A DNA stretch of 64,000 nucleotides from Synechococcus sp. (GTDB taxonomy: Bacteria; Cyanobacteriota; Cyanobacteriia; PCC-6307; Cyanobiaceae). The translations under genes were made by a program, and so were the position numbers. The notes below the pieces were generated by a model. It was not told the origin of the DNA. It saw only the letters and a program-made list of their open reading frames with translations, and did not search any database. The stretch spans positions 1,240,203 through 1,304,202 of the forward strand of contig JBJBEO010000001.1 in NCBI GenBank assembly GCA_047284725.1, read 5' to 3'. Shown piece by piece: positions 1-64,000 of this stretch (positions are counted from its first letter, which is position 1; each line of letters starts with the position of its first letter).

Positions 1-523
1 CGATCAACCCCTGCTTCAGAAAAGGGAGCAACGGCAGCAGACTTGTGGTGGGGAAGCAGCCAGGAGCAGCCACCAGCCGTGCCTGAGCAATGGCGGGGCC
101 TTCCCATTCCGGAAGGCCATAGACGGCTTCGTTGCACAGATCGGCATCATGACGTTGATGTTTCTGTGCTTCTTGCGCATACACCTGAGACCAGGTTTCC
201 AGGGAGCGATAGCGGTAATCGGCTGAAAGGTCGACGACTCGTACACCGCGCTCCATCAACGGTGGTACCAACTGGCTGGCCAAACCGTTGGGGAGGCTGA
301 GCACCGCGAAATCGGCCGCCTCCGCAATGGCCTCTGCTGATGGTGCTTCGACAAAAGGATCGTCGAGCAGGGGTAGAAACGGGCAGATCTCACTCCAGCG
401 CTTCCCTGCACTGCGTTCTCCGCCGAGAAACGTGACGGCAAAGTTGGGGTGTCGCTGCAGCAGACGCAGGGTCTGAAGTCCCCCGTATCCTGAGGCACCG
501 ATTACCGCAACGCGTCCAGCCAT
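1..523 (-). CDS. argC: N-acetyl-gamma-glutamyl-phosphate reductase (5' part; runs off window start)
   Basis: Manual translation from ATG at 523 (GGAGG upstream): MAGRVAVIGASGYGGLQTLRLLQRHPNF..., the ArgC Rossmann N-terminus. Absent from the ORF track because there is no stop in the window. Confidence 0.93.
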   Translation of the reverse strand, partial: MAGRVAVIGASGYGGLQTLRLLQRHPNFAVTFLGGERSAGKRWSEICPFLPLLDDPFVEAPSAEAIAEAADFAVLSLPNGLASQLVPPLMERGVRVVDLSADYRYRSLETWSQVYAQEAQKHQRHDADLCNEAVYGLPEWEGPAIAQARLVAAPGCFPTTSLLPLLPFLKQGLI

Positions 524-612
524 CCCTCCCGTGGCAATGGGTGTGGGAACTGTTGGGTTGGACTGCATGCGAGGAGATGGTGGTGGAGTGATCGTACCGA
601 TGTCGATAATGA

Positions 613-2343
613 ATGCAGACCGTTGGCCATCGCAGACCCCTGAGCACGCCCTACGCCGCTGACGCCACCCCAACCGTTCGCTTCGATTCCATTCCCGACG
701 CCCTGGCTGCCATTCGCAACGGCGAATGTGTCGTTGTTGTCGATGATGAGCGTCGTGAAAATGAAGGTGATCTGATCTGTGCTGCTCAGTACGCCACGCC
801 AGATCAGATCAATTTCATGGCCACCCATGCGCGTGGTTTGATCTGCCTCGCCATGGAGGGGCAGCAGCTTGATGCCCTTGATCTGCCACTGATGGTGGAT
901 CGCAACACCGACGCCAATCAGACAGCCTTCACGGTGAGCATTGATGCCGGTCCAGAGAATGGCGTCACCACGGGGATCTCCGCCGAAGACCGATCACGCA
1001 CCATCCAAGTGGCGTTAAGACCGAATGCCCGTCCCACTGACCTGCGTCGACCCGGTCACATCTTTCCACTGCGCGCCCGTCAAGGGGGTGTGCTCAAGCG
1101 CGCGGGACATACCGAAGCCGCCATTGACCTCTCAGCTCTTGCCGGACTGATGCCAGCCGGCGTGATCTGCGAAATCCAGAATGCCGACGGCTCCATGGCC
1201 CGGCTTGCTCAACTGCGGCAGTACGCGGATCAGTGGAAGCTGCGCCTGATCAGCATCGCTGATCTGATTCGTTACCGCCTCGAAAATGAGCGCTTTGTGG
1301 TGCGTCAGGCCCATGCAGCCCTGCCGAGCGCCTTCGGAGAATTCAAGGCGATTGGATACCGGAATGAGCTGGACGGCAGTGAACACATTGCCATCGTGAA
1401 AGGCAATCCGGAAGACCTGCGGGAGCCTGTGCTCGTGCGGATGCATTCGGAATGCCTGACCGGCGATGCATTCGGATCCCTTCGCTGTGATTGTCGTCCC
1501 CAATTGGAAGCAGCTCTTCGTCGGATTGAAGTCGAAGGCGAAGGGGTGGTGGTTTATCTGCGCCAGGAAGGCCGTGGAATCGGCCTCATCAACAAATTGA
1601 AGGCTTATAGCCTTCAGGATGGGGGACTTGACACCGTCGAGGCGAATGAAAAGCTCGGTTTCCCAGCGGATCTGCGTAATTACGGTGTTGGTGCACAGAT
1701 CCTGAGTGATCTCGGCATTCACCGGCTCCGGTTGCTGACCAACAATCCACGCAAGATTGCAGGTCTTGGGGGCTATGGCCTTGAAGTCGTTGATCGTGTT
1801 CCTCTGGTGATCGATCCAGGCGATCACAACGCCGACTACCTTGCTGCCAAACGCGACAAGCTCGGCCATCTCATTCAGCAGGGAGTGGCCATGCCCCTCA
1901 GCGCCACCTCAACGGAGACGCCCATCCAAACGCCCAGTCAAACAGTGATCAGCTGGGATGGAGACTGCAACATCGACCAGCTGCCCCTGATTCGCTCCCG
2001 TAGCGAATCCGCTGCCAGTTCTCTGCAAATCAGCCTGCGGGCGAGCTCTTCACCTCGGCTTCTTGCTTTATGGGAACGCCCCGCATTCGCATGGTCAATC
2101 GTGGATCAACCCACGGGTGCAGGGACTGCGTCCTACCTCACTCGTCTGCGGGCCCTGCTGGAAACGATGGCGTCCTGGCCAGAAACCCAACGAATCGGTC
2201 TCTACACAGCCGCCTCGATGGAACAGCTGAATCATCCACCCCAGACGGCAGAGCGAATCGAACGATCGCTCGAAACGCTCCGTAAGGGGGAAATGCAAGA
2301 ACAGAACCAGCTTGATCAGCCAGTCCTGTTGCAATGGAGCTGA
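613..2343 (+). CDS. ribBA: Bifunctional DHBP synthase / GTP cyclohydrolase II
   Basis: Motifs [28 protein letters not shown]...CDC and [10 protein letters not shown]. Start codon uncertain. Confidence 0.95.
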
Positions 2344-2349
2344 TCAGAA

Positions 2350-2790
2350 TCAGTCCTCAACCGTCACTTTGTTGATGCGTGAGCCATTGCTGAGCGCCAG
2401 GACCACATCCATGTCGCCGGTCTGACCGAACACGGTATGCACTCCATCGAGGTGGGGCTGGGCTTCGTGAACGATGAAGAACTGACTGCCACCGGTGTTC
2501 TTGCCGGCATGGGCCATCGACAAGGCACCAGGGCCATGTTTGCGACTGTTGATTTCGCAGTTGATGGTGTAGCCAGGGCCGCCTGTGCCGGCCATTCCAC
2601 GAGCACCCTCGCGGGAATTCGGACAGCCGCCTTGCGCCATAAACCCTGGGATCACGCGATGGAAGGCGAGTCCGTCATAGAAGCCCTCCTTCGCGAGCTT
2701 CACAAAGTTCGCCACTGTGTTGGGGGCGTCGTTGTCGAACATCTCCAGGCGGATCTTTCCTGCCTCGGTGTCCATCAGAACAGTGGTCAA
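2350..2790 (-). CDS. Cyclophilin-type peptidyl-prolyl cis-trans isomerase
   Basis: Cyclophilin motifs [19 protein letters not shown] and [10 protein letters not shown]. Confidence 0.93.
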
Positions 2791-2852
2791 AGTGCTGCCA
2801 CGAAACGATCATGCTAGGCCGATGCAGGATGGTGCGAACTCCACCTGACGCC

Positions 2853-3767
2853 ATGACCACTGCTGCCCTGAACGAGCGAATGCGACAGGCAAGGGTTGGG
2901 GTGATTGGGGGCAGTGGTCTCTATGCCATTGAAGGGCTCGAGGACATCTCAGAGGTGGTGTTGGAGACCCCCTATGGGCAGCCCTCCGATGCCTATCGAA
3001 CTGGACGTTTGCATGGTGTGGATGTGGTCTTTCTGGCCCGCCATGGACGCGGCCATCACCTCCTGCCAACGGAGGTTCCTTATCGAGCCAACATCTGGGG
3101 AATGCGTTCGTTACAGGTGGGATGGCTGATTTCCATCTCTGCTGTTGGTTCCCTGCAGGAGCAGCTCAAACCTCGTGACATGGTGGTGCCGAACCAATTC
3201 ATTGATCGCACGATGCAACGCCCGGCCAGCTTTTTTGGTCAGGGTTGCGTAGCCCATGTGAGCCTGGCGGAGCCTTTCTGTGCCGAGCTCAGCAACATGT
3301 TGGCCACTGCGGCTGAAGCCTCCATGCCAGTAGGACAGACCCTTCACCGGGGGGGGACGTACCTCTGCATGGAGGGCCCCGCCTTTTCCACCAAAGCAGA
3401 GAGTGAGCTCTATCGCAGTTGGGGCTGTGATGTCATTGGTATGACGAATCACACGGAAGCTCGTTTGGCCCGTGAGGCTGAAATCGCCTACGCCTCCCTG
3501 AGCATGGTCACCGACTACGACTGCTGGCATACCGATCACGATGCTGTCAGCGTCGACATGGTGATTGCCAATCTGCAGGCCAACGCAGCAGCCACCGGTC
3601 CGATACTTCAAGGCTTGATGGAGGGCCTCAGAGCCAACAGGCCCCAGTCCGCTGCCCACACCGCCTTGGCGGATGCCCTGATGACACGCCCGGAGACCGT
3701 GCCGGATTCAACACGAGAGGCGCTTGATCTCTTCACCAGCCCCTATTGGGGAGCCTTCAGGGCGTGA
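2853..3767 (+). CDS. mtnP: S-methyl-5'-thioadenosine phosphorylase
   Basis: Motifs GVIGGSG, LARHG, EGPAFST, GMT..TEA.LARE and VTDYDCW. Start placed at ATG 2853. Confidence 0.92.
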   Translation: MTTAALNERMRQARVGVIGGSGLYAIEGLEDISEVVLETPYGQPSDAYRTGRLHGVDVVFLARHGRGHHLLPTEVPYRANIWGMRSLQVGWLISISAVGSLQEQLKPRDMVVPNQFIDRTMQRPASFFGQGCVAHVSLAEPFCAELSNMLATAAEASMPVGQTLHRGGTYLCMEGPAFSTKAESELYRSWGCDVIGMTNHTEARLAREAEIAYASLSMVTDYDCWHTDHDAVSVDMVIANLQANAAATGPILQGLMEGLRANRPQSAAHTALADALMTRPETVPDSTREALDLFTSPYWGAFRA

Positions 3768-3842
3768 TGTCCTCAACATGCAAAGTCAGACAGGTGTGGA
3801 TCCTGGGTGCGATCTCTGTCGCCGGTGAGAGTGAAGCGTCCG

Positions 3843-4802
3843 TCAGGCGGACTTCAGGGAGACACCGCAACTCTTCAAGGCATCTCTGAGCTGATTGTGA
3901 TGGTCCTGAAGGACCTTGATCGAATCGGAAGCTGACAAGCCACTGGCTGCCATCAGCAGTGCAACCTTCACCGATCCATCAGCCTCCTTCAGCAACACCA
4001 TGGCCTCGTCCCTGGGGACACCAGCCAGGTCGCGCAGAATGCGCAGAGAGCGATCCACCAGCTTGCTGTTGGTGGCAGCGACATCCACCATCCGGTTCCC
4101 GTAGACCTTGCCCAGGCGCACCATCACGGCGGTGGAGATCACATTCAGAGCCATCTTCGTGGCGGTTCCCGCCTTCAGTCGTGTGGAACCGGTAAGCAGT
4201 TCAGGTCCGGTGAGCAGACGAATGTCGATGGTGCAGGGCATGGGCGCCTGATCTGCCGGGACACAAGCCATGGCGATCGCGAGTGCTCCCACGTTCATGG
4301 CATGGTCAAGGGCTCCATGCACATAGGGCGTTGTCCCCCCAGCGGCGATGCCGATGAGACAGTCACCGGGACCGAAGTGTCTTGCATTCAGATCCTCTAC
4401 TCCACCTGCCCGGAGATCCTCCAGACCTTCAGAGCTCTTCAGAAGGGCGGCAGCACCTCCGGCCAGGATTCCCTGAACGAGTTCTGGTGGACTGCAGAAC
4501 GTTGGAGGGCATTCAGCAGCATCCAGGACCCCGAGCCTGCCGGAGGTCCCAGCTCCCACGTAGAACAACCGACCACCCCTGGCAAGGCGTTGCGAAATCT
4601 GCTCCACAGCATCAGTAATCGCGGCTGACGCCGCCGCAACCGCCTGCTGAGGTTTCAGGTCTTCACTGATGAACAGATTCACCAGATCGGAACAAGACAG
4701 TGTGTCGAGTTCACTGCTGCGGGGATTGGCCTGTTCCGTCAGCAGATGCCCCCTGTCTTCAGAAGCGTGCATAGCGTGAACGCCTTGTGGGCTTGATGTC
4801 AT
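3843..4802 (-). CDS. murQ: N-acetylmuramic acid 6-phosphate etherase
   Basis: Motifs GAGTSGRLGVLDAAECPPTF and GPE.LTGSTRLKAGTATK. Confidence 0.95.
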   Translation of the reverse strand: MTSSPQGVHAMHASEDRGHLLTEQANPRSSELDTLSCSDLVNLFISEDLKPQQAVAAASAAITDAVEQISQRLARGGRLFYVGAGTSGRLGVLDAAECPPTFCSPPELVQGILAGGAAALLKSSEGLEDLRAGGVEDLNARHFGPGDCLIGIAAGGTTPYVHGALDHAMNVGALAIAMACVPADQAPMPCTIDIRLLTGPELLTGSTRLKAGTATKMALNVISTAVMVRLGKVYGNRMVDVAATNSKLVDRSLRILRDLAGVPRDEAMVLLKEADGSVKVALLMAASGLSASDSIKVLQDHHNQLRDALKSCGVSLKSA

Positions 4803-4808
4803 GGTTGT

Positions 4809-5225
4809 TCAGAGCAGCCCTTCAAGCCTGCGCCTGATGGCATCGAGGTCATTGTTGGATGATGTTTCTGGGGGAGCTGTGGCTTGGCTCTCGTCCATGT
4901 CAGCGTCCTGCCAACCGCTGACATCCCGGTTTGATGAGGGCGGGGCCAGCAACAGTCGCTCTTCATCGGTCTTTGGGACAAAACCCGATTCGACAAAACG
5001 TGCCTGATAGCCGGCCTTCAAGCAGAAAATTTCGATTTCCTCCCGGTCGAGGGCTTCAATCGAAGGCACAGGGAAGTCTTGGGCCTCGAGCAATCCTGCA
5101 TAACGCTCGGCGTCGTCTCCGTTCTCGAACATCAGCACCACCGTGTTGCCGGAAAGTTCGAGGGAGTGAATGCCTTCGCTGTCCTGCCCGGCGTCGTAAA
5201 GGAGAACGTGAACCAGCATTCGCAT
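4809..5225 (-). CDS. DUF3110 family protein
   Basis: EGIHSL...VLMFE..DDAERYAGLLEAQDFP and C-terminal IRRRLEGLL; lies downstream of dnaK-dnaJ as in other cyanobacteria. Confidence 0.8.
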   Translation of the reverse strand: MRMLVHVLLYDAGQDSEGIHSLELSGNTVVLMFENGDDAERYAGLLEAQDFPVPSIEALDREEIEIFCLKAGYQARFVESGFVPKTDEERLLLAPPSSNRDVSGWQDADMDESQATAPPETSSNNDLDAIRRRLEGLL

Positions 5226-5263
5226 TACAGAAGCGACCTCAGTTTGTCATCGAAGCTTCTCGC

Positions 5264-6199
5264 TCACGACTCCTCGGCCTCGAGAGCAAGCTCCTGCAAA
5301 CGTCGGTAGAGAGCCCGTTCCGCATCACTGAGCTGAGCTGGAATTACAACCACCACCTCAACGAGTTGGTCTCCACGCTGCTCATCAAGCTCCAGGCCTC
5401 GGCCGCGCAAGCGCAGCAGCCTTCCACTTGACGATCCAGGAGGCACCTGCAGCATCACTGGACCCGAAAGGGTGGGTACTTCGACGGCGCAGCCGAGGGC
5501 TGCATCAGCCGGCAGCAGCTCCAGTCGGTAGTGAACCCTCAATCCATCAATGCGAAGCCCGTCTTCGGTCTGCACACGCAACTGGAGAAAATGATCCCCA
5601 CCGCCAACGGTGACCCCTGTCAGACGCAGCCTCCAGCCATCTCCTGCCAAGGGAGGCGTCTGCACCTCAACCACGGTTCCATCAGGCAGTTGCAATTCAA
5701 CGGCTGTTCCCAGCAACGCCTGATCTGCTGTCAACAGAACGTCGGTTTCAAGCTGATCGGCGGCTCGAACCGGAGGTGGCGGCGGCGGTGGTGTGGTGGT
5801 GGGCCAGTCAGTTGAGGCGGCACGGGCACGATCATCGTGCTCTTGCCTCCCATGGAGATCGTCCTCTGAGGATTCCCTGGCAGGTCGCCATTGCGGTGCA
5901 TCCCCCAGCACCACGGCCAGGTAGTCCTCAAACTCTGGGAACCCCGAAGCAAACGGGTCATCACTGATGCTGGTGTCCCGTCCGCCTCCTTCCCAGGCTC
6001 GACGCCTTTTGGGGTCACTGAGAACGGCATAGGCCTCGTTCACCAGCTTGAAACGTTCTTCAGCCTCTTGATCATTGGCATTGAGGTCGGGATGCCAACG
6101 TCGTGCCTCGCGCCGAAAAGCGCGTTTCAGTGCATCCGCGTCACTATCGGGTTCAAGGCCGAGGAGAGACCAGTAGTTGGGCTCAGCGGTAGAAGTCAT
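5264..6199 (-). CDS. dnaJ: DnaJ-family co-chaperone (J domain plus C-terminal domain, no zinc finger)
   Basis: J domain with HPD (ARRWHPDLN) and C-terminal LRLRGRG...GDQLV. ATG at 6199 overlaps the dnaK end by 17 nt. Confidence 0.88.
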   Translation of the reverse strand: MTSTAEPNYWSLLGLEPDSDADALKRAFRREARRWHPDLNANDQEAEERFKLVNEAYAVLSDPKRRRAWEGGGRDTSISDDPFASGFPEFEDYLAVVLGDAPQWRPARESSEDDLHGRQEHDDRARAASTDWPTTTPPPPPPPVRAADQLETDVLLTADQALLGTAVELQLPDGTVVEVQTPPLAGDGWRLRLTGVTVGGGDHFLQLRVQTEDGLRIDGLRVHYRLELLPADAALGCAVEVPTLSGPVMLQVPPGSSSGRLLRLRGRGLELDEQRGDQLVEVVVVIPAQLSDAERALYRRLQELALEAEES

Positions 6200-8180
6200 C
6201 GTCCCAGGGATCCATCCCTTGTCGTGAACTGCCGTAGCGCTCAGGGGCAGAACGTCCGCCGGAGGTCGCCCAGGGATCGTCGTCCCAGTCGTCATCAGCG
6301 AACAGTTCGTCTTTCAGGGAACCCAGGGTGTTCCGAATGCCCTGGAGTGGGCTCGATTCCGACCGTCGTTCCGCAGAAAGGCGTCGATTCAAGCCAAACA
6401 TCGCTTCTTGCAGCGCACTGACGCTGAGTTCGAGTTCCTGAAGATCGTTCTGCTCGAGACGATCTTGAAGATCACGCATCGCCATCTCCACGGCTCTTTG
6501 CTGCCTTTCCGCCCCGTAGGGACCCAGTTCCAATGCAGCATCACGCAACCGACGTTCTGCCTGGGACACGAGGGTGAGTGCTCTGTTGCGGCGTTCGATG
6601 GCTGCTCGAGTGCGGCGGTCTTCATCCGCGCTCGCCTCGGCTTCAGCCAGCAGAGCCTGCAACTCATCCTCATTCAGATTGGATCCACCTTGGATCGTCA
6701 CCGACTGCTTTCTGCCGGTGGTGCGATCCGTGGCACTGACCTGAAGAATGCCGTTGGCATCGATATCAAAGGCCACCTGAATTTGAGGCACGCCTCGAGG
6801 TGCAGGGGGAATGCCTGACAAACGGAATCGTCCCAGGGACTTGTTATCAGAGGCCATCTGGCGCTCCCCCTGCCAGATATGGATTTCAACGGAGGATTGA
6901 TTCGATTCCGACGTGCTGAACACATCGGATTGCCGCACAGGGATCGGAGTGTTGCGGGGGATGAGCACCTTCATCAACCCGCCCACAGTCTCCAGGCCAA
7001 GGGAAAGGGGGGTCACGTCATTGAGCATGAGGTCCCTCAGCTCACCGGTGAGAATGCCTGCTTGGACGGCAGCACCCACCGCCACCACTTCATCTGGATT
7101 GACTGACTGGCAGGGATCGTGAGGAATCAGCGTGCGCACCAGCTGTTGAACCATCGGCATGCGCGTGCTGCCTCCTACAAGAACCACATCATCGATGTCT
7201 TCGGCAGCCCAGCCGGAGTCGCGCATCGCTGACTGCACGGGTACAAGCAGACGGTCGAGAAGATCGGGACACAGGCTCTCAAACGTGCTCCGTTCAAGAC
7301 TGGACTCAATATGCAGTGGACCATCGTCACCCGTGGCGATGAAGGGTAGGGAAATCGGAGTGCTGGTCACACCGGACAACTCCTGCTTGGCCTTCTCTGC
7401 GGCCTCCGTGAGGCGTTGAAGGGCCTGCCTGTCTCGCCGTAAATCAAGACCGTAAGCCTTGAGAAAGTCTTCAGCGAGCCAATCAACGATGCGTTGATCG
7501 AAGTCATTGCCTCCGAGCTGTGTATCACCGTTCGTGCTTTTCACATCGAAGACACCATTCGCAACACGCAGCAATGACACGTCAAAGGTGCCTCCGCCCA
7601 GATCGAAGACCAGTACGCGTTTCACGGCACTGCGATCAAAGCCGTAGGCCAGCGCTGCAGCCGTTGGTTCGTTGAGGATTCGCTCCACCTCCAGACCAGC
7701 CAATCGTCCGGCATCTCGGGTGGCCTGACGTTGGGCGTCGTTGAAATAGGCAGGAACGGTGATCACTGCAGCCTCGACTGTTTCTCCCAGGTATGTGGAG
7801 GCGTCGTCAACAAGCTTGCGCAGGATGCTGGCAACAAGCTCCTCTGGGGCGTATTCCCGTTCGGTGATCGGGCATGCCACACGCACGTTGTTCTGAGCAT
7901 TCGCCCGCACCGTGTACGGCACCGTGAGGCTGCTGTCGTCGAGCTCATCCCAGGTCCGACCGACAAACCGCTTGAGATTCGAAAAGGTATTGCGCGGGCT
8001 CAAGACCAGCTGACGCCGAGCGGCCTGCCCGACCAGCAGCTCAGCATCCTTGGTGTAACCAACGACCGATGGGGTCGTTCGTGTTCCCTCGGCATTGGCA
8101 ATCACCTGTGGCCGACCTGCTTCGAGGACAGCCACCACGGAGTTGGTCGTTCCAAGGTCGATTCCGACGATCCGCCCCAT
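6183..8180 (-). CDS. dnaK: Hsp70 chaperone DnaK (DnaK3-like paralog with acidic/Trp-rich tail)
   Basis: Motifs GIDLGTTNS, TVPAYFND and DLGGGTFDVS; tail DDDWDDDPW...DPWDDD. Confidence 0.96.
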   Translation of the reverse strand: MGRIVGIDLGTTNSVVAVLEAGRPQVIANAEGTRTTPSVVGYTKDAELLVGQAARRQLVLSPRNTFSNLKRFVGRTWDELDDSSLTVPYTVRANAQNNVRVACPITEREYAPEELVASILRKLVDDASTYLGETVEAAVITVPAYFNDAQRQATRDAGRLAGLEVERILNEPTAAALAYGFDRSAVKRVLVFDLGGGTFDVSLLRVANGVFDVKSTNGDTQLGGNDFDQRIVDWLAEDFLKAYGLDLRRDRQALQRLTEAAEKAKQELSGVTSTPISLPFIATGDDGPLHIESSLERSTFESLCPDLLDRLLVPVQSAMRDSGWAAEDIDDVVLVGGSTRMPMVQQLVRTLIPHDPCQSVNPDEVVAVGAAVQAGILTGELRDLMLNDVTPLSLGLETVGGLMKVLIPRNTPIPVRQSDVFSTSESNQSSVEIHIWQGERQMASDNKSLGRFRLSGIPPAPRGVPQIQVAFDIDANGILQVSATDRTTGRKQSVTIQGGSNLNEDELQALLAEAEASADEDRRTRAAIERRNRALTLVSQAERRLRDAALELGPYGAERQQRAVEMAMRDLQDRLEQNDLQELELSVSALQEAMFGLNRRLSAERRSESSPLQGIRNTLGSLKDELFADDDWDDDPWATSGGRSAPERYGSSRQGMDPWDDDFYR

Positions 8181-8258
8181 ATCCGTGCGTTGCGTGGTCC
8201 CAAGTTACCGGTCCCGACCCATCAGCCCAAAGTCTGTGACGTGGCCGACTCACCTTTG

Positions 8259-8289
8259 AATAACCACGCCTTAATGATGGGGCTAACCC
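8259..8289 (+). promoter_or_regulatory. Possible degenerate Pho box upstream of pstC
   Basis: AATAACCA, CTTAATGA and GCTAACCC at 11-12 nt spacing resemble the cyanobacterial PyTTAAPyPy(T/A) repeats; match is imperfect. Confidence 0.3.
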
Positions 8290-8325
8290 TCTGCACGTAG
8301 CTTTAAGAGTGAGAGCACCTGAGGT

Positions 8326-9276
8326 ATGGCCATCGACCCCAAGGGGACGTATCAGTTAAGACACCGCCCTGCCTCTGAAAAGCTTGTGGACACAGGCTTC
8401 AATGTCGGCACTGTGTTGATGGCATCCATGGTCGCCGTGGTCTTGTTTGCCATCCTGATGATCGTGTTCTTCGGCTCTCTCGAGTCGATTCAGCGCTATG
8501 GGTGGCGTTTTCTCGTCACCTCTGCCTGGAATCCTGTTGAAGACGAATACGGTGCACTCACAGCGATCTATGGAACGCTGGTCACATCGCTTGTGTCGCT
8601 CCTTATCGCTGTTCCTCTAGGCGTTGGTACAGCCATTTTCATCACCGAAAGCTTTATTCCCAAGCCAGTCCGTGCCGTGATCGGATTGATGGTGGAACTG
8701 TTGGCAGCCATTCCTTCCGTCGTTCTTGGCCTGTGGGCCATTTTTGTTCTGGAACCCGCCATACGACCCGGTCTGAATTGGCTCTATGAGAACTTCCAGG
8801 AGATCCCACTGTTCAGCACAAAACCCCTGGGGCCCGGCACTGCACCTGCAATTCTTGTGCTGGTGGTGATGATTCTTCCCATCATTACGGCCATCTCCAG
8901 AGATTCTCTGAATCAAGTTCCCAACAGGCTGAGACAGGCGGCCTATGGAGTTGGCAGTACTCGATGGACTGCCATCCTGCATGTGATTCTGCCTGCTTCC
9001 ATCTCAGGAATTGTTGGCGGTGTCATGTTGGCCCTGGGTCGTGCCATGGGAGAGACCATGGCCGTCACGATGATCATTGGCAATTCCAATAATTTCAGCT
9101 GGTCTTTGCTGGCTCCAGGTAATACGATTGCAGCCATGTTGGCCAATCAGTTTGGTGAAGCCGATGGCAGCCAGGTGTCATCCTTGATGTATGCGGCATT
9201 GGTGCTGATTATTCTGACGCTTTTTGTGAATATTCTCGCTCAATTGGTAGTCAAGCGTCTAAGTCTGAAGTACTGA
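8326..9276 (+). CDS. pstC: Phosphate ABC transporter permease PstC
   Basis: ELLAAIPSVV.GLW and LGRAMGETMAV; multiple TM helices. Confidence 0.95.
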   Translation: MAIDPKGTYQLRHRPASEKLVDTGFNVGTVLMASMVAVVLFAILMIVFFGSLESIQRYGWRFLVTSAWNPVEDEYGALTAIYGTLVTSLVSLLIAVPLGVGTAIFITESFIPKPVRAVIGLMVELLAAIPSVVLGLWAIFVLEPAIRPGLNWLYENFQEIPLFSTKPLGPGTAPAILVLVVMILPIITAISRDSLNQVPNRLRQAAYGVGSTRWTAILHVILPASISGIVGGVMLALGRAMGETMAVTMIIGNSNNFSWSLLAPGNTIAAMLANQFGEADGSQVSSLMYAALVLIILTLFVNILAQLVVKRLSLKY

Positions 9277-10175
9277 TGTCAACAACATCTCAATCTCAGT
9301 CAAGATCCATACCTGATCTCAGGTTTAAACCACTGCGGCGTCGCAATGTCTTAGAGGCATTGCTCACGACAGTGGCATCTCTATTCTCCTTGATTGCTGT
9401 CTTACCCCTACTGTTTGTACTGGGCTATGTGTTGATCGAGGGATCCAGCAAGTTAAGCCTCGATTTGTTTTTATTGGAGCAACCTGCTCCCGGACTGGAT
9501 GGAGGGGGCATTGGCAATGCCATCCAGGGATCATTCATGGTCACGTCCATCGCCAGTGCAATTGCCATACCCATCGGGATTGGAGGCGGCATTTTTCTAT
9601 CTGAGTATTCAAAATCCGGGTGGTTTTCTCAGTTCATCCGATTTGGAACCAACGTTTTGTCCGGTGTTCCTTCAATTATTGCTGGCATTTTCGTCTACAG
9701 CTCCATTGTTTCCACCCGTCTTCTCTTCGGCCACTCCTACAGCGCGATTGCAGGTGGAATTGCACTATCGGTTCTGATGTTGCCAACGGTCATCAAGACC
9801 ACCGATGAAGGACTCAAACTGGTTCCTGATGATCTTCGCCGCGCAGCACTGGGCGTTGGTTCCTCCAGGTTTGTGACCATCATTCGAATCACTCTTCCCT
9901 GCGCTTCGACCTCGATCGCCACGGGAATCGTGCTCTCGATTGCCCGTGCTGCGGGAGAGACGGCACCTCTCATCTTCACAGCCCTTTACTCACCTTGGTG
10001 GGCAGACGGTGCGTTCAATCCGGTCGGCACCCTGTCAGTTTTGATCTTCAAGTTCGCCAACATGCCTTATGAGGTCCAGAAGCAACTCGCCTGGGCAGCC
10101 TCATTTGTGCTCGTGATGTTCATTCTTCTTCTCAATCTCCTGGCACGATGGATTAACAGGCTCACGTCGAAGTAA
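9276..10175 (+). CDS. pstA: Phosphate ABC transporter permease PstA
   Basis: LSGVPSII.G and [16 protein letters not shown] overlap with pstC. Confidence 0.95.
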
Positions 10176-10240
10176 ATCGCTTCCCCCGTGTCTTTTGCAC
10201 AGCAATCCCTCTCATCGTTCTCAGTTCTCACCCTGATCCC

Positions 10241-11059
10241 ATGACCGGTTCTGTCCAGGCCACCCTCTCTACTATTGCTTCAGACATCTGCTTGTCTCTG
10301 GACAACGTCTCGATCAGCTATGGCGGGTCAGTCGCAGTACGCAATGTTTTCTGCAACATTCCTCGTGGCAAGGTGACTGCCTTTATCGGACCTTCGGGCT
10401 GCGGCAAATCCACTGTCTTGCGATCACTCAATCGCATGAATGATCTGATTGATGGATGCAGCCTCACTGGAAGAGTGCTGTTTGATGGAGCCGACCTTTA
10501 TCATCCACGGATCGATCCGGTGGAAGTGAGGCGTCGTATCGGCATGGTATTTCAACAACCCAACCCCTTCCCAAAGAGTATCTATGAGAACATCGCTTTC
10601 GGAGCCAGGATCAATGGCTTCAGTGGCGATATGGATGAATTGGTTGAACGTTCTCTACGACAAGCTGCTGTTTGGGATGAATGCAAAGACAAGCTGAATG
10701 AAAGCGGTTGTTCCCTCTCAGGTGGACAGCAACAGCGTCTTTGCATTGCGAGGACCATTGCCATCCAACCTGAAGTGATCCTGATGGATGAACCATGCTC
10801 AGCGCTTGACCCTATCTCCACTCTTAAAATCGAAGAGACAATGCATGAGCTCAAGAAGACGTTCACCATTGTGATCGTGACCCACAACATGCAGCAGGCT
10901 GTGCGCGTGAGTGACATGACAGCCTTCTTCAATGCTGAGGCTCAGGATGGAGGGTCGGGAAAGGTGGGTTATCTGGTGGAATTCAATCAAACCGATCAGA
11001 TTTTCAATGCCCCTTCACAACAAGCGACTCAGGACTACGTCTCGGGGCGGTTTGGGTGA
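10241..11059 (+). CDS. pstB: Phosphate ABC transporter ATPase PstB
   Basis: [45 protein letters not shown] and C-terminal YVSGRFG. Confidence 0.96.
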
Positions 11060-11167
11060 ATCCCCTTACCGTTCTTGGAGAATACAAACCATTCAGAGAG
11101 ACTTGATTGCATTCGATCGAAAGACAATCACCAAACCATTTCAAATTTTTACGTCTACGACATGATC

Positions 11168-11194
11168 AAAAAAAAACCGGCCCTTGGCCGGTTT
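11168..11194 (-). terminator. Intrinsic terminator downstream of tRNA-Ser
   Basis: Minus strand reads AAACCGGCC-AAG-GGCCGGTTTTTTTTT: a GC stem followed by a U tract. Confidence 0.8.
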
Positions 11195-11200
11195 CTTCAG

Positions 11201-11287
11201 CGGAGAGGGAGGGATTCGAACCCTCGATAGAGTTGCCCCTATACAGCATTTCCAGTGCTGCGCCTTCGACCACTCGGCCACCTCTCC
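11201..11287 (-). tRNA. trnS: tRNA-Ser (anticodon GGA)
   Basis: Reverse complement GGAGAGGTGGCCGAGTGGTCGAAGGCG-CAGCA CTGGAAA TGCTG-(long variable arm)-GAGGGTTCGAATCCCTC-CCTCTCCG; no encoded CCA. Confidence 0.97.
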
Positions 11288-11340
11288 AGCGGCTGACTGA
11301 AGCAATGCGAATGTAGCAGGGCGTTCGCACTCAATCGACC

Positions 11341-11709
11341 ATGCCCCGTAGCCACAGGGTCACCATCCACTGGCGACAGGAGCAGCGAAGCATTACCCAC
11401 GATGTACCCCATGGTGAGTACATCCTGCGTAGTTTCGAACAACAGGGAGATCCACTTCCCTTTTCCTGCCGAAACGGCTGTTGCACGGCCTGCGCCGTGC
11501 GTGTTCTCAGCGGCGAGCTCGATCAGCGTGAAGCGATGGGCCTTTCGAAGGAATTGCGTGCTCAGGGCTATGGCTTGCTGTGTGTGGCCCGCGCGACGAC
11601 AGACCTTGAAGCCGTCACGCAGGATGAAGATGAGGTCTATGACCTTCAGTTCGGCCGCCATTTCGGAAAGGGCCAAATCACAACAGGACTCCCCCTAGAC
11701 GATGAGTGA
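11341..11709 (+). CDS. 2Fe-2S ferredoxin (plant-type paralog)
   Basis: LPFSCRNGCCTAC...LLC cluster ligands. Confidence 0.9.
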   Translation: MPRSHRVTIHWRQEQRSITHDVPHGEYILRSFEQQGDPLPFSCRNGCCTACAVRVLSGELDQREAMGLSKELRAQGYGLLCVARATTDLEAVTQDEDEVYDLQFGRHFGKGQITTGLPLDDE

Positions 11710-12598
11710 TGTGACACGCACGCGCTGTGAACGCGTGGCTGACGAGGCGGGTTTATCGCCTGAGGACCTCTCGACCCTGCACCGCACCGCTCGGACAGCG
11801 GCGCAATGCGGAGCAGAGATTCTGATGGCCCATTACGGGCAGCTCAGCAATATCCGCAGCAAGGGACGCCAGGGAGACCTGGTGACTGAAGCCGACGAAG
11901 CCGCTGAGGCGGCAGTTCTACAGCTGTTGAAAGAGACGACTCCACAGATTGGAATCCTTGCAGAGGAATCGGGTCGTTTCGGCGCCGATTCCGGATTGCA
12001 GTGGATGGTGGATCCCCTTGACGGAACGACCAACTTTGCCCATGGCTATCCCTTTTTCGCCACATCGATCGGCCTCTGCTGGAACGCCCGTCCATTGCTC
12101 GGCGCCATCGCCGTTCCCTTTCTCCACCAGGTGTTCCATTGCTGCCCTGGCGTCGGTGCCTTCTGTAACGACGATCCCATCAGGATCTCGGGCTGTGAGG
12201 AATTGGCGGACTCACTGCTGGTGACAGGATTCGCCTACGACCGTCACACCAGACTTGATAACAACTATGCCGAGTTCTGCTGGCTGACCCATCGCACCCA
12301 TGGAGTACGCCGAGGGGGGGCAGCCGCTGTGGACCTGGCCTACGTGGCGGCTGGCCTTCTTGATGGCTACTGGGAACGTGGACTCGCTCCATGGGATCTT
12401 GCCGCCGGTGTTGCCCTCGTTCAGCAGGCTGGTGGAGATGTCAGCGATTACGACGGCAGTCCGTTTGATCTGTGTTCGGGTCGCGTGCTTGCTGCCAATC
12501 CATCCCTCCAAGCCAAGATTTCGCGGGAGTTGAACAAGGTCAAGCCACTATCAGGGGACTCATTCGGTGCACCTGAGCTCGGGCACGTGGGATCCTGA
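11702..12598 (+). CDS. Inositol monophosphatase family protein (SuhB-like)
   Basis: DLVTEAD, W.VDPLDGTTNFAHG and WDLAAG. Confidence 0.92.
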   Translation: MSDVTRTRCERVADEAGLSPEDLSTLHRTARTAAQCGAEILMAHYGQLSNIRSKGRQGDLVTEADEAAEAAVLQLLKETTPQIGILAEESGRFGADSGLQWMVDPLDGTTNFAHGYPFFATSIGLCWNARPLLGAIAVPFLHQVFHCCPGVGAFCNDDPIRISGCEELADSLLVTGFAYDRHTRLDNNYAEFCWLTHRTHGVRRGGAAAVDLAYVAAGLLDGYWERGLAPWDLAAGVALVQQAGGDVSDYDGSPFDLCSGRVLAANPSLQAKISRELNKVKPLSGDSFGAPELGHVGS

Positions 12599-12620
12599 AG
12601 CAGCTGTAGCTACCACTGGG

Positions 12621-13799
12621 ATGGCCCTGCAACCCGCCTCGGGCGCGCGAGATCTCAACCCTCAGCAGGTGGAGCACAACCAGATCCTGCGTGAACAGCT
12701 TGCCGAGGTCTTTCGGCAATGGGGTTACGACGAGGTGTCCCCGCCCCAGGTGGAGCGGATGGACACCCTCAAGGCGGGAGGTGGCATCAACAGCAATGAC
12801 ATCGTCCGACTTGTTGCTGATGAACCACTGGGGCTGAGGCCTGAGATGACGGCTTCAATCGCCAGAGCTGCCACGACCCGTCTTGCGGAACGATCGCGAC
12901 CATTGCGTCTCTGGTCATCCGGAACCGTGTTCGAAAGCAGAATCAATGATGAAGGGGGGCAGCGCATCGAGGAAAAACTCTTCAGCGGTGTGGAGTTATT
13001 CGGCAGTGGGCAAGTGCACGGCGAATTGGAACTGTTGTCACTGCTGATGGCCTCGTTCGAAGCCCTTCATCTGGTTGCTGACCATCAGGCAAGGCTGTTA
13101 GTAGGCCATGCTGCCTTGATGCAGCTGATGCTCGCTCCCTTTGAAGCCCCGGAGCGTGAGCTGATCAAGCAGGCAATGGTCACTTTTGATCGTTTTGCTC
13201 TCGAAGGTCTCGACATCTCCGAGCTACAGCGTGCACGCTTGGAGCAGCAGCTTGATCTGCGGGGTGAGCCTGGTCTTGTGATCGAGGAACTGCGTCGCTC
13301 CTTTGGTCCACAACCGGTGCTCTCGGACCTGGAACGGTTGTTCAGTCATCTTCAGCCAAGAGCAGACGAACTGGGCATCACACTTCAACTCGATCCAACC
13401 TTTCAGCCCCATTTCGAGCTTTACGACGGCCTTGTCTTTCAGCTGGTGTGTCAAGGATCGTCGGCCCCGATTGTGGTCGCTCGTGGAGGTCGTTACGACA
13501 GTGTTCTGAGACGCTTTGGCGCGAAAGGGGCTGATGCTGCAGGCCTTGGCTTCGGTGTTTGTCTGGATGACGTCCGCGACCTGCCTTCAGCGCACCAACC
13601 CCTTCGACGTGATTCCGACCGCGTTCTGGTGGCCTATGGATCTGGATCCAACCTTGAATCGGCACTGCACCACCAGCGCCGATTCCATCAGGATGGAACT
13701 GCCGCTGTCATCGAACTCAGTCCGCTCAGCAACCAGGAGGAAGCCAAGGCTCTCCTCGGCGAACGCGGCTGTAACAGCCTGCACTGGCTCTCTGACTAA
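12621..13799 (+). CDS. hisZ: ATP phosphoribosyltransferase regulatory subunit
   Basis: QPASGARDL, LGLRPEMTASIAR and GGRYD; HisRS-like fold. Start placed at ATG 12621. Confidence 0.9.
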   Translation: MALQPASGARDLNPQQVEHNQILREQLAEVFRQWGYDEVSPPQVERMDTLKAGGGINSNDIVRLVADEPLGLRPEMTASIARAATTRLAERSRPLRLWSSGTVFESRINDEGGQRIEEKLFSGVELFGSGQVHGELELLSLLMASFEALHLVADHQARLLVGHAALMQLMLAPFEAPERELIKQAMVTFDRFALEGLDISELQRARLEQQLDLRGEPGLVIEELRRSFGPQPVLSDLERLFSHLQPRADELGITLQLDPTFQPHFELYDGLVFQLVCQGSSAPIVVARGGRYDSVLRRFGAKGADAAGLGFGVCLDDVRDLPSAHQPLRRDSDRVLVAYGSGSNLESALHHQRRFHQDGTAAVIELSPLSNQEEAKALLGERGCNSLHWLSD

Positions 13800-13823
13800 G
13801 ATCACTGCTGCATCGTTGGTTGG

Positions 13824-14048
13824 ATGGCTCACACGATCGTGACGGATGTCTGTGAGGGCATTGCGGATTGCCTGGATGCGTGTCCTGTTGCCTGTATCCA
13901 ACAAGGCAAAGGTCGCAATCAAAAGGGGACAGAGTTCTACTGGATCGATTTCGACACCTGCATCGACTGCGGCATCTGCCTGCAGGTCTGTCCTGTTGAG
14001 GGTGCCATTCTTGCTGAAGAACGGGGCGACTTACAGCGCACACCCTGA
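13824..14048 (+). CDS. Dicluster (3Fe-4S/4Fe-4S type) ferredoxin
   Basis: CEGIADC.DACP and CIDCGICLQVCP motifs. Confidence 0.9.
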   Translation: MAHTIVTDVCEGIADCLDACPVACIQQGKGRNQKGTEFYWIDFDTCIDCGICLQVCPVEGAILAEERGDLQRTP

Positions 14049-14137
14049 TTTAAGGCTGGGTGTACGGAGACCTCGCCATGGCAGGGCTTGAGTCAGTGGC
14101 AACGACTCACTAAGTTCATTGCAATTGTTGCCTTGCC

Positions 14138-16042
14138 ATGACCGTGCTGGAACAGGGTCAGATCCAGATTCATACTGAAAATATCTTTCCAATTATCAAA
14201 AAAGCGGTTTATTCCGGTCACGAAGTCTTTCTCCGTGAACTTGTCAGCAATGCTGCCGATGCCATCAGCAAGCGCCGCATGGCAGCGATGGCAGGCGATT
14301 GCAGTGAAGGAGATGATGGCAAGATCTCGATCAGTATTGATCGAGAGAAGAAGATTGTAACGATTACAGATAACGGAATCGGCATGACTGCCGACGAAGT
14401 CAAGCGTTATATCAACCAAGTCGCTTTTTCAAGCGCTGAAGACTTTCTGCAAAAATACAAGCAAGAAAACGATGCGATCATCGGCCATTTTGGCCTTGGA
14501 TTTTATTCTAGCTTCATGGTTGCAAGAGAAGTTGAGTTGGTGACTCGATCTGCCCGCCCCGACAGTGAAGCAGTCCGCTGGCGTTGCGACGGATCACCCA
14601 ACTTCAGCCTTGAAGCTTGCGAGCGGTCCGATGCAGGAACCGATGTGATCCTGCATCTGATGGAAGATGAACTCGAATACCTCGAACCGGCACGGCTTCG
14701 TACTCTGATTAAGCAGTACTGTGATTTCATGCCAGTAAGCGTTGAGCTTGAAGGCGAATCAGTCAACAAAAAAGAAGCACCTTGGCGTCGATCACCACGA
14801 GAACTGACTGATGAAGATTATATCGAGCTCTATCGCTACCTCTACCCATTCCAAGGAGACCCTTTATTGTGGGTTCACCTGAATACAGATTACCCTTATG
14901 CCCTTCAGGGTATTCTTTTCTTCCCTAAAGTGAGTGGTCGCGCTGATTGGGAAAAGGGTGAAATTCGTCTCTACTGTAATCAGGTTTTTGTCAGCGACTC
15001 GATCAAGGAGATCGTCCCTCGTTACCTGTTGCCACTGAGGGGTGTCATTGACTCACCAGACATCCCACTTAATGTCAGTCGCAGCGCATTGCAAACCGAT
15101 CGACGTGTTCGATCGATAGGAAATTTCGTTTCCAAAAAGGTCGCTGATCGCTTGCGCAGCTTGAAGACTGATAGCCCCCAGGCCTATGCCGAGGCATGGG
15201 AGGCCCTGGCGCCCTTTGTAAAAATTGGGGCAATGGAGGATGAAAAATTCGCAGAACAAGTGAGCGAACTCGTTCTCTTCGGAACCACCGCGTCTCCTTC
15301 CCCAACGGAAGGAGATGAGCCGTTCCAAGCTGGGCAGAAGGCTTTCACCACGCTTGCGAGTTACCAGACCCGTCAGGAGAGCGACAGCGCCAACAGAATT
15401 CTCTATTGCACCGATGAAATTGCTCAGGCTGGTGCTCTCAGCCTCTGGAAGGGGCAAGGAGCCGAGGTGTTGCTCGCTGAAACGGTGATCGACAGTCAGT
15501 TCATTCCCTGGCTCGAGTCGAAGCACGACAACCTCAAGTTTCAACGGGTCGATGCCGAGCTAGACGACAGCCTCAGGGATGAAGAACCAGATTTGAGCGA
15601 TAAAGATGGTGAAACCCAGTCGGAGTCACTGCGCTCCCTGATCAAAGGTGCCCTCAACAATGACAAGGTCACGATTCAGATTCAGGCTCTGAAAGGCGGA
15701 CCCGACGCGCCTGCTGCACTGATCTTGCTGCCCGAGCAGATGCGACGGATGAACGACATCGGGGCTCTGATGGACCAGCGTTTGCCTGGATTGCCCGATC
15801 ATCACGTCCTGCTTGTCAACCGACGCCACCCGCTCGTGGAAGGGATGGTCAAGCTCAGCGCTGGCAGCATTGTGGTAGGCCAGGAGGGGCAATCTCCAAG
15901 TCAGCAACTGGCCGATTCCATGGCTCACCATCTGTATGACATGGCACGGCTGTCAGTTGGGGGCCTGGAACCAAACGAACTGGCTGGTTTCCAGACCCGA
16001 ACCACGCACCTGATGGCACAGTTGATGGAAAGGGGTCTCTAG
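14138..16042 (+). CDS. htpG: Hsp90 chaperone HtpG
   Basis: FLRELVSNA.DA, DNGIGM, IGHFGLGFYSSF and PLNVSRS.LQ. Confidence 0.96.
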   Translation: MTVLEQGQIQIHTENIFPIIKKAVYSGHEVFLRELVSNAADAISKRRMAAMAGDCSEGDDGKISISIDREKKIVTITDNGIGMTADEVKRYINQVAFSSAEDFLQKYKQENDAIIGHFGLGFYSSFMVAREVELVTRSARPDSEAVRWRCDGSPNFSLEACERSDAGTDVILHLMEDELEYLEPARLRTLIKQYCDFMPVSVELEGESVNKKEAPWRRSPRELTDEDYIELYRYLYPFQGDPLLWVHLNTDYPYALQGILFFPKVSGRADWEKGEIRLYCNQVFVSDSIKEIVPRYLLPLRGVIDSPDIPLNVSRSALQTDRRVRSIGNFVSKKVADRLRSLKTDSPQAYAEAWEALAPFVKIGAMEDEKFAEQVSELVLFGTTASPSPTEGDEPFQAGQKAFTTLASYQTRQESDSANRILYCTDEIAQAGALSLWKGQGAEVLLAETVIDSQFIPWLESKHDNLKFQRVDAELDDSLRDEEPDLSDKDGETQSESLRSLIKGALNNDKVTIQIQALKGGPDAPAALILLPEQMRRMNDIGALMDQRLPGLPDHHVLLVNRRHPLVEGMVKLSAGSIVVGQEGQSPSQQLADSMAHHLYDMARLSVGGLEPNELAGFQTRTTHLMAQLMERGL

Positions 16043-16104
16043 CAGTCCCCTTTTGATAGAATTGAAGCTTGGCTTTACGCCACCGCTCTAAAGGAACGTC
16101 AATC

Positions 16105-16341
16105 ATGTCTCGGGTGTGTCAGCTCACCGGTACACGGGCTAACAACGGCATGGCCGTGAGCCACTCCCATATCCGCACCAAGAAGCTTCAGCAGGCCAAT
16201 CTGCAGCAGCGTCGTCTCTGGTGGGCCGAAGGAAACCGTTGGGTGAAGCTACGTGTCACGACCCGTGCACTCAAGACGATTCAAAAGAAGGGTTTGGGCG
16301 CCTACGCCCGTTCTCTGGGAGTGGACCTCAGCAAGTTCTGA
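16105..16341 (+). CDS. rpmB: 50S ribosomal protein L28
   Basis: [34 protein letters not shown]. Confidence 0.96.
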
Positions 16342-16383
16342 ATTCTTTTAGGATTTACTCAATCAAAAGCCCAAACCCACAGA

Positions 16384-16941
16384 ATGAACCGACGTCGCTT
16401 TTTGAATCGGTTATCTGTTTTTGGGCTTTTTTTATGGTTTGCCAAACCGAGTGCTGCCTTAGGCGGTCCTGCTTTCAATCCAGGCAGTCAAGCTCCAGCA
16501 TTTCGACTGCAAGGCACCACCAGAGATTCCAACCAACCTAGAGAATGGACACTTGGTGACCTACGAGGTCGTTGGATTGTCTTGTATTTCTATCCGCGGG
16601 ATTTCACATCTGGCTGCACGATTGAAGCCCATGGCTTCCAGACAATGAATCAGCAGTTTGAGGATATTGGCGCCTCCATTGTCGGCATCAGCGCCGATGC
16701 AGTCGAAGACCATGCTTCCTTTTGCAGCTCAGAAGAACTTGATTTCCTTTTGCTGTCTGACATTGGCGGCTCTGTGAGCAAAGCCTATGGATCATGGATG
16801 GCTCCTTACTCGCTCCGTCACACCTTTCTCATCGACCCTGAGGGCCTGATTCAAAGGGAGTGGAGAGGTGTTCGCCCGACCGGTCACGCAAGAGAAGTCT
16901 TCGATACGCTGCGGGTGTTGCAGAGCGAAGCATCTGTTTGA
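16384..16941 (+). CDS. Peroxiredoxin Q / BCP family with N-terminal twin-arginine-like signal
   Basis: LYFYPRDFTSGCT.EA active site; N-terminus MNRRRFL. Confidence 0.88.
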   Translation: MNRRRFLNRLSVFGLFLWFAKPSAALGGPAFNPGSQAPAFRLQGTTRDSNQPREWTLGDLRGRWIVLYFYPRDFTSGCTIEAHGFQTMNQQFEDIGASIVGISADAVEDHASFCSSEELDFLLLSDIGGSVSKAYGSWMAPYSLRHTFLIDPEGLIQREWRGVRPTGHAREVFDTLRVLQSEASV

Positions 16942-17013
16942 CAAACAACTGCTTTTAAGGAAGGGTGGAGAAAGGGACAGTACATTGACCCTAAACGGTT
17001 TCGGATTTTTTTT

Positions 17014-18507
17014 ATGCAGCGAGAGGAAGGAAGAAGCTCTTTTATTCTTTTGTATCATAGGACTCCTTTTGATGAAGTTATAGACGGAAACGGAAATCGC
17101 AGCTGGGCAGATCAGAAGAGCCCAAACGGAATTATTCCAACCCTCAGAAATCTTTTCAGAAGCCATATCGACGGCACCTGGATTGCCTGGCGCGAAGTGA
17201 CTGAGGGAGATGATAGTGGTGACGAAAGAATTGCCATGGAGAAACCAGCCAGTTTCACGCTCAGGCGGATTCCACTTGAGAAATACCAAATATCGAGCTT
17301 TTACCATGTGACATCCAAGGAATCATTCTGGCCGATCCTCCACACCTTTCCGACGTATTTCAACGTCAACAATGCTGATTGGAGCATTTTTGAAGAGGTT
17401 AATCGGCGTTTCGCCGAAGCTGCTTGCAAAGAAGCTGCGAAAGAAGCCACTGTTTGGATTCATGACTACAATTTATGGCTAGCGCCAGGATATATTCGCC
17501 AACGACGTCCGGATCTCAAAATTGCTTTTTTTCACCATACACCATTCCCGAGCAATGATGTTTTCGCCATTCTTCCATGGCGTCAACAAATACTTGAAAG
17601 TTTGTTGAGTTGCGATATGGTTGGATTTCACATTCCTCGCTATACCGAAAACTTTGCTCGTGCCTCCAATTGCTTGTTAGGTGCACAAAAAGGCCCTAAA
17701 CGAGAGGTCAATCCTCGTTTTCTCACCACAGGTACTGCGCTCACGGAGCCCTCTGAAACCCCCTGGCTGACCTACCGAGGCCGCACGATTCAATTGCTGT
17801 CCTCTCCAGTCGGCACTTCACCCGATGTTATTCAGTCCTTGGTGGCCGACCAGGAGATCAAAGACCTTGGGGCAAGAATTGAAGAAGACACACGCAAAGG
17901 TCGCAAACTCATCCTTTCTGCCAGCAGAGTCGATTACACCAAGGGAAATGAAGAGCTTCTGCTGGCCTTCGAACGTCTATTGGAACGACGCTGCGATCTT
18001 CATGGTCAGGTTGTTCTCATGTTGGCATGCGTGTCTGCGGCGAGTGGAATGAAAATCTATGAAGACACTCAACGCTCAATTGAAGAAATGGCAGGTCGGA
18101 TTAATGGTCGATTCAGCTTGATCGACTGGGTTCCTATCCGTTTCTCAACCAGGAGAATCCCCTATGAGGAGATGGTGGCATGGTTCACACAATCAGATAT
18201 CTGTTGGATCACCCCATTGCGTGACGGATTGAATCTAGTTGCCAAAGAGTACGCAGCTGCCCGTCAGGATCAGGGAGGCGTACTTGTGCTATCTGAGTTC
18301 ACGGGTGCTTCAGTTGTCTTGGATGGTGCGGTCCTGACCAACCCATACTCACACCGGCGTATGGATGAGGCCATTGAACAGGCGCTCGAGATGCCTTTGG
18401 AGGAGCAAAAACGACGCATGCGAACCATGGCGAATGCCGTCGAATCATTTACCGTTCAGGACTGGGCTGAGGAACAAATGGGTGGGCTGGAACTCACTCC
18501 ACGATGA
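17014..18507 (+). CDS. ggpS: Glucosylglycerol-phosphate synthase (GT20)
   Basis: LYHRTPFDE, SPNGIIPTL, WIHDYNLW, RVDYTKG and PLRDGLNLVAKEY. Confidence 0.92.
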   Translation: MQREEGRSSFILLYHRTPFDEVIDGNGNRSWADQKSPNGIIPTLRNLFRSHIDGTWIAWREVTEGDDSGDERIAMEKPASFTLRRIPLEKYQISSFYHVTSKESFWPILHTFPTYFNVNNADWSIFEEVNRRFAEAACKEAAKEATVWIHDYNLWLAPGYIRQRRPDLKIAFFHHTPFPSNDVFAILPWRQQILESLLSCDMVGFHIPRYTENFARASNCLLGAQKGPKREVNPRFLTTGTALTEPSETPWLTYRGRTIQLLSSPVGTSPDVIQSLVADQEIKDLGARIEEDTRKGRKLILSASRVDYTKGNEELLLAFERLLERRCDLHGQVVLMLACVSAASGMKIYEDTQRSIEEMAGRINGRFSLIDWVPIRFSTRRIPYEEMVAWFTQSDICWITPLRDGLNLVAKEYAAARQDQGGVLVLSEFTGASVVLDGAVLTNPYSHRRMDEAIEQALEMPLEEQKRRMRTMANAVESFTVQDWAEEQMGGLELTPR

Positions 18508-19790
18508 GAAACCGTTCTCGGCAACGATTCCGGCTGCTGGCACTGGCAGTCGTTGTTTCAATTTTGATGATTCCGTCGGGATGGTTCTGGGCCCATGCAA
18601 GAACGATTCAGCAAGTCAGCATTCTGATGCCTGCTCCCTTCGCGGAGGCGAGCAAAGCCTTGATCAGAGAATTCAACCAGAAGCATCGGGGTGAGATTCA
18701 CCTCAATGCGGTGCGGGGACCGCTGGAAACAGAAGCCATTTCTGATCTGGCGATCAGCAGCTTGTTGCTCGGTGATGCTCCGTTTGATGCCCTTTTGATG
18801 GATGTCACCTGGCTGCCGAAATATGCTGCTGCAGGTTGGCTGGTCCCTCTTGATCCCTGGTTCACTGCCTCCGATGTGAACGCTCTTGCATCGGGAGCGC
18901 GGGAGGGAAATTCCTACGACGGTGCCTTGTATCGCTGGCCATTCACAGCCGACATGGGTCTGCTCTACTGGCGCACCGATCTGATGGACGAGCCTCCGAC
19001 CACACCAGAGCAGTTGGTTGAAGTCAGTCAATCCTTACAACAACAAGCTCGAGTTCCTTGGGGATATGTGTGGCAAGGTCGTCAATATGAAGGCCTCAGT
19101 TGTGTTTTTCTGGAGTTGATTGAGGGTTTTGGTGGCTTCTGGATGCAACCCGAAACTGGCGCGATTGGCCTTGATCAGCCAGCAGGATTGAAGGCATCAA
19201 CCTGGCTGCGAAATCTGATCACTTCTGGAGTGAGTCCCCAGGCTGTCACCAACTACGCCGAATCTGAAGCCTTGCAGAGTTTCAAGGTGGGTGATGCTGC
19301 ATTTATGCGCAACTGGCCTTATGCCTGGGCCGAACTCCAGAAACCAGATAGTGCCGTCAAAGGACATGTCGGTGTGACGACCATGGTGGCTGAACCGGGG
19401 TCACCACCAACTGCCACCCTTGGAAGCTGGGGCATGGCGATCCTTCGAACCAGCTCTCATCGTGAGGCAACTGCTGAGGCGATTCGCTTTCTTACATCCG
19501 AGGATTCTCAGAAGAAGCTTTATCTCAACTATGGCTACACTCCTACCATTGAGAAATTGTTCAGTGATCCTGAGTTAACAGCCGACAATCCCATCCTTCC
19601 TGATCTTCTGGATGCACTGAAGTACACACGATCTCGGCCAGAAACACCGCTTTATGCCCAGTTCAGCGATGTCTTACAACGCGACTTGAGCGGAGTGCTC
19701 ACAGGAGAACGCTCGCCTGTGGACGGGATGAAGCAGGCCACAACCACAAGTCGAACCATCCTGCGATCTGCTGGTGAGGTGCGTCCGTGA
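18504..19790 (+). CDS. Sugar/osmolyte ABC transporter substrate-binding protein (GgtB-like)
   Basis: Signal anchor, QYEGLSC and FMRNWPYAW; ATGA overlap with ggpS. Confidence 0.85.
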   Translation: MRNRSRQRFRLLALAVVVSILMIPSGWFWAHARTIQQVSILMPAPFAEASKALIREFNQKHRGEIHLNAVRGPLETEAISDLAISSLLLGDAPFDALLMDVTWLPKYAAAGWLVPLDPWFTASDVNALASGAREGNSYDGALYRWPFTADMGLLYWRTDLMDEPPTTPEQLVEVSQSLQQQARVPWGYVWQGRQYEGLSCVFLELIEGFGGFWMQPETGAIGLDQPAGLKASTWLRNLITSGVSPQAVTNYAESEALQSFKVGDAAFMRNWPYAWAELQKPDSAVKGHVGVTTMVAEPGSPPTATLGSWGMAILRTSSHREATAEAIRFLTSEDSQKKLYLNYGYTPTIEKLFSDPELTADNPILPDLLDALKYTRSRPETPLYAQFSDVLQRDLSGVLTGERSPVDGMKQATTTSRTILRSAGEVRP

Positions 19791-20647
19791 CATTACTTCT
19801 GCTTCCCGCAGCCCTGCTACTCGGAATGGTCTTTGTGCTGCCGTTGCTCCGTTATCTCTGGCTGAGTGGTCATGCAGATTCCGTTCTCACCGGATTTGTG
19901 GCCGTTCCCAATCAGGGAGCCAACTGGCTTCGCTTGCTGAACGATGCGCGTTTCTGGCAAGACGCCCTTCAGACATTGCGTTTTGCGTTCGTATCAGTTG
20001 GTCTTGAGCTGCTACTTGCTCTCGCAATTGCACTGCTGCTCGATCAGCGTTGGCGCGGCAGAGGGGCCGTTCGGGCCTTCACGCTGATTCCATGGGCACT
20101 GCCCACCACAGTGATGGCACTGGGTTGGCGGTGGATCTTCAATACCCCCTACGGTCCGGTTGAGCAAGCAGCTGGATTGCTTGGTTTGCCAGCCCTGAAC
20201 ATCCTCTCCAGCCCCTCAATCACCTGGATCGCCACAGTGTTTGGCGATGTCTGGAAAACCACTCCTTTTGCGGCCTTAATCCTTCTTGCTGGTCTTCAGA
20301 CCATCCCCTCAGATCTCTACGAGGCATTCAAACTCGAAGGGGCAGGACCCTATGCATGTTTCCGGCGTATCACCCTGCCTCTTCTGCAGCCTTACATCGC
20401 ATTGGCTTTGCTTTTCCGTTTGGCACAGGCCTTCGGAGTCTTTGATCTCATCCAGGTGATGACTGGGGGTGGGCCTGCGGGCAGTACGGAAAGTCTGGCT
20501 CTCTATGCGTATCTCAACGCCATGCGCTTCCTTGACTTCGGCTACAGCGCCACCGTGATGATGGGTAGTTTTCTGTTGCTGATCATGCTCTGTCTGGGGT
20601 TCTGGTTCATGTTGCAGCGGGTGCAACGTCGCCCTGGGGAGGCTTGA
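19787..20647 (+). CDS. Sugar ABC transporter permease (GgtC-like)
   Basis: DVWKTTPF..L.LLAGLQ.IP..LYEA..LEGA (EAA loop). Confidence 0.88.
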   Translation: MTLLLLPAALLLGMVFVLPLLRYLWLSGHADSVLTGFVAVPNQGANWLRLLNDARFWQDALQTLRFAFVSVGLELLLALAIALLLDQRWRGRGAVRAFTLIPWALPTTVMALGWRWIFNTPYGPVEQAAGLLGLPALNILSSPSITWIATVFGDVWKTTPFAALILLAGLQTIPSDLYEAFKLEGAGPYACFRRITLPLLQPYIALALLFRLAQAFGVFDLIQVMTGGGPAGSTESLALYAYLNAMRFLDFGYSATVMMGSFLLLIMLCLGFWFMLQRVQRRPGEA

Positions 20648-20651
20648 GCTG

Positions 20652-21473
20652 ATGACAAACCACCGTCGTCTTTGGGTTTTCTTGCTGCTGACTTGGTCGC
20701 TTGCACCCTTATTTTGGCAACTTTATACATCTTTCAGTACCAATGAAGCGTTGATCACACCCTTTGCTTCAGATCTCCAACAACGATGGACCCTTCTCCA
20801 CTATCAAACCGTTCTCACTGCAGATCCGCCGTTCTGGAGGTATCTCTTGAACAGTGTGATTGTAGGCGCTGGCAGTACAGTCTTAACACTCTTGATCGCC
20901 ATTCCTGCAGCCTACGCGTTGACAAGAAGTCACAACAGGATCAGCAAAGTGGCGCGACTGTTTCTGGTTGTCGCTGCGCTTTTCCCCTACGTTTTACTGT
21001 TCTTAGCCCTGTTGGAGGTTGCCCGTAGCCTCAATCTTGGCAATCACCTCTTTGCCTTGACAATTCCCTACGCGGCTTTATCCCAGCCACTGGCCATTCT
21101 TCTCTTGTCTTCAGCCTTTAGGGATTTACCTATTGAGTTGGAGGAAGCCGCACGACTGGAAGGACTCGATCTATGGCAACGGTTGCGATGGATCCTGATT
21201 CCACTGATCGCTCCAGCTACCACCAGCACAGCCATTCTTGTTTTTCTTTTTGCGTGGAATGAGTATCCCATCGCCCTCACGTGGATTAGTGATTCCAGTC
21301 TTCTCACCTTGCCAGTTGCTATGGCCAGAATTGCAGGCTCATCCATCTACTCTGTTCCCTATGGTGCCTACGCTGCAGCAACGGTACTTGGCTCAATTCC
21401 TCTTGTTTTTCTTGTTTTGATCTTCCAGAAGTCGATTGTTTCCGGTTTGACCAGCGGAGCTGTCAAGGGATGA
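20652..21473 (+). CDS. Sugar ABC transporter permease (GgtD-like)
   Basis: ELEEAARLEG, FAWNEY and IVSGLTSGAVKG. Confidence 0.88.
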   Translation: MTNHRRLWVFLLLTWSLAPLFWQLYTSFSTNEALITPFASDLQQRWTLLHYQTVLTADPPFWRYLLNSVIVGAGSTVLTLLIAIPAAYALTRSHNRISKVARLFLVVAALFPYVLLFLALLEVARSLNLGNHLFALTIPYAALSQPLAILLLSSAFRDLPIELEEAARLEGLDLWQRLRWILIPLIAPATTSTAILVFLFAWNEYPIALTWISDSSLLTLPVAMARIAGSSIYSVPYGAYAAATVLGSIPLVFLVLIFQKSIVSGLTSGAVKG

Positions 21474-22444
21474 GTCTTTCCGTCACCAATCTCGGTCGCC
21501 GCATCGGAGATCGATGGATTCTCCGGCATCTTGACCTCCAGGTTCGAGAAGGAGAATGTCTTGCCTTGGTGGGCCCAAGTGGGTGTGGCAAGAGCACCAC
21601 ACTGCGCTTGATCGCCGGTCTTGACCGAGTAGACGAGGGCACGATCCGTCTCAATGACACGGACATCACCACAACAGCCGCCGTTGAACGCAAGGTGGGA
21701 ATGGTGTTCCAGAGCTATGCGCTGTTTCCGCATCTCAGTGTTTCCGCAAACCTTGAACTGGGTTTGAAAGTGAGAGGTATCAACAGGGATGAGCGACAGC
21801 AGAGGGTTCGTCGCGTGCTGCAACTGGTGCAGCTTGAAGAACAGGCAACACTGAAGCCGGCCCAACTGTCGGGAGGGCAACGTCAACGGGTGGCACTGGC
21901 TCGAGCCCTGTTGCGCGATCCTCAGATTTATCTGCTCGATGAGCCGATGAGCAATCTCGATGCACAATTGCGCGAAGAGTTAAGGCCCCAACTCCGTCGC
22001 CTCGTGCTTCAGGATCAGAAACCCGTGGTGTTTGTGACCCACGATCAGCATGAAGCGATGGCAATGGCCGATCGAATCGCCGTGCTTCGTCAAGGACGAA
22101 TTGAGCAGGTGGCAACTCCGATGGAGCTTTACCATCATCCTGAAACTCTCTTTGTAGCAGAATTCATTGGTCGCCCACAAATCAATCTTTTGCCACCTGA
22201 GCAAGGAGTGGTGAGGGCAATTCGACCTGAATCAATTGAACTGATCTCTGATGGAATCCCCTGTCGCCTCTTGCATCGAGAATGGCTGGGTCCCAGTCAG
22301 ATCTGGCAATTGGATTCGTCCATTGGGACATTGCGCATGATGATCGGCGCTGAACAGTCGGTTCCAGAGCGTATTGCTGTGGGATGGTCAACGCATCTAG
22401 AGCATCACTTCAATGTTGAAAACGGAAAACGAATCAGTGCTTAG
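21470..22444 (+). CDS. Sugar ABC transporter ATPase (MalK/GgtA-like)
   Basis: [27 protein letters not shown] and DEPMSNLDA. Confidence 0.92.
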   Translation: MSLSVTNLGRRIGDRWILRHLDLQVREGECLALVGPSGCGKSTTLRLIAGLDRVDEGTIRLNDTDITTTAAVERKVGMVFQSYALFPHLSVSANLELGLKVRGINRDERQQRVRRVLQLVQLEEQATLKPAQLSGGQRQRVALARALLRDPQIYLLDEPMSNLDAQLREELRPQLRRLVLQDQKPVVFVTHDQHEAMAMADRIAVLRQGRIEQVATPMELYHHPETLFVAEFIGRPQINLLPPEQGVVRAIRPESIELISDGIPCRLLHREWLGPSQIWQLDSSIGTLRMMIGAEQSVPERIAVGWSTHLEHHFNVENGKRISA

Positions 22445-23547
22445 CCCAACGCACTGAATGACAGGAGTATTCGACGAAGCATTTCACCATGTTGTGCAGC
22501 ATCCTGTTTAATTGCCGCGATAGATTCCCCACTCGGAGGTTTCATCAGTTGTGCCTGCCATCGTGTCTGTAAGGCGTGATGCGTTGGCAGTTTGGCAAGA
22601 TCAACACAATCCACATCTGCCATCGCGGCAGCTGCCTCAACTTTAGGGTCATAACTCAAGGCTGCGCAGGGAGCTCCTGCCAACTGAGCCAGAATCAAGG
22701 CATGTAGACGCATCGGCAACACCAATTGCGCCCTTGCCATCAAGCCAAGTACTTGCTCGAGGCTCTGGGCAGTTTCAAATGTTGAACGTTGACGCAAGCT
22801 GATTGGGATCAAAGCGCGTTCGGTCAGCATCTCAGGCACCGCACCATCCTGACGCTGATGAAAAGCCAGCCAGGTGACTGGTAATTGATGGTTTTCTGCC
22901 AAGGTGTTGACTGCCTGGACGAGAGCAGCCCACCCCTGTGTATCCAACAGAGAGGTGGGTCTCCAGCACAGCACCAGTCCTGTCCTTTCCCATTGTGAAC
23001 AGCTGCCGCCTCTCCAGGGTTGACTGGGGTAGCTCCACACAGGATCTGATGCCATCAGCATCGGTACGCGCAATCCCCAGCGAGTCGCCATTCCCATTGA
23101 CCCTGGATCTCGCCAGCTGATCGCGGTCACGCTGGGGAGGATTGTTCGAACAAGAACGCGACTCAGCGTTCGGCGCAGGGGGCCAAGTCCCTGTCCCCAC
23201 AGAATCACGGGGATCCCTCTGCACCGCGCCAACCAGAGCAGACCGATGTAATACAGCAGGCTTTTCAATGACGTGCTGTCCTGCAAAAGACTGCCTCCGC
23301 CAAGAACGAGGGCATCCATGCTGGTTAGCGCCTTGGCTGTTTCCAGGAAGGAGCGACGCTGCACCACCAATGCAGAGGGTCTGAGGCCTGAGACAGCTTC
23401 ACGATCAAACGCCGTGATGCAGGCACTCCACTCTGAGGGAAGCTGTCCCAACAGAACACTCAGCAGAGCGTCATCTCCAAGGTTGTGCTCGCCGTAGTAG
23501 CCACACAGCATCACGGCCGGCTCACCCTTGGGTCTCCTTACCGACAT
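22441..23547 (-). CDS. csaB: Polysaccharide pyruvyl transferase CsaB
   Basis: GYYGEHNLGDDALL, GGGSLLQDSTS, MRLHALI and SYDPKV. Confidence 0.9.
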   Translation of the reverse strand: MSVRRPKGEPAVMLCGYYGEHNLGDDALLSVLLGQLPSEWSACITAFDREAVSGLRPSALVVQRRSFLETAKALTSMDALVLGGGSLLQDSTSLKSLLYYIGLLWLARCRGIPVILWGQGLGPLRRTLSRVLVRTILPSVTAISWRDPGSMGMATRWGLRVPMLMASDPVWSYPSQPWRGGSCSQWERTGLVLCWRPTSLLDTQGWAALVQAVNTLAENHQLPVTWLAFHQRQDGAVPEMLTERALIPISLRQRSTFETAQSLEQVLGLMARAQLVLPMRLHALILAQLAGAPCAALSYDPKVEAAAAMADVDCVDLAKLPTHHALQTRWQAQLMKPPSGESIAAIKQDAAQHGEMLRRILLSFSALG

Positions 23548-23616
23548 CGAGCACCCATTGATCCACTCATTATCGGTCGAAAGCTGCGCCTAGGCTGCGT
23601 TCAGCTTCCAACCTTG

Positions 23617-23949
23617 ATGCACGCCCTGTCACTTGGCACCTGGTGGATCCATGTGGCCTCTGTTCTGGAATGGATCCTGGCAATGGCGCTTCTGCGTTGG
23701 CAGGCACATCAGGAAAGGAATCCTGCCCTGATCTGGATGGCTGTGGCCATGACTCCAGCCCTGGTCAGCGCCATGGCAGCGTGCACCTGGCATTGGTTTG
23801 ACAACAGTGAGCAACTGCGCGGGCTGGTGGTGCTGCAGGCGGGGAGCACCGCCTTGGGAAACTGCGCACTCGCTGTTGCGGCCTGGAGTCTGCTGCGATC
23901 CGAGCAACAAGGGGCGTCTTCTGCAGCGAACCGTGAGAGCGACGCATGA
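23617..23949 (+). CDS. DUF2499 / Ycf49-like membrane protein
   Basis: MHALSLGTWWIHVASVLEW...PALVSAMAACTWH. Confidence 0.82.
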   Translation: MHALSLGTWWIHVASVLEWILAMALLRWQAHQERNPALIWMAVAMTPALVSAMAACTWHWFDNSEQLRGLVVLQAGSTALGNCALAVAAWSLLRSEQQGASSAANRESDA

Positions 23950-24275
23950 TGGCCTGGCTTCAAATGCTCGCTGGTATTGACCCCTCCCCATTCTTTGCCG
24001 TTTCACTCCTGCCCTATCTGCTTTTCCTGCGTTTGATCTCGCGGAGCAGAAGTGTTCACCCGCTCAGTCTGTTGGGGTTCCAGCTCACGTTGCTCTTCGT
24101 GGCGGTCACGATCGGCGCAGCCATCATCGCGCTGAAGATGTTTGACAGCGAACTGGTGGGCATCGATTCCCTCCATGGTGGAGCTGAAGCCTTTCTCACA
24201 CTGAGTAATGCACTGGTGGTGGCAGGGCTTCTACGGCGACTTCGTCAGACCACAGACGTTGAACAGGGTGAATAA
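23946..24275 (+). CDS. DUF3593 membrane protein
   Basis: F..SLLPYL.FL...GF..TLLFVAVTI...LHGGAEAFLTLSN; usual partner of DUF2499. Confidence 0.8.
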   Translation: MMAWLQMLAGIDPSPFFAVSLLPYLLFLRLISRSRSVHPLSLLGFQLTLLFVAVTIGAAIIALKMFDSELVGIDSLHGGAEAFLTLSNALVVAGLLRRLRQTTDVEQGE

Positions 24276-24339
24276 CTCTTACGAGGATGAGAAGGGTGCT
24301 GCCCAATCCCTGAAGATAAAGTGTCTATTCAGGGTTTGC

Positions 24340-24597
24340 ATGTTCACCCCGCTCCTGGCCATCGCTCCCGCCTCCTTCAGCTGGTCCCCGAAAGTGGCCC
24401 TGGTGATGATCGTTTGCAATGTCATCGCCATTGGCCTCGGCAAAGCCACGATCAAATATCCCAACGAAGGTGCGAAGCTGCCAAACGCAGCCTTCTTCGG
24501 TGGCATGGGTCACGCAGCCTTACTCGGCACCACCAGCCTTGGTCACATCCTTGGCATTGGTGCCATCCAGGGCCTGGCAGCACGCGGCGTCCTTTGA
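24340..24597 (+). CDS. psaK: Photosystem I subunit PsaK
   Basis: WSPKVALVMIVCNVIAI...TSLGHILGIGAIQGLAARGVL. Confidence 0.93.
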   Translation: MFTPLLAIAPASFSWSPKVALVMIVCNVIAIGLGKATIKYPNEGAKLPNAAFFGGMGHAALLGTTSLGHILGIGAIQGLAARGVL

Positions 24598-24608
24598 GGA
24601 TTCAGAAA

Positions 24609-24636
24609 TGGAAGAGGGCACACCAACCCTCTTCCA
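24609..24636. terminator. Hairpin between convergent psaK and dxs
   Basis: TGGAAGAGGG-CACACCAA-CCCTCTTCCA, a perfect 10 bp stem with a weak U tract. Confidence 0.55.
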
Positions 24637-24679
24637 GCCGACTCGGCTCCATTTTCCCTGAGATGCCAGTGCTGGTGGC

Positions 24680-26608
24680 TTAAGCCACAGTTGATGCCTT
24701 CTCGGGAATTTTTGCTGAAGCGTGTGTCCAAGCGAAGCTCTCACAGATGCGTCGGGTCATCTGTGCTGGTGTCAGCCCCAGGCGCTCAAAGCTTTGCTGC
24801 GGAGTTGCATGATCGACGAGTTGATCTGGAATCCCAATACGCAACATCGGCACTTGGATGTTGTGATCACTGAACGACTCGAGTACAGCCGCGCCGAAGC
24901 CTCCTGCAAGGGCGCCCTCTTCCATCGTCACAACTTTGCCGATACTGCGTGCGAGCGGATGGATCAAGGCCTGATCAAGGGGGCGAAGGAAACGTGCATT
25001 GACGACGGTGGCCTGAACTCCGGCAGCACTGAGTAGCTCAGCGGTTTCGATCGCTCGGCTGACCATTGAGCCGTACGCAACGATTAGTAGATCGTCTCCG
25101 CTGCGCACTGTTTCACCGCATCCAACGGTCAGAGGTTCCCAACCTTCCTCCATCAGAGGAACACCTTCTCCAGGTCCCCTCGGAATCCTCAGAGCGGTGG
25201 GTCCGTTGTGCTGAAGGCAGGTCACCATCATGCGCTGGAGCTCCGCCTCATCCTTGGGGGCCATCACCGTGAAGTTAGGGATTGCCCGGAAATAACTGAT
25301 GTCGTACTGGCCCTGATGGGTCGGCCCATCGGCACCGACGATGCCGGCTCGGTCGAGCACAAACGTGACCGGCAGCTTCTGAATGCCCACATCGTGAATG
25401 AGCTGGTCATAGGCCCTTTGCAAAAACGTGCTGTAGATGGCCACAACAGGTTTGAGTCCTTCGCATGCCATGCCTGCGGCAAGGGTGACGGCGTGTTGCT
25501 CAGCGATACCGACATCGACATATTGAGACGGGATCTCTTTCTGAAGAAGGTCGAGACCTGTCCCGGTTGCCATGGCAGCGGTGATGCCGATCACCTGGGG
25601 GTCCTGCTCGCAGAGCTTGACCAGAGTCTGGCCAAACACTTTGCTGTAACTCTGAGGCTTCGGTGTTTTGCTCGGACGTGCCTTGCCAGTTTCAAGGTCG
25701 AATGCCGACTGAGCGTGATACCCGACCTGATCCGCTTCGGCATAGGGATAACCCTTACCCTTCGTGGTGACCACATGCACCATCACGGGCCCACCGACAC
25801 GGTGGGCAGCCTGGAAGGTGCGGGTCATTTCTGCGATGTCGTGACCATCGATGGGGCCCATGTAGGTGAAGCCAAGCTCCTCGAACACGGCTCCCACCTT
25901 GGGGACAGCGAGACGTCGCATGCTGTCTTTGAGGCGGTTCAGCTCAGGGGGAATTTCACCGCCCATGAACGGGAGATGCTTCATGCTCTCCTCCACGCTG
26001 CCTGAGATGAACTGCATGGGGGGACTGAGCCGCATGCGATTCAGGTAGGTGGACAAGGCACCCACTGGTGGAGAAATCGACATGTCGTTGTCGTTGAGCA
26101 CCACCAACAACGGCGTAGTGGGGAGATGTCCCGCATGGTTGATCGCCTCGAGTGCCATGCCCCCGGTGAGGGCACCATCACCAATCACGGCAACGCATTT
26201 GAACTCTTCACCGCGACGATCGCGGGCGATCGCCATGCCAAGGGCAGCAGAAATTGATGTGCTGGCATGACCGGCACCGAAATGATCGAATTCGCTCTCA
26301 CAGCGCTTCAGATAGCCAGCGACACCATTCTGTTGACGCAGAGTGTGGAAATCGCCGTAACGGCCTGTAAGGAGCTTGTGGGGATAGGCCTGATGACCGA
26401 CATCCCAGACAACTCTGTCTCGATCAAGATCGAGGGTTTGGTAAAGGGCCAGGGTAAGTTCGACGACGCCCAGGCCAGGGCCCAGGTGGCCACCGCTCTT
26501 GGACACCACTTCGAGGTGCCGTTCGCGGATCTGAGTTGCAATGGCCTCAAGCTCCTGCACCGACATGCCATGGAGCTGGTTGGGGTGGGTCAACTCACTC
26601 AGATGCAT
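24680..26608 (-). CDS. dxs: 1-deoxy-D-xylulose-5-phosphate synthase
   Basis: [27 protein letters not shown]...NDN and DGPTHQG. Confidence 0.97.
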
Positions 26609-26676
26609 TCCCGTCCGCCGGCCGATCAGGCCAATCTACGGGGCACCCGGCAGCAGCGGCGAGACACAATGACCGG

Positions 26677-28224
26677 ATGGATCACTACTTGCCCCGTATC
26701 CTTCGCGCCCGTGTCTACGACGTGGCACGGGAAACACCTTTAGAGCAAGCCATCAATCTCAGTCGCAGACTTCACAACAGCGTTTGGCTCAAGCGCGAAG
26801 ACCTCCAGCCCGTGTTCTCCTTCAAATTGCGCGGCGCCTACAACCGCATGGCCCAGCTCAGCACAGACGAGCTGGGGCGAGGGGTGATCGCATCGAGTGC
26901 GGGTAACCATGCCCAGGGTGTTGCACTCAGTGCCCAGCAGTTGCGCTGCAAGGCCGTCATTGTGATGCCGATCACCACACCTGACGTGAAGGTGCAAGCG
27001 GTACGAGCCCGAGGCGCCGAGGTTGTTCTGCATGGTGAGACCTACGACGAGGCCTACGCCGAGGCCATGCGTCGGAGTGAAGCCGATGGGCTCTGTTTCA
27101 TTCATCCCTTTGATGATCCAGAGGTCATTGCCGGCCAGGGAACGATCGGCATGGAAATCCTGCGTCAGATCCACCAGACCCCCGATGCGATTTATGTGGC
27201 GGTGGGGGGAGGTGGCCTGATCGGTGGGATCTCGGCTTATGTCAAAAGTCTCTGGCCCGACGTGAAAGTGATCGGGGTCGAACCCCATGACGCTGCCGCC
27301 ATGACCTTGTCGTTGGAGGCAGGAGAGCGGATTCGTCTGCCCCAGGTCGGCCTCTTTGCCGATGGCGTCGCGGTGCGAGAGGTGGGGGAAAACACCTTTG
27401 CGCTGGCCCAGCGCTACGTGGACGCCATGGTCACGGTGGGAACAGATGAGATCTGCGCGGCCATCAAAGATGTGTTTGAAGACACACGCTCCATCCTCGA
27501 GCCTGCTGGAGCCCTGGCGATCGCGGGACTGAAGGCAGATGTGGTTCGGCGGGGATTAAAAGATCAGGTCCTGGTGGCCGTCGCCTGCGGCGCCAATATG
27601 AACTTCGATCGTCTTCGTTTTGTGGCGGAGCGGGCGGAGCTGGGTGAAGAACGCGAGGCCATGCTGGCCGTGCAGATTCCAGAAAAGGCCGGCAGTCTGC
27701 GTCAGCTCTGCGAATGCCTGGAACGTCGCAGTCTGACGGAATTCAGCTACCGCATGAGTGATGGCCCCACGGCTCAGATCTTCATGGGTGTGCAGGTGCA
27801 AGGTCCCGATGATCGACGGGCTCTGATCGCCTTGCTTCAAGATCAGGGATTTCCTTGTCAGGATCTCAGCGACGATGAACTGGCCAAGGTTCATCTCAGG
27901 CACATGGTGGGGGGTCGCTTACCAGCCTCTGCCCAGTGCCGTCACGATGACGACTGCCTTGAGCTGTTGTATCGCTTTGAGTTCCCCGAACGTCCCGGGG
28001 CGCTGATGACCTTTGTCACCGCGTTAAGACCGGAATGGACCATCAGCATCTTCCATTACCGCAACCATGGAGCGGATGTGGGCCGCATCGTGGTGGGAGT
28101 TTTGGTGAAGAACACAGACCTGGAGAACTGGAACACCTTTCTGCGGGATGTGGGCTACCCCAGCTGGGAAGAAACCGGAAATCCCGCCTATCGGCTCTTC
28201 CTTGGCCAGTCAAGCCCTGTCTGA
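26677..28224 (+). CDS. ilvA: Threonine ammonia-lyase, biosynthetic
   Basis: KREDLQPVFSFKLRGAYN, SAGNHAQG and FEFPERPGAL. Start placed at ATG 26677. Confidence 0.96.
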   Translation: MDHYLPRILRARVYDVARETPLEQAINLSRRLHNSVWLKREDLQPVFSFKLRGAYNRMAQLSTDELGRGVIASSAGNHAQGVALSAQQLRCKAVIVMPITTPDVKVQAVRARGAEVVLHGETYDEAYAEAMRRSEADGLCFIHPFDDPEVIAGQGTIGMEILRQIHQTPDAIYVAVGGGGLIGGISAYVKSLWPDVKVIGVEPHDAAAMTLSLEAGERIRLPQVGLFADGVAVREVGENTFALAQRYVDAMVTVGTDEICAAIKDVFEDTRSILEPAGALAIAGLKADVVRRGLKDQVLVAVACGANMNFDRLRFVAERAELGEEREAMLAVQIPEKAGSLRQLCECLERRSLTEFSYRMSDGPTAQIFMGVQVQGPDDRRALIALLQDQGFPCQDLSDDELAKVHLRHMVGGRLPASAQCRHDDDCLELLYRFEFPERPGALMTFVTALRPEWTISIFHYRNHGADVGRIVVGVLVKNTDLENWNTFLRDVGYPSWEETGNPAYRLFLGQSSPV

Positions 28225-28265
28225 AATCGTCGCAGACGATAAGTTGAAGTGCTGTTTGTTGGAGG

Positions 28266-28802
28266 GTGATGGCACAGACGCACGAGATCTCCCTTCCAGC
28301 CAGGCTTGAGGCCATCCTGTATCTCAAAGGCACACCGGTTGGATTGAAGGAGTTGGCTCGGCTCGCCGAGACCAGCGAATCCCTGGTGGAGCAAGCCATG
28401 CTGGCGCTTGAAGCCAGCTACGCACAACGCGATACAGCCTTGGAAATTGTTGTCGGCAGCAGCACCTACAGCCTGCAGTTGCGCGCTGGTCTTGGAGAAT
28501 TGGTACGCGATCTGTTGCCCGTCAACCTGTCAACGGCATGCCTGCGCACACTGGCGACGATCGCTCTGAAGAAGCGGGTCCTGCAGTCGGATCTCGTCGA
28601 CCTGCGAGGGTCTGGTGCCTATGACCACATCAAGGAGTTGCTGGCCCAGAACTTCATCGAGAGAAAACGCCAGAGTGAAGGCCGTTCTTACTGGCTCACT
28701 CTCACGGACAAATTTCATCGCACCTTTTCTGTGTTGCCGCCGACCGGTCCCGATGGTGATGCTGCGATCGAGCCGAACGACGAATCCGCTCAGGCTGCAT
28801 AG
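28266..28802 (+). CDS. scpB: SMC-Scp complex subunit ScpB
   Basis: LEAILYL...LRTLATIALK...DLRGSGAYDHIKEL. Confidence 0.88.
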   Translation: MMAQTHEISLPARLEAILYLKGTPVGLKELARLAETSESLVEQAMLALEASYAQRDTALEIVVGSSTYSLQLRAGLGELVRDLLPVNLSTACLRTLATIALKKRVLQSDLVDLRGSGAYDHIKELLAQNFIERKRQSEGRSYWLTLTDKFHRTFSVLPPTGPDGDAAIEPNDESAQAA

Positions 28803-28826
28803 AGTCGTTGCAGGTCCACAGGAACC

Positions 28827-29135
28827 ATGTCTTCAGACGTCCTCTTTTATTTGGCAAAACTGCTGGGTGTGTTGGCCAGCACCATCGGCATCTACCTCTT
28901 CGTGTTGCTGGTGCGCGTTCTCCTGAGCTGGTTCCCCAACCTCGACTGGGGCGGCAACCCAGCCCTCAGTGCGATCAGCTCCATCACAGACCCTTATCTC
29001 AATACGTTTCGCGGGATCATTCCTCCACTGGGCGGGCTTGATCTTTCGGCGATCCTCGCCTTCATCGTGCTCAACCTTGCGCAGGGTTGGATGCAAGGTC
29101 TGAGTGCCCAGCTTCTCAACGCCAGCTACGGCTGA
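28827..29135 (+). CDS. YggT/YlmG family membrane protein
   Basis: RVLLSWFPN...ITDPYLN.FRGIIPPLGGLDLS. Confidence 0.9.
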   Translation: MSSDVLFYLAKLLGVLASTIGIYLFVLLVRVLLSWFPNLDWGGNPALSAISSITDPYLNTFRGIIPPLGGLDLSAILAFIVLNLAQGWMQGLSAQLLNASYG

Positions 29136-29172
29136 CGACTGGAAGGCTCCATTGACGTTGGCATCGCCAACG

Positions 29173-29502
29173 TCAGCGGTGATCCCCGCTTCCAGACAGG
29201 CGACCACGTGAAGCTCGGCTGCTCAACTTCTCCAGGTTGCTCGCTGCAACCTCCTCGAGGCTGAAGCCCAGTTCGCTGGAGAGCTGAGCCACATACCAGA
29301 GCACGTCACCCAACTCCAGCTTGATCGCCTCCCGACTCTCACGATCAAACTCTCCGCCTCGATCACGCAGCACTTTTTTCACTTTGTCGGACACTTCACC
29401 GGCCTCTCCCGTTAAGCCCAGGGTGGGATAAATCGGGTTGGATCCAACCTCGGGATACCTGGCTGTTTCACGAGCCGACTGCTGATAGGCGTTCAGATCC
29501 AT
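29173..29502 (-). CDS. MazG-like nucleotide pyrophosphohydrolase
   Basis: LGLTGEAGEV..KVKK...ELGDVLWY. Confidence 0.88.
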   Translation of the reverse strand: MDLNAYQQSARETARYPEVGSNPIYPTLGLTGEAGEVSDKVKKVLRDRGGEFDRESREAIKLELGDVLWYVAQLSSELGFSLEEVAASNLEKLSSRASRGRLSGSGDHR

Positions 29503-29589
29503 GGCCTTGTTGCTCCCTGCTCAGATCAAAGGCCACGACAGGCCCGTTCGCACTGGAGGGTAGATTCCCCTTTGTTCAAGGCCCAGTGG

Positions 29590-31059
29590 ATGGCGCAAAT
29601 CGATCTGTCGCGTAGAACCAAGATCGTGGCCACCATTGGCCCAGCCACCGAGAGTCCCGAACGACTTCGGGAACTCATCCAAGCTGGCGCTACTACCTTC
29701 CGACTCAACTTTTCCCACGGCGACCACAGCGAGCACGCCGCTCGGATCCAGACCATTCGTCAGGTCTCTGCTGAACTCGGGCAACACATCGGCATTCTTC
29801 AGGATCTTCAGGGTCCGAAAATTCGTCTGGGACGTTTCGCGGATGGTCCGATCACCCTTGCCAACGGAGACCCCTTCACCCTGACCTCAAGGGCTGTGGC
29901 CTGCAATCAAGAGATTGCCACCGTCACCTACGACAAACTGGCTGATGAGGTGACGCCTGGAAGCCGCATCCTTCTTGATGATGGCCGTGTGGAGATGAAG
30001 GTTGATCGTGTTCAGAAGGACGATCAAACCCTGCATTGCACCGTCACAGTGGGTGGCGTGCTGTCGAACAACAAAGGCGTCAACTTCCCGGACGTGCAGC
30101 TGTCCGTTCGCGCGCTGACAGACAAGGACAAAACCGACCTGGCCTTTGGTCTCGAGCAAGGGGTGGACTGGGTGGCCCTCAGCTTTGTTCGAAACCCGTC
30201 CGACATGCAGGAGATCCGCGATCTGATTCGACAGCACGGTCACACCACTCCTGTGGTCGCCAAGATCGAAAAATTCGAGGCCATTGATCAGATCGATTCG
30301 ATCCTGCCTCTGTGTGACGGGGTGATGGTCGCCCGTGGCGATCTCGGTGTGGAGATGCCAGCCGAGGAAGTGCCGCTATTGCAGAAGGAACTGATTCAGA
30401 AAGCGAACAGCCTTGGCATTCCGATCATCACAGCCACACAGATGCTTGATTCGATGGCATCCAGTCCTCGACCGACTCGCGCTGAAGTGAGTGATGTGGC
30501 GAACGCGATTCTCGATGGCACCGATGCAGTGATGCTGTCGAATGAGACTGCCGTCGGTGATTTTCCTGTAGAGGCAGTGGAAACGATGGCCACCATCGCT
30601 CGGCGCATCGAAAAGGATTATCCGCAGCGAATGATTGACAGCCACCTGCCGAGCACCATTCCCAATGCGATCAGCAGCGCGGTGAGCACGATCGCGGCCC
30701 ATCTCAACGCATCAGCGATTCTGCCGCTGACCAAAAGCGGAGCGACCGCCCACAACGTCAGCAAATTCCGCCCTGCAGCGCCTGTACTCGCCATTACGAG
30801 CGATGCTGCGGTTGCTCGCAAATTGCAGCTTGTCTGGGGTGTGACCCCCCTGCTGACGGAGGTGCATGAACGGACCTCTGCGACCTTCGCCGCCGCCATG
30901 GCCATCGCCCATGAACGCGGCTGGTTGAAATCGGGGGATCTTGTTGTGCAGACCGCCGGTACTCAACCTGAGGTGTCCGGATCGACCGATCTGGTGAAGG
31001 TGGGCATCGTCGGCAACGATGGACTGCTCGACAACGGCCTTTCCCACGCCACGATCTGA
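29590..31059 (+). CDS. pyk: Pyruvate kinase
   Basis: [35 protein letters not shown] and TQMLDSM. Confidence 0.96.
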
Positions 31060-31069
31060 GTGTTTCCCC

Positions 31070-32299
31070 ATGGCTCGCAAGCTGCCGCTCACCGAGATCG
31101 TGGGCATGGCCCTCAAGACTTTGCGAGCCAATCGATTAAGAAGCAGCCTCACGATGCTCGGTATCGTGATCGGCAACGCGTCCGTGATCACGCTGGTCGG
31201 CGTCGGTCGTGGAGCTCAGAATCTGGCTGAAGATCAGCTCAGCAGTCTGGGAGCCAACGTGTTGTTTGTGGTGCCCGGCAACAATGACACCCGCCGCAGC
31301 GGTATCGCCGTCCCCAAGACTCTTGTCCTGGAGGATTCGAAAGCCATCGCAGATCAGGTCCCCAGCATCAAGCGGGTCGCTCCACAGATTGCGACAAGGG
31401 AGGTTGTTCAAGCTGGGTCGCGCAGCTCCAGCAGTTCAATCAATGGCGTTACGCCTGCATTCCTGCCGGTGAGAAGTTTTGAAGTTGCCAATGGCCGCTT
31501 CATCAGTGACCAGGACCTGCGGGCAGCACGGGCCGTCGTGGTGATCGGCCCTGATCTACGGGACAAATTGTTTCCATCCGGTCAAGCGATCGGTGAAACC
31601 CTGCGGATCAAGGATCAGAGCTTTGATGTCATCGGAGTGATGGCACCCAAGGGAGCCGTGTTTGGCAACAACCAGGATGAGGATGTGTACATCCCCCTGA
31701 GCACGATGGTGAGCCGGCTGACCGGACGCGATTCCACCTACGGAGTCAGCCTCAGCTTCATCAGTGTTGAGGCCAACAACGAAGCCAGCACCGGACCTGC
31801 CAAATTTCAGATCACCAATCTCCTGAGACAGCGTCATCGCATCCTTCGCGATGACGATTTCACTGTGCGCTCTCAGAAGGATGCGCTCACAATCGTGAGC
31901 ACCATCACCGGAGGACTCACCCTGATGCTGGCGGCCATTGGGGGTGTCTCCTTGCTGGTGGGCGGGATCGGCATCATGAACATCATGTTGGTGTCGGTGA
32001 GTGAACGCACCGAGGAGATCGGCCTGCGCAAAGCCCTTGGAGCCCGCAGTTCCGATGTGCTCAGCCAATTTCTGGTGGAATCACTGGTGCTTGCTTCACT
32101 CGGAGGGGTAATCGGTACCTTCACTGGCTTAGGCGCCGTTGCCCTCGTGGCTGCACTGACGCCGCTCCCTGCAGCGATTGGAGTTTCTGTTGTTCTTGTC
32201 ACAGTGAGCCTTTCGGGATCCATCGGTTTGTTCTTTGGCGTCGTGCCGGCTCGCCGGGCTGCACGGCTTGATCCGATCGTGGCTCTCCGCAGCCTCTGA
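31070..32299 (+). CDS. MacB/FtsX-like ABC transporter permease
   Basis: [39 protein letters not shown] and [14 protein letters not shown]. Confidence 0.9.
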
Positions 32300-32363
32300 A
32301 GGGGGATTCATCCCGGCTCTATCGACCAAACCAGGCATTCAGTCAACGGATTCACGCTTCCAA

Positions 32364-32381
32364 CTCTTAAAGTCATGTAAC
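32364..32381 (-). promoter_or_regulatory. Possible HLR1 (RpaB) site upstream of ftsH2
   Basis: Minus strand GTTACATG-AC-TTTAAGAG: one good and one degenerate half of (G/T)TTACA(T/A)(T/A)-N2 repeat. Confidence 0.3.
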
Positions 32382-32394
32382 TTTCACGGCTTCC

Positions 32395-34311
32395 ATGAAT
32401 CAACGCTGGCGCCAGATCGCTCTTTGGGTCCTTCCTATCGGCGTGGTGTTGCTGCTCGGCTGGCAGTTGATTGGCAACGGAGGGATGAAAGCCCTCAACC
32501 CCAACGGTCCAACGGTGGCTCCCCGCAATGCTGCTGTGGGACGGATGAGCTATGGCCGTTTCCTCGACTACGTGGAGGCCGGTCGCATCACGGCCGTCGA
32601 CATTTACGACGGTGGTCGCAATGCCGTTGTTGAAGCAGTGGACCCCGAGATTGACAACCGCGTGCAGCGGTTGCGTGTCGACCTACCCGGATTGGCACCC
32701 GAACTGATCAACACCCTCAAACAGGAAGGAATCAGTTTCGACGTCCATCCTCCACGCACTGCGCCACCGGCCCTTGGACTGCTCGGCAATCTGCTGTTCC
32801 CTCTGTTACTGATCGGATCGTTGATCTTCCTCGCACGTCGGGGAAACGGGATGCCTGGCGGGCCAGGTCAAGCGATGCAGTTCGGCAAGACCAAAGCCCG
32901 TTTTGCCATGGAAGCTGATACGGGCGTCAAATTTGACGATGTGGCCGGTGTTGCAGAGGCCAAGCAGGACCTGCAGGAAGTGGTCACGTTCCTCAAGCAA
33001 CCTGAACGATTCACCTCTGTCGGTGCACGTATTCCCAAAGGTGTTTTGCTCGTCGGTCCTCCCGGCACAGGCAAAACACTGTTGGCCAAGGCGATCGCTG
33101 GTGAAGCAGGTGTTCCCTTCTTCTCACTGTCGGGCTCGGAATTTGTCGAGATGTTCGTCGGTGTTGGCGCCAGCCGCGTGCGTGATCTGTTCAAGCGCGC
33201 CAAAGAAAACAGCCCCTGCCTGATTTTCATCGATGAGATCGATGCGGTCGGACGCCAGCGTGGTGCTGGCATCGGCGGTGGCAACGACGAGCGGGAGCAA
33301 ACCCTGAACCAACTCCTTACCGAGATGGATGGTTTTGAGGGCAACAGCGGCATCATCATCCTTGCGGCCACGAACCGTCCAGACGTGCTCGACTCCGCCC
33401 TGATGCGTCCGGGTCGGTTTGATCGTCAGGTCACAGTCGATGCCCCGGACATCAAAGGTCGTCTCTCGATCCTCGAAGTCCATGCCCGCAATAAAAAACT
33501 CGACGGTGATCTCACCCTTGAGAGCATTGCCCGCCGTACCCCGGGCTTCACAGGTGCCGATCTGGCCAATCTGCTGAACGAAGCGGCGATCCTCACAGCC
33601 CGCCGCCGCAAAGACAGCATCGGTCTTGGTGAAATCGATGATGCTGTTGATCGGATCATCGCCGGGATGGAGGGTCAGCCCCTGACGGACGGACGCAGCA
33701 AGCGTTTGATTGCTTACCACGAAGTTGGCCACGCCCTGGTTGGAACCTTGGTGAAAGCCCATGATCCCGTTCAGAAGGTCACGTTGATTCCACGTGGGCA
33801 AGCTCAGGGATTGACCTGGTTTTCTCCTGATGAAGAGCAGATGCTTGTCTCCCGAGCTCAGTTGAAAGCACGGATCATGGGTGCTCTGGGTGGTCGTGCA
33901 GCTGAAGATGTGGTGTTCGGCTACGAGGAGGTGACCACTGGAGCTGGTGGTGATATCCAACAGGTGGCCTCGATGGCGCGTCAAATGGTGACCCGTTTCG
34001 GCATGTCTGATCTGGGTCCGATTGCCCTCGAAGGGGGTGGTCAGGAAGTCTTCCTTGGCCGGGATCTGATGACGCGCAGCGATGTTTCTGATGCAATCTC
34101 AAAACAGATTGATGAACAGGTGCGTGCCATGGTCAAACGCTGTTACAGCGAAACTGTCGAATTGGTTGCTCAACACCGTGAAGTCATGGATCATCTCGTG
34201 GAACGTCTGATTGAAATCGAAAGCATGGATGGAGATGAATTCCGTGATCTCGTTTCAAAGTTCACCACAATCCCCGATAAAGAGCGTAGTATTGCCGTGC
34301 TTAACAACTAG
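32395..34311 (+). CDS. ftsH2: ATP-dependent zinc metalloprotease FtsH (FtsH2 type)
   Basis: [17 protein letters not shown], second region of homology, HEVGH zinc motif and [11 protein letters not shown]. Confidence 0.93.
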
Positions 34312-34372
34312 CTGTAGAATATTGAGGCAAATTGGGCCCTCCCTAGTCAATATTTCGCGATTGATGTGCACC

Positions 34373-34400
34373 AAAAAGCCCCATTAGTATGGGGCTTTTT
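34373..34400. terminator. Bidirectional intrinsic terminator between ftsH2 and clpP
   Basis: AAAAAGCCCCAT-TAGT-ATGGGGCTTTTT, a perfect inverted repeat with A and T tails. Confidence 0.88.
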
Positions 34401-34440
34401 CATTGGTCTTAAAGGCTGAACTCAAAAAGTCTGATTGGCG

Positions 34441-35031
34441 TCAAACGGAATGAACCGGGCGACGATCAATGACGGTGTCAATCAATCCGTAATCAACAGC
34501 TTCCTGTGGAGACATGAAAAAATCTCGGTCGGTGTCGATCTGAATTTTCTCCAGAGGTTGACCACTGCGTTCGGCAAGCTCTCGGTTGAGCTTCTCTTTG
34601 AGAAAGAGAATTTCGTCAGCCTGGATACGAATATCACTGGCTTGACCGCTTGCGCCACCAAGGGGCTGGTGAATCATGATCCGTGAATGACGAAGACTGC
34701 TGCGCTTGCCTTTGGTGCCCGCATTCAAGAGGAAGGCGCCCATGCTCGCAGCGAGACCCACGCACACCGTATGAACATCGGGTTTGATGTGCTGCATCGT
34801 GTCAAAGATGCCAAGACCGTCATAAACAGATCCGCCTGGAGAGTTGATGTAGAGGTAAATGTCCTTTTCAGGGTCCTCCGCTTCCAGAAAGAGCAGCTGG
34901 GCAACGATCCGGTTTGCCGACTCGCTTGTGACAGGCTCCCCCAGAAACACAATGCGCTCGCGCAACAGACGCGAGTAGATGTCAAAGGCCCTTTCACCCC
35001 GGCCTGATTCTTCGATCACGATCGGGATCAT
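34441..35031 (-). CDS. clpP: ATP-dependent Clp protease proteolytic subunit
   Basis: [24 protein letters not shown] and IMIHQP. Confidence 0.96.
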
Positions 35032-35113
35032 TTTGGTCTGTTTGAGAGTGCCGCAATCCTAACGGCGTCCTCAGCGACGCTAAGGTTTATCTCACTTTGT
35101 TTGGTGCGGACAT

Positions 35114-35821
35114 TTGGGTGAGCATCTGACCATCGCCGACAGCAAGCGGGCGTTTCACCAAGCCTTCCCCTATGTGATCCCATCGCTCTATCGGCGCACA
35201 GCTGATGAGCTGCTGGTGGAGCTTCATCTGCTCAGTCACCAGAAGACGTTTCAGGTAGATGCCCTGTTTGCCGTGGGCCTTCAGCAGGTGTTCAACGCCT
35301 TCACACGTGGATACAGGCCTGAGGAACACCTGCCATCCCTGTTCAATGCCCTCTGCAGCTGTAACGGCTTTGACGCCGATCAGCTTCGCCAACTGGCTGC
35401 GTCCAGTGAGGATGCCGTCCAAGGTCACTCCATGGATGACGTGCAGCGTTGGTTGCACGACAAAGGTGCAGGTGCACCTGAAGCCGTGGCCTCCGTGCTC
35501 AAACGTGCCGACCAGGAGAACTTCCATTACTCACGGCTGATGGCGGTGGGGCTGCTGACGCTGCTGGCGAAAGCACGTGGACAGGATGGTGCGGATCCGA
35601 AGGAACTCGCTCAATCGGCCCATGAACTCAGTGAGCCCCTTGGACTTTCCAGGGATCGCGTGGAGAAAGACCTCGGTCTCTATCTTTCCAATCTGGAGAG
35701 AATGGCTCAGGCTGTTGAACTGGTGGAGGAAACCCTGGCGGCTGAACGACGCAAGCGGGAGCGTCAAGAAGATGGGGCGTCTGTGGAGGTGGAGTCTTCA
35801 GCCACAGGGAGTTCCACCTGA
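35114..35821 (+). CDS. psb29: Photosystem II biogenesis protein Psb29 (Thf1)
   Basis: TIADSKRAFH...YRR..DELLVELHLL, YSRL.AVGL and VEKDL.LY..NL; TTG start. Confidence 0.9.
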   Translation: MGEHLTIADSKRAFHQAFPYVIPSLYRRTADELLVELHLLSHQKTFQVDALFAVGLQQVFNAFTRGYRPEEHLPSLFNALCSCNGFDADQLRQLAASSEDAVQGHSMDDVQRWLHDKGAGAPEAVASVLKRADQENFHYSRLMAVGLLTLLAKARGQDGADPKELAQSAHELSEPLGLSRDRVEKDLGLYLSNLERMAQAVELVEETLAAERRKRERQEDGASVEVESSATGSST

Positions 35822-37209
35822 CCGCTGAGTTCTGACCATGCAGATTCAGCGCGGTCAGAACTGAGTTTGCGGAGACGCAGGCTCAATGTCTGAGCCTGTT
35901 TCACCACCCTGGGCCATTTCCCATCCAGCAGGCCTCGAGTCGTCAGATCTGCTGGACGCGCCCTCAGATCCAGGAGGATGTCGGGGCGTGCAGCCTGATC
36001 ACTCAAACTCGGCAGTGGAACTGTTGATGGCTCCATCCCAAGCCCAAGGCTGATTGTGGGGCGCGCTGAATGAGGTTGCAACCACCGCCACCCCCCAAGG
36101 ACAGTCTGATCAAGGGGGTCGGAGTCACGCCAGATCACGTTCCGACTCCCCTCCTGCACCAGACCCTGTTGGTTCAGTCGGTCTGTCAGAGCTTGCAGGG
36201 AGCTGTCGATACTCTGTCGATCAGCCTGAGGCCACAGCTGCAGCTGCAGACCAGCCTTGAAGGCTCCTTGCGGTCTGGCCACCAGTCTGAGCCGGAAAGG
36301 CGTTTGAAGAAGCTTTGTTCGCTGAACACCACTCAGGGCATAGTTTCGCTCAAGCGGGCGGCGAATGATCTCCCGACTTTCTAGGGCGGACAGCAGAACA
36401 CCGAGTTGTTCCCCTTCCATCATCAGTAAATCGAAGACATTCGCCGTTCGTTGCTGTTCGCCTTTCCCAGACCACAGATCATCATCAGAAAAGCCTTCAC
36501 GATCAGGTTTCAGTGACGAAGGGGCACCAGCAAGATTGCGCGAGCCGACCCAGCCATGCCATTGAAGATGGCCGTTGCGGACGCGTAGCGACAGACAGCC
36601 ATAGCCAGCCGACTGGAGCAGGGGAGCGGTCGCACCACTGAATCGAGCCAGCGCCTCTGGCCCCCAGATCACGGAAGGTCCCCGGGCTAACCGCCGCAGA
36701 CAACTGGAGAGCAGGGGAGAGGTGTCGACCCCGGAGCTGTCAGTCGAATCAAGTTGTTGGCGCAAAAATTGCTGATTGAGACCATCGGCGCTGAGGACTT
36801 CAAGTCCATCGAGGGGATGGGCAATCGCGCGAGCTCGTTCTTCGGCAGTGAGCAGGTTCGTCGGCAAGACAAGGTAAGCCTCACCATCAACGCTCCATCC
36901 CTGCCACCAGATTCCCCGCCCTAAGCGGCGCCAGATCTGTGTCGCGGGCTTGACACCAAGCCGACGTTTCCAGAGCAGAGGGGCCGGTTGCGTTGGATCG
37001 GCACGAAATGCCTGAAATAGCGGGAGTGCTTTTGAAAGCTTCTGAAGTGCGTGGGAATGGCGATCTGCCTGATCGTCAGTGGAGAGAACCAGGCCGGTCA
37101 CCGCCAGACCGGTGAGTACCGAACCGGCCGCCAAGGACAAGCGGTTGGTCCGAAGAAACGATTTCAGACCCTTCCAGACCCGTTGCGACGACGACGACGA
37201 TCTCGCCAT
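35764..37209 (-). CDS. Hypothetical membrane-anchored protein (~480 aa)
   Basis: Long ORF with one N-terminal hydrophobic helix that fills the gap downstream of petN; no family recognised. Confidence 0.65.
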   Translation of the reverse strand: MARSSSSSQRVWKGLKSFLRTNRLSLAAGSVLTGLAVTGLVLSTDDQADRHSHALQKLSKALPLFQAFRADPTQPAPLLWKRRLGVKPATQIWRRLGRGIWWQGWSVDGEAYLVLPTNLLTAEERARAIAHPLDGLEVLSADGLNQQFLRQQLDSTDSSGVDTSPLLSSCLRRLARGPSVIWGPEALARFSGATAPLLQSAGYGCLSLRVRNGHLQWHGWVGSRNLAGAPSSLKPDREGFSDDDLWSGKGEQQRTANVFDLLMMEGEQLGVLLSALESREIIRRPLERNYALSGVQRTKLLQTPFRLRLVARPQGAFKAGLQLQLWPQADRQSIDSSLQALTDRLNQQGLVQEGSRNVIWRDSDPLDQTVLGGWRWLQPHSARPTISLGLGMEPSTVPLPSLSDQAARPDILLDLRARPADLTTRGLLDGKWPRVVKQAQTLSLRLRKLSSDRAESAWSELSGQVELPVAEDSTSTDAPSS

Positions 37210-37316
37210 TCAATGGTTGAGAGGTAGATCACAGCACCGCTGACAAACACGAGCAGGGATGCTGCGGTGACGGCCAACCCCTGACTGAGGATTGGCGATT
37301 GAAGCACTTCAGACAA
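37164..37316 (-). CDS. Small single-TM protein (50 aa, TTG start)
   Basis: Manual translation MSEVLQSPILSQGLAVTAASLLVFVSGAVIYLSTIEWRDRRRRRNGSGRV; starts 5 nt after the petN stop. Confidence 0.65.
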   Translation of the reverse strand: MSEVLQSPILSQGLAVTAASLLVFVSGAVIYLSTIEWRDRRRRRNGSGRV

Positions 37317-37321
37317 TGGAT

Positions 37322-37423
37322 TCAGAAGTTCAGCGTGCCGTCACCATTCCGGCCCCAGACCACCATGGCGATCGAGAAGCTGAACATGGCGGCCAAGGAA
37401 GCCCAGGCAAAAGTGAACAGCAT
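37322..37423 (-). CDS. petN: Cytochrome b6f subunit VIII
   Basis: Manual translation [33 protein letters not shown], containing the PetN VVWGR signature; below the ORF-track cutoff. Confidence 0.93.
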
Positions 37424-37489
37424 GAAAGCGATGCAGACTGAAGGAGTTTAACTAGTCTCCTGCTTCATTCCGACGGACTGTTGACTCTC

Positions 37490-37786
37490 ATGACAGGCTC
37501 CACTGCTGGTTCCTCAACGTTGCTGGAGCGGTCACAGACAACCCAGAGGTATCCACAGGCTCGCGTGATTGTGCTCAACGACGACATCAACACCTTCGAG
37601 CACGTGGTGAACTGTCTGTGCAAGATCATTCCTGGGATGAGCAGTGACAGGGCCTGGAAGCTGGCGCACCGCATCGATGGGGAGGGCTCCGCGGAGGTGT
37701 GGTGTGGCCCTTTGGAGCAAGCGGAGCTTTACCACCAGCAGCTCAGCGGAGAAGGTTTGACCATGGCTCCGATCGAGCGTTGCTGA
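37490..37786 (+). CDS. clpS: Clp protease adaptor ClpS
   Basis: VIVLNDDINTFEHVV...EG.AEVW.GP.EQAELY. Confidence 0.92.
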   Translation: MTGSTAGSSTLLERSQTTQRYPQARVIVLNDDINTFEHVVNCLCKIIPGMSSDRAWKLAHRIDGEGSAEVWCGPLEQAELYHQQLSGEGLTMAPIERC

Positions 37787-37826
37787 AGCAAGTAGCTTCA
37801 AGTCCAAGCATGTTGGGAGGATCCCT

Positions 37827-39239
37827 GTGGGATCGGCACGATTCATCGCCCTTGCCCTGCGACTCGGGTTGTTTCAGGCCTGCCTGGGTGCACTCTCGGT
37901 ACTCACCCTTGGGATCTTCAACAGGTTGCTCATCGATGAGTTCTCGGTTCCAGCAGCGTTAACGGCCCTCGCTCTTGGCGGGCAGCAACTGGTTGCCTTC
38001 AGCCGCGTCTGGTTCGGTCAGCGGTCGGACCGCACCCGTTGGAACGGCCTCAAACGCACACCTTTCATTCTGGGTGGAGCGGCCGTGTTCTGTTTGCTCA
38101 CCTGGGTGGCAGGCCGCACGGTGTTGTGGCTCGCTGCAGCGTCCCAGATGGGAGATACGTCAGCAGTGCTCATGCGAGGTTTACTGCTTGCCGGAGTGTT
38201 TGTCGGTTACGGCCTGGCGATCTCCGCCAGTTCCACGCCCTTTGCCGCCCTGCTGGTCGACATCAGTACGGAAAAACAACGGCCAACCCTGGTGTCGGTG
38301 GTCTGGTCCATGTTGATGGTGGGCATCGTGGCTGGGGCGATCCTGTTGAGTGCCTTTCTCGGCAACTCCTGTGCGTCAAAAGATCTGATGGATGTGATCG
38401 CAGGGGTGGAGCGTTTGATCGTTGTGGCTCCTCTTGTGATTTTCGCCCTCGTGCTGGTGGCCATTGTTGGTGTCGAACCTCGCCAGGGACAGACGGGAAC
38501 GCAGGACAATCACTCATCAACTCAAACGTCATCCTCGCTTTCAGAGGCCAGTCATGAGCTGAGCATCGGTCAGGCCTGGCGCATTCTCCGTGCGTCTCCT
38601 CAGGTTGGCTATTTCTTTGTTGTGCTGTCGTTATTCACGTTCTCACTGTTTCTTCAAGAAGCCGTTCTGGAGCCTTACGGCGGCGCCGTGTTTGGCATGG
38701 ATGTTTGCGCCAGTACACGGCTGAACGCCACCTGGGGGGTTGGCACTCTTTTGGGCATTGCATCCACGGGTGTTCTTCTGGTCCCTCGTCTCGGCCCCCA
38801 GCGAACGGCTCTATTCGGCGGGCTTCTCTCGGCTGTCTTTGTGTTGGGCATGGTGATCGCTGGCTCCATGGCCTCGGAGCCTCTGTTCAAAACCAGCCTG
38901 TTTCTCTTTGGTTACAGCGCTGGTGTCAGTACAAACGCGAGTCTGACCCTCATGCTTGGCCTCACTTCACCCTTGATGGCTGGCACGTTCATCGGCGTGT
39001 GGGGTCTTGCACAGGCCTATGCCCGAGGCCTTGCCACCATCAGTGGCGGAAGCCTGTTGAGCTTGTTTGGTTCAGTGACTGGAGGTCAGAACAGTTTTGC
39101 CGCTTACGCAGGGGTGTTCATCACCCAGGCTGTGGGGCTGTTGATTGCTGGCCTGCTTCTGCTCAAAGTCGATACCAGTCTGTTCAAGCGCGATGTCGAT
39201 CAAGCCTTGGGTGCCGTTGTGGCTTCAGAACTGGATTAA
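37827..39239 (+). CDS. BCD family (PucC-like) MFS transporter
   Basis: RLGLFQ...TLG.FNR, FGQ.SD, RTPFI and QE.VLEPYGG.VFGM; about 12 TM helices. Confidence 0.85.
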   Translation: MGSARFIALALRLGLFQACLGALSVLTLGIFNRLLIDEFSVPAALTALALGGQQLVAFSRVWFGQRSDRTRWNGLKRTPFILGGAAVFCLLTWVAGRTVLWLAAASQMGDTSAVLMRGLLLAGVFVGYGLAISASSTPFAALLVDISTEKQRPTLVSVVWSMLMVGIVAGAILLSAFLGNSCASKDLMDVIAGVERLIVVAPLVIFALVLVAIVGVEPRQGQTGTQDNHSSTQTSSSLSEASHELSIGQAWRILRASPQVGYFFVVLSLFTFSLFLQEAVLEPYGGAVFGMDVCASTRLNATWGVGTLLGIASTGVLLVPRLGPQRTALFGGLLSAVFVLGMVIAGSMASEPLFKTSLFLFGYSAGVSTNASLTLMLGLTSPLMAGTFIGVWGLAQAYARGLATISGGSLLSLFGSVTGGQNSFAAYAGVFITQAVGLLIAGLLLLKVDTSLFKRDVDQALGAVVASELD

Positions 39240-39259
39240 CGGACCTGATTGAGGGCAGC

Positions 39260-39487
39260 TCAGGCCGCAGGTACTCGTTTTGACCGCATCAGGCGCAACA
39301 GCACCGAGGTCTTCAAACGCTTGCTGTCGTGATCAAGCACGTAGCGCAACACTCGGCCGGGACAGAACGCGAGGCCACGCACTTCAGGACCATGAAGCTC
39401 GGTGGTGAGGACACAAGCATTCGGCCCATGACGCTTGAGCAATGGCTCTCCCACTAAAAGCCGCAGGGTATCCACTGACTTGAGCAT
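39260..39487 (-). CDS. Small hypothetical protein
   Basis: MLKSVDTLRLLVGEPLL...GLAFCPGRVLRYVLD fills the intergenic gap; start uncertain. Confidence 0.55.
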   Translation of the reverse strand: MLKSVDTLRLLVGEPLLKRHGPNACVLTTELHGPEVRGLAFCPGRVLRYVLDHDSKRLKTSVLLRLMRSKRVPAA

Positions 39488-39560
39488 CACCGACAGCAGG
39501 GCTCTCCCTGTGTCGTAGCCACAGTCGCTAGGTTCAGCCAACTCTTGGCTTGGTGAGCAC

Positions 39561-39887
39561 GTGGGACGGTTGGTGATCACCCATAGCACCTACGTCGATG
39601 GCCTGATTGTCTGGTTGAAACGACTGGCAGCTGATCCAGCCATTCAGACCATCACACCTGGCGTGATTGCTCGCGTGAAAGGACGCTCACAGAGTCTTCG
39701 GCTCAGGGTTTCCACCCGGATGCTGGGTGGTTTCAAACTCGTCGCCAGAAAGGGGGCGATGGTGCAGGAAGTGTTTGTGGTGACATCCCTTGATGCAGAC
39801 GAATTGGAACGACGACTGCAGGCTTCACAGCCTTCCAATCACAACAAGAAGAACGGGAAGCTCTCTTCTCCCAGAACACAACCCTGA
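39561..39887 (+). CDS. DUF2103 family protein
   Basis: MGRLVITHSTYVDGL...ITPGVI...GFKL.ARKG..VQEVFVVT. Confidence 0.8.
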   Translation: MGRLVITHSTYVDGLIVWLKRLAADPAIQTITPGVIARVKGRSQSLRLRVSTRMLGGFKLVARKGAMVQEVFVVTSLDADELERRLQASQPSNHNKKNGKLSSPRTQP

Positions 39888-39903
39888 AGTTCGTTCAACA
39901 CCA

Positions 39904-40090
39904 GACCCAACGGTGTTGCACAGCTGCGACCACGACAGTCAAGAAAAAACAAAAGGATTGATTGGTGAACCGCTGTGCCGTGCGAGCCTCAGTGATCGAC
40001 CTGGAAGAACCAGAAGGGGCAACAAAGTGATGGATCCGTTTCCGGCTACAAGGCCGGTTTACTGCACCAGCACGACAGTCACCCCAAGTC
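39904..40090 (-). ncRNA. ssrS: 6S RNA (SsaA/Yfr7)
   Basis: 187 nt directly downstream of purK, the known position in marine picocyanobacteria. The 5' GACUUGGGGUG pairs with the 3' CACCGUUGGGUC using G.U pairs on the minus strand only. A central bubble lies between GCAGU/ACUGU and GGAU/AUCC stems. Ends are approximate. Confidence 0.82.
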
Positions 40091-40144
40091 GATAGAGAGT
40101 CAGATCAGAGCACTAGAAAAGGCCGTCACCAACACAGCAGTTCA

Positions 40145-41332
40145 TCACCAACTTATCGGCAAGGGCCAGATGGCGCGAACGCGTTCCAAGGCCTCCTTGG
40201 CTTGATGACGACGCGCACCGGCTTCCTCGGCATCAAGGACCACGGTGACATGACCAAGCTTGCGCCCAGCACTTTCTCCCTGCTTGTCGTACCAGTGAAC
40301 ATGAAGGTCTGGTTCGCTGCGCAGAAGCGCAAGCCGTTGCTCCAGGGATGCAGCCTGCCCCGATGGCAAACCCAGGAGATTGACCATGAGCGCACCTGGC
40401 ACCACCAAAGCGGGGTCAGGCACATCCAGCCCAGCCGCAATGCAGAGCTGTTGGTCAAACTGACTGCTTGCACAGGCCTCGATCGAAACATGGCCAGAGT
40501 TGTGCGTTCGCGGTGCAATCTCATTCACTAACAAACCCTTGGCGCCATAAAAAAGTTCAATGGCCAACACGCCGACGTAGTCGAGTTTCGTCAGCAGTGA
40601 TGCAGCCATGTTGTAGGCCGTTGCATCAACCACCTGTTCCACCTCTGCGGGTGTGAGAACCCAATCACACACCTGATTGGCTTGATGGGTTTCCGCTAGA
40701 GGAAGAGCGCGCACCCTCCCCTGATCATCACGACTCACAACCAGGGCAAGCTCGCGCTCGTACTCCACCCAGGCCTCCAGAAACCAGTCCTCGCAATCAA
40801 CCTCGCTGAGCAGCTCGGCCAATGCCTGATCGGACCGGATCACACGGGTGCCGCGACCGTCGTAACCACCAGTGGCAGCTTTGGCCATCACAGGAAAGCT
40901 CCAGTCTTTGGGGAGTGTGGGCGATCCGGAATCAATCGACGTCAACTCAACCCAGTCAGGACTTGGAATTGCCAACTGATCGAGCAGTCGACGCTGATGC
41001 ACCTTGTTGACCAACGGACTGAGGCTGGCGAGGGAGGGCCGGAACCTGGCGCCTCTGTGTTCCAGGGCCGTTAAGTCCTCGATGCTGACCCATTCATTTT
41101 CAAAGGTGATCCCGCTGCATCGTGCCAACAGCTGTTCTGTGGCAATGGCATCAACAGGGTCAGCCTCCACAACGGATGTCGCGATCCGGCCAGCAGGATC
41201 ATCCACAGATCCGGTCTGCACCACCACATCCACCTGGCGTTGGCGCGCAGCCTCCACGAGCATCCTCGCCAGTTGACCTCCACCCACAACTCCGATCGGG
41301 GGGTGTTCGCTGGAGACTGCCGCGCTGGCCAT
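40145..41332 (-). CDS. purK: N5-carboxyaminoimidazole ribonucleotide synthase
   Basis: GGGQLARM, TFENE, GYDGRG, NEIAPRTHNSGH and RKLGHVT. Confidence 0.95.
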   Translation of the reverse strand: MASAAVSSEHPPIGVVGGGQLARMLVEAARQRQVDVVVQTGSVDDPAGRIATSVVEADPVDAIATEQLLARCSGITFENEWVSIEDLTALEHRGARFRPSLASLSPLVNKVHQRRLLDQLAIPSPDWVELTSIDSGSPTLPKDWSFPVMAKAATGGYDGRGTRVIRSDQALAELLSEVDCEDWFLEAWVEYERELALVVSRDDQGRVRALPLAETHQANQVCDWVLTPAEVEQVVDATAYNMAASLLTKLDYVGVLAIELFYGAKGLLVNEIAPRTHNSGHVSIEACASSQFDQQLCIAAGLDVPDPALVVPGALMVNLLGLPSGQAASLEQRLALLRSEPDLHVHWYDKQGESAGRKLGHVTVVLDAEEAGARRHQAKEALERVRAIWPLPISW

Positions 41333-41359
41333 GGAGACGACGGGATGAGCGATGGTTGA

Positions 41360-42271
41360 TCAGATCAATCCTCTCTCGCCGGCAAACACGAGCCTGATCA
41401 GCGTCAGCAGCATCACCAAGAGGAACAACGCCAAACCAACCGTGCAGGCGTAGCTGATCTCCAGTTCTGAGAAGGCCTGGTCATAGACGTAATACACGAG
41501 GGTACGGGTTGCGTCGGCAGGCCCCCCTTGCGTCATCAGGAAGACCTCCTCAAACACCTTGGTGGCAGCGATTGCAGAAATGACAGACACCAAGGTGATG
41601 TAGGGACGCAACAAGGGAAGGGTGATATCGAGATGCTTGCGCCAGCCTTCACTGCCATCGAGTTCAGCCGCTTCATACAGCTCCTGGGGAATGCCCTGCA
41701 ATCCGGCCAGGAAGATCACCATGTAGTAACCCAGTCCCTTCCAGAGAGTCACCACCATCACGGAAGGCAAGGCCAGCAAGGGATTGGAGAGAAAGCCAAT
41801 CGGTGCGAAACCATCGCCCAGCAGGGCAACGAGCCAACCGTTCAACAAACCGTTCTCGGAATACAGCCAGCGAAACGCAATCGCCGCTACCACGATGGAG
41901 ACCAGCACCGGGGTATAGAAACCGGCCCTGAGCACATGCATCCCCGGCAACCGGCGGTTGACCAGCACAGCCAGGGCCAGGGAGCCGAGCACAATCGGAG
42001 GCACGATGCCAATGAGATAAAGGAGGGTGTTGATCAGCACCCGGTAAAACATGGGATCGCGCACCAATCGCTGGAGATTGGCCAGTCCCACAAAGCGCAG
42101 TGGTTCTCCGACGTCGAGTCCTGTCTGGGTGAACGACATCACCAGCGCCATCAGGGCTGGAATCAACACCGAAACGGAGAGAAGACTGAGCGCCGGGAGG
42201 AGAAACGCCCAGGCGACAACAGAGCGTTGCCAGCCGTTCGATTCAAGCCTTTGCACCATGCCCGATGTCAC
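41360..42271 (-). CDS. Carbohydrate ABC transporter permease (LacF-like)
   Basis: WKGLGYYMVIFLAGLQGIP.ELYEAAELDG. Confidence 0.9.
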   Translation of the reverse strand: MTSGMVQRLESNGWQRSVVAWAFLLPALSLLSVSVLIPALMALVMSFTQTGLDVGEPLRFVGLANLQRLVRDPMFYRVLINTLLYLIGIVPPIVLGSLALAVLVNRRLPGMHVLRAGFYTPVLVSIVVAAIAFRWLYSENGLLNGWLVALLGDGFAPIGFLSNPLLALPSVMVVTLWKGLGYYMVIFLAGLQGIPQELYEAAELDGSEGWRKHLDITLPLLRPYITLVSVISAIAATKVFEEVFLMTQGGPADATRTLVYYVYDQAFSELEISYACTVGLALFLLVMLLTLIRLVFAGERGLI

Positions 42272-42356
42272 TCTTGGCGGAGGTTAGGCCTGGCAACAGG
42301 ACAAGACGGCAGAGTGGTCGAGCAACCGTGACGCCTCAGGCGCTGAATGACCACCG

Positions 42357-43448
42357 ATGCAGCGCATCCCAGTCAACCTTGCATTGAATCCCTACGACGT
42401 TGTCATTGGCCACGGTGCCCTTCAGCATCTCGGCGATGAACTCCTGGCGACTGGGGTCTCACCAGGGAAAGTGCTCGTGGTGAGCAACCCTGATGTGGCG
42501 GAACCTTACGGGGATCGTTGCCTGACCAGTCTTCGACGCTGTGGTTTCGAACCGGAGTTACTGGTGATCGATGCCGGCGAAGACCAGAAACATCTCGGCA
42601 CCATCAGCCAGATTCACGATGCCGCCCATCGAATGCGACTGGAACGGGGCTCACTGATGGTGGCCCTCGGCGGTGGTGTTGTGGGCGACATGACGGGATT
42701 TGCCGCTGCCACATGGTTGCGCGGCGTGGCGGTGGTGCAGGTTCCTACCACTCTTCTGGCCATGGTGGACGCATCCATTGGTGGCAAAACAGGGGTGAAC
42801 CACCCGGGGGGCAAAAACCTGATCGGTGCATTCCACCAACCGAAGCTTGTCTTGATTGATCCCGAGACCCTCAGCACCCTGCCATCACGTGAATTCAGGG
42901 CTGGCATGGCTGAAGTGGTGAAGTATGGCGTGATCGGTGATTCCGACTTGTTTGAACTGCTTGAGCGCAGTGGCCGTCTCAGCGAAACAGCCGATCTCGA
43001 CGCCGCTCTTCTGCAAACCATCCTCGAGCGCTCGGCCCGGGCCAAGGCGGATGTGGTCGCGGCAGATGAACGGGAAGGTGGTAGGCGAGCGATTCTCAAT
43101 TACGGCCATACCTTTGGTCATGTGGTGGAGAACCTGACCGGGTACGGCACCTGGCTGCATGGTGAAGCCGTGGCCCTCGGCATGGTGGCCGTCGGAGAAT
43201 TGGCGGTGCAGCGAAGCGATTGGTCGCGAGACGAGGCCGACAGGCAGCGCCGTCTTCTCCAGAACTGTGGGCTGCCCACCGTGTGGCCGCCTTTGCGTGA
43301 TTCGGCGGTGCTCAACACCCTTCAAGGCGACAAGAAGGTGCAAAACGGTCGCATCCGGTTTGTGATCCCCAGCCGAATCGGGGCTGTTTCCATCTGTTCT
43401 GATGTCACCACCGAACAGATCAACGCTTGTCTTCAAGCTCTCAGTTGA
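42357..43448 (+). CDS. aroB: 3-dehydroquinate synthase
   Basis: [33 protein letters not shown] and HGEAV. Confidence 0.96.
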
Positions 43449-44658
43449 ATGCTGGCTGCTGGAACATCCGGCATGCCAACGGAGATAAACTCTCGCTCAG
43501 CCCCCGATCTCGTTGAAGGGCAATCCAGCGGAACTCTCCGAGGGCGGCTGGATCCACCAGGCGCAGCAGCGTTTCCCGCCTTTGCAGAGCGTTCGCAAGA
43601 GCCGTAACGGGAAGCTGTTGCAGTTGGTGCAGACGATCCGCCAGCCCCAGACTCAAGAGGGCCTCCCCTTGCCGGCATTGGCCAAGGGTCCTCCATCCCC
43701 GTTCCTCTGCGTTGGCGATGAGAGTCTCAAGACAGAGATGGGCTGTGAGGTCTGCGGTTCCGGCATGGGCGAGAAGATCTGCACTCGCCCGTTGCTTTCG
43801 ATAGGACAGCAATGTGCCCTCACTGCGCATCGCTGTGTAGTAACGACTCGCTTCAAGGGCGTAATCGACAATCAACAAGACACCCTGATCCATGGCCATC
43901 GCAGCCGAATGCAGCCAGTTGGGAAGGTCGCTATGCCATTCACTGCACCAGCCATCTGCTGCATCCTTCGGAGGAAGCTCAATCTTGCAGCGTTGCTCAG
44001 CCCAAGAGAGCTGCGCACGCAACCCATCCGGGAGGGGCTGATCCAGCCAGACCAATGAAGCGTCTGCGGAGCCATCACAACGTTTCAGGGAAACACCCAT
44101 CTGACGTAACTCACCGTCGTGCCAGATCAGTCGCTCCACCGGTAGAGCATCGAGCAGTTCATGTGCCAGAAAAATGCCGTAGGCCGGTTGGGAGGCAAGG
44201 GACTCAAGGGTGCTCCAGCGAACCGGTGGTGACACAGAGGAACCCAAACGCTCACGTTGTCGCGCCTCCATCCCCGGGTTCAACTCCACAAGCACCACCT
44301 CAAGGCGCCTGATCCAATGGGGGGCTTCACGCTGCAACACTCGGACCAGATCGGCAATGAGATCGCCCTCTCCGGGACCGAAGTCCACCAGGCTGAGGGG
44401 ATGATCCGGGCGTTCGCTAGCCAATTGATCGAACCACTGGATCACTTGCAAGCCCAGGAGCTCAGCGAAATCAGGCCCAAGTGATGGCGACGTGGCGAAA
44501 TCTCCTGAGGGGCCGACCTGCAACTGACCCGAGCCATAGGCTCCGTGCTCTGGATCATGCAGTGCCAACTGCATGAACTGATGGAACGACATCGTTCCTC
44601 CCTGCTGTTCAAAACGCGTGACCATCCAGGCAGGTGAAGGCGCACCACGGCGATCCAT
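43441..44658 (-). CDS. SAM-dependent methyltransferase, MidA/NDUFAF7 family
   Basis: FM..ALH....[25 protein letters not shown] and DLTAH. Start uncertain. Confidence 0.85.
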
Positions 44659-44689
44659 TCGAGAGAATGCCCCTGATTGCATTGAAGCC

Positions 44690-45496
44690 ATGGGAGCACA
44701 TCGAGGATTTCGCGCCCTGCTGACGATGCTCTCCTTGGTGATCCTTCTCTGGGCCTGTCCACCGGTCCAGGCCCTGGACAACCCTGAGCTGTTGCCTGAT
44801 CACCCAACCCCAGTGATCGACTTGGCCAAAGCCCTGAGTGAGCGCCAGAGGTCTGAACTTGAAACCAGTTTGACGGCCTTTGAAGAACGCACAGGCTGGA
44901 AACTGCGTGTTCTGACGCAGTACGAACGCACTCCAGGTCTGGCTGTGAAGGATTTCTGGGGACTGGATGAACGCAGCCTCCTTGTGGTTGCCGATCCAAG
45001 GGGTGGCAACCTGCTCAATTTCAACGTGGGGGATGCCTTCTTCGCGCTGATGCCCCGGACATGGTGGGTTGAGCTTCAGACCCGCTATGGCAACCAGTTT
45101 TACGTTCGCGACAACGGAGAAGATGGCGCGATTTATGCGGCGCTTGATGCAGTGGAAGTGTGCCTCGATCGTGGGGGCTGCCAGGTGGTGCCAGGGTTGC
45201 CGCTTGAGCAGTGGTTGTGGACGTTGAGCACGTCGGTGCTTGGTGGCCTGATTGCGGGCTTTGCTGCCTTCCCCAGAGAGAAGGAGGATTGGATTGCCTG
45301 GCCCTGGCTGCTGCTGCTTTCCCCTCTTTGGGTGATGTTGTTCGGAGTCTTCGGGATTGCACCGGTGGTGACTCGTACCAGTGACCTGCTTCCCGTCTTG
45401 CGAAACGGACTGGGATTCCTTGGTGGCGCAGTGGTGGCTTACCTGATCGCACAGGCGACAGTGGGTCGGAAACTGGAAGACCAGGAGGAGGGCTGA
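44690..45496 (+). CDS. TPM domain membrane protein
   Basis: Signal peptide, P..PTPVIDLA, GWKLRVLTQ...TPG and CQVVPGLP, followed by TM helices. Confidence 0.78.
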   Translation: MGAHRGFRALLTMLSLVILLWACPPVQALDNPELLPDHPTPVIDLAKALSERQRSELETSLTAFEERTGWKLRVLTQYERTPGLAVKDFWGLDERSLLVVADPRGGNLLNFNVGDAFFALMPRTWWVELQTRYGNQFYVRDNGEDGAIYAALDAVEVCLDRGGCQVVPGLPLEQWLWTLSTSVLGGLIAGFAAFPREKEDWIAWPWLLLLSPLWVMLFGVFGIAPVVTRTSDLLPVLRNGLGFLGGAVVAYLIAQATVGRKLEDQEEG

Positions 45497-45534
45497 ACGC
45501 ATTCAGCGCCTCGCTTCATCTTCTTACCGGACTG

Positions 45535-46281
45535 TCAAAAGCCGCAAAGAATGGTCGGTGGTGGGCACACTGTTTGGGAGGTCTTGCCTGAATCCTCACG
45601 TCCTTTGGTGTTGGAGAGTTGCTGACGGCGTTGATCGCGGGCTAAGCGAAGCTGAGCGAGACTCGCGTTGTAAAAACGGTGCAGATTGGTGAATCGCTTC
45701 ACCGGCTGGCCGTAATAGCTGACGCCGCGAAGAGTTGGAAACGAGGCCCACTCAGGAGCCAGCAACGCGGCAAGCTGAGGGGTGAGATGACCTGAATCAG
45801 CCAGACCCAGTGCTTTTCTCCGTTGGATCAGATAGATGGCACCTTGATCCTGAGCTTCTGGCCCAAACCCACGGACTCCGATATTGCGCTGCACCATCGT
45901 CCAGGTGAAGGGCATGAACTGGTACGCACCGGCGGCGGCACTGGCGTAGCGGGAGGAATAAATCACGCGATTGGGATGGCGATCAAGAGACGCCATCAGG
46001 CCGCCGCCGAACATCACCCTGTAGCCGAGGTCAAGGCCACCTTTCCAGGTGCCCTCGGCATATCGAATCGTATTCAACAAGGCACGGCGCTCGGGGGTGA
46101 TCACGTAGGGAAGACCCAACACCGGCCTTTCCTCAGGAAGCTGGACTGTGACCGAACGGGCGCTGCTCTTGAGAGAGGGCAGGCTGACTGATGCCGCAAC
46201 AGCGGGCAAAGGAATGATCGAGACTGTGCTTGCGACGGCCGCCAGAGCGAAGCGAGATGCGGACGATGCAAGGACAGTCAT
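45535..46281 (-). CDS. Lambda-lysozyme-like muramidase (GH104) with signal peptide
   Basis: ALLNTIRYAEGT, SAAAGAYQF...TW, F.P..QD and EWASFP...YGQ. Confidence 0.85.
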   Translation of the reverse strand: MTVLASSASRFALAAVASTVSIIPLPAVAASVSLPSLKSSARSVTVQLPEERPVLGLPYVITPERRALLNTIRYAEGTWKGGLDLGYRVMFGGGLMASLDRHPNRVIYSSRYASAAAGAYQFMPFTWTMVQRNIGVRGFGPEAQDQGAIYLIQRRKALGLADSGHLTPQLAALLAPEWASFPTLRGVSYYGQPVKRFTNLHRFYNASLAQLRLARDQRRQQLSNTKGREDSGKTSQTVCPPPTILCGF

Positions 46282-46543
46282 AAAAAGGGTTCAGGGAGCA
46301 ATGCCGCAACTGCGACGCGCAAGCAACCAAATCGCATGGAGCTCACGAACCGGCCTGAGCCGGATAAGCACAACATCAGAGTGTTGAGCTCACAGCACAC
46401 CTTCACGGAGCAATGCACCAACCCCAACCAACAGATGGACAGAGAATCAATCGTCTGCAACCAAATAAGCGACGATCAATTGCGCCGAATTCAAGTTGTC
46501 GCCTCAAGGGATTTGCGGACGGAATCAATCCAATCAGATCCAT

Positions 46544-47668
46544 TCAATTGGATAAGCAGCTCTGATCAATGCCATTCAAGGCGTCTGCCTCGTTCTCCGC
46601 AACAGCGACAATTACATCAGCAGCAGTGGCAGCACCATCCAGAGCGAGTTCCTCCTCTGAAGGAGCCACCAAGGCTTGATCGAGCTGCCAATCTCCATCA
46701 GCCAGGGACGTCCGCGTCAGGAAGCGGTGCCGGCCATGACGCCGCAGACCATGCATCAACGCTGCTGCCTCGGCGAAGCCCTCACGGTGCACCGCGTGCA
46801 CTCCCAGGTGGTTGGACAGTGCTTCCGAAAAGGTACTGAAGCCAGGTTTACCCAGCAGTCGTCTGCAGACTGGCATCACATCAACGGGCCTGACCCCGCT
46901 TGGCAGGAGCGTGACGTTCGCTTGCTGTTCGAGTAGCGGCCTGACCTCAGGTGCTTGTGGTGCTGCCAAGAGGAACTGGTGGTCGGGCCAGAGCTTGAAG
47001 AGCTCTGGATCCAGATGGAAGCCAAGGCCGCCAAATCCAACCAGCACCTTGGGTTGCTGGCTTGGATTCAGCTGCCGTTGCACCGGTTCAGGCAGAGGAC
47101 GGGGTTCCGCTGCTGTCAAGCCGATCCTGAGGGTGGGCAGCCCCCAATTCATGGCCAGATCAAAAGGCATGCGCAGGAGGAGATCGGCCTGGCAGTAGGC
47201 CTGCCTCGCCCTTTCCACATACGGAGCAAAGCGTTGGCCGAGCGGGTCATAGATATCGTCCCAACCAAAGTTGCCCATCCACACCAGGGGAGCCTGAACC
47301 CTTTCGGCAAGCTCCGCCAGAGACGGAGGGATGTCACCCACCACCACCACGGGGGTGTTCTGGGCACGGAGCCAACCCACCTCCTGCTCGAGTTGTGCTG
47401 GTAGTGCTGCATCCAGTGCTGCCAGGGCAGCAAGGGTGGCCTGGGGGTCTGCACTGAGGGCATCCGCCTGGGCCATTCCCACATCCCAGCGCAGCTGACG
47501 CCATTCCACGGGAATGCCCTTGAAAACCAGGCGCAGAAATCTGGAATCCACCGCAGTGCTCACCACCAGGCGCCAGTCGGGCCTGCGTTGATGCAGTGCC
47601 GTGAGCACTGCAGCCTGCCGCGCAGCATGGCCATAGCCATGGCTGCTGATACCGACGTAGATCAGCAT
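46544..47668 (-). CDS. GT-B fold glycosyltransferase-like protein
   Basis: N-terminal ISSHGYGHAAR, NFGWD.IY, FGG and GKPGFSTFSEA. Confidence 0.65.
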   Translation of the reverse strand: MLIYVGISSHGYGHAARQAAVLTALHQRRPDWRLVVSTAVDSRFLRLVFKGIPVEWRQLRWDVGMAQADALSADPQATLAALAALDAALPAQLEQEVGWLRAQNTPVVVVGDIPPSLAELAERVQAPLVWMGNFGWDDIYDPLGQRFAPYVERARQAYCQADLLLRMPFDLAMNWGLPTLRIGLTAAEPRPLPEPVQRQLNPSQQPKVLVGFGGLGFHLDPELFKLWPDHQFLLAAPQAPEVRPLLEQQANVTLLPSGVRPVDVMPVCRRLLGKPGFSTFSEALSNHLGVHAVHREGFAEAAALMHGLRRHGRHRFLTRTSLADGDWQLDQALVAPSEEELALDGAATAADVIVAVAENEADALNGIDQSCLSN

Positions 47669-48549
47669 CTGCGGCGATCCTCAACACGCTCTCGCTCATA
47701 CAAGGTTTCTGCGTAGGCAACCCGGCCGTCAGCGAGAAACCAACGATGACTCACATGGCTGAGCTGGTCATCCTCAAATTCAACCCAGGAGAAGTGGCAG
47801 AGCTCTCGGCCACGTTGATCCAGTCCTCTGCGAGGAACGCAGGCGGCATTGAGGAAAACGGTGCCACGTCGGTCCTGATGAAAGGTGCGGCGTTCACCTT
47901 GGCGTCCTTTCAGACGATGGTGCATGTGGCCAAACACCACCAGCTGCGGTGATCGCTGGCGGCTCAACTGGTCGAGAGCCAGCGCCAGATCCGCATCACC
48001 CCAGTCACAGGCTGGAGACTTCCAATCCCTGCCGCACGGATCTTTCGCGTCAGAGCCAAGGCCACGGGGCCCGCAGTGGGCCAGCAACACCAGGGGCCAA
48101 TCCTCCGGGACCGAGTCACAGGCTTCAACGATTCGCTGCGCCGATTCCTCCACGCTGATCGGACCCACGACGGCCTCCACGGCCCTCGAAAGATGGAAGC
48201 CCCCCCCAGCGGTGCCTGGCCGACAGCCAACCACACCCAAACGGGGCAACTGCCAGCAGCGTTGGCGCCACCCGCAGTGCAGATCACCCAGTAGATCGAG
48301 TTGACGCTGGAACACACCTCCGCTGCGATCTTGACCGCGATCGTGATTGCCAAGAATCACCGCCACCGGGTGGGGTAAACGGGTGATGGCCTTGGTGAGG
48401 CGCAGGTCACCATCACTAAGGTCACCCACGAACAGCACCGCATCGGGAGCGAGGCGTTCCAACAGGGCCGCATCGGCATCACACCAGTCACCGTGCAGAT
48501 CCCCTGCGATGGCAAGCCGAAGGCGGGAGCGCGAAGGTGTCAGGGGCAA
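47662..48549 (-). CDS. Metallophosphoesterase (TIGR04168-like)
   Basis: GDLH, FVGD, LGNHD, AH.GP.GLG and FGHMH motifs. Confidence 0.82.
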
Positions 48550-48578
48550 TGCCTAGGCTGTGGCCCATCCTGCCGCAG

Positions 48579-49559
48579 ATGGTCCAGATGACCGTTGATT
48601 CCACCCCATCGACGGTCCCGTCTGCTTCCCCGGCGCCTGCAGAACTCCCAGCAGCGATCAACGCCCTGCGCCGGGAGAAAAACGCTGTGATCCTGGCGCA
48701 TTACTACCAGGAGCCCGAAGTCCAGGACATCGCTGATTTCATCGGTGATTCGCTGGAGTTGTCGCGCAAAGCCGCCAACACCGATGCGGATGTGATCGTC
48801 TTCTGCGGCGTGCACTTCATGGCCGAGACCGCCAAGATCCTCAGCCCTCAGAAAACTGTTCTGCTGCCGGATCTCGAGGCCGGCTGCTCCTTGGCGGATG
48901 ACTGCCCGGCTGAGGCGTTTGCCGCTTTCCGAGCTGAGCATCCCGACCACTTCGTGGTGAGTTACATCAATTGCAGTGCGGCGGTGAAAGCCCAGAGCGA
49001 TCTGATCTGCACCAGCAGTAACGCCGTTGATCTGGTGCGCCAATTGCCGGCTGACCGACCGATTCTGTTTGCACCCGATCGCAATCTGGGCCGCTGGGTC
49101 CAGGATCAAAGCAGACGGGAGCTGACCCTGTGGCCAGGGCGCTGCATCGTGCATGAAACCTTCAGCGAAGAAGCGCTGCTCAAGCTCCAACTGCAACATC
49201 CAGAGGCTGAAGTCATCGCCCATCCGGAGTGCGTCCAACCGCTGCTGGATCTGGCCGACTTCATCGGCTCCACCAGCAAGTTGTTGAACTACGCCGAAAC
49301 CAGCAGCTCCAACACCTTCATTGTGCTCACGGAGCCCGGCATCATTCATCAGATGCAACGGCGCTTACCCCACAAGCAGTTTCTCGATGTGCCTGGCACC
49401 GATGGCTGCAGCTGCAACGCCTGCCCTTATATGCGCCTGAACACCCTTGAAAAGCTGTGGCGCTGCCTCGCCACTGGAGCACCAGAGATCGAAATGGATG
49501 AAACCTTGCGCCAACGCGCTCTCAAGCCGATTGAGGCCATGCTCGCGATGAGCCAGTAA
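48579..49559 (+). CDS. nadA: Quinolinate synthase
   Basis: [30 protein letters not shown] and C.CPYM. Confidence 0.96.
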
Positions 49560-49577
49560 CCGAAACGATTGATACCC

Positions 49578-49958
49578 ATGCGCAAACGCGTCGCCACTTG
49601 CATCACAGCCTTCTGTTGTGCAGGGGTGATGGGATGCACGCCAGCCAAAACACAAGACTTGACCATGGACGACCTCTACAACGCCCTCGATACGGTCGGC
49701 TTGGAGGTGAAGGATCGAAAACCTCAAATTGCCAAATTCATCAAAGCTGAAGTCGGCGAAGCGTTTTCGATCAACGGCACCCGCTGTGAGGTGTACGTGT
49801 GGGATCTGAACAGCGAAGAGGGTGCCTGGGGCTACGACAACACCAAGCAATTCGGTTTCTACGGCGGCGAGACCGTGATGGTCAAAAACATCGGCGTGAC
49901 CTGCAAAGGAAACACTGCAGATGGCATCAAGGTGCTGAGCATCGCCAGGGAGCTGTGA
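49578..49958 (+). CDS. Hypothetical lipoprotein
   Basis: MRKRVATCITAFCCAGVMG-C lipobox-like site; fills the gap exactly; host-like codons. Confidence 0.7.
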   Translation: MRKRVATCITAFCCAGVMGCTPAKTQDLTMDDLYNALDTVGLEVKDRKPQIAKFIKAEVGEAFSINGTRCEVYVWDLNSEEGAWGYDNTKQFGFYGGETVMVKNIGVTCKGNTADGIKVLSIAREL

Positions 49959-49970
49959 GTCACCCACTGC

Positions 49971-50948
49971 ATGACTGTGCTCGTCAACACCGCTGAAGGG
50001 TTGTATTGCCCGGCTGCCAGGGCTTGGATTGATCCCCATCGACCGGTGCAGCGGGCACTGATCACCCATGCCCATGCCGACCACGCCCGGCCAGGTTGTG
50101 ATGAATACTGGGCCACTGCAGCCAGTGAAGGAATCCTGCGCCAGAGGCTGGGTCAAACGATCAACCTGTGCACCCTCAACTACGGCGAGCAACAATCCAT
50201 CGGTGATGCCCAGGTGTCCTTTCACAGTGCGGGACACGTGCTGGGCAGTGCACAGATCCGACTGGAGGTGAAGGGTGAGGTCTGGGTGGTCACCGGTGAT
50301 TACAAGCGCTGCCCCGATCCCAGTTGTGCCCCCTTTGAATCGGTGCCATGCGATGTGCTGATCACCGAGGCAACCTTTGCGCTGCCGATCTATCGCTGGC
50401 GTGATGGGGCCACGCTGGCCCGCAACATTCAAGACTGGTGGCAAGGCGATCGCAGCCGGCCTTCACTGCTGTTCTGTTACGCCTTTGGCAAAGCCCAACG
50501 GATCCTGGCCGAACTGGCAGCAATCGGCGTTGAAGAAGAAGTGCTGTTGCACGGAGCCGTGGAGACCGTCACGCGCCACTACCGGGATGCGGCGATCCCG
50601 ATGGTGCCCAGCCGGCCAGTGAGTGACATTCCCAGGAAAGAATCACTCGCAGGACGCCTGGTGCTTGCGCCACCATCCGCCCATCGCTCGAGTTGGATGC
50701 GACGCTTTCCCTCACCCCAAACAGCCTTTGCCTCCGGCTGGATGGCCGTGCGCGGTGCCCGACGCCGCAAGGGCTACGAACGGGGATTCGTGCTCAGCGA
50801 CCATGCCGACTGGCAAGGACTGATCCGCACCGTGAAGGACAGTCGTGCCAAGCAGGTGTACGTCACCCACGGCCAGAACGATGTGCTGGCGCGCTACCTC
50901 ATGGAAGTGGAAGGGATCCAGGCAGCGCCCTTGGCCGCACTCGGCTGA
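49971..50948 (+). CDS. Ligase-associated DNA damage response exonuclease (MBL/beta-CASP)
   Basis: ITHAHADHAR, AGHVLGSAQ, TGDYK, ITEATF and SDHADW. Confidence 0.9.
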   Translation: MTVLVNTAEGLYCPAARAWIDPHRPVQRALITHAHADHARPGCDEYWATAASEGILRQRLGQTINLCTLNYGEQQSIGDAQVSFHSAGHVLGSAQIRLEVKGEVWVVTGDYKRCPDPSCAPFESVPCDVLITEATFALPIYRWRDGATLARNIQDWWQGDRSRPSLLFCYAFGKAQRILAELAAIGVEEEVLLHGAVETVTRHYRDAAIPMVPSRPVSDIPRKESLAGRLVLAPPSAHRSSWMRRFPSPQTAFASGWMAVRGARRRKGYERGFVLSDHADWQGLIRTVKDSRAKQVYVTHGQNDVLARYLMEVEGIQAAPLAALG

Positions 50949-50951
50949 GTC

Positions 50952-52658
50952 GTGGAACGGTTTACCCAACTCATCGATGCCCTCGACAGCAGCAGTGGAT
51001 CCAAGCGCAAGGTTGAACTGTTGCGCTCGTATCTCGCTGAAGTTGCCCCTGACGATGGCAGCTGGTCTCTCACCTTGCTGCTCGGGGAACGGCGCAAACG
51101 GCTGATCACGGGCCGGCGGCTGCGCGAGATCCTTCAGGCCAGCACCTCGCTTCCCGACTGGCTGTTTGAGGATTGCCACAGCCATGTGGGCGATTCGGCA
51201 GAAACTGTGGCCCTGCTCTGGCCCCAGCTACGAGAACAGCTCTCAGCACCTCCGTCGCTCGACGACACAAATCTGACTCCGCTTCTGCAACACATTCCGG
51301 AAAGCCCACCATTGCATTGGTGGATGGAGTCGCTTTTGCCCACCATCGCCAGCTGTGGACAGGAGCTGCAGCAGCAGGCGATGACAGCCCTGTGGTCTGC
51401 AGTGCCGGAGGAGCGCCATTTCCTGCTCAACAAATTGCTCACCGGCGGCTTCCGCATCGGTGTGGCCCGCGGACTGGTGGTGAAGGCCGTTGCCTCCGCC
51501 TTTGCACTGGAGGAAACCACGGTGCTGGAGCGCCTGATGGGGCCCGTCGAACCCACCGCCGCATGGTTTGAACACCTGCGCGCGGCGCAGGATGTGACCC
51601 GAACGAATCGCGGAGCGGTGCCCTATCCCTTTTTTCTGGCCAGCCCACTGCAGCGCGAAACGGTCAGCGCAACCGCACCGGAAAGTTGGTGGATTGAATG
51701 GAAATGGGATGGCATTCGCGGGCAACTGATCCGACGTGAGGAAGGAGTGTTTCTCTGGAGCCGGGGCGAGGAACTGATCAACGCCAGTGTTCCGGAACTG
51801 GTGGCGATGGCCGAGAACCTGCCGTTCAACACGGTGCTGGATGGGGAAGTGATCTGTTGGCAACAACAGGAGAGCAGACCCATGCCCTTCTCCAGCCTGC
51901 AACGACGACTGGGACGCAAACGGGTGGGAACGAAGTTGCAGCGGGAGTGGCCGGTGCAATTCGTCGCCTACGACCTGCTGGAAAACGAGGGCACGGATCT
52001 CCGTGACCAACCCCTCAAGGAACGTCTGAACGCACTCCAAATCCATTGCCAATCCATCCAGGGACCAGAGGCTTGGCGACTCCGGCAAAGCCAGGGAGAA
52101 GCGCTGAAGCACTGGGACGATCTCGACAGACTGCGCCAGCTGGCCGGTGAGGGAGGGGCTGAAGGGCTGATGCTCAAACAGTTGCAGTCGCCTTACCTCG
52201 CAGGGCGCAAGCGCGGGCACTGGTGGAAACACAAGCTCGAGCCGATGACCCTCGATGCGGTGCTGATCTACGCCCAGGCAGGCACGGGCCGCCGCGCCAA
52301 TCTGTTCACCGATTACACCTTTGCTCTTTGGGACCGCAGCGCCGACAATCCCAGCGACCATCAACTGGTGACCTTCGCGAAGGCCTACTCGGGCCTTAAC
52401 GACGACGAGATCCTGACGTTGGATCGCTGGATTCGCCGCCACACGCGGGAGCGCTTTGGGCCCACCCGAGTGGTGGAACCGGAGTTGGTGTTTGAAATCG
52501 GGTTTGAGGGGATCCAACCCTCCAAACGCCACAAATGTGGTCTGGCGGTGCGGTTTCCGCGCATCCTGCGCTGGCGGAACGACCGCACCGCCGACAGTGC
52601 TGACAGCCTCAGCAGCGCCCAGGCGCTGTTGCGACAGAGGCAGGAGCCTGGCGGATGA
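50952..52658 (+). CDS. ATP-dependent DNA ligase
   Basis: EWKWDGIR (motif I), LDGE, YDLL, EGLMLK, WWK.K and RFPRI.RWR. Confidence 0.93.
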   Translation: MERFTQLIDALDSSSGSKRKVELLRSYLAEVAPDDGSWSLTLLLGERRKRLITGRRLREILQASTSLPDWLFEDCHSHVGDSAETVALLWPQLREQLSAPPSLDDTNLTPLLQHIPESPPLHWWMESLLPTIASCGQELQQQAMTALWSAVPEERHFLLNKLLTGGFRIGVARGLVVKAVASAFALEETTVLERLMGPVEPTAAWFEHLRAAQDVTRTNRGAVPYPFFLASPLQRETVSATAPESWWIEWKWDGIRGQLIRREEGVFLWSRGEELINASVPELVAMAENLPFNTVLDGEVICWQQQESRPMPFSSLQRRLGRKRVGTKLQREWPVQFVAYDLLENEGTDLRDQPLKERLNALQIHCQSIQGPEAWRLRQSQGEALKHWDDLDRLRQLAGEGGAEGLMLKQLQSPYLAGRKRGHWWKHKLEPMTLDAVLIYAQAGTGRRANLFTDYTFALWDRSADNPSDHQLVTFAKAYSGLNDDEILTLDRWIRRHTRERFGPTRVVEPELVFEIGFEGIQPSKRHKCGLAVRFPRILRWRNDRTADSADSLSSAQALLRQRQEPGG

Positions 52659-55108
52659 CGCGACCCGAAACTCTGCTGAAGCCGATCGAAGCCTGGTTCC
52701 TCAGCAAAGGCTGGACGCCCCAGGACTTCCAACAACAGGCTTGGAAGGCCCACCTGGAAGGGGCATCGGGATTGATCCAAGTGCCGACTGGATCAGGGAA
52801 AACCTATGCCGCAGTGATGGCACCGATCGCTCGGATGTTGGCGGACAACACAGCCAGCTCAGGGGTGAAACTGCTCTATATCACGCCGCTGCGGGCCCTG
52901 AGCCGCGATTTAGCGCTCGCCCTGGAGGAGCCGATTAAGGCCATGGGCTGGCCATTGCGGGTGGGCATCCGCAACGGTGACACCTCCACCGGTGATCGCA
53001 ACAAACAGATCAAGACACCGCCTCAGATCCTGATCACCACACCCGAATCGCTGTGCGTGCTGCTGGCTGGTCGCCATGCCGAGCGACTGTTGTCCCAGCT
53101 CGACACGGTGATCCTGGATGAGTGGCATGAGCTGATCGGCAGCAAACGGGGCACACAAACGGAATTGGCCCTGAGTTGGTTGCGGATGGCCAATCCAGCA
53201 CTGCAGACCTGGGCGATCAGCGCCACGATCGGCAATCTGGATGCCGCAGCCCAGCATGTCCTCGGCGTTGGCGGCAAGCCGGTGATCGTCACCGGTGGGG
53301 CGCCCCGCTCCCTTGAGGTGTCCAGCATCCTTCCCGACAGCATCGACGGGTTTCCCTGGGGAGGACACCTCGGTCTTCGGCGTTACGAGGATCTGGTGGG
53401 ACAGCTGGTGCCCGGCATCAGCACCCTGCTGTTCACCAACACCCGCAACCAGGCAGAGCGGTGGTTTCAATGCCTGCGCTACGCCTGCCCGGAGATGGAA
53501 GGCTTGCTGGCGCTGCACCACAGCGCCCTGGATCGCCAGGAACGCGAAGCGATCGAAGCGAATGTCAAAGCAGGGGATCTGCGCTGGGTGGTCTGCACCA
53601 GTTCTTTGGATCTGGGGGTGGATTTCCAGCCCGTGGAGCGCGTCGTGCAGATCGGTTCACCCAAAAACCTTGCCCGCCTGCTGCAGCGCGCCGGGCGCTC
53701 AGCCCACTTGCCTGGCGGCACCTCCCAGGTGTTGTTCATGCCCACCAATGCTCTGGAACTGCTGGAGCTCAGTGCTGTACGCCGAGGCCTCAGTGCCGGA
53801 CTGGTGGAAGACCGGCACCCACCTTTGATGCCCCTGGATGTGTTGTTGCAGCACCTCACCACGCTGGCCTGTGGACCAGGCTTTGATCCCGAACAGACCC
53901 TCAAGGCTGTGCGCCAGACCGCCAGTTTTTCCGAACTCAAGGACAACCAGTGGCAGTGGTGCCTTCAGTTTCTGGAGCAAGGCGGCGAATGCCTGGGTGC
54001 CTACGAGCGCTACCGGAAACTGGAACGAGGCGACGACGGCCGTCTGGCGGTGAAGCAAACAGCGATTGCTCGCCTGCATCGCCTCAACATCGGCACGATC
54101 ACATCGGCCCCGGCGATCCGCGTGCGCTTTGTACGCGGTTCCGTGCTGGGCCACGTCGAGGAAAACTTCGTCAGCCAACTCAAACCCAACGACGTGTTCT
54201 TTTTTGCCGGACGGCAGCTGGAATTTGTTCGTCTGCGGGACATGACGGCTTACGTCAAAGCCACCACCAGAAAGAGCACCACCGTTCCGGCCTGGGCTGG
54301 TGGGCAGATGGCGCTTTCAGACCTGCTCACCCATCACCTGCGTGAGGAGGTGGCACGGGCTGGTCGCGGCGAACTGGACACACCAGAACTGCAGGCTCTC
54401 GAACCCTTGTTCGAACGCCAACAAGACCTCTCCACCCTGCCGCGTGCCGATCAGCTCCTGCTCGAGACCTGCCAGACCCGCGAAGGCAGTCATCTCTACG
54501 TGTATCCCTTTGAAGGGCGCTTCGTGCATGAAGGACTCGGCTTCCTGTTCGCCACCCGCCTGACACGCCTGGAACGGGGAACGATCACCGTTTCGGTGAA
54601 TGACTACGGGTTTGAACTGCTCGCCCCGCGCCAGTATCCATTCAGCAATCTGATCGAAGAGCACATTGACGAGCTGCTCAGCAGCGATCAACTGGAAAAA
54701 GACCTTGAACAGGCGCTCAACCTGTCTGAATTATGTAAACGTCGCTTCCGCAGCATTGCCCAGGTGGCGGGATTACTCGTACAAGGTTTTCCCGGGCAAA
54801 GTAAGAGCACGGGTCAATTGCAGATCAGCGGCTCACTCCTCTTCGACGTGTTCAGCCGTCATGAACCCAACAATCTTCTGCTTCAACAGGCAAGAGATGA
54901 AGTGCTCAACGAACAGCTGGAGCTTCCGAGGCTGAAAACAGCTTTGGAGCGGATGGCCCGCGGCGAAGTGATGCATTGCCCAACACCCAGGCCAGGCCCA
55001 ATGGCATTCCCCCTACTGGTGGAACGGCTCAACAACCGCATGAGCAATGAATCTGTACTGGAGCGGATTCAGAGAATGCAACGCGAAGCACTCAACAAAG
55101 AAATCTGA
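52655..55108 (+). CDS. Ligase-associated DEXH-box helicase (Lhr-core)
   Basis: PTGSGKT, ITPLRAL, TTPESL, DEWHEL, SAT, TSSLDLGVD and QRAGRS.H; ATGA overlap with the ligase. Confidence 0.92.
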   Translation: MTRPETLLKPIEAWFLSKGWTPQDFQQQAWKAHLEGASGLIQVPTGSGKTYAAVMAPIARMLADNTASSGVKLLYITPLRALSRDLALALEEPIKAMGWPLRVGIRNGDTSTGDRNKQIKTPPQILITTPESLCVLLAGRHAERLLSQLDTVILDEWHELIGSKRGTQTELALSWLRMANPALQTWAISATIGNLDAAAQHVLGVGGKPVIVTGGAPRSLEVSSILPDSIDGFPWGGHLGLRRYEDLVGQLVPGISTLLFTNTRNQAERWFQCLRYACPEMEGLLALHHSALDRQEREAIEANVKAGDLRWVVCTSSLDLGVDFQPVERVVQIGSPKNLARLLQRAGRSAHLPGGTSQVLFMPTNALELLELSAVRRGLSAGLVEDRHPPLMPLDVLLQHLTTLACGPGFDPEQTLKAVRQTASFSELKDNQWQWCLQFLEQGGECLGAYERYRKLERGDDGRLAVKQTAIARLHRLNIGTITSAPAIRVRFVRGSVLGHVEENFVSQLKPNDVFFFAGRQLEFVRLRDMTAYVKATTRKSTTVPAWAGGQMALSDLLTHHLREEVARAGRGELDTPELQALEPLFERQQDLSTLPRADQLLLETCQTREGSHLYVYPFEGRFVHEGLGFLFATRLTRLERGTITVSVNDYGFELLAPRQYPFSNLIEEHIDELLSSDQLEKDLEQALNLSELCKRRFRSIAQVAGLLVQGFPGQSKSTGQLQISGSLLFDVFSRHEPNNLLLQQARDEVLNEQLELPRLKTALERMARGEVMHCPTPRPGPMAFPLLVERLNNRMSNESVLERIQRMQREALNKEI

Positions 55109-55399
55109 TTGCGAATCTCGCCATACCTCTAAGCTGCATTCTTGCTAACACAAAAGACTTCGGCTTAAAAGCCAAACGAGAGACTCAACGGCAAGCAGGT
55201 CTTCATCAGGTCAAATGTATCTGATCAGCGCCCCACATCGCCAATCCGCCCAACGTTTCATGGGAGGCTTGCGAGCCAAATGGGTTCCGCAATCAACGCG
55301 CATCTGTCGTTTTTCTGTGAGTCTGATGAGAACCTCGAATCATCAACTCAAGGCGATGAGATTGAGTTAGGCTTTGGAAATCGCATGCATTGATGACAA

Positions 55400-55975
55400 T
55401 TGTTAGGAATAAAAAACTCTATTCTTTTCGCTTTGACGGCCTTCCTGGGAACCTTGATGGCCTGCAGCAACCAAAGACAGGCAGAATACCCGCAAAGATT
55501 ATGCCCACCAGTCAAAAGTGAGCCCTGCAGAGTGCTTAGCGCATCGGTGCTTGAGGGGACTTGGGTGATGGCCTCATACGAGCTCACACCAGGAATGACT
55601 CCAAAAAGTGATCACTGGTTTGCAGAGATGCAAGCCTTCGCCTTTGCAAAAGATGGACATTTCAAACATCTCATCTTGCTGGGCGATTACAACACAAAAG
55701 ATCTTCTAGAGACAATCTCTCGTCCATCTCCTCGTCATCAGACCTACGAGTTCAAGAACGGCTATCTCTGGATCAAGCATCCAGAAAGGAAGCCGGCGCC
55801 TTACTACGTCTTGGAGTTCCAACAAGATCGCCCTCAAGCCAACGTCAAAAAAGGCGATATCGCCATATGGAGCATTCTGTCAGAATCAATACCAGAAAGC
55901 AGGCCTAACAAAATCTCATTACTCCCAGAGTCAATGATATCGCTATATGTAAAATTACTGAAAAAAGCGAGCTAA
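55400..55975 (+). CDS. Hypothetical lipoprotein (possibly lipocalin-like beta barrel)
   Basis: Signal peptide with LMA-C lipobox and an L.GTW motif; AT-richer codons. Confidence 0.65.
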   Translation: MLGIKNSILFALTAFLGTLMACSNQRQAEYPQRLCPPVKSEPCRVLSASVLEGTWVMASYELTPGMTPKSDHWFAEMQAFAFAKDGHFKHLILLGDYNTKDLLETISRPSPRHQTYEFKNGYLWIKHPERKPAPYYVLEFQQDRPQANVKKGDIAIWSILSESIPESRPNKISLLPESMISLYVKLLKKAS

Positions 55976-56178
55976 CGAATTTGCCTTCCCATCAAACAGC
56001 AAACTAATCGCTAACTATCTTCGAATCAACGCAAACATGGCACCCCTAAACCCGAACATGTATCATTAATTGACAATAGATTTTCGCAGATTTGCTAACC
56101 TTTTGTGGATAAACTAATCAAGCATTAGGCCGCAAATTACAACAATAAAAGCACGGCTTCGACGACAGAGCCAATCGA

Positions 56179-56511
56179 TCAATTTGTATAAATTGAAAAG
56201 ATCGCTCGACCGTAGCGATCATCTGTCAAACTGTAAACATCTTCTCCTCCCTCTTGCTTCATGTCATAGGTCTTACCTTGATCGCTGCTTAGAAACTTAA
56301 ACATCCACTCATTGCTCATAAAAATAACCTTATTGCCAGTGTCGACGCCCAATGTGTAGGTATCACAAAGTCCTTCTTGGTCAGGCTTATCACTTTCCCA
56401 TGTAATTCGACATGGAGTGCCAACCTCTGGTTCGGCATGAACTCGCTGATGGTCGGCGAGAAGGCCGAAGGAGAGTCCAAGCAAGGAAGCGATGGCGAAG
56501 GCTTGTTTCAT
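56179..56511 (-). CDS. Hypothetical secreted protein
   Basis: MKQAFAIASLLGLSFGLLA...VHA signal peptide, two Cys residues, AT-richer codons. Confidence 0.62.
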   Translation of the reverse strand: MKQAFAIASLLGLSFGLLADHQRVHAEPEVGTPCRITWESDKPDQEGLCDTYTLGVDTGNKVIFMSNEWMFKFLSSDQGKTYDMKQEGGEDVYSLTDDRYGRAIFSIYTN

Positions 56512-56781
56512 GGGATCTGACCCTTTCCTCTGCAATCGTATTCATTCCTGACCCATCTGTCAGAGGGATAAGTCGTTTCATCAGTCCTCAGATTCCTCCC
56601 GCAGAAGACACGTGCATCGACACCCAATCCTCCGAACACCCTCAGCCATGACTGCAGCCATGGCTCCCAGCGCGAATGCCATGAACCGCCAAGGTATTGC
56701 CAGGCTGGTGCTGACGGACTGACCGGCATGCAAGGCAGACCAGTGGCCACGATCGGCGACCCAGCTCCCTTCTCACCAACC

Positions 56782-57345
56782 ATGCATCTGTTTCTGGTGG
56801 TCCTCGGTGGGCGGACACCCCACAGTCACGTTGAACTGCACGATGTGCGTTGGGTCGTGGGGACGTCAATCGACGACACCATCCCTGAACTCAAACGCCA
56901 ATGGTTCGGCAGCCGCAAGGGACTCCACCTCGACAGCTATGTGGAAGTGCGGGGCGTGGATGGCTACTCCATTCGGCTGCACCGCACACCCAAACCAAAC
57001 TCTCCTCTTTCCTTCTCTTCAACGTCAGCGACCTCAACCGTCCACCAACGCCTGTGGTTCGTCAACATGGGCGCCTACGCAGCCAGCAGCCTGCTCGAAT
57101 TGCACCAATGTGGATGTGTGGTGGCACCCAACCCCCAGGCTGCCAAGCGCCTGGCTCGCCAACGTTTTTTGAAAGGAGGGCTGCAGCAGCACAAGGACGA
57201 TCTGCACGCCTTGGATGCAGTGGGAGGCGTCGACGACTGCTTACCGATTGAAGAGCTCCAGGGTTGGAGGGTTCATCTGGTTCACGATCCCGACGTCCCC
57301 TCCTGCACATTCATTCCTGATTGGGTTGGGTACCGGCCGATTTGA
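56782..57345 (+). CDS. DUF1543 family protein
   Basis: LFLVVLGG....VELHDVR...WFG...GLHLDSY...LWFVN.G.Y...HKDD. Confidence 0.82.
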   Translation: MHLFLVVLGGRTPHSHVELHDVRWVVGTSIDDTIPELKRQWFGSRKGLHLDSYVEVRGVDGYSIRLHRTPKPNSPLSFSSTSATSTVHQRLWFVNMGAYAASSLLELHQCGCVVAPNPQAAKRLARQRFLKGGLQQHKDDLHALDAVGGVDDCLPIEELQGWRVHLVHDPDVPSCTFIPDWVGYRPI

Positions 57346-58031
57346 TCGGTCCATAGACCTAAACGATCCTCAGAGCCATACCAACTGCGGCCAAACAATC
57401 CACCATGGGCGGTGTCAGGCAGGATCAGATGTCGGGCATTGGCCAACAAGGCAGAGCTCACCGGCACCAACCCATCCCCTTCCACGCCATCGGTACCGGC
57501 AATGCTTCGGTAACTGCCGGCGGCACTGCGTTTGCTGAAGACGCTGGCGTTGGCGGAGCCCAGGTCAAGGGTGCCTGCAATCGAGAGGTAATCGACGTCA
57601 GAACACGGTGTGCCTGGGAACTTCCTGTCCACCATCAGGCGCAGTGGCGTGCCACGTTGAGCCTGATGGGGGCTGCCCAGTGTGATCAGCTGATTGCAAT
57701 GGCTGGCTCCGCCATAGGTACGGCCTGAAAACGGCTCATCGCTGAGGTAAAGCCGAAGCATCACTCCGCCTGAGCTGTGGCCGATCAGGGTCACCTGTCC
57801 TGTCGGCGACTGACGGGCCAAGGTACCGACATGGTGGTGGACCCGATCGAGCAAACGCCTCCAGCCGATGGCCCAGCTCGTGAGCATCCAATCAAAACGG
57901 CTGGCAGGAACAACCCGAACTTCGGCGCCAAGACGTGATTCAATCCAAGAGGCCATTGGCGCATAGGCCTCGTCTGTGATCAGAAAGCCACCAAGAATCA
58001 CCACAGGTTGAGCGGCTGCCGCCATCGCCAT
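57282..58031 (-). CDS. Alpha/beta-hydrolase (esterase/lipase family)
   Basis: GHSSGG nucleophile elbow, LITLGSPH and DGLVP..SA...H. Confidence 0.85.
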   Translation of the reverse strand: MAMAAAAQPVVILGGFLITDEAYAPMASWIESRLGAEVRVVPASRFDWMLTSWAIGWRRLLDRVHHHVGTLARQSPTGQVTLIGHSSGGVMLRLYLSDEPFSGRTYGGASHCNQLITLGSPHQAQRGTPLRLMVDRKFPGTPCSDVDYLSIAGTLDLGSANASVFSKRSAAGSYRSIAGTDGVEGDGLVPVSSALLANARHLILPDTAHGGLFGRSWYGSEDRLGLWTDQIGRYPTQSGMNVQEGTSGS

Positions 58032-58079
58032 CACAAGACCATCAATCCAGCCATCATCGGAGCCCGTAGCGACCTCTCG

Positions 58080-58559
58080 ATGACACCGGAACGTGTTTGT
58101 GACTACCCACGTCCCCCCCTCGTGGAGCAGCGCCATGGACCGGTGCTGGTGACGCTCGGTGGTGACCTGATTGCCCAAAGCGACACCTACGTTCGGGTGT
58201 GTGAGACGTACCACCCTCCAACGATCTACATTCCGATTGAGGCCTTTCAATCGGGGACTCTCCACCCGACCACCGGACGCCCCAGTTTTTGTGAATGGAA
58301 AGGGATCGCCCGATACTGGAATCTTTCCAATCGCGATGGGGAGCACCGCCAGGAACGTGCAGCCTGGAGCTATCCCACACCCACGGATCGCTTCAAGCTG
58401 CTGGCGGGATGGATCAGCCTCTACCCCGGACTGATGCAGTCCTGCCATTTAGAGGGTGAATTGGTCAGCCCCCAGCCGGGCCGTTTCTACGGTGGATGGA
58501 TCACCTCGGCGGTGATTGGGCCGTTCAAGGGGGATCCCCTTCACCCCGAATTGATCTGA
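58080..58559 (+). CDS. DUF427 family protein
   Basis: DYPRPP, ETYHPPT.YIP, SFCEWKG.A.Y, AAWSYP.P and QPG.FYGGWIT. Confidence 0.88.
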   Translation: MTPERVCDYPRPPLVEQRHGPVLVTLGGDLIAQSDTYVRVCETYHPPTIYIPIEAFQSGTLHPTTGRPSFCEWKGIARYWNLSNRDGEHRQERAAWSYPTPTDRFKLLAGWISLYPGLMQSCHLEGELVSPQPGRFYGGWITSAVIGPFKGDPLHPELI

Positions 58560-58593
58560 GACCAGAACCAACGACAGGTTGGTCCAATCAGGA

Positions 58594-58623
58594 AGGCCGC
58601 CTTCCCGGGTGGGAAGACGGCCT
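58594..58623 (-). terminator. 13 bp GC-rich terminal hairpin
   Basis: Minus strand AGGCCGUCUUCCC-ACCC-GGGAAGGCGGCCU; the single plus-strand C/A mismatch is a U.G pair on minus. Confidence 0.6.
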
Positions 58624-59020
58624 AGCTCGCTCGTTCGCGCATGGTTCAACCCCGTCACGTCTTGGGAAAGAAGGAAAGGGGCGAAGCGTTCTGGCGTTGG
58701 CAACCCTGGGGCCATGACGTCCAGGTGTAGTGCTGATGAAGCTCCGGGGCACCTTGTCTGCATGAGCAGCGTTGGGCGGTGCAGTGGAGTGTCGATTCGC
58801 GTGGCGCACCGGATCAGTGCCTGCGAAAGGACCAGCTCTACGGATGAGTGGAAACTGTTGGAGCAGGGGCCAGAAGTCAGTCTGCTTCTTAGGTTTGCTC
58901 AGGTGGAGTGTCGGCTGTCATCAGCGCCTCCGATCTCGATGCACCTACTTTGCGCTGGCTGGGCGGGGTTGCCTATCCGTGTAAAGGCGCATTGCCTTTG
59001 GGTGTCGGCCATCAGATAGT
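58594..59020 (-). ncRNA. Candidate large structured RNA or dual-function element
   Basis: About 470 nt gap in a compact genome, with multiple hairpins, a repeated CGACAC(U)CC motif and a strand-specific terminal stem (see findings). Confidence 0.45.
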
Positions 59021-59033
59021 GAAAACTTGTGCA

Positions 59034-59477
59034 ATGCCAACTGTGCAACCTGGCACTGAAGTCGCCGTTGCCATGCTTCACCGCGACAACCTCTGGCTTC
59101 TTCAACTTCGCGACGATGTCGAGGGGATCATCGCGCCAGGGTGCTGGGGACTGTTCGGAGGCCATCTCGAAGCTCACGAAACACCGGAACAAGGACTGCG
59201 GCGTGAACTGAGGGAAGAGATCACGCTTGAAGCAGCAGACCTGAAGCCACTATTGACGTGGCGCCATGACCATCGGCTGCTCCACGTGTTCATCGGACCT
59301 TTGTCGGTCCCCATCGAGCACCTTCAACTACGGGAAGGTCAAGACCTCACGCTTGCGGGGCTTGAACAGATCCGGCAAGGGGTCGTGAAGAGCCAACGTC
59401 TGCAACAGGTCAGACCACTGGCGGGATGCCTACAGCACGTCGTTGAGCAGTGGCAGAGCGGTGCAATCACCCTCTGA
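59034..59477 (+). CDS. NUDIX hydrolase
   Basis: LQLRDD...PGCWGLFGGHLE..ETPEQGLRRELREE (Nudix box). Confidence 0.9.
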   Translation: MPTVQPGTEVAVAMLHRDNLWLLQLRDDVEGIIAPGCWGLFGGHLEAHETPEQGLRRELREEITLEAADLKPLLTWRHDHRLLHVFIGPLSVPIEHLQLREGQDLTLAGLEQIRQGVVKSQRLQQVRPLAGCLQHVVEQWQSGAITL

Positions 59478-59506
59478 AAAGCGACGTCATGCGCTCTGTG
59501 ACCAGA

Positions 59507-59716
59507 TCAGAGCAACGGCAACAGGATCACGACAAGCATCGCCACCAACAGCCAGACCCACCAAGGAACAATGAAACGTCCCTGACGCTTCACCGCAGGG
59601 TTCCGCTGGGGGGGAGCCCCCTGAGGTGCACCACAACGGGTGCAAAACAGTCGCCCTGCCAATGAACGATCAGCCCGCCAAGATCGTGATCCACACTGGC
59701 GACAGACCGATGACAT
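59507..59716 (-). CDS. Small zinc-ribbon protein with C-terminal TM helix
   Basis: MSSVCRQCG...RADRSLAGRLFCTRCG...WWVWLLVAMLVVILLPLL. Confidence 0.72.
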   Translation of the reverse strand: MSSVCRQCGSRSWRADRSLAGRLFCTRCGAPQGAPPQRNPAVKRQGRFIVPWWVWLLVAMLVVILLPLL

Positions 59717-59729
59717 CAAGGCAAGTTCA

Positions 59730-60527
59730 GTGAGCGAACGTTCTGCATCTTGGCTTGACCTCAAGGCCGTTGAAGCCTGGATCAGCTCCAAGTGCATCTT
59801 CCACGATCTCACCCTACGGTTGAACAAGGGTCAGCACACCGCCGTCCTTGGCCCCAACGGCTCCGGTAAGAGCACCTTGGTGCGGCTGATCGATCGCAGT
59901 CTTCACCCGGTGGTGAAACAGGGGTCGTCCCTTCACCTCTTCGGCAGCGAGAGACCACGCCAGTGGGAGCTGCGAAGAAAGATCGGACTGGTTTCAGCAG
60001 AGCTTGAACAGAGAGTTCCTCGTCAGATCTGCTGCAGAGACCTTGTGCTCTCAGCGTTTTTCGGATCCATTGGTCTGCGCGTCGATCAGATTCCAACCAA
60101 GCGGCAATCCGCCAGGGTCGATTATCTGCTTCCAGAACTGGAGCTCAACACCCTTGCCCATGAGCCGTTCGGTCACCTCTCTGATGGCCAGAAACGTCGG
60201 GTGCTGATTGCACGGGCATTGGCTCATCAACCGGACGTGCTGGTGCTCGACGAACCGACCAATGCCCTTGATCTCAAGGCCAAGCACGACCTGCTCAGGG
60301 TGCTTCGTCGACTCTGCTGCAGCGGGACAACCTTGGTGATGATCACGCATCAGGTGGAAACACTGATCCCTGAGATCGAACGAGTGATCTGCCTGAAGCA
60401 GGGAAGCGTCATCGCCGATGGGGATCGGAATTCCATCCTCAGCGGGCCCCAACTCTCCGCCCTGTTTGATACCCCACTGCAGGTGATCGAGTCAGCCGGC
60501 TATCGCCAGGTGATGCCCCTGTCATAA
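59730..60527 (+). CDS. ABC ATP-binding protein (ModF-like)
   Basis: GPNGSGKS, LSDGQ, LDEP and ITH; GTG start inferred. Confidence 0.85.
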   Translation: MSERSASWLDLKAVEAWISSKCIFHDLTLRLNKGQHTAVLGPNGSGKSTLVRLIDRSLHPVVKQGSSLHLFGSERPRQWELRRKIGLVSAELEQRVPRQICCRDLVLSAFFGSIGLRVDQIPTKRQSARVDYLLPELELNTLAHEPFGHLSDGQKRRVLIARALAHQPDVLVLDEPTNALDLKAKHDLLRVLRRLCCSGTTLVMITHQVETLIPEIERVICLKQGSVIADGDRNSILSGPQLSALFDTPLQVIESAGYRQVMPLS

Positions 60528-60552
60528 CCTCCCCAAATCAGTGATCAGATCC

Positions 60553-60750
60553 ATGAACAGCAACGCGAGCATTGATGCCCTGGAACTGATGCTCACTGAC
60601 CTGCGCACACGCAACGAACCGATTCGACACAAAGCGGCATTCCGTGGATGCCAACCTGAATTTCAGGCACTGGTGAGCCGTTTGATTGAACAATTGGAAA
60701 CGGAACTGATCGAAGCGAAACAGCGCGATCGTCTCGAGAAGCGCGGCTGA
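60553..60750 (+). CDS. Small hypothetical protein
   Basis: IDALELMLTDLRTRNEPIRHKAAFRGCQPEFQALV; helical and fills the gap. Confidence 0.7.
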   Translation: MNSNASIDALELMLTDLRTRNEPIRHKAAFRGCQPEFQALVSRLIEQLETELIEAKQRDRLEKRG

Positions 60751-60760
60751 AGACCTTGGG

Positions 60761-61000
60761 TCAACCCGGCAGCCTTTTCTCGCCGGGATCTTCAGCAGCC
60801 TGCTGGTATGAAGCTGGAGCGAGCACCAGAAAGACCCACCACCAAACCAGGACAGCAATCACTGCTGCAGCCGTGATCGAGACCCTGTGAAACAGAAGCC
60901 AGCTGGTGATCGGTAACACCAATCCCGTCAGAAGAATTGACCAGGGTTGACACCACCAGGGCTTCGTTTGCCAAAGGCTTTGCGTTTCAGGCGAAGACAT
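60761..61000 (-). CDS. DUF6737-like small membrane protein
   Basis: W..KPWWCQPWSILLTG...WW.FL...P..Y. Confidence 0.72.
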   Translation of the reverse strand: MSSPETQSLWQTKPWWCQPWSILLTGLVLPITSWLLFHRVSITAAAVIAVLVWWWVFLVLAPASYQQAAEDPGEKRLPG

Positions 61001-61001
61001 C

Positions 61002-61634
61002 TCAGCGAAGATGATTCAAACCGCCTTCGGCGTGAGCCTTGGCGAGAGCGTCATAGCCACCGAGCAGGCTCCCATCGACGAACACCTGCGGGAACGTTGT
61101 CAACCCACTGCGGGATTGAACCGCATGGAACGTCTCATCGGAATCAACCGTGACAACAGTGTGGGCAATCTCGAGGCTGCGGAGAAGGCGGAGAGCCCGC
61201 GTGCACCAGGGGCAACCGGGCAGAACAGCGATTTCAACGCGATCGACTGGCGCCGAAACAAGCGTTTCCGCAGCCGGCTCAAGGGGGGTCGGAACCTGAG
61301 GCAGTGGCTGGTCGAGCAGAGCGACGAGCAGATCGGCTCCTTTGAGCACGATTGTGCCTGGCTCAAGGTGACCACCCCAGACCTGGCAGGCGCCATCTGA
61401 GAGGCTCAAATGCAGATGGGCACCCTCCGGAGAAAAGTGACCCTGGAGGGTAATGATCTCCAGATCCCCTTCGAGCACGTTGGGGGCTGGCTGTCCAGGG
61501 CACTGAAACGACGCTCTAGAGAGATTGCCGACAACGCTCAGGACGTACCCCGACACCTGGTGAGATCGGGCAAGTGTTTCGAGAGAGAGTCGCAGATCCT
61601 GGCCGGGAGCAAGCTTCAACGCCAGTGATCGCAT
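61002..61634 (-). CDS. DUF296 (PPC) domain fused to glutaredoxin
   Basis: N-terminal L.PGQDL, EIITLQG, HLHLSLSD...GGHL; C-terminal CPWC, TFPQVF and GGYD. Confidence 0.85.
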   Translation of the reverse strand: MRSLALKLAPGQDLRLSLETLARSHQVSGYVLSVVGNLSRASFQCPGQPAPNVLEGDLEIITLQGHFSPEGAHLHLSLSDGACQVWGGHLEPGTIVLKGADLLVALLDQPLPQVPTPLEPAAETLVSAPVDRVEIAVLPGCPWCTRALRLLRSLEIAHTVVTVDSDETFHAVQSRSGLTTFPQVFVDGSLLGGYDALAKAHAEGGLNHLR

Positions 61635-61732
61635 CAGAACTCCCTAAATCGGGCAACAGGTTACCGCCTAGCTGCGCCGGGCCAAAACCGTGGAGACAAA
61701 ATAGGCTTTGGCCACCAATCAGTAACGTCAAC

Positions 61733-61969
61733 GTGTCGATTTTGCGCTCCATTCTGCAAGAGCTTCAAGAGCGACTTGACGCAGATCAGCCCGCACCGTC
61801 AGCTGCGGAGGTAGCTGAAGCTGCCGAATCAGACCGGCTCAATGTGACCCTGCCCGGTGGCGTGATGGGTCGACTGAAACAACAGGCTCTCCAGGAAGGG
61901 CGCAGCTGCAGCAGCCTGGCGTCATTTTTGATCGAGGATGGCCTTCGTCGTCACCAAAGCCTGCAGTGA
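61733..61969 (+). CDS. Ribbon-helix-helix (CopG-like) protein
   Basis: RLNVTLP.....RLKQQA..EGRS.SSLA.FLIE.GL; GTG start inferred. Confidence 0.78.
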   Translation: MSILRSILQELQERLDADQPAPSAAEVAEAAESDRLNVTLPGGVMGRLKQQALQEGRSCSSLASFLIEDGLRRHQSLQ

Positions 61970-62009
61970 TCCATCGAGCATCGGGAGCCACAGGATCGCC
62001 AGCCTTGGC

Positions 62010-62090
62010 TCAGGCCTGATCAAGCCGACGCACAATCACACCCATGGCGACAAGGGATCCAGCCAGAGCAATGAGCAATGCCAGGGTCAT
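62010..62090 (-). CDS. Putative 26-aa single-TM microprotein
   Basis: Manual translation MTLALLIALAGSLVAMGVIVRRLDQA, lying in an otherwise empty gap. Confidence 0.5.
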   Translation of the reverse strand: MTLALLIALAGSLVAMGVIVRRLDQA

Positions 62091-62211
62091 CAGGGAGCAA
62101 CGCATACGGACCCAGCCTGACAGTTTTGGTGCCCGGTGCTGTCAGGAACCGATGAAACCGCCACAATGACCCGATGGGGAGCTCAAGCCACGGCAAGGTC
62201 GCATGGTGGGA

Positions 62212-62889
62212 ATGAGTCACCGCTGGACGTGGCGTGATGAAGTACTCACCTTTCTGCCTGAACGAGCTCTCTGGCGGGAAAATGGCCGACAACTGATGGT
62301 GTCGGACCTGCACCTCGGCAAAGCCGAGGTGTTTCAAGCCCACGGCATTCCCCTGCCCAGTGATGCCGATCAGGGCACCCTCAATGCGCTTCTGGAACTC
62401 TGCAATCGCTTCCGCCCGGAGGTGCTGTTCATCCTTGGCGACCTGATCCATGGTCGCCTCGGCCTCACCCATACCTTGCGGGACATCCTGCGTTCCCTGG
62501 GGGAACTGGCAGGCTGCCCGATCCACCTCATTGGAGGCAATCACGACCGATCCAGCGTGATTGAAGGATTGCAGCAACACCCCAGCTGCCAGCTCGGCCG
62601 TCTCTGGCTGAGCCACGAACCAGAAACGCCTCCGTCCCAAGACGGTCTCCTGAATGTGTGCGGCCACGTGCACCCTGTGGCCTGCATCAGGCAAGGCTGC
62701 GACCACCTGAGAGTTCCATGTTTTGCCTACGCAAGTGATTCGCAGCATCTGCTGATTCCCGCTTTTGGGGAATTGACGGGTGGCCACCGCTGCGACGGGC
62801 GTTATAAGAAATGGCTGGTGGCTGATCACGCCGTTATTCCTTGGCTCGAACCCATTTCCACAACGCCACGGCTGAGGGTCGCCAAGTGA
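62212..62889 (+). CDS. pdeM: Ligase-associated DNA damage response endonuclease PdeM (metallophosphoesterase)
   Basis: SDLHLGK, LGDLIH, GNHD, HEP, GHVHP and PAFG.LTGG. Confidence 0.88.
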   Translation: MSHRWTWRDEVLTFLPERALWRENGRQLMVSDLHLGKAEVFQAHGIPLPSDADQGTLNALLELCNRFRPEVLFILGDLIHGRLGLTHTLRDILRSLGELAGCPIHLIGGNHDRSSVIEGLQQHPSCQLGRLWLSHEPETPPSQDGLLNVCGHVHPVACIRQGCDHLRVPCFAYASDSQHLLIPAFGELTGGHRCDGRYKKWLVADHAVIPWLEPISTTPRLRVAK

Positions 62890-64000
62890 CACGCGCCCCT
62901 GTCAGAACACCCTCTTCAAGCCGACGCAGACCTCGGTCAAACGCGGGTGAACGGAACACGCGACGGAAACGGGGCCGTCGATCCAGACGACAGGGCAGCC
63001 CCCTACTGCTGCGAAAGCGGGTCTGGATTCTTGGACTGCCTTTGCTCACCTTTGCAGGGCTCGTCGCTCTTGCCCCGCAGACTCCGGGGCCTGGAGACCT
63101 GACCGCCACCTCTGGTTTTGACAATCTCGGAGAAGCAGGGGGCACGTTTCGCTACAAGCCAGACGACGAGGTGTACGCCCTCGATTTCGATCCGCGCAAG
63201 GTGCGTGTCGACCTGCTGGAAGGCTGGGATCGGGAAACCGATGCTTTTCACGACACCGCAGCCCTGGCCTACGTCACAGGGCCGATGTATGAGCGCCACC
63301 TGGAAGACGGGGGGAGGGAAGTCACCGTTCCATTAGGAGACCTCAAACTTGGTCAACGCATCTGGAAGGGACGTAACCGAACGGCAGCACGGCAACGCGC
63401 GTTCATCGGTATTCGCCACGACGGCAGAGTCGATTTCAGCTACGGCGAACTCACCAACAAGCATGCCGGCCAGTACGACACGTTTATCGGGGGACTCCAC
63501 AGCGTTTACAACGATCTGGAGCAACCTCCATCCAGTTACGCCGGCGCCTACAGCATCAGCATGGGCCAGCGAATCCGGTACTACCTCCCCCGGATTCGAA
63601 TGGTGTTTGGACTACGTCAGGACGGCCGCCTGGAAATGCTGATGAGCAAGGACGGCCTCACGCTGGAACAAACCAAGGATCTCGCCAGACGCAGGGGGCT
63701 CGTCAGTGCCTACCTGCCAGACCATGCCTCCAAAAGCCGTTTGATCATCCCCAGGGTCAAAGGCTTCACCGAAGAGGACGCCAACTGGATCAGCGGGGGA
63801 GCGACCAGCTTTGTACATGTTCCTTACCTGTTGCGTCTCAGTGAACGCAGAGCTCCGCTCAACGGCACGCTGATGGACAACATCGGGCTGACGCTTCGCC
63901 TTCAAAATCGCTGCTCCACGCCAATCGACTGCGGTCAGTGGGTTGCGGAGCGTCTCATGGATCGGTCACTTGCAGGTCTGAATCGAGTCATGGAACAAGG
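62886..64000 (+). CDS. Hypothetical membrane-anchored protein (runs off window end)
   Basis: GTGA overlap with the pdeM stop. Manual translation gives a basic N-terminus, a TM helix (VWILGLPLLTFAGLVAL), then YALDFDPRKV...GPMYE; the frame appears open to the window end. Confidence 0.72.
   Translation, partial: MTRAPVRTPSSSRRRPRSNAGERNTRRKRGRRSRRQGSPLLLRKRVWILGLPLLTFAGLVALAPQTPGPGDLTATSGFDNLGEAGGTFRYKPDDEVYALDFDPRKVRVDLLEGWDRETDAFHDTAALAYVTGPMYERHLEDGGREVTVPLGDLKLGQRIWKGRNRTAARQRAFIGIRHDGRVDFSYGELTNKHAGQYDTFIGGLHSVYNDLEQPPSSYAGAYSISMGQRIRYYLPRIRMVFGLRQDGRLEMLMSKDGLTLEQTKDLARRRGLVSAYLPDHASKSRLIIPRVKGFTEEDANWISGGATSFVHVPYLLRLSERRAPLNGTLMDNIGLTLRLQNRCSTPIDCGQWVAERLMDRSLAGLNRVMEQ

Follow-up and report, generated by a model that had tools for sequence, protein, structure and literature searches.

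Locus and extent of the element

The window analysed here is a 64,000-nt stretch of the Synechococcus sp. contig JBJBEO010000001.1. Near its right end, a DUF427 gene (stop codon at 58557-58559) and a NUDIX gene (ATG at 59034) enclose a gap that had been described as host-like in GC, and this description is correct: the G+C content of 58594-59020 is that of the adjoining genes. Most of the gap is occupied by a putative RNA gene on the minus strand, whose features are collected in Table 1. The RNA body lies on the DUF427 side, and promoter and upstream sequence take up the remainder toward NUDIX (58941-59033). Identity with two near-identical paralogs of the same genome ends at 59000. The flank beyond this point matches the upstream block of the family only weakly, and contains a 13-nt degenerate repeat (85%) of the 5′ part of the RNA. 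It is this repeat that had been noticed as a degenerate copy of an 11-mer near 59000-59009; the resemblance is real, but the sequence is private to the present copy.

Table 1. Features of the element between the DUF427 and NUDIX genes, in window coordinates
Feature	Position	Strand	Basis or remark
Yfr103-family RNA body, ~353 nt	58586..58940	-	64 full-length copies, covariation; both ends predicted
5′ end of RNA	A58940	-	predicted
3′ end of RNA, a few bases past the terminator stem		-	predicted
Copy-specific upstream flank	59001..59033	-	adjoins NUDIX start codon at 59034
Promoter box, imperfect dyad symmetry	58969..58999	-	-29 to -59 from predicted start A58940
-10-like hexamer CAAAGT (family pattern nAnAnT)	58947..58952	-	family alignment
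Shine-Dalgarno-like GGAGG, RNA +10 to +14	58927..58931	-	invariant in 64/64 copies
Mini-ORF MTADTPPEQT, 10 codons + stop	58889..58921	-	predicted ORF
Motif copy 1, CGACACTCCAC	58903..58913	-	conserved in marine copies; within helix 1 and mini-ORF
Motif copy 2, CGACACTCCAC	58784..58794	-	conserved; partly in base of long hairpin, alignment columns 160-167
Long-range helix, 5′ strand GAAGC, closes central domain	58884..58888	-	pairs with 58683-58687
Long-range helix, 3′ strand GCUUC	58683..58687	-	pairs with 58884-58888
Most conserved block, 18-mer GGCCCCTGCTCCAACAGT	58854..58871	-	near-invariant in family alignment
Terminator hairpin, 13-bp stem, then UUCCUGAUUGG	58594..58623	-	3/13 pairs with compensatory changes

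Non-coding nature and conserved fold

For comparative analyses, a family set of 64 full-length copies out of 24 genomes was used. A single plus-strand ORF of 146 aa (58579-59019) runs through the whole element, as might be expected if an ordinary protein-coding gene were located here. However, the differences from this copy are spread almost equally over the three phases (593/599/617 substitutions, p = 0.77; 64 copies), with no codon periodicity. Indels are mostly frame-breaking: of 203 counted pairwise, 173 have a length not divisible by three. Across 24 representatives, the longest stretch without a stop varies between 45 and 118 aa. None of five local ORFs reaches the curated cut-off of a Pfam family, a result that also leaves the suggested resemblance to "RNA recognition motif" proteins unsupported. 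A conventional protein gene, such as the 146-aa ORF, is therefore practically negligible as an explanation.

Helix searches on the 64-copy MAFFT alignment returned mostly false helices, and RNAalifold on 24 representatives was used instead. These were taken from 29 clusters at <88% identity, with three clusters omitted for large internal deletions and two for failing coordinate mapping. The resulting consensus has 56 pairs in 12 helices. In total, 96.6% of the cells are paired, whereas sliding the partners by 1-3 columns lowers this value to 35-51%. Compensatory changes are found in 13 of the 56 pairs, compared with 6.8 ± 1.4 in shuffled alignments, and none of 500 shuffles reaches 13. The paired cells comprise 1158 Watson-Crick, 140 G:U and 13 A:C combinations. 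Because G:U outnumbers A:C in this way, the RNA fold belongs to the minus strand of the window.

Several helices deserve separate mention. In the 5′ hairpin, GGAG pairs with CUCC of motif copy 1, and the inner stem is GCU/AGC in 12 sequences and GCC/GGC in the other 12. The long central hairpin has four covarying pairs, and a GCACC/GGUGC hairpin is also among the consensus helices. Hairpin arms had been placed at 58861-58900 (GAGCA/TGCTC around AGAAG/CTTCT) and at 58705-58725 (CCTGG/CCAGG), and they are found there. Both strands of the long-range helix have changed in concert between marine and freshwater lineages: among nine copies inspected from distant (freshwater) relatives, five have GGAGU:GCUCC at this place, and the other four, including those of RCC307 and Prochlorococcus MIT 0707, keep GAAGC:GCUUC.

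The hairpin at the 3′ end is fully paired on the minus strand only, as had been claimed, since the C/A mismatch of the plus strand corresponds to G:U on the minus strand. G:U occurs at two positions of this stem in 20-21 of 24 copies. The tail of the present copy is U-poor; in relatives, clear U runs come after the homologous hairpin on this strand. A consensus scan for promoter and terminator at this copy called neither of them, the tail having too few U for the scan, and the z-score of single-sequence fold energy is unremarkable (minus strand, -1.22; plus strand, -0.68). It is the comparison with other copies, not the single sequence, that gives the sequence features of the element their significance. 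On this comparison, the original prediction of a large structured minus-strand ncRNA ending at 58594-58623 holds well; nucleotide conservation in the alignment of 64 copies, covariation and G:U bias all agree with it.

Promoter

A -10-like hexamer is well conserved in the family. Columns 87, 89 and 91 of the alignment contain A in 63, A in 62 and T in 63 of the 64 copies, respectively, and another conserved A (62/64 copies) lies 7 nt downstream of the hexamer. The latter corresponds to A58940 and is taken as the putative transcription start. Further upstream, the core of the promoter box, GCAATGCGC, is kept in 52-64 of the 64 copies, and C.GAT in 53-64. This box is likely a transcription-factor site.

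Two of the hairpins first proposed for the RNA need to be reconsidered with this arrangement. AAAGGC/GCCTTT at 58983-58999 is present, but it belongs to the promoter and not to the RNA; being located inside the conserved box, it most likely serves as a DNA site bound by a protein, not as an RNA hairpin. CAGCGC/GCGCTG at 58922-58957 is also present, but it spans the putative start, and other copies do not retain this pairing.

Copies in the genome and distribution in the family

The element is multicopy. An element search of its own genome and 40 others found 11 matches at nine loci in the own genome. The second locus has 411 nt (58590-59000) at 100% identity and the third has 417 nt at 99.3% identity, with one single difference among the three near-identical copies. 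The second and third copies have 447 nt in common, extending 32-36 nt further on the right side of the window, and the present copy shows only loose similarity to them in this extension. Copies or fragments with 71-80% identity are found at six more loci, and the gene neighbourhood is different at every one of the loci in this genome.

In the same search, 23 of 24 congeneric genomes had 2-11 matches each, and the 16 genomes taken from other families of the class had none. A family-wide search detected the conserved core in 65 of 121 genomes, representing 38 of 64 genera of the family. Small genomes (1.1-1.9 Mb) often have the core at one or two copies, and one relative has three head-to-tail units with a period of 450 nt. 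The most conserved block, the 18-mer GGCCCCTGCTCCAACAGT, is found without mismatch in at least 121 stretches of public genomes. Eighty of these were fetched, of which 74 also match the family profile; the remaining six without a profile match are all from non-cyanobacterial genomes.

Probable assignment to Yfr103

The original prediction pointed to Rfam as a place where the RNA might be recognized, but cmscan of 57500-60500 against Rfam 15, with E-values up to 10, gave chance-level matches only. The best of them had E-values of 6-10 and belonged to unrelated eukaryotic or Xanthomonas families; the families covered included HEARO, 6S, tmRNA, RNase P, Yfr1, Cyano-1/2 and hammerhead. At gathering score, no family matched the homologous copies in the loci of 11 relatives, where only two tRNAs were called, both in one locus (L083). 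A hammerhead ribozyme was considered from the sequence CUGAUGA and rejected, as a GAAA core in register is missing and Rfam gave no match.

A known cyanobacterial RNA fits much better. Voigt and colleagues are said to have reported Yfr103 in 2014 in ISME J as an ncRNA of marine Synechococcus and low-light Prochlorococcus. The Yfr103 passages of Hou et al. (2016; Sci Rep 6:35470, PMC5069720) describe Synechococcus CC9605 as having seven paralogs, 290-328 nt long, and the coordinates of Yfr103a-g on NC_007516.1 are given in Table S2 of that paper. Together, the CC9605 paralogs are the top accumulating transcripts, with 55.2% of mdRNA-Seq reads. According to the same passages, low-light Prochlorococcus and further marine Synechococcus, including WH7803 and RCC307, have homologs; the structure is strongly conserved, the mapped start is preceded by an imperfect palindrome at -29 to -58, and the function is termed enigmatic (Hou et al., 2016). 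A literature search for Yfr103 found no further description beyond Hou et al. (2016; PMC5069720). The original prediction mentioned neither this known family nor the multicopy nature of the element.

The present element shares several of these traits. There are several copies per marine Synechococcus genome (11 matches in its own and 2-11 in 23 of 24 others), and 13 of the 56 consensus pairs have compensatory changes, in accordance with a conserved structure. The promoter box is at -29 to -59 from the putative start, compared with the published -29 to -58. Records of the named strains match the family profile, with 229 bits for WH7803, 159 bits for RCC307 and 122-123 bits for two stretches of Prochlorococcus MIT 0707. 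The RNA at this locus would be about 353 nt in length, if its putative ends are correct, against 290-328 nt published for CC9605; 17 of 24 aligned members have 326-337 nt from the putative start to the tail.

Copy number, strains and the place of the promoter palindrome all fit Yfr103, and the predicted size comes close; the Yfr103a-g loci of CC9605 were compared by their published description. The element most likely belongs to this already known family, and the finding is then real but not new. We conclude that 58586-59000 on the minus strand is very probably a complete and independently transcribed copy of yfr103, the gene of a structured non-coding RNA that occurs in several copies and at very high levels in marine Synechococcus, Cyanobium and low-light Prochlorococcus.

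Public sequence data are in line with this view to a limited degree. Logan contigs of the element occur in four RNA-labelled runs, each from a different study; strand, ends and expression rank are not readable from such contigs. In one of these runs (X1, flagged as probably DNA), near-exact pieces of the element have word depths of 244-9770, compared with 3.7-3.8 for two NUDIX pieces. This gives a hint of a ratio that is hard to explain by copy number alone, and the contig depths offer a weak hint of agreement with the abundance of Yfr103 in the literature. No contig covers 58938-59019 in the four runs, or the flanking genes except in X1; this was not counted as evidence.

Origin of the copy

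How did this copy come to lie between DUF427 and NUDIX? The two genes are adjacent at five of 13 NUDIX loci of relatives. In these five, the distance from the last aligned DUF427 codon to the first aligned NUDIX codon is 14, 14, 36, 71 and 74 nt, and no element is located between them. Since the distance is 477 nt here, the copy must have been inserted, either by insertion or by duplication. At the same time, the 411-nt core is identical to that of a paralog and the 35 nt upstream of it differ. This combination fits gene conversion, rather than fresh transposition, and suggests that the paralogs are homogenised by gene conversion.

The strain-specific insertion in comparison with five relatives, the copies of 99-100% identity amid unrelated genes and the tandem triple array in one relative could also be the traces of a MITE-like or other selfish mobile DNA element, of which the RNA has no function and the copies arise by transposition only. 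Such elements are characterized by terminal inverted repeats, target-site duplication and a related transposase, but none of these was found. No inverted repeat joins the ends of the element, and no flanking duplication exists in the three near-identical copies. A Pfam scan of 82 neighbouring ORFs around five other copies (84 candidates, two at locus edges being left out) detected no transposase, integrase or reverse transcriptase. In addition, the strand-specific G:U pairs and compensatory changes indicate selection on the RNA fold, the promoter and terminator are conserved, and the core is present in 38 of 64 genera, often at one or two copies in small genomes. A purely selfish element is thus very improbable.

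The repeated motif

The 11-mer CGACACTCCAC was reported to occur exactly twice, and indeed it does (58784-58794 and 58903-58913), both copies being conserved in the family. With up to one mismatch allowed, 1.72 occurrences of this 11-mer are expected in the window. The recurrence of CACT cores every 59-60 nt is another matter. Two of the four cores are conserved, and the other two, at 58728 and 58846, are located at positions that vary between subfamilies, so that the periodicity is not a feature of the family.

From these repeats, the RNA was proposed to be a sponge or scaffold that presents single-stranded CACUCC (anti-SD-like) sites and titrates a protein, an sRNA or SD-containing mRNAs. 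The two exact copies of CGACACUCCAC, both conserved in marine members, agree with this idea, and so does the high abundance described in the Yfr103 passages of Hou et al. (2016; PMC5069720), which would suit a titrating RNA. However, conservation is limited to two of the four cores of the claimed periodic set, and both conserved copies are at least partly within predicted helices, in conflict with their being repeated single-stranded sites. In freshwater relatives, moreover, copy 1 lacks the CUCC core (ACG CCA, ACC CCG and others are found instead) although the rest of the RNA is kept, and the copy is variable at every third base. A sponge is therefore an unlikely role for this Yfr103 RNA.

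A candidate mini-gene at the 5′ end

In the present copy, the 5′ end consists of GGAGG, 5 nt, AUG and a short ORF. This arrangement is widespread. Among 116 distinct 5′ regions collected family-wide, GGAGG is present in 115, and 114 have GGAGG, 3-9 nt, a start codon and an ORF containing PP or GPT. The start codon is ATG in 102, TTG in 11 and GTG in one of them, and the regions come from marine Synechococcus, RCC307, freshwater Cyanobium and Prochlorococcus. The ORF has 13-14 codons in 98 of these regions.

Substitution patterns were examined along the ORF. Parsimony changes counted for codons 3-7, with 78 distinct copies on the tree, are 10/20/38 by codon position (chi-square p = 1.4e-4). Codons 8-14 have changes of 52/67/43 with no coding signature. 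The 21 divergent ORFs with 13 codons have entropies of 7.0/8.7/14.1 at the three codon positions, and their codons for D, T, P and P differ almost exclusively at the third base.

It is possible, if doubtful, that the 5′ end of Yfr103 is a translated mini-gene, with GGAGG as the SD, a start codon and 10-14 codons of the form M(T)(A/D)DTPP..., and this would be compatible with the element being an independently transcribed copy of yfr103. As variants of the idea, either the peptide itself might matter, or ribosome loading or stalling at Pro-Pro might serve the action of the RNA; each of these we regard as tentative. The conserved order in 114 of 116 regions, the third-position excess in codons 3-7 and the entropy profile of divergent ORFs all argue for translation. 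On the other hand, the changes in codons 8-14 follow the RNA helix instead of the reading frame; for example, GAA GCA changes to GGA GUG jointly with its distant pairing partner. The ORF is shortened to 7-12 codons in 15 of the 116 regions, including this copy. The DTPP-coding sequence appears again as motif copy 2 outside any ORF, so constraint at the RNA level could explain its conservation, and the SD is predicted to be paired. It should also be kept in mind that the copies are related, and the counts overstate their independence.

The published record treats the RNA differently. Yfr103 is handled as non-coding in the passages of Hou et al. (2016; PMC5069720), and neither these passages nor literature searches yielded a description of the mini-ORF. 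DTPP is not found in the supplementary spreadsheet of that paper, of which Tables S2 and S3 contain no Yfr103 sequence (PMC5069720).

Proposed action and significance

The following model can be drawn from the sequence comparisons. The operator-like box and the -10-like hexamer would drive transcription from around A58940. The RNA of about 353 nt would fold into the 5′ GGAG:CUCC hairpin, the long central hairpin and the GAAGC:GCUUC helix that closes the central domain, and transcription would end at the G:U-containing terminator hairpin (58594-58623). The product may act in trans as a stable and abundant RNA that forms a ribonucleoprotein, and its loops and junctions contain long invariant blocks, which point to a conserved macromolecular partner. 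With the invariant GGAGG, start codon and Pro-Pro mini-ORF at the 5′ end, the ribosome would be the most likely candidate for this partner.

Most genes in these organisms reportedly lack an obvious Shine-Dalgarno motif, as an abstract by Voigt and colleagues from 2014 is said to state. If this is the case, a perfect SD on the most abundant transcript is notable, and Yfr103, with its GGAGG and Pro-Pro mini-ORF among mRNAs mostly without SD, may load or stall ribosomes. A dual-function or ribosome-engaging RNA, working through ribosome loading or stalling or through a peptide of 10-14 aa, is thus conceivable for Yfr103, although we put it forward with reserve.

These points matter because no other transcript class of marine Synechococcus is reported to be as abundant in situ as Yfr103 (passages of Hou et al., 2016; PMC5069720). 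There is no Rfam model of Yfr103, so genome annotations leave its loci blank and genome scans come upon them again and again. The present analysis gives the exact anatomy of one copy, from operator box, -10 hexamer and start through the helices to the terminator, with a fold supported by covariation, and it describes how copies may be gained and homogenised within one genome. The conserved SD and mini-ORF provide a testable lead to the function of Yfr103. The SD and mini-ORF and the history of insertion and gene conversion, all read from sequence comparison, appear to go beyond the account in the Yfr103 passages of that paper (PMC5069720).

Comparison with known systems

Multicopy RNAs of large size are not without precedent. 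HEARO, the omega-RNA of IscB (RF02033), represents large structured multicopy RNAs tied to mobile elements. Like HEARO, the present RNA is large, structured and multicopy, and many copies stand alone in intergenic DNA. However, it has no match to this family in Rfam even at E-values up to 10, no IscB, TnpB or HNH gene lies beside the examined copies, and the element has its own promoter and terminator end. The housekeeping RNAs, namely 6S RNA, RNase P RNA and tmRNA, would resemble it in being abundant, stable and structured, with long invariant blocks that hint at a protein or the ribosome as a conserved partner. Unlike them, the element is multicopy with variable copy number, is restricted to one cyanobacterial family and has no Rfam match.

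Among cyanobacterial sRNAs, Yfr1 and Yfr2 are about 60-100 nt in length and are present in Rfam. The element is far longer than they are and has no Rfam match. It has in common with them the cyanobacterial host and short CUCC- or GGAG-rich conserved motifs, and Yfr2 is also multicopy (PMC6778093). The closest likeness is to Yfr103. Multiple paralogs per genome, a conserved fold, an own promoter with an imperfect palindrome about 30-58 nt upstream of the start and occurrence in the same named strains and lineages are common to both. A predicted size of about 300-350 nt and, going by the weak hint from contig depths, high abundance in RNA libraries would also agree. No difference in kind separates the two, and the present copy is only somewhat longer, at about 353 nt between its putative ends.

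Duplicated units and relatives of Yfr103

A second conserved block lies upstream of the RNA start in the Yfr103 family alignment (see table), and it is similar to the 3′ half of the Yfr103 terminator and its tail. The 447-nt identity shared by the other two near-identical copies in the same genome starts exactly at this block, which may mark the duplicated unit. In a genome of the same genus (L056), three units are arranged head-to-tail with a period of 450 nt; the second and third of them carry the terminator of the preceding unit where the upstream block would otherwise stand. In the window, the upstream flank private to this copy also contains 13 nt that repeat a stretch from the 5′ part of the RNA, possibly a leftover of an older copy.

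Coordinates of features discussed in the text
Feature	Location	Remarks
Second upstream block	window ~59009-59025; alignment columns 4-28	GGCACGCC...CACT.TCGG; ~70-95 nt upstream of start
13-nt repeat	window 59002-59014	85% to 58908-58920
Terminator hairpin	window 58594-58623	35 nt beyond DUF427 stop codon
Low-G+C segment	window 56000-56600	0.40-0.49, against ~0.59 in surroundings
Tandem array	L056:1422-2760	
Full copy, own genome	L021:4052-4479	~5 kb ahead of orange-carotenoid-protein gene
Partial copy, own genome	L021:9518-9707	88 nt upstream of the same gene, same strand
Orange-carotenoid-protein gene	L021:9795-10802	
Short relative	L075:3020-3283	~250 nt

Elsewhere in the same genome, one full and one partial copy are found ahead of the orange-carotenoid-protein gene (L021). 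Shorter relatives, about 250 nt long, are present in five genomes (L075, with counterparts in L076-L079), about 1.1-1.3 kb distant from the NUDIX gene. They lack the central domain and match the family profile weakly (15.5-22.7 bits), and an Rfam search with them gave no match.

Within the window, the terminator hairpin closely follows the stop codon of the convergent DUF427 gene, and it could terminate the DUF427 transcript too. However, the hairpin read on the plus strand has a C/A mismatch and is not followed by a U run. G+C content also falls locally in a separate segment of the window (see table).

Good matches to Yfr103 were also obtained on contigs from metagenome bins labelled Klebsiella, Salipiger, Planktophila, Tabrizicola, Bordetella, Rhizobium or Asaia (L094, L106, L137, L141, L151, L154, L162, L163 and L166). 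These contigs are probably picocyanobacterial DNA misplaced into the wrong bin.
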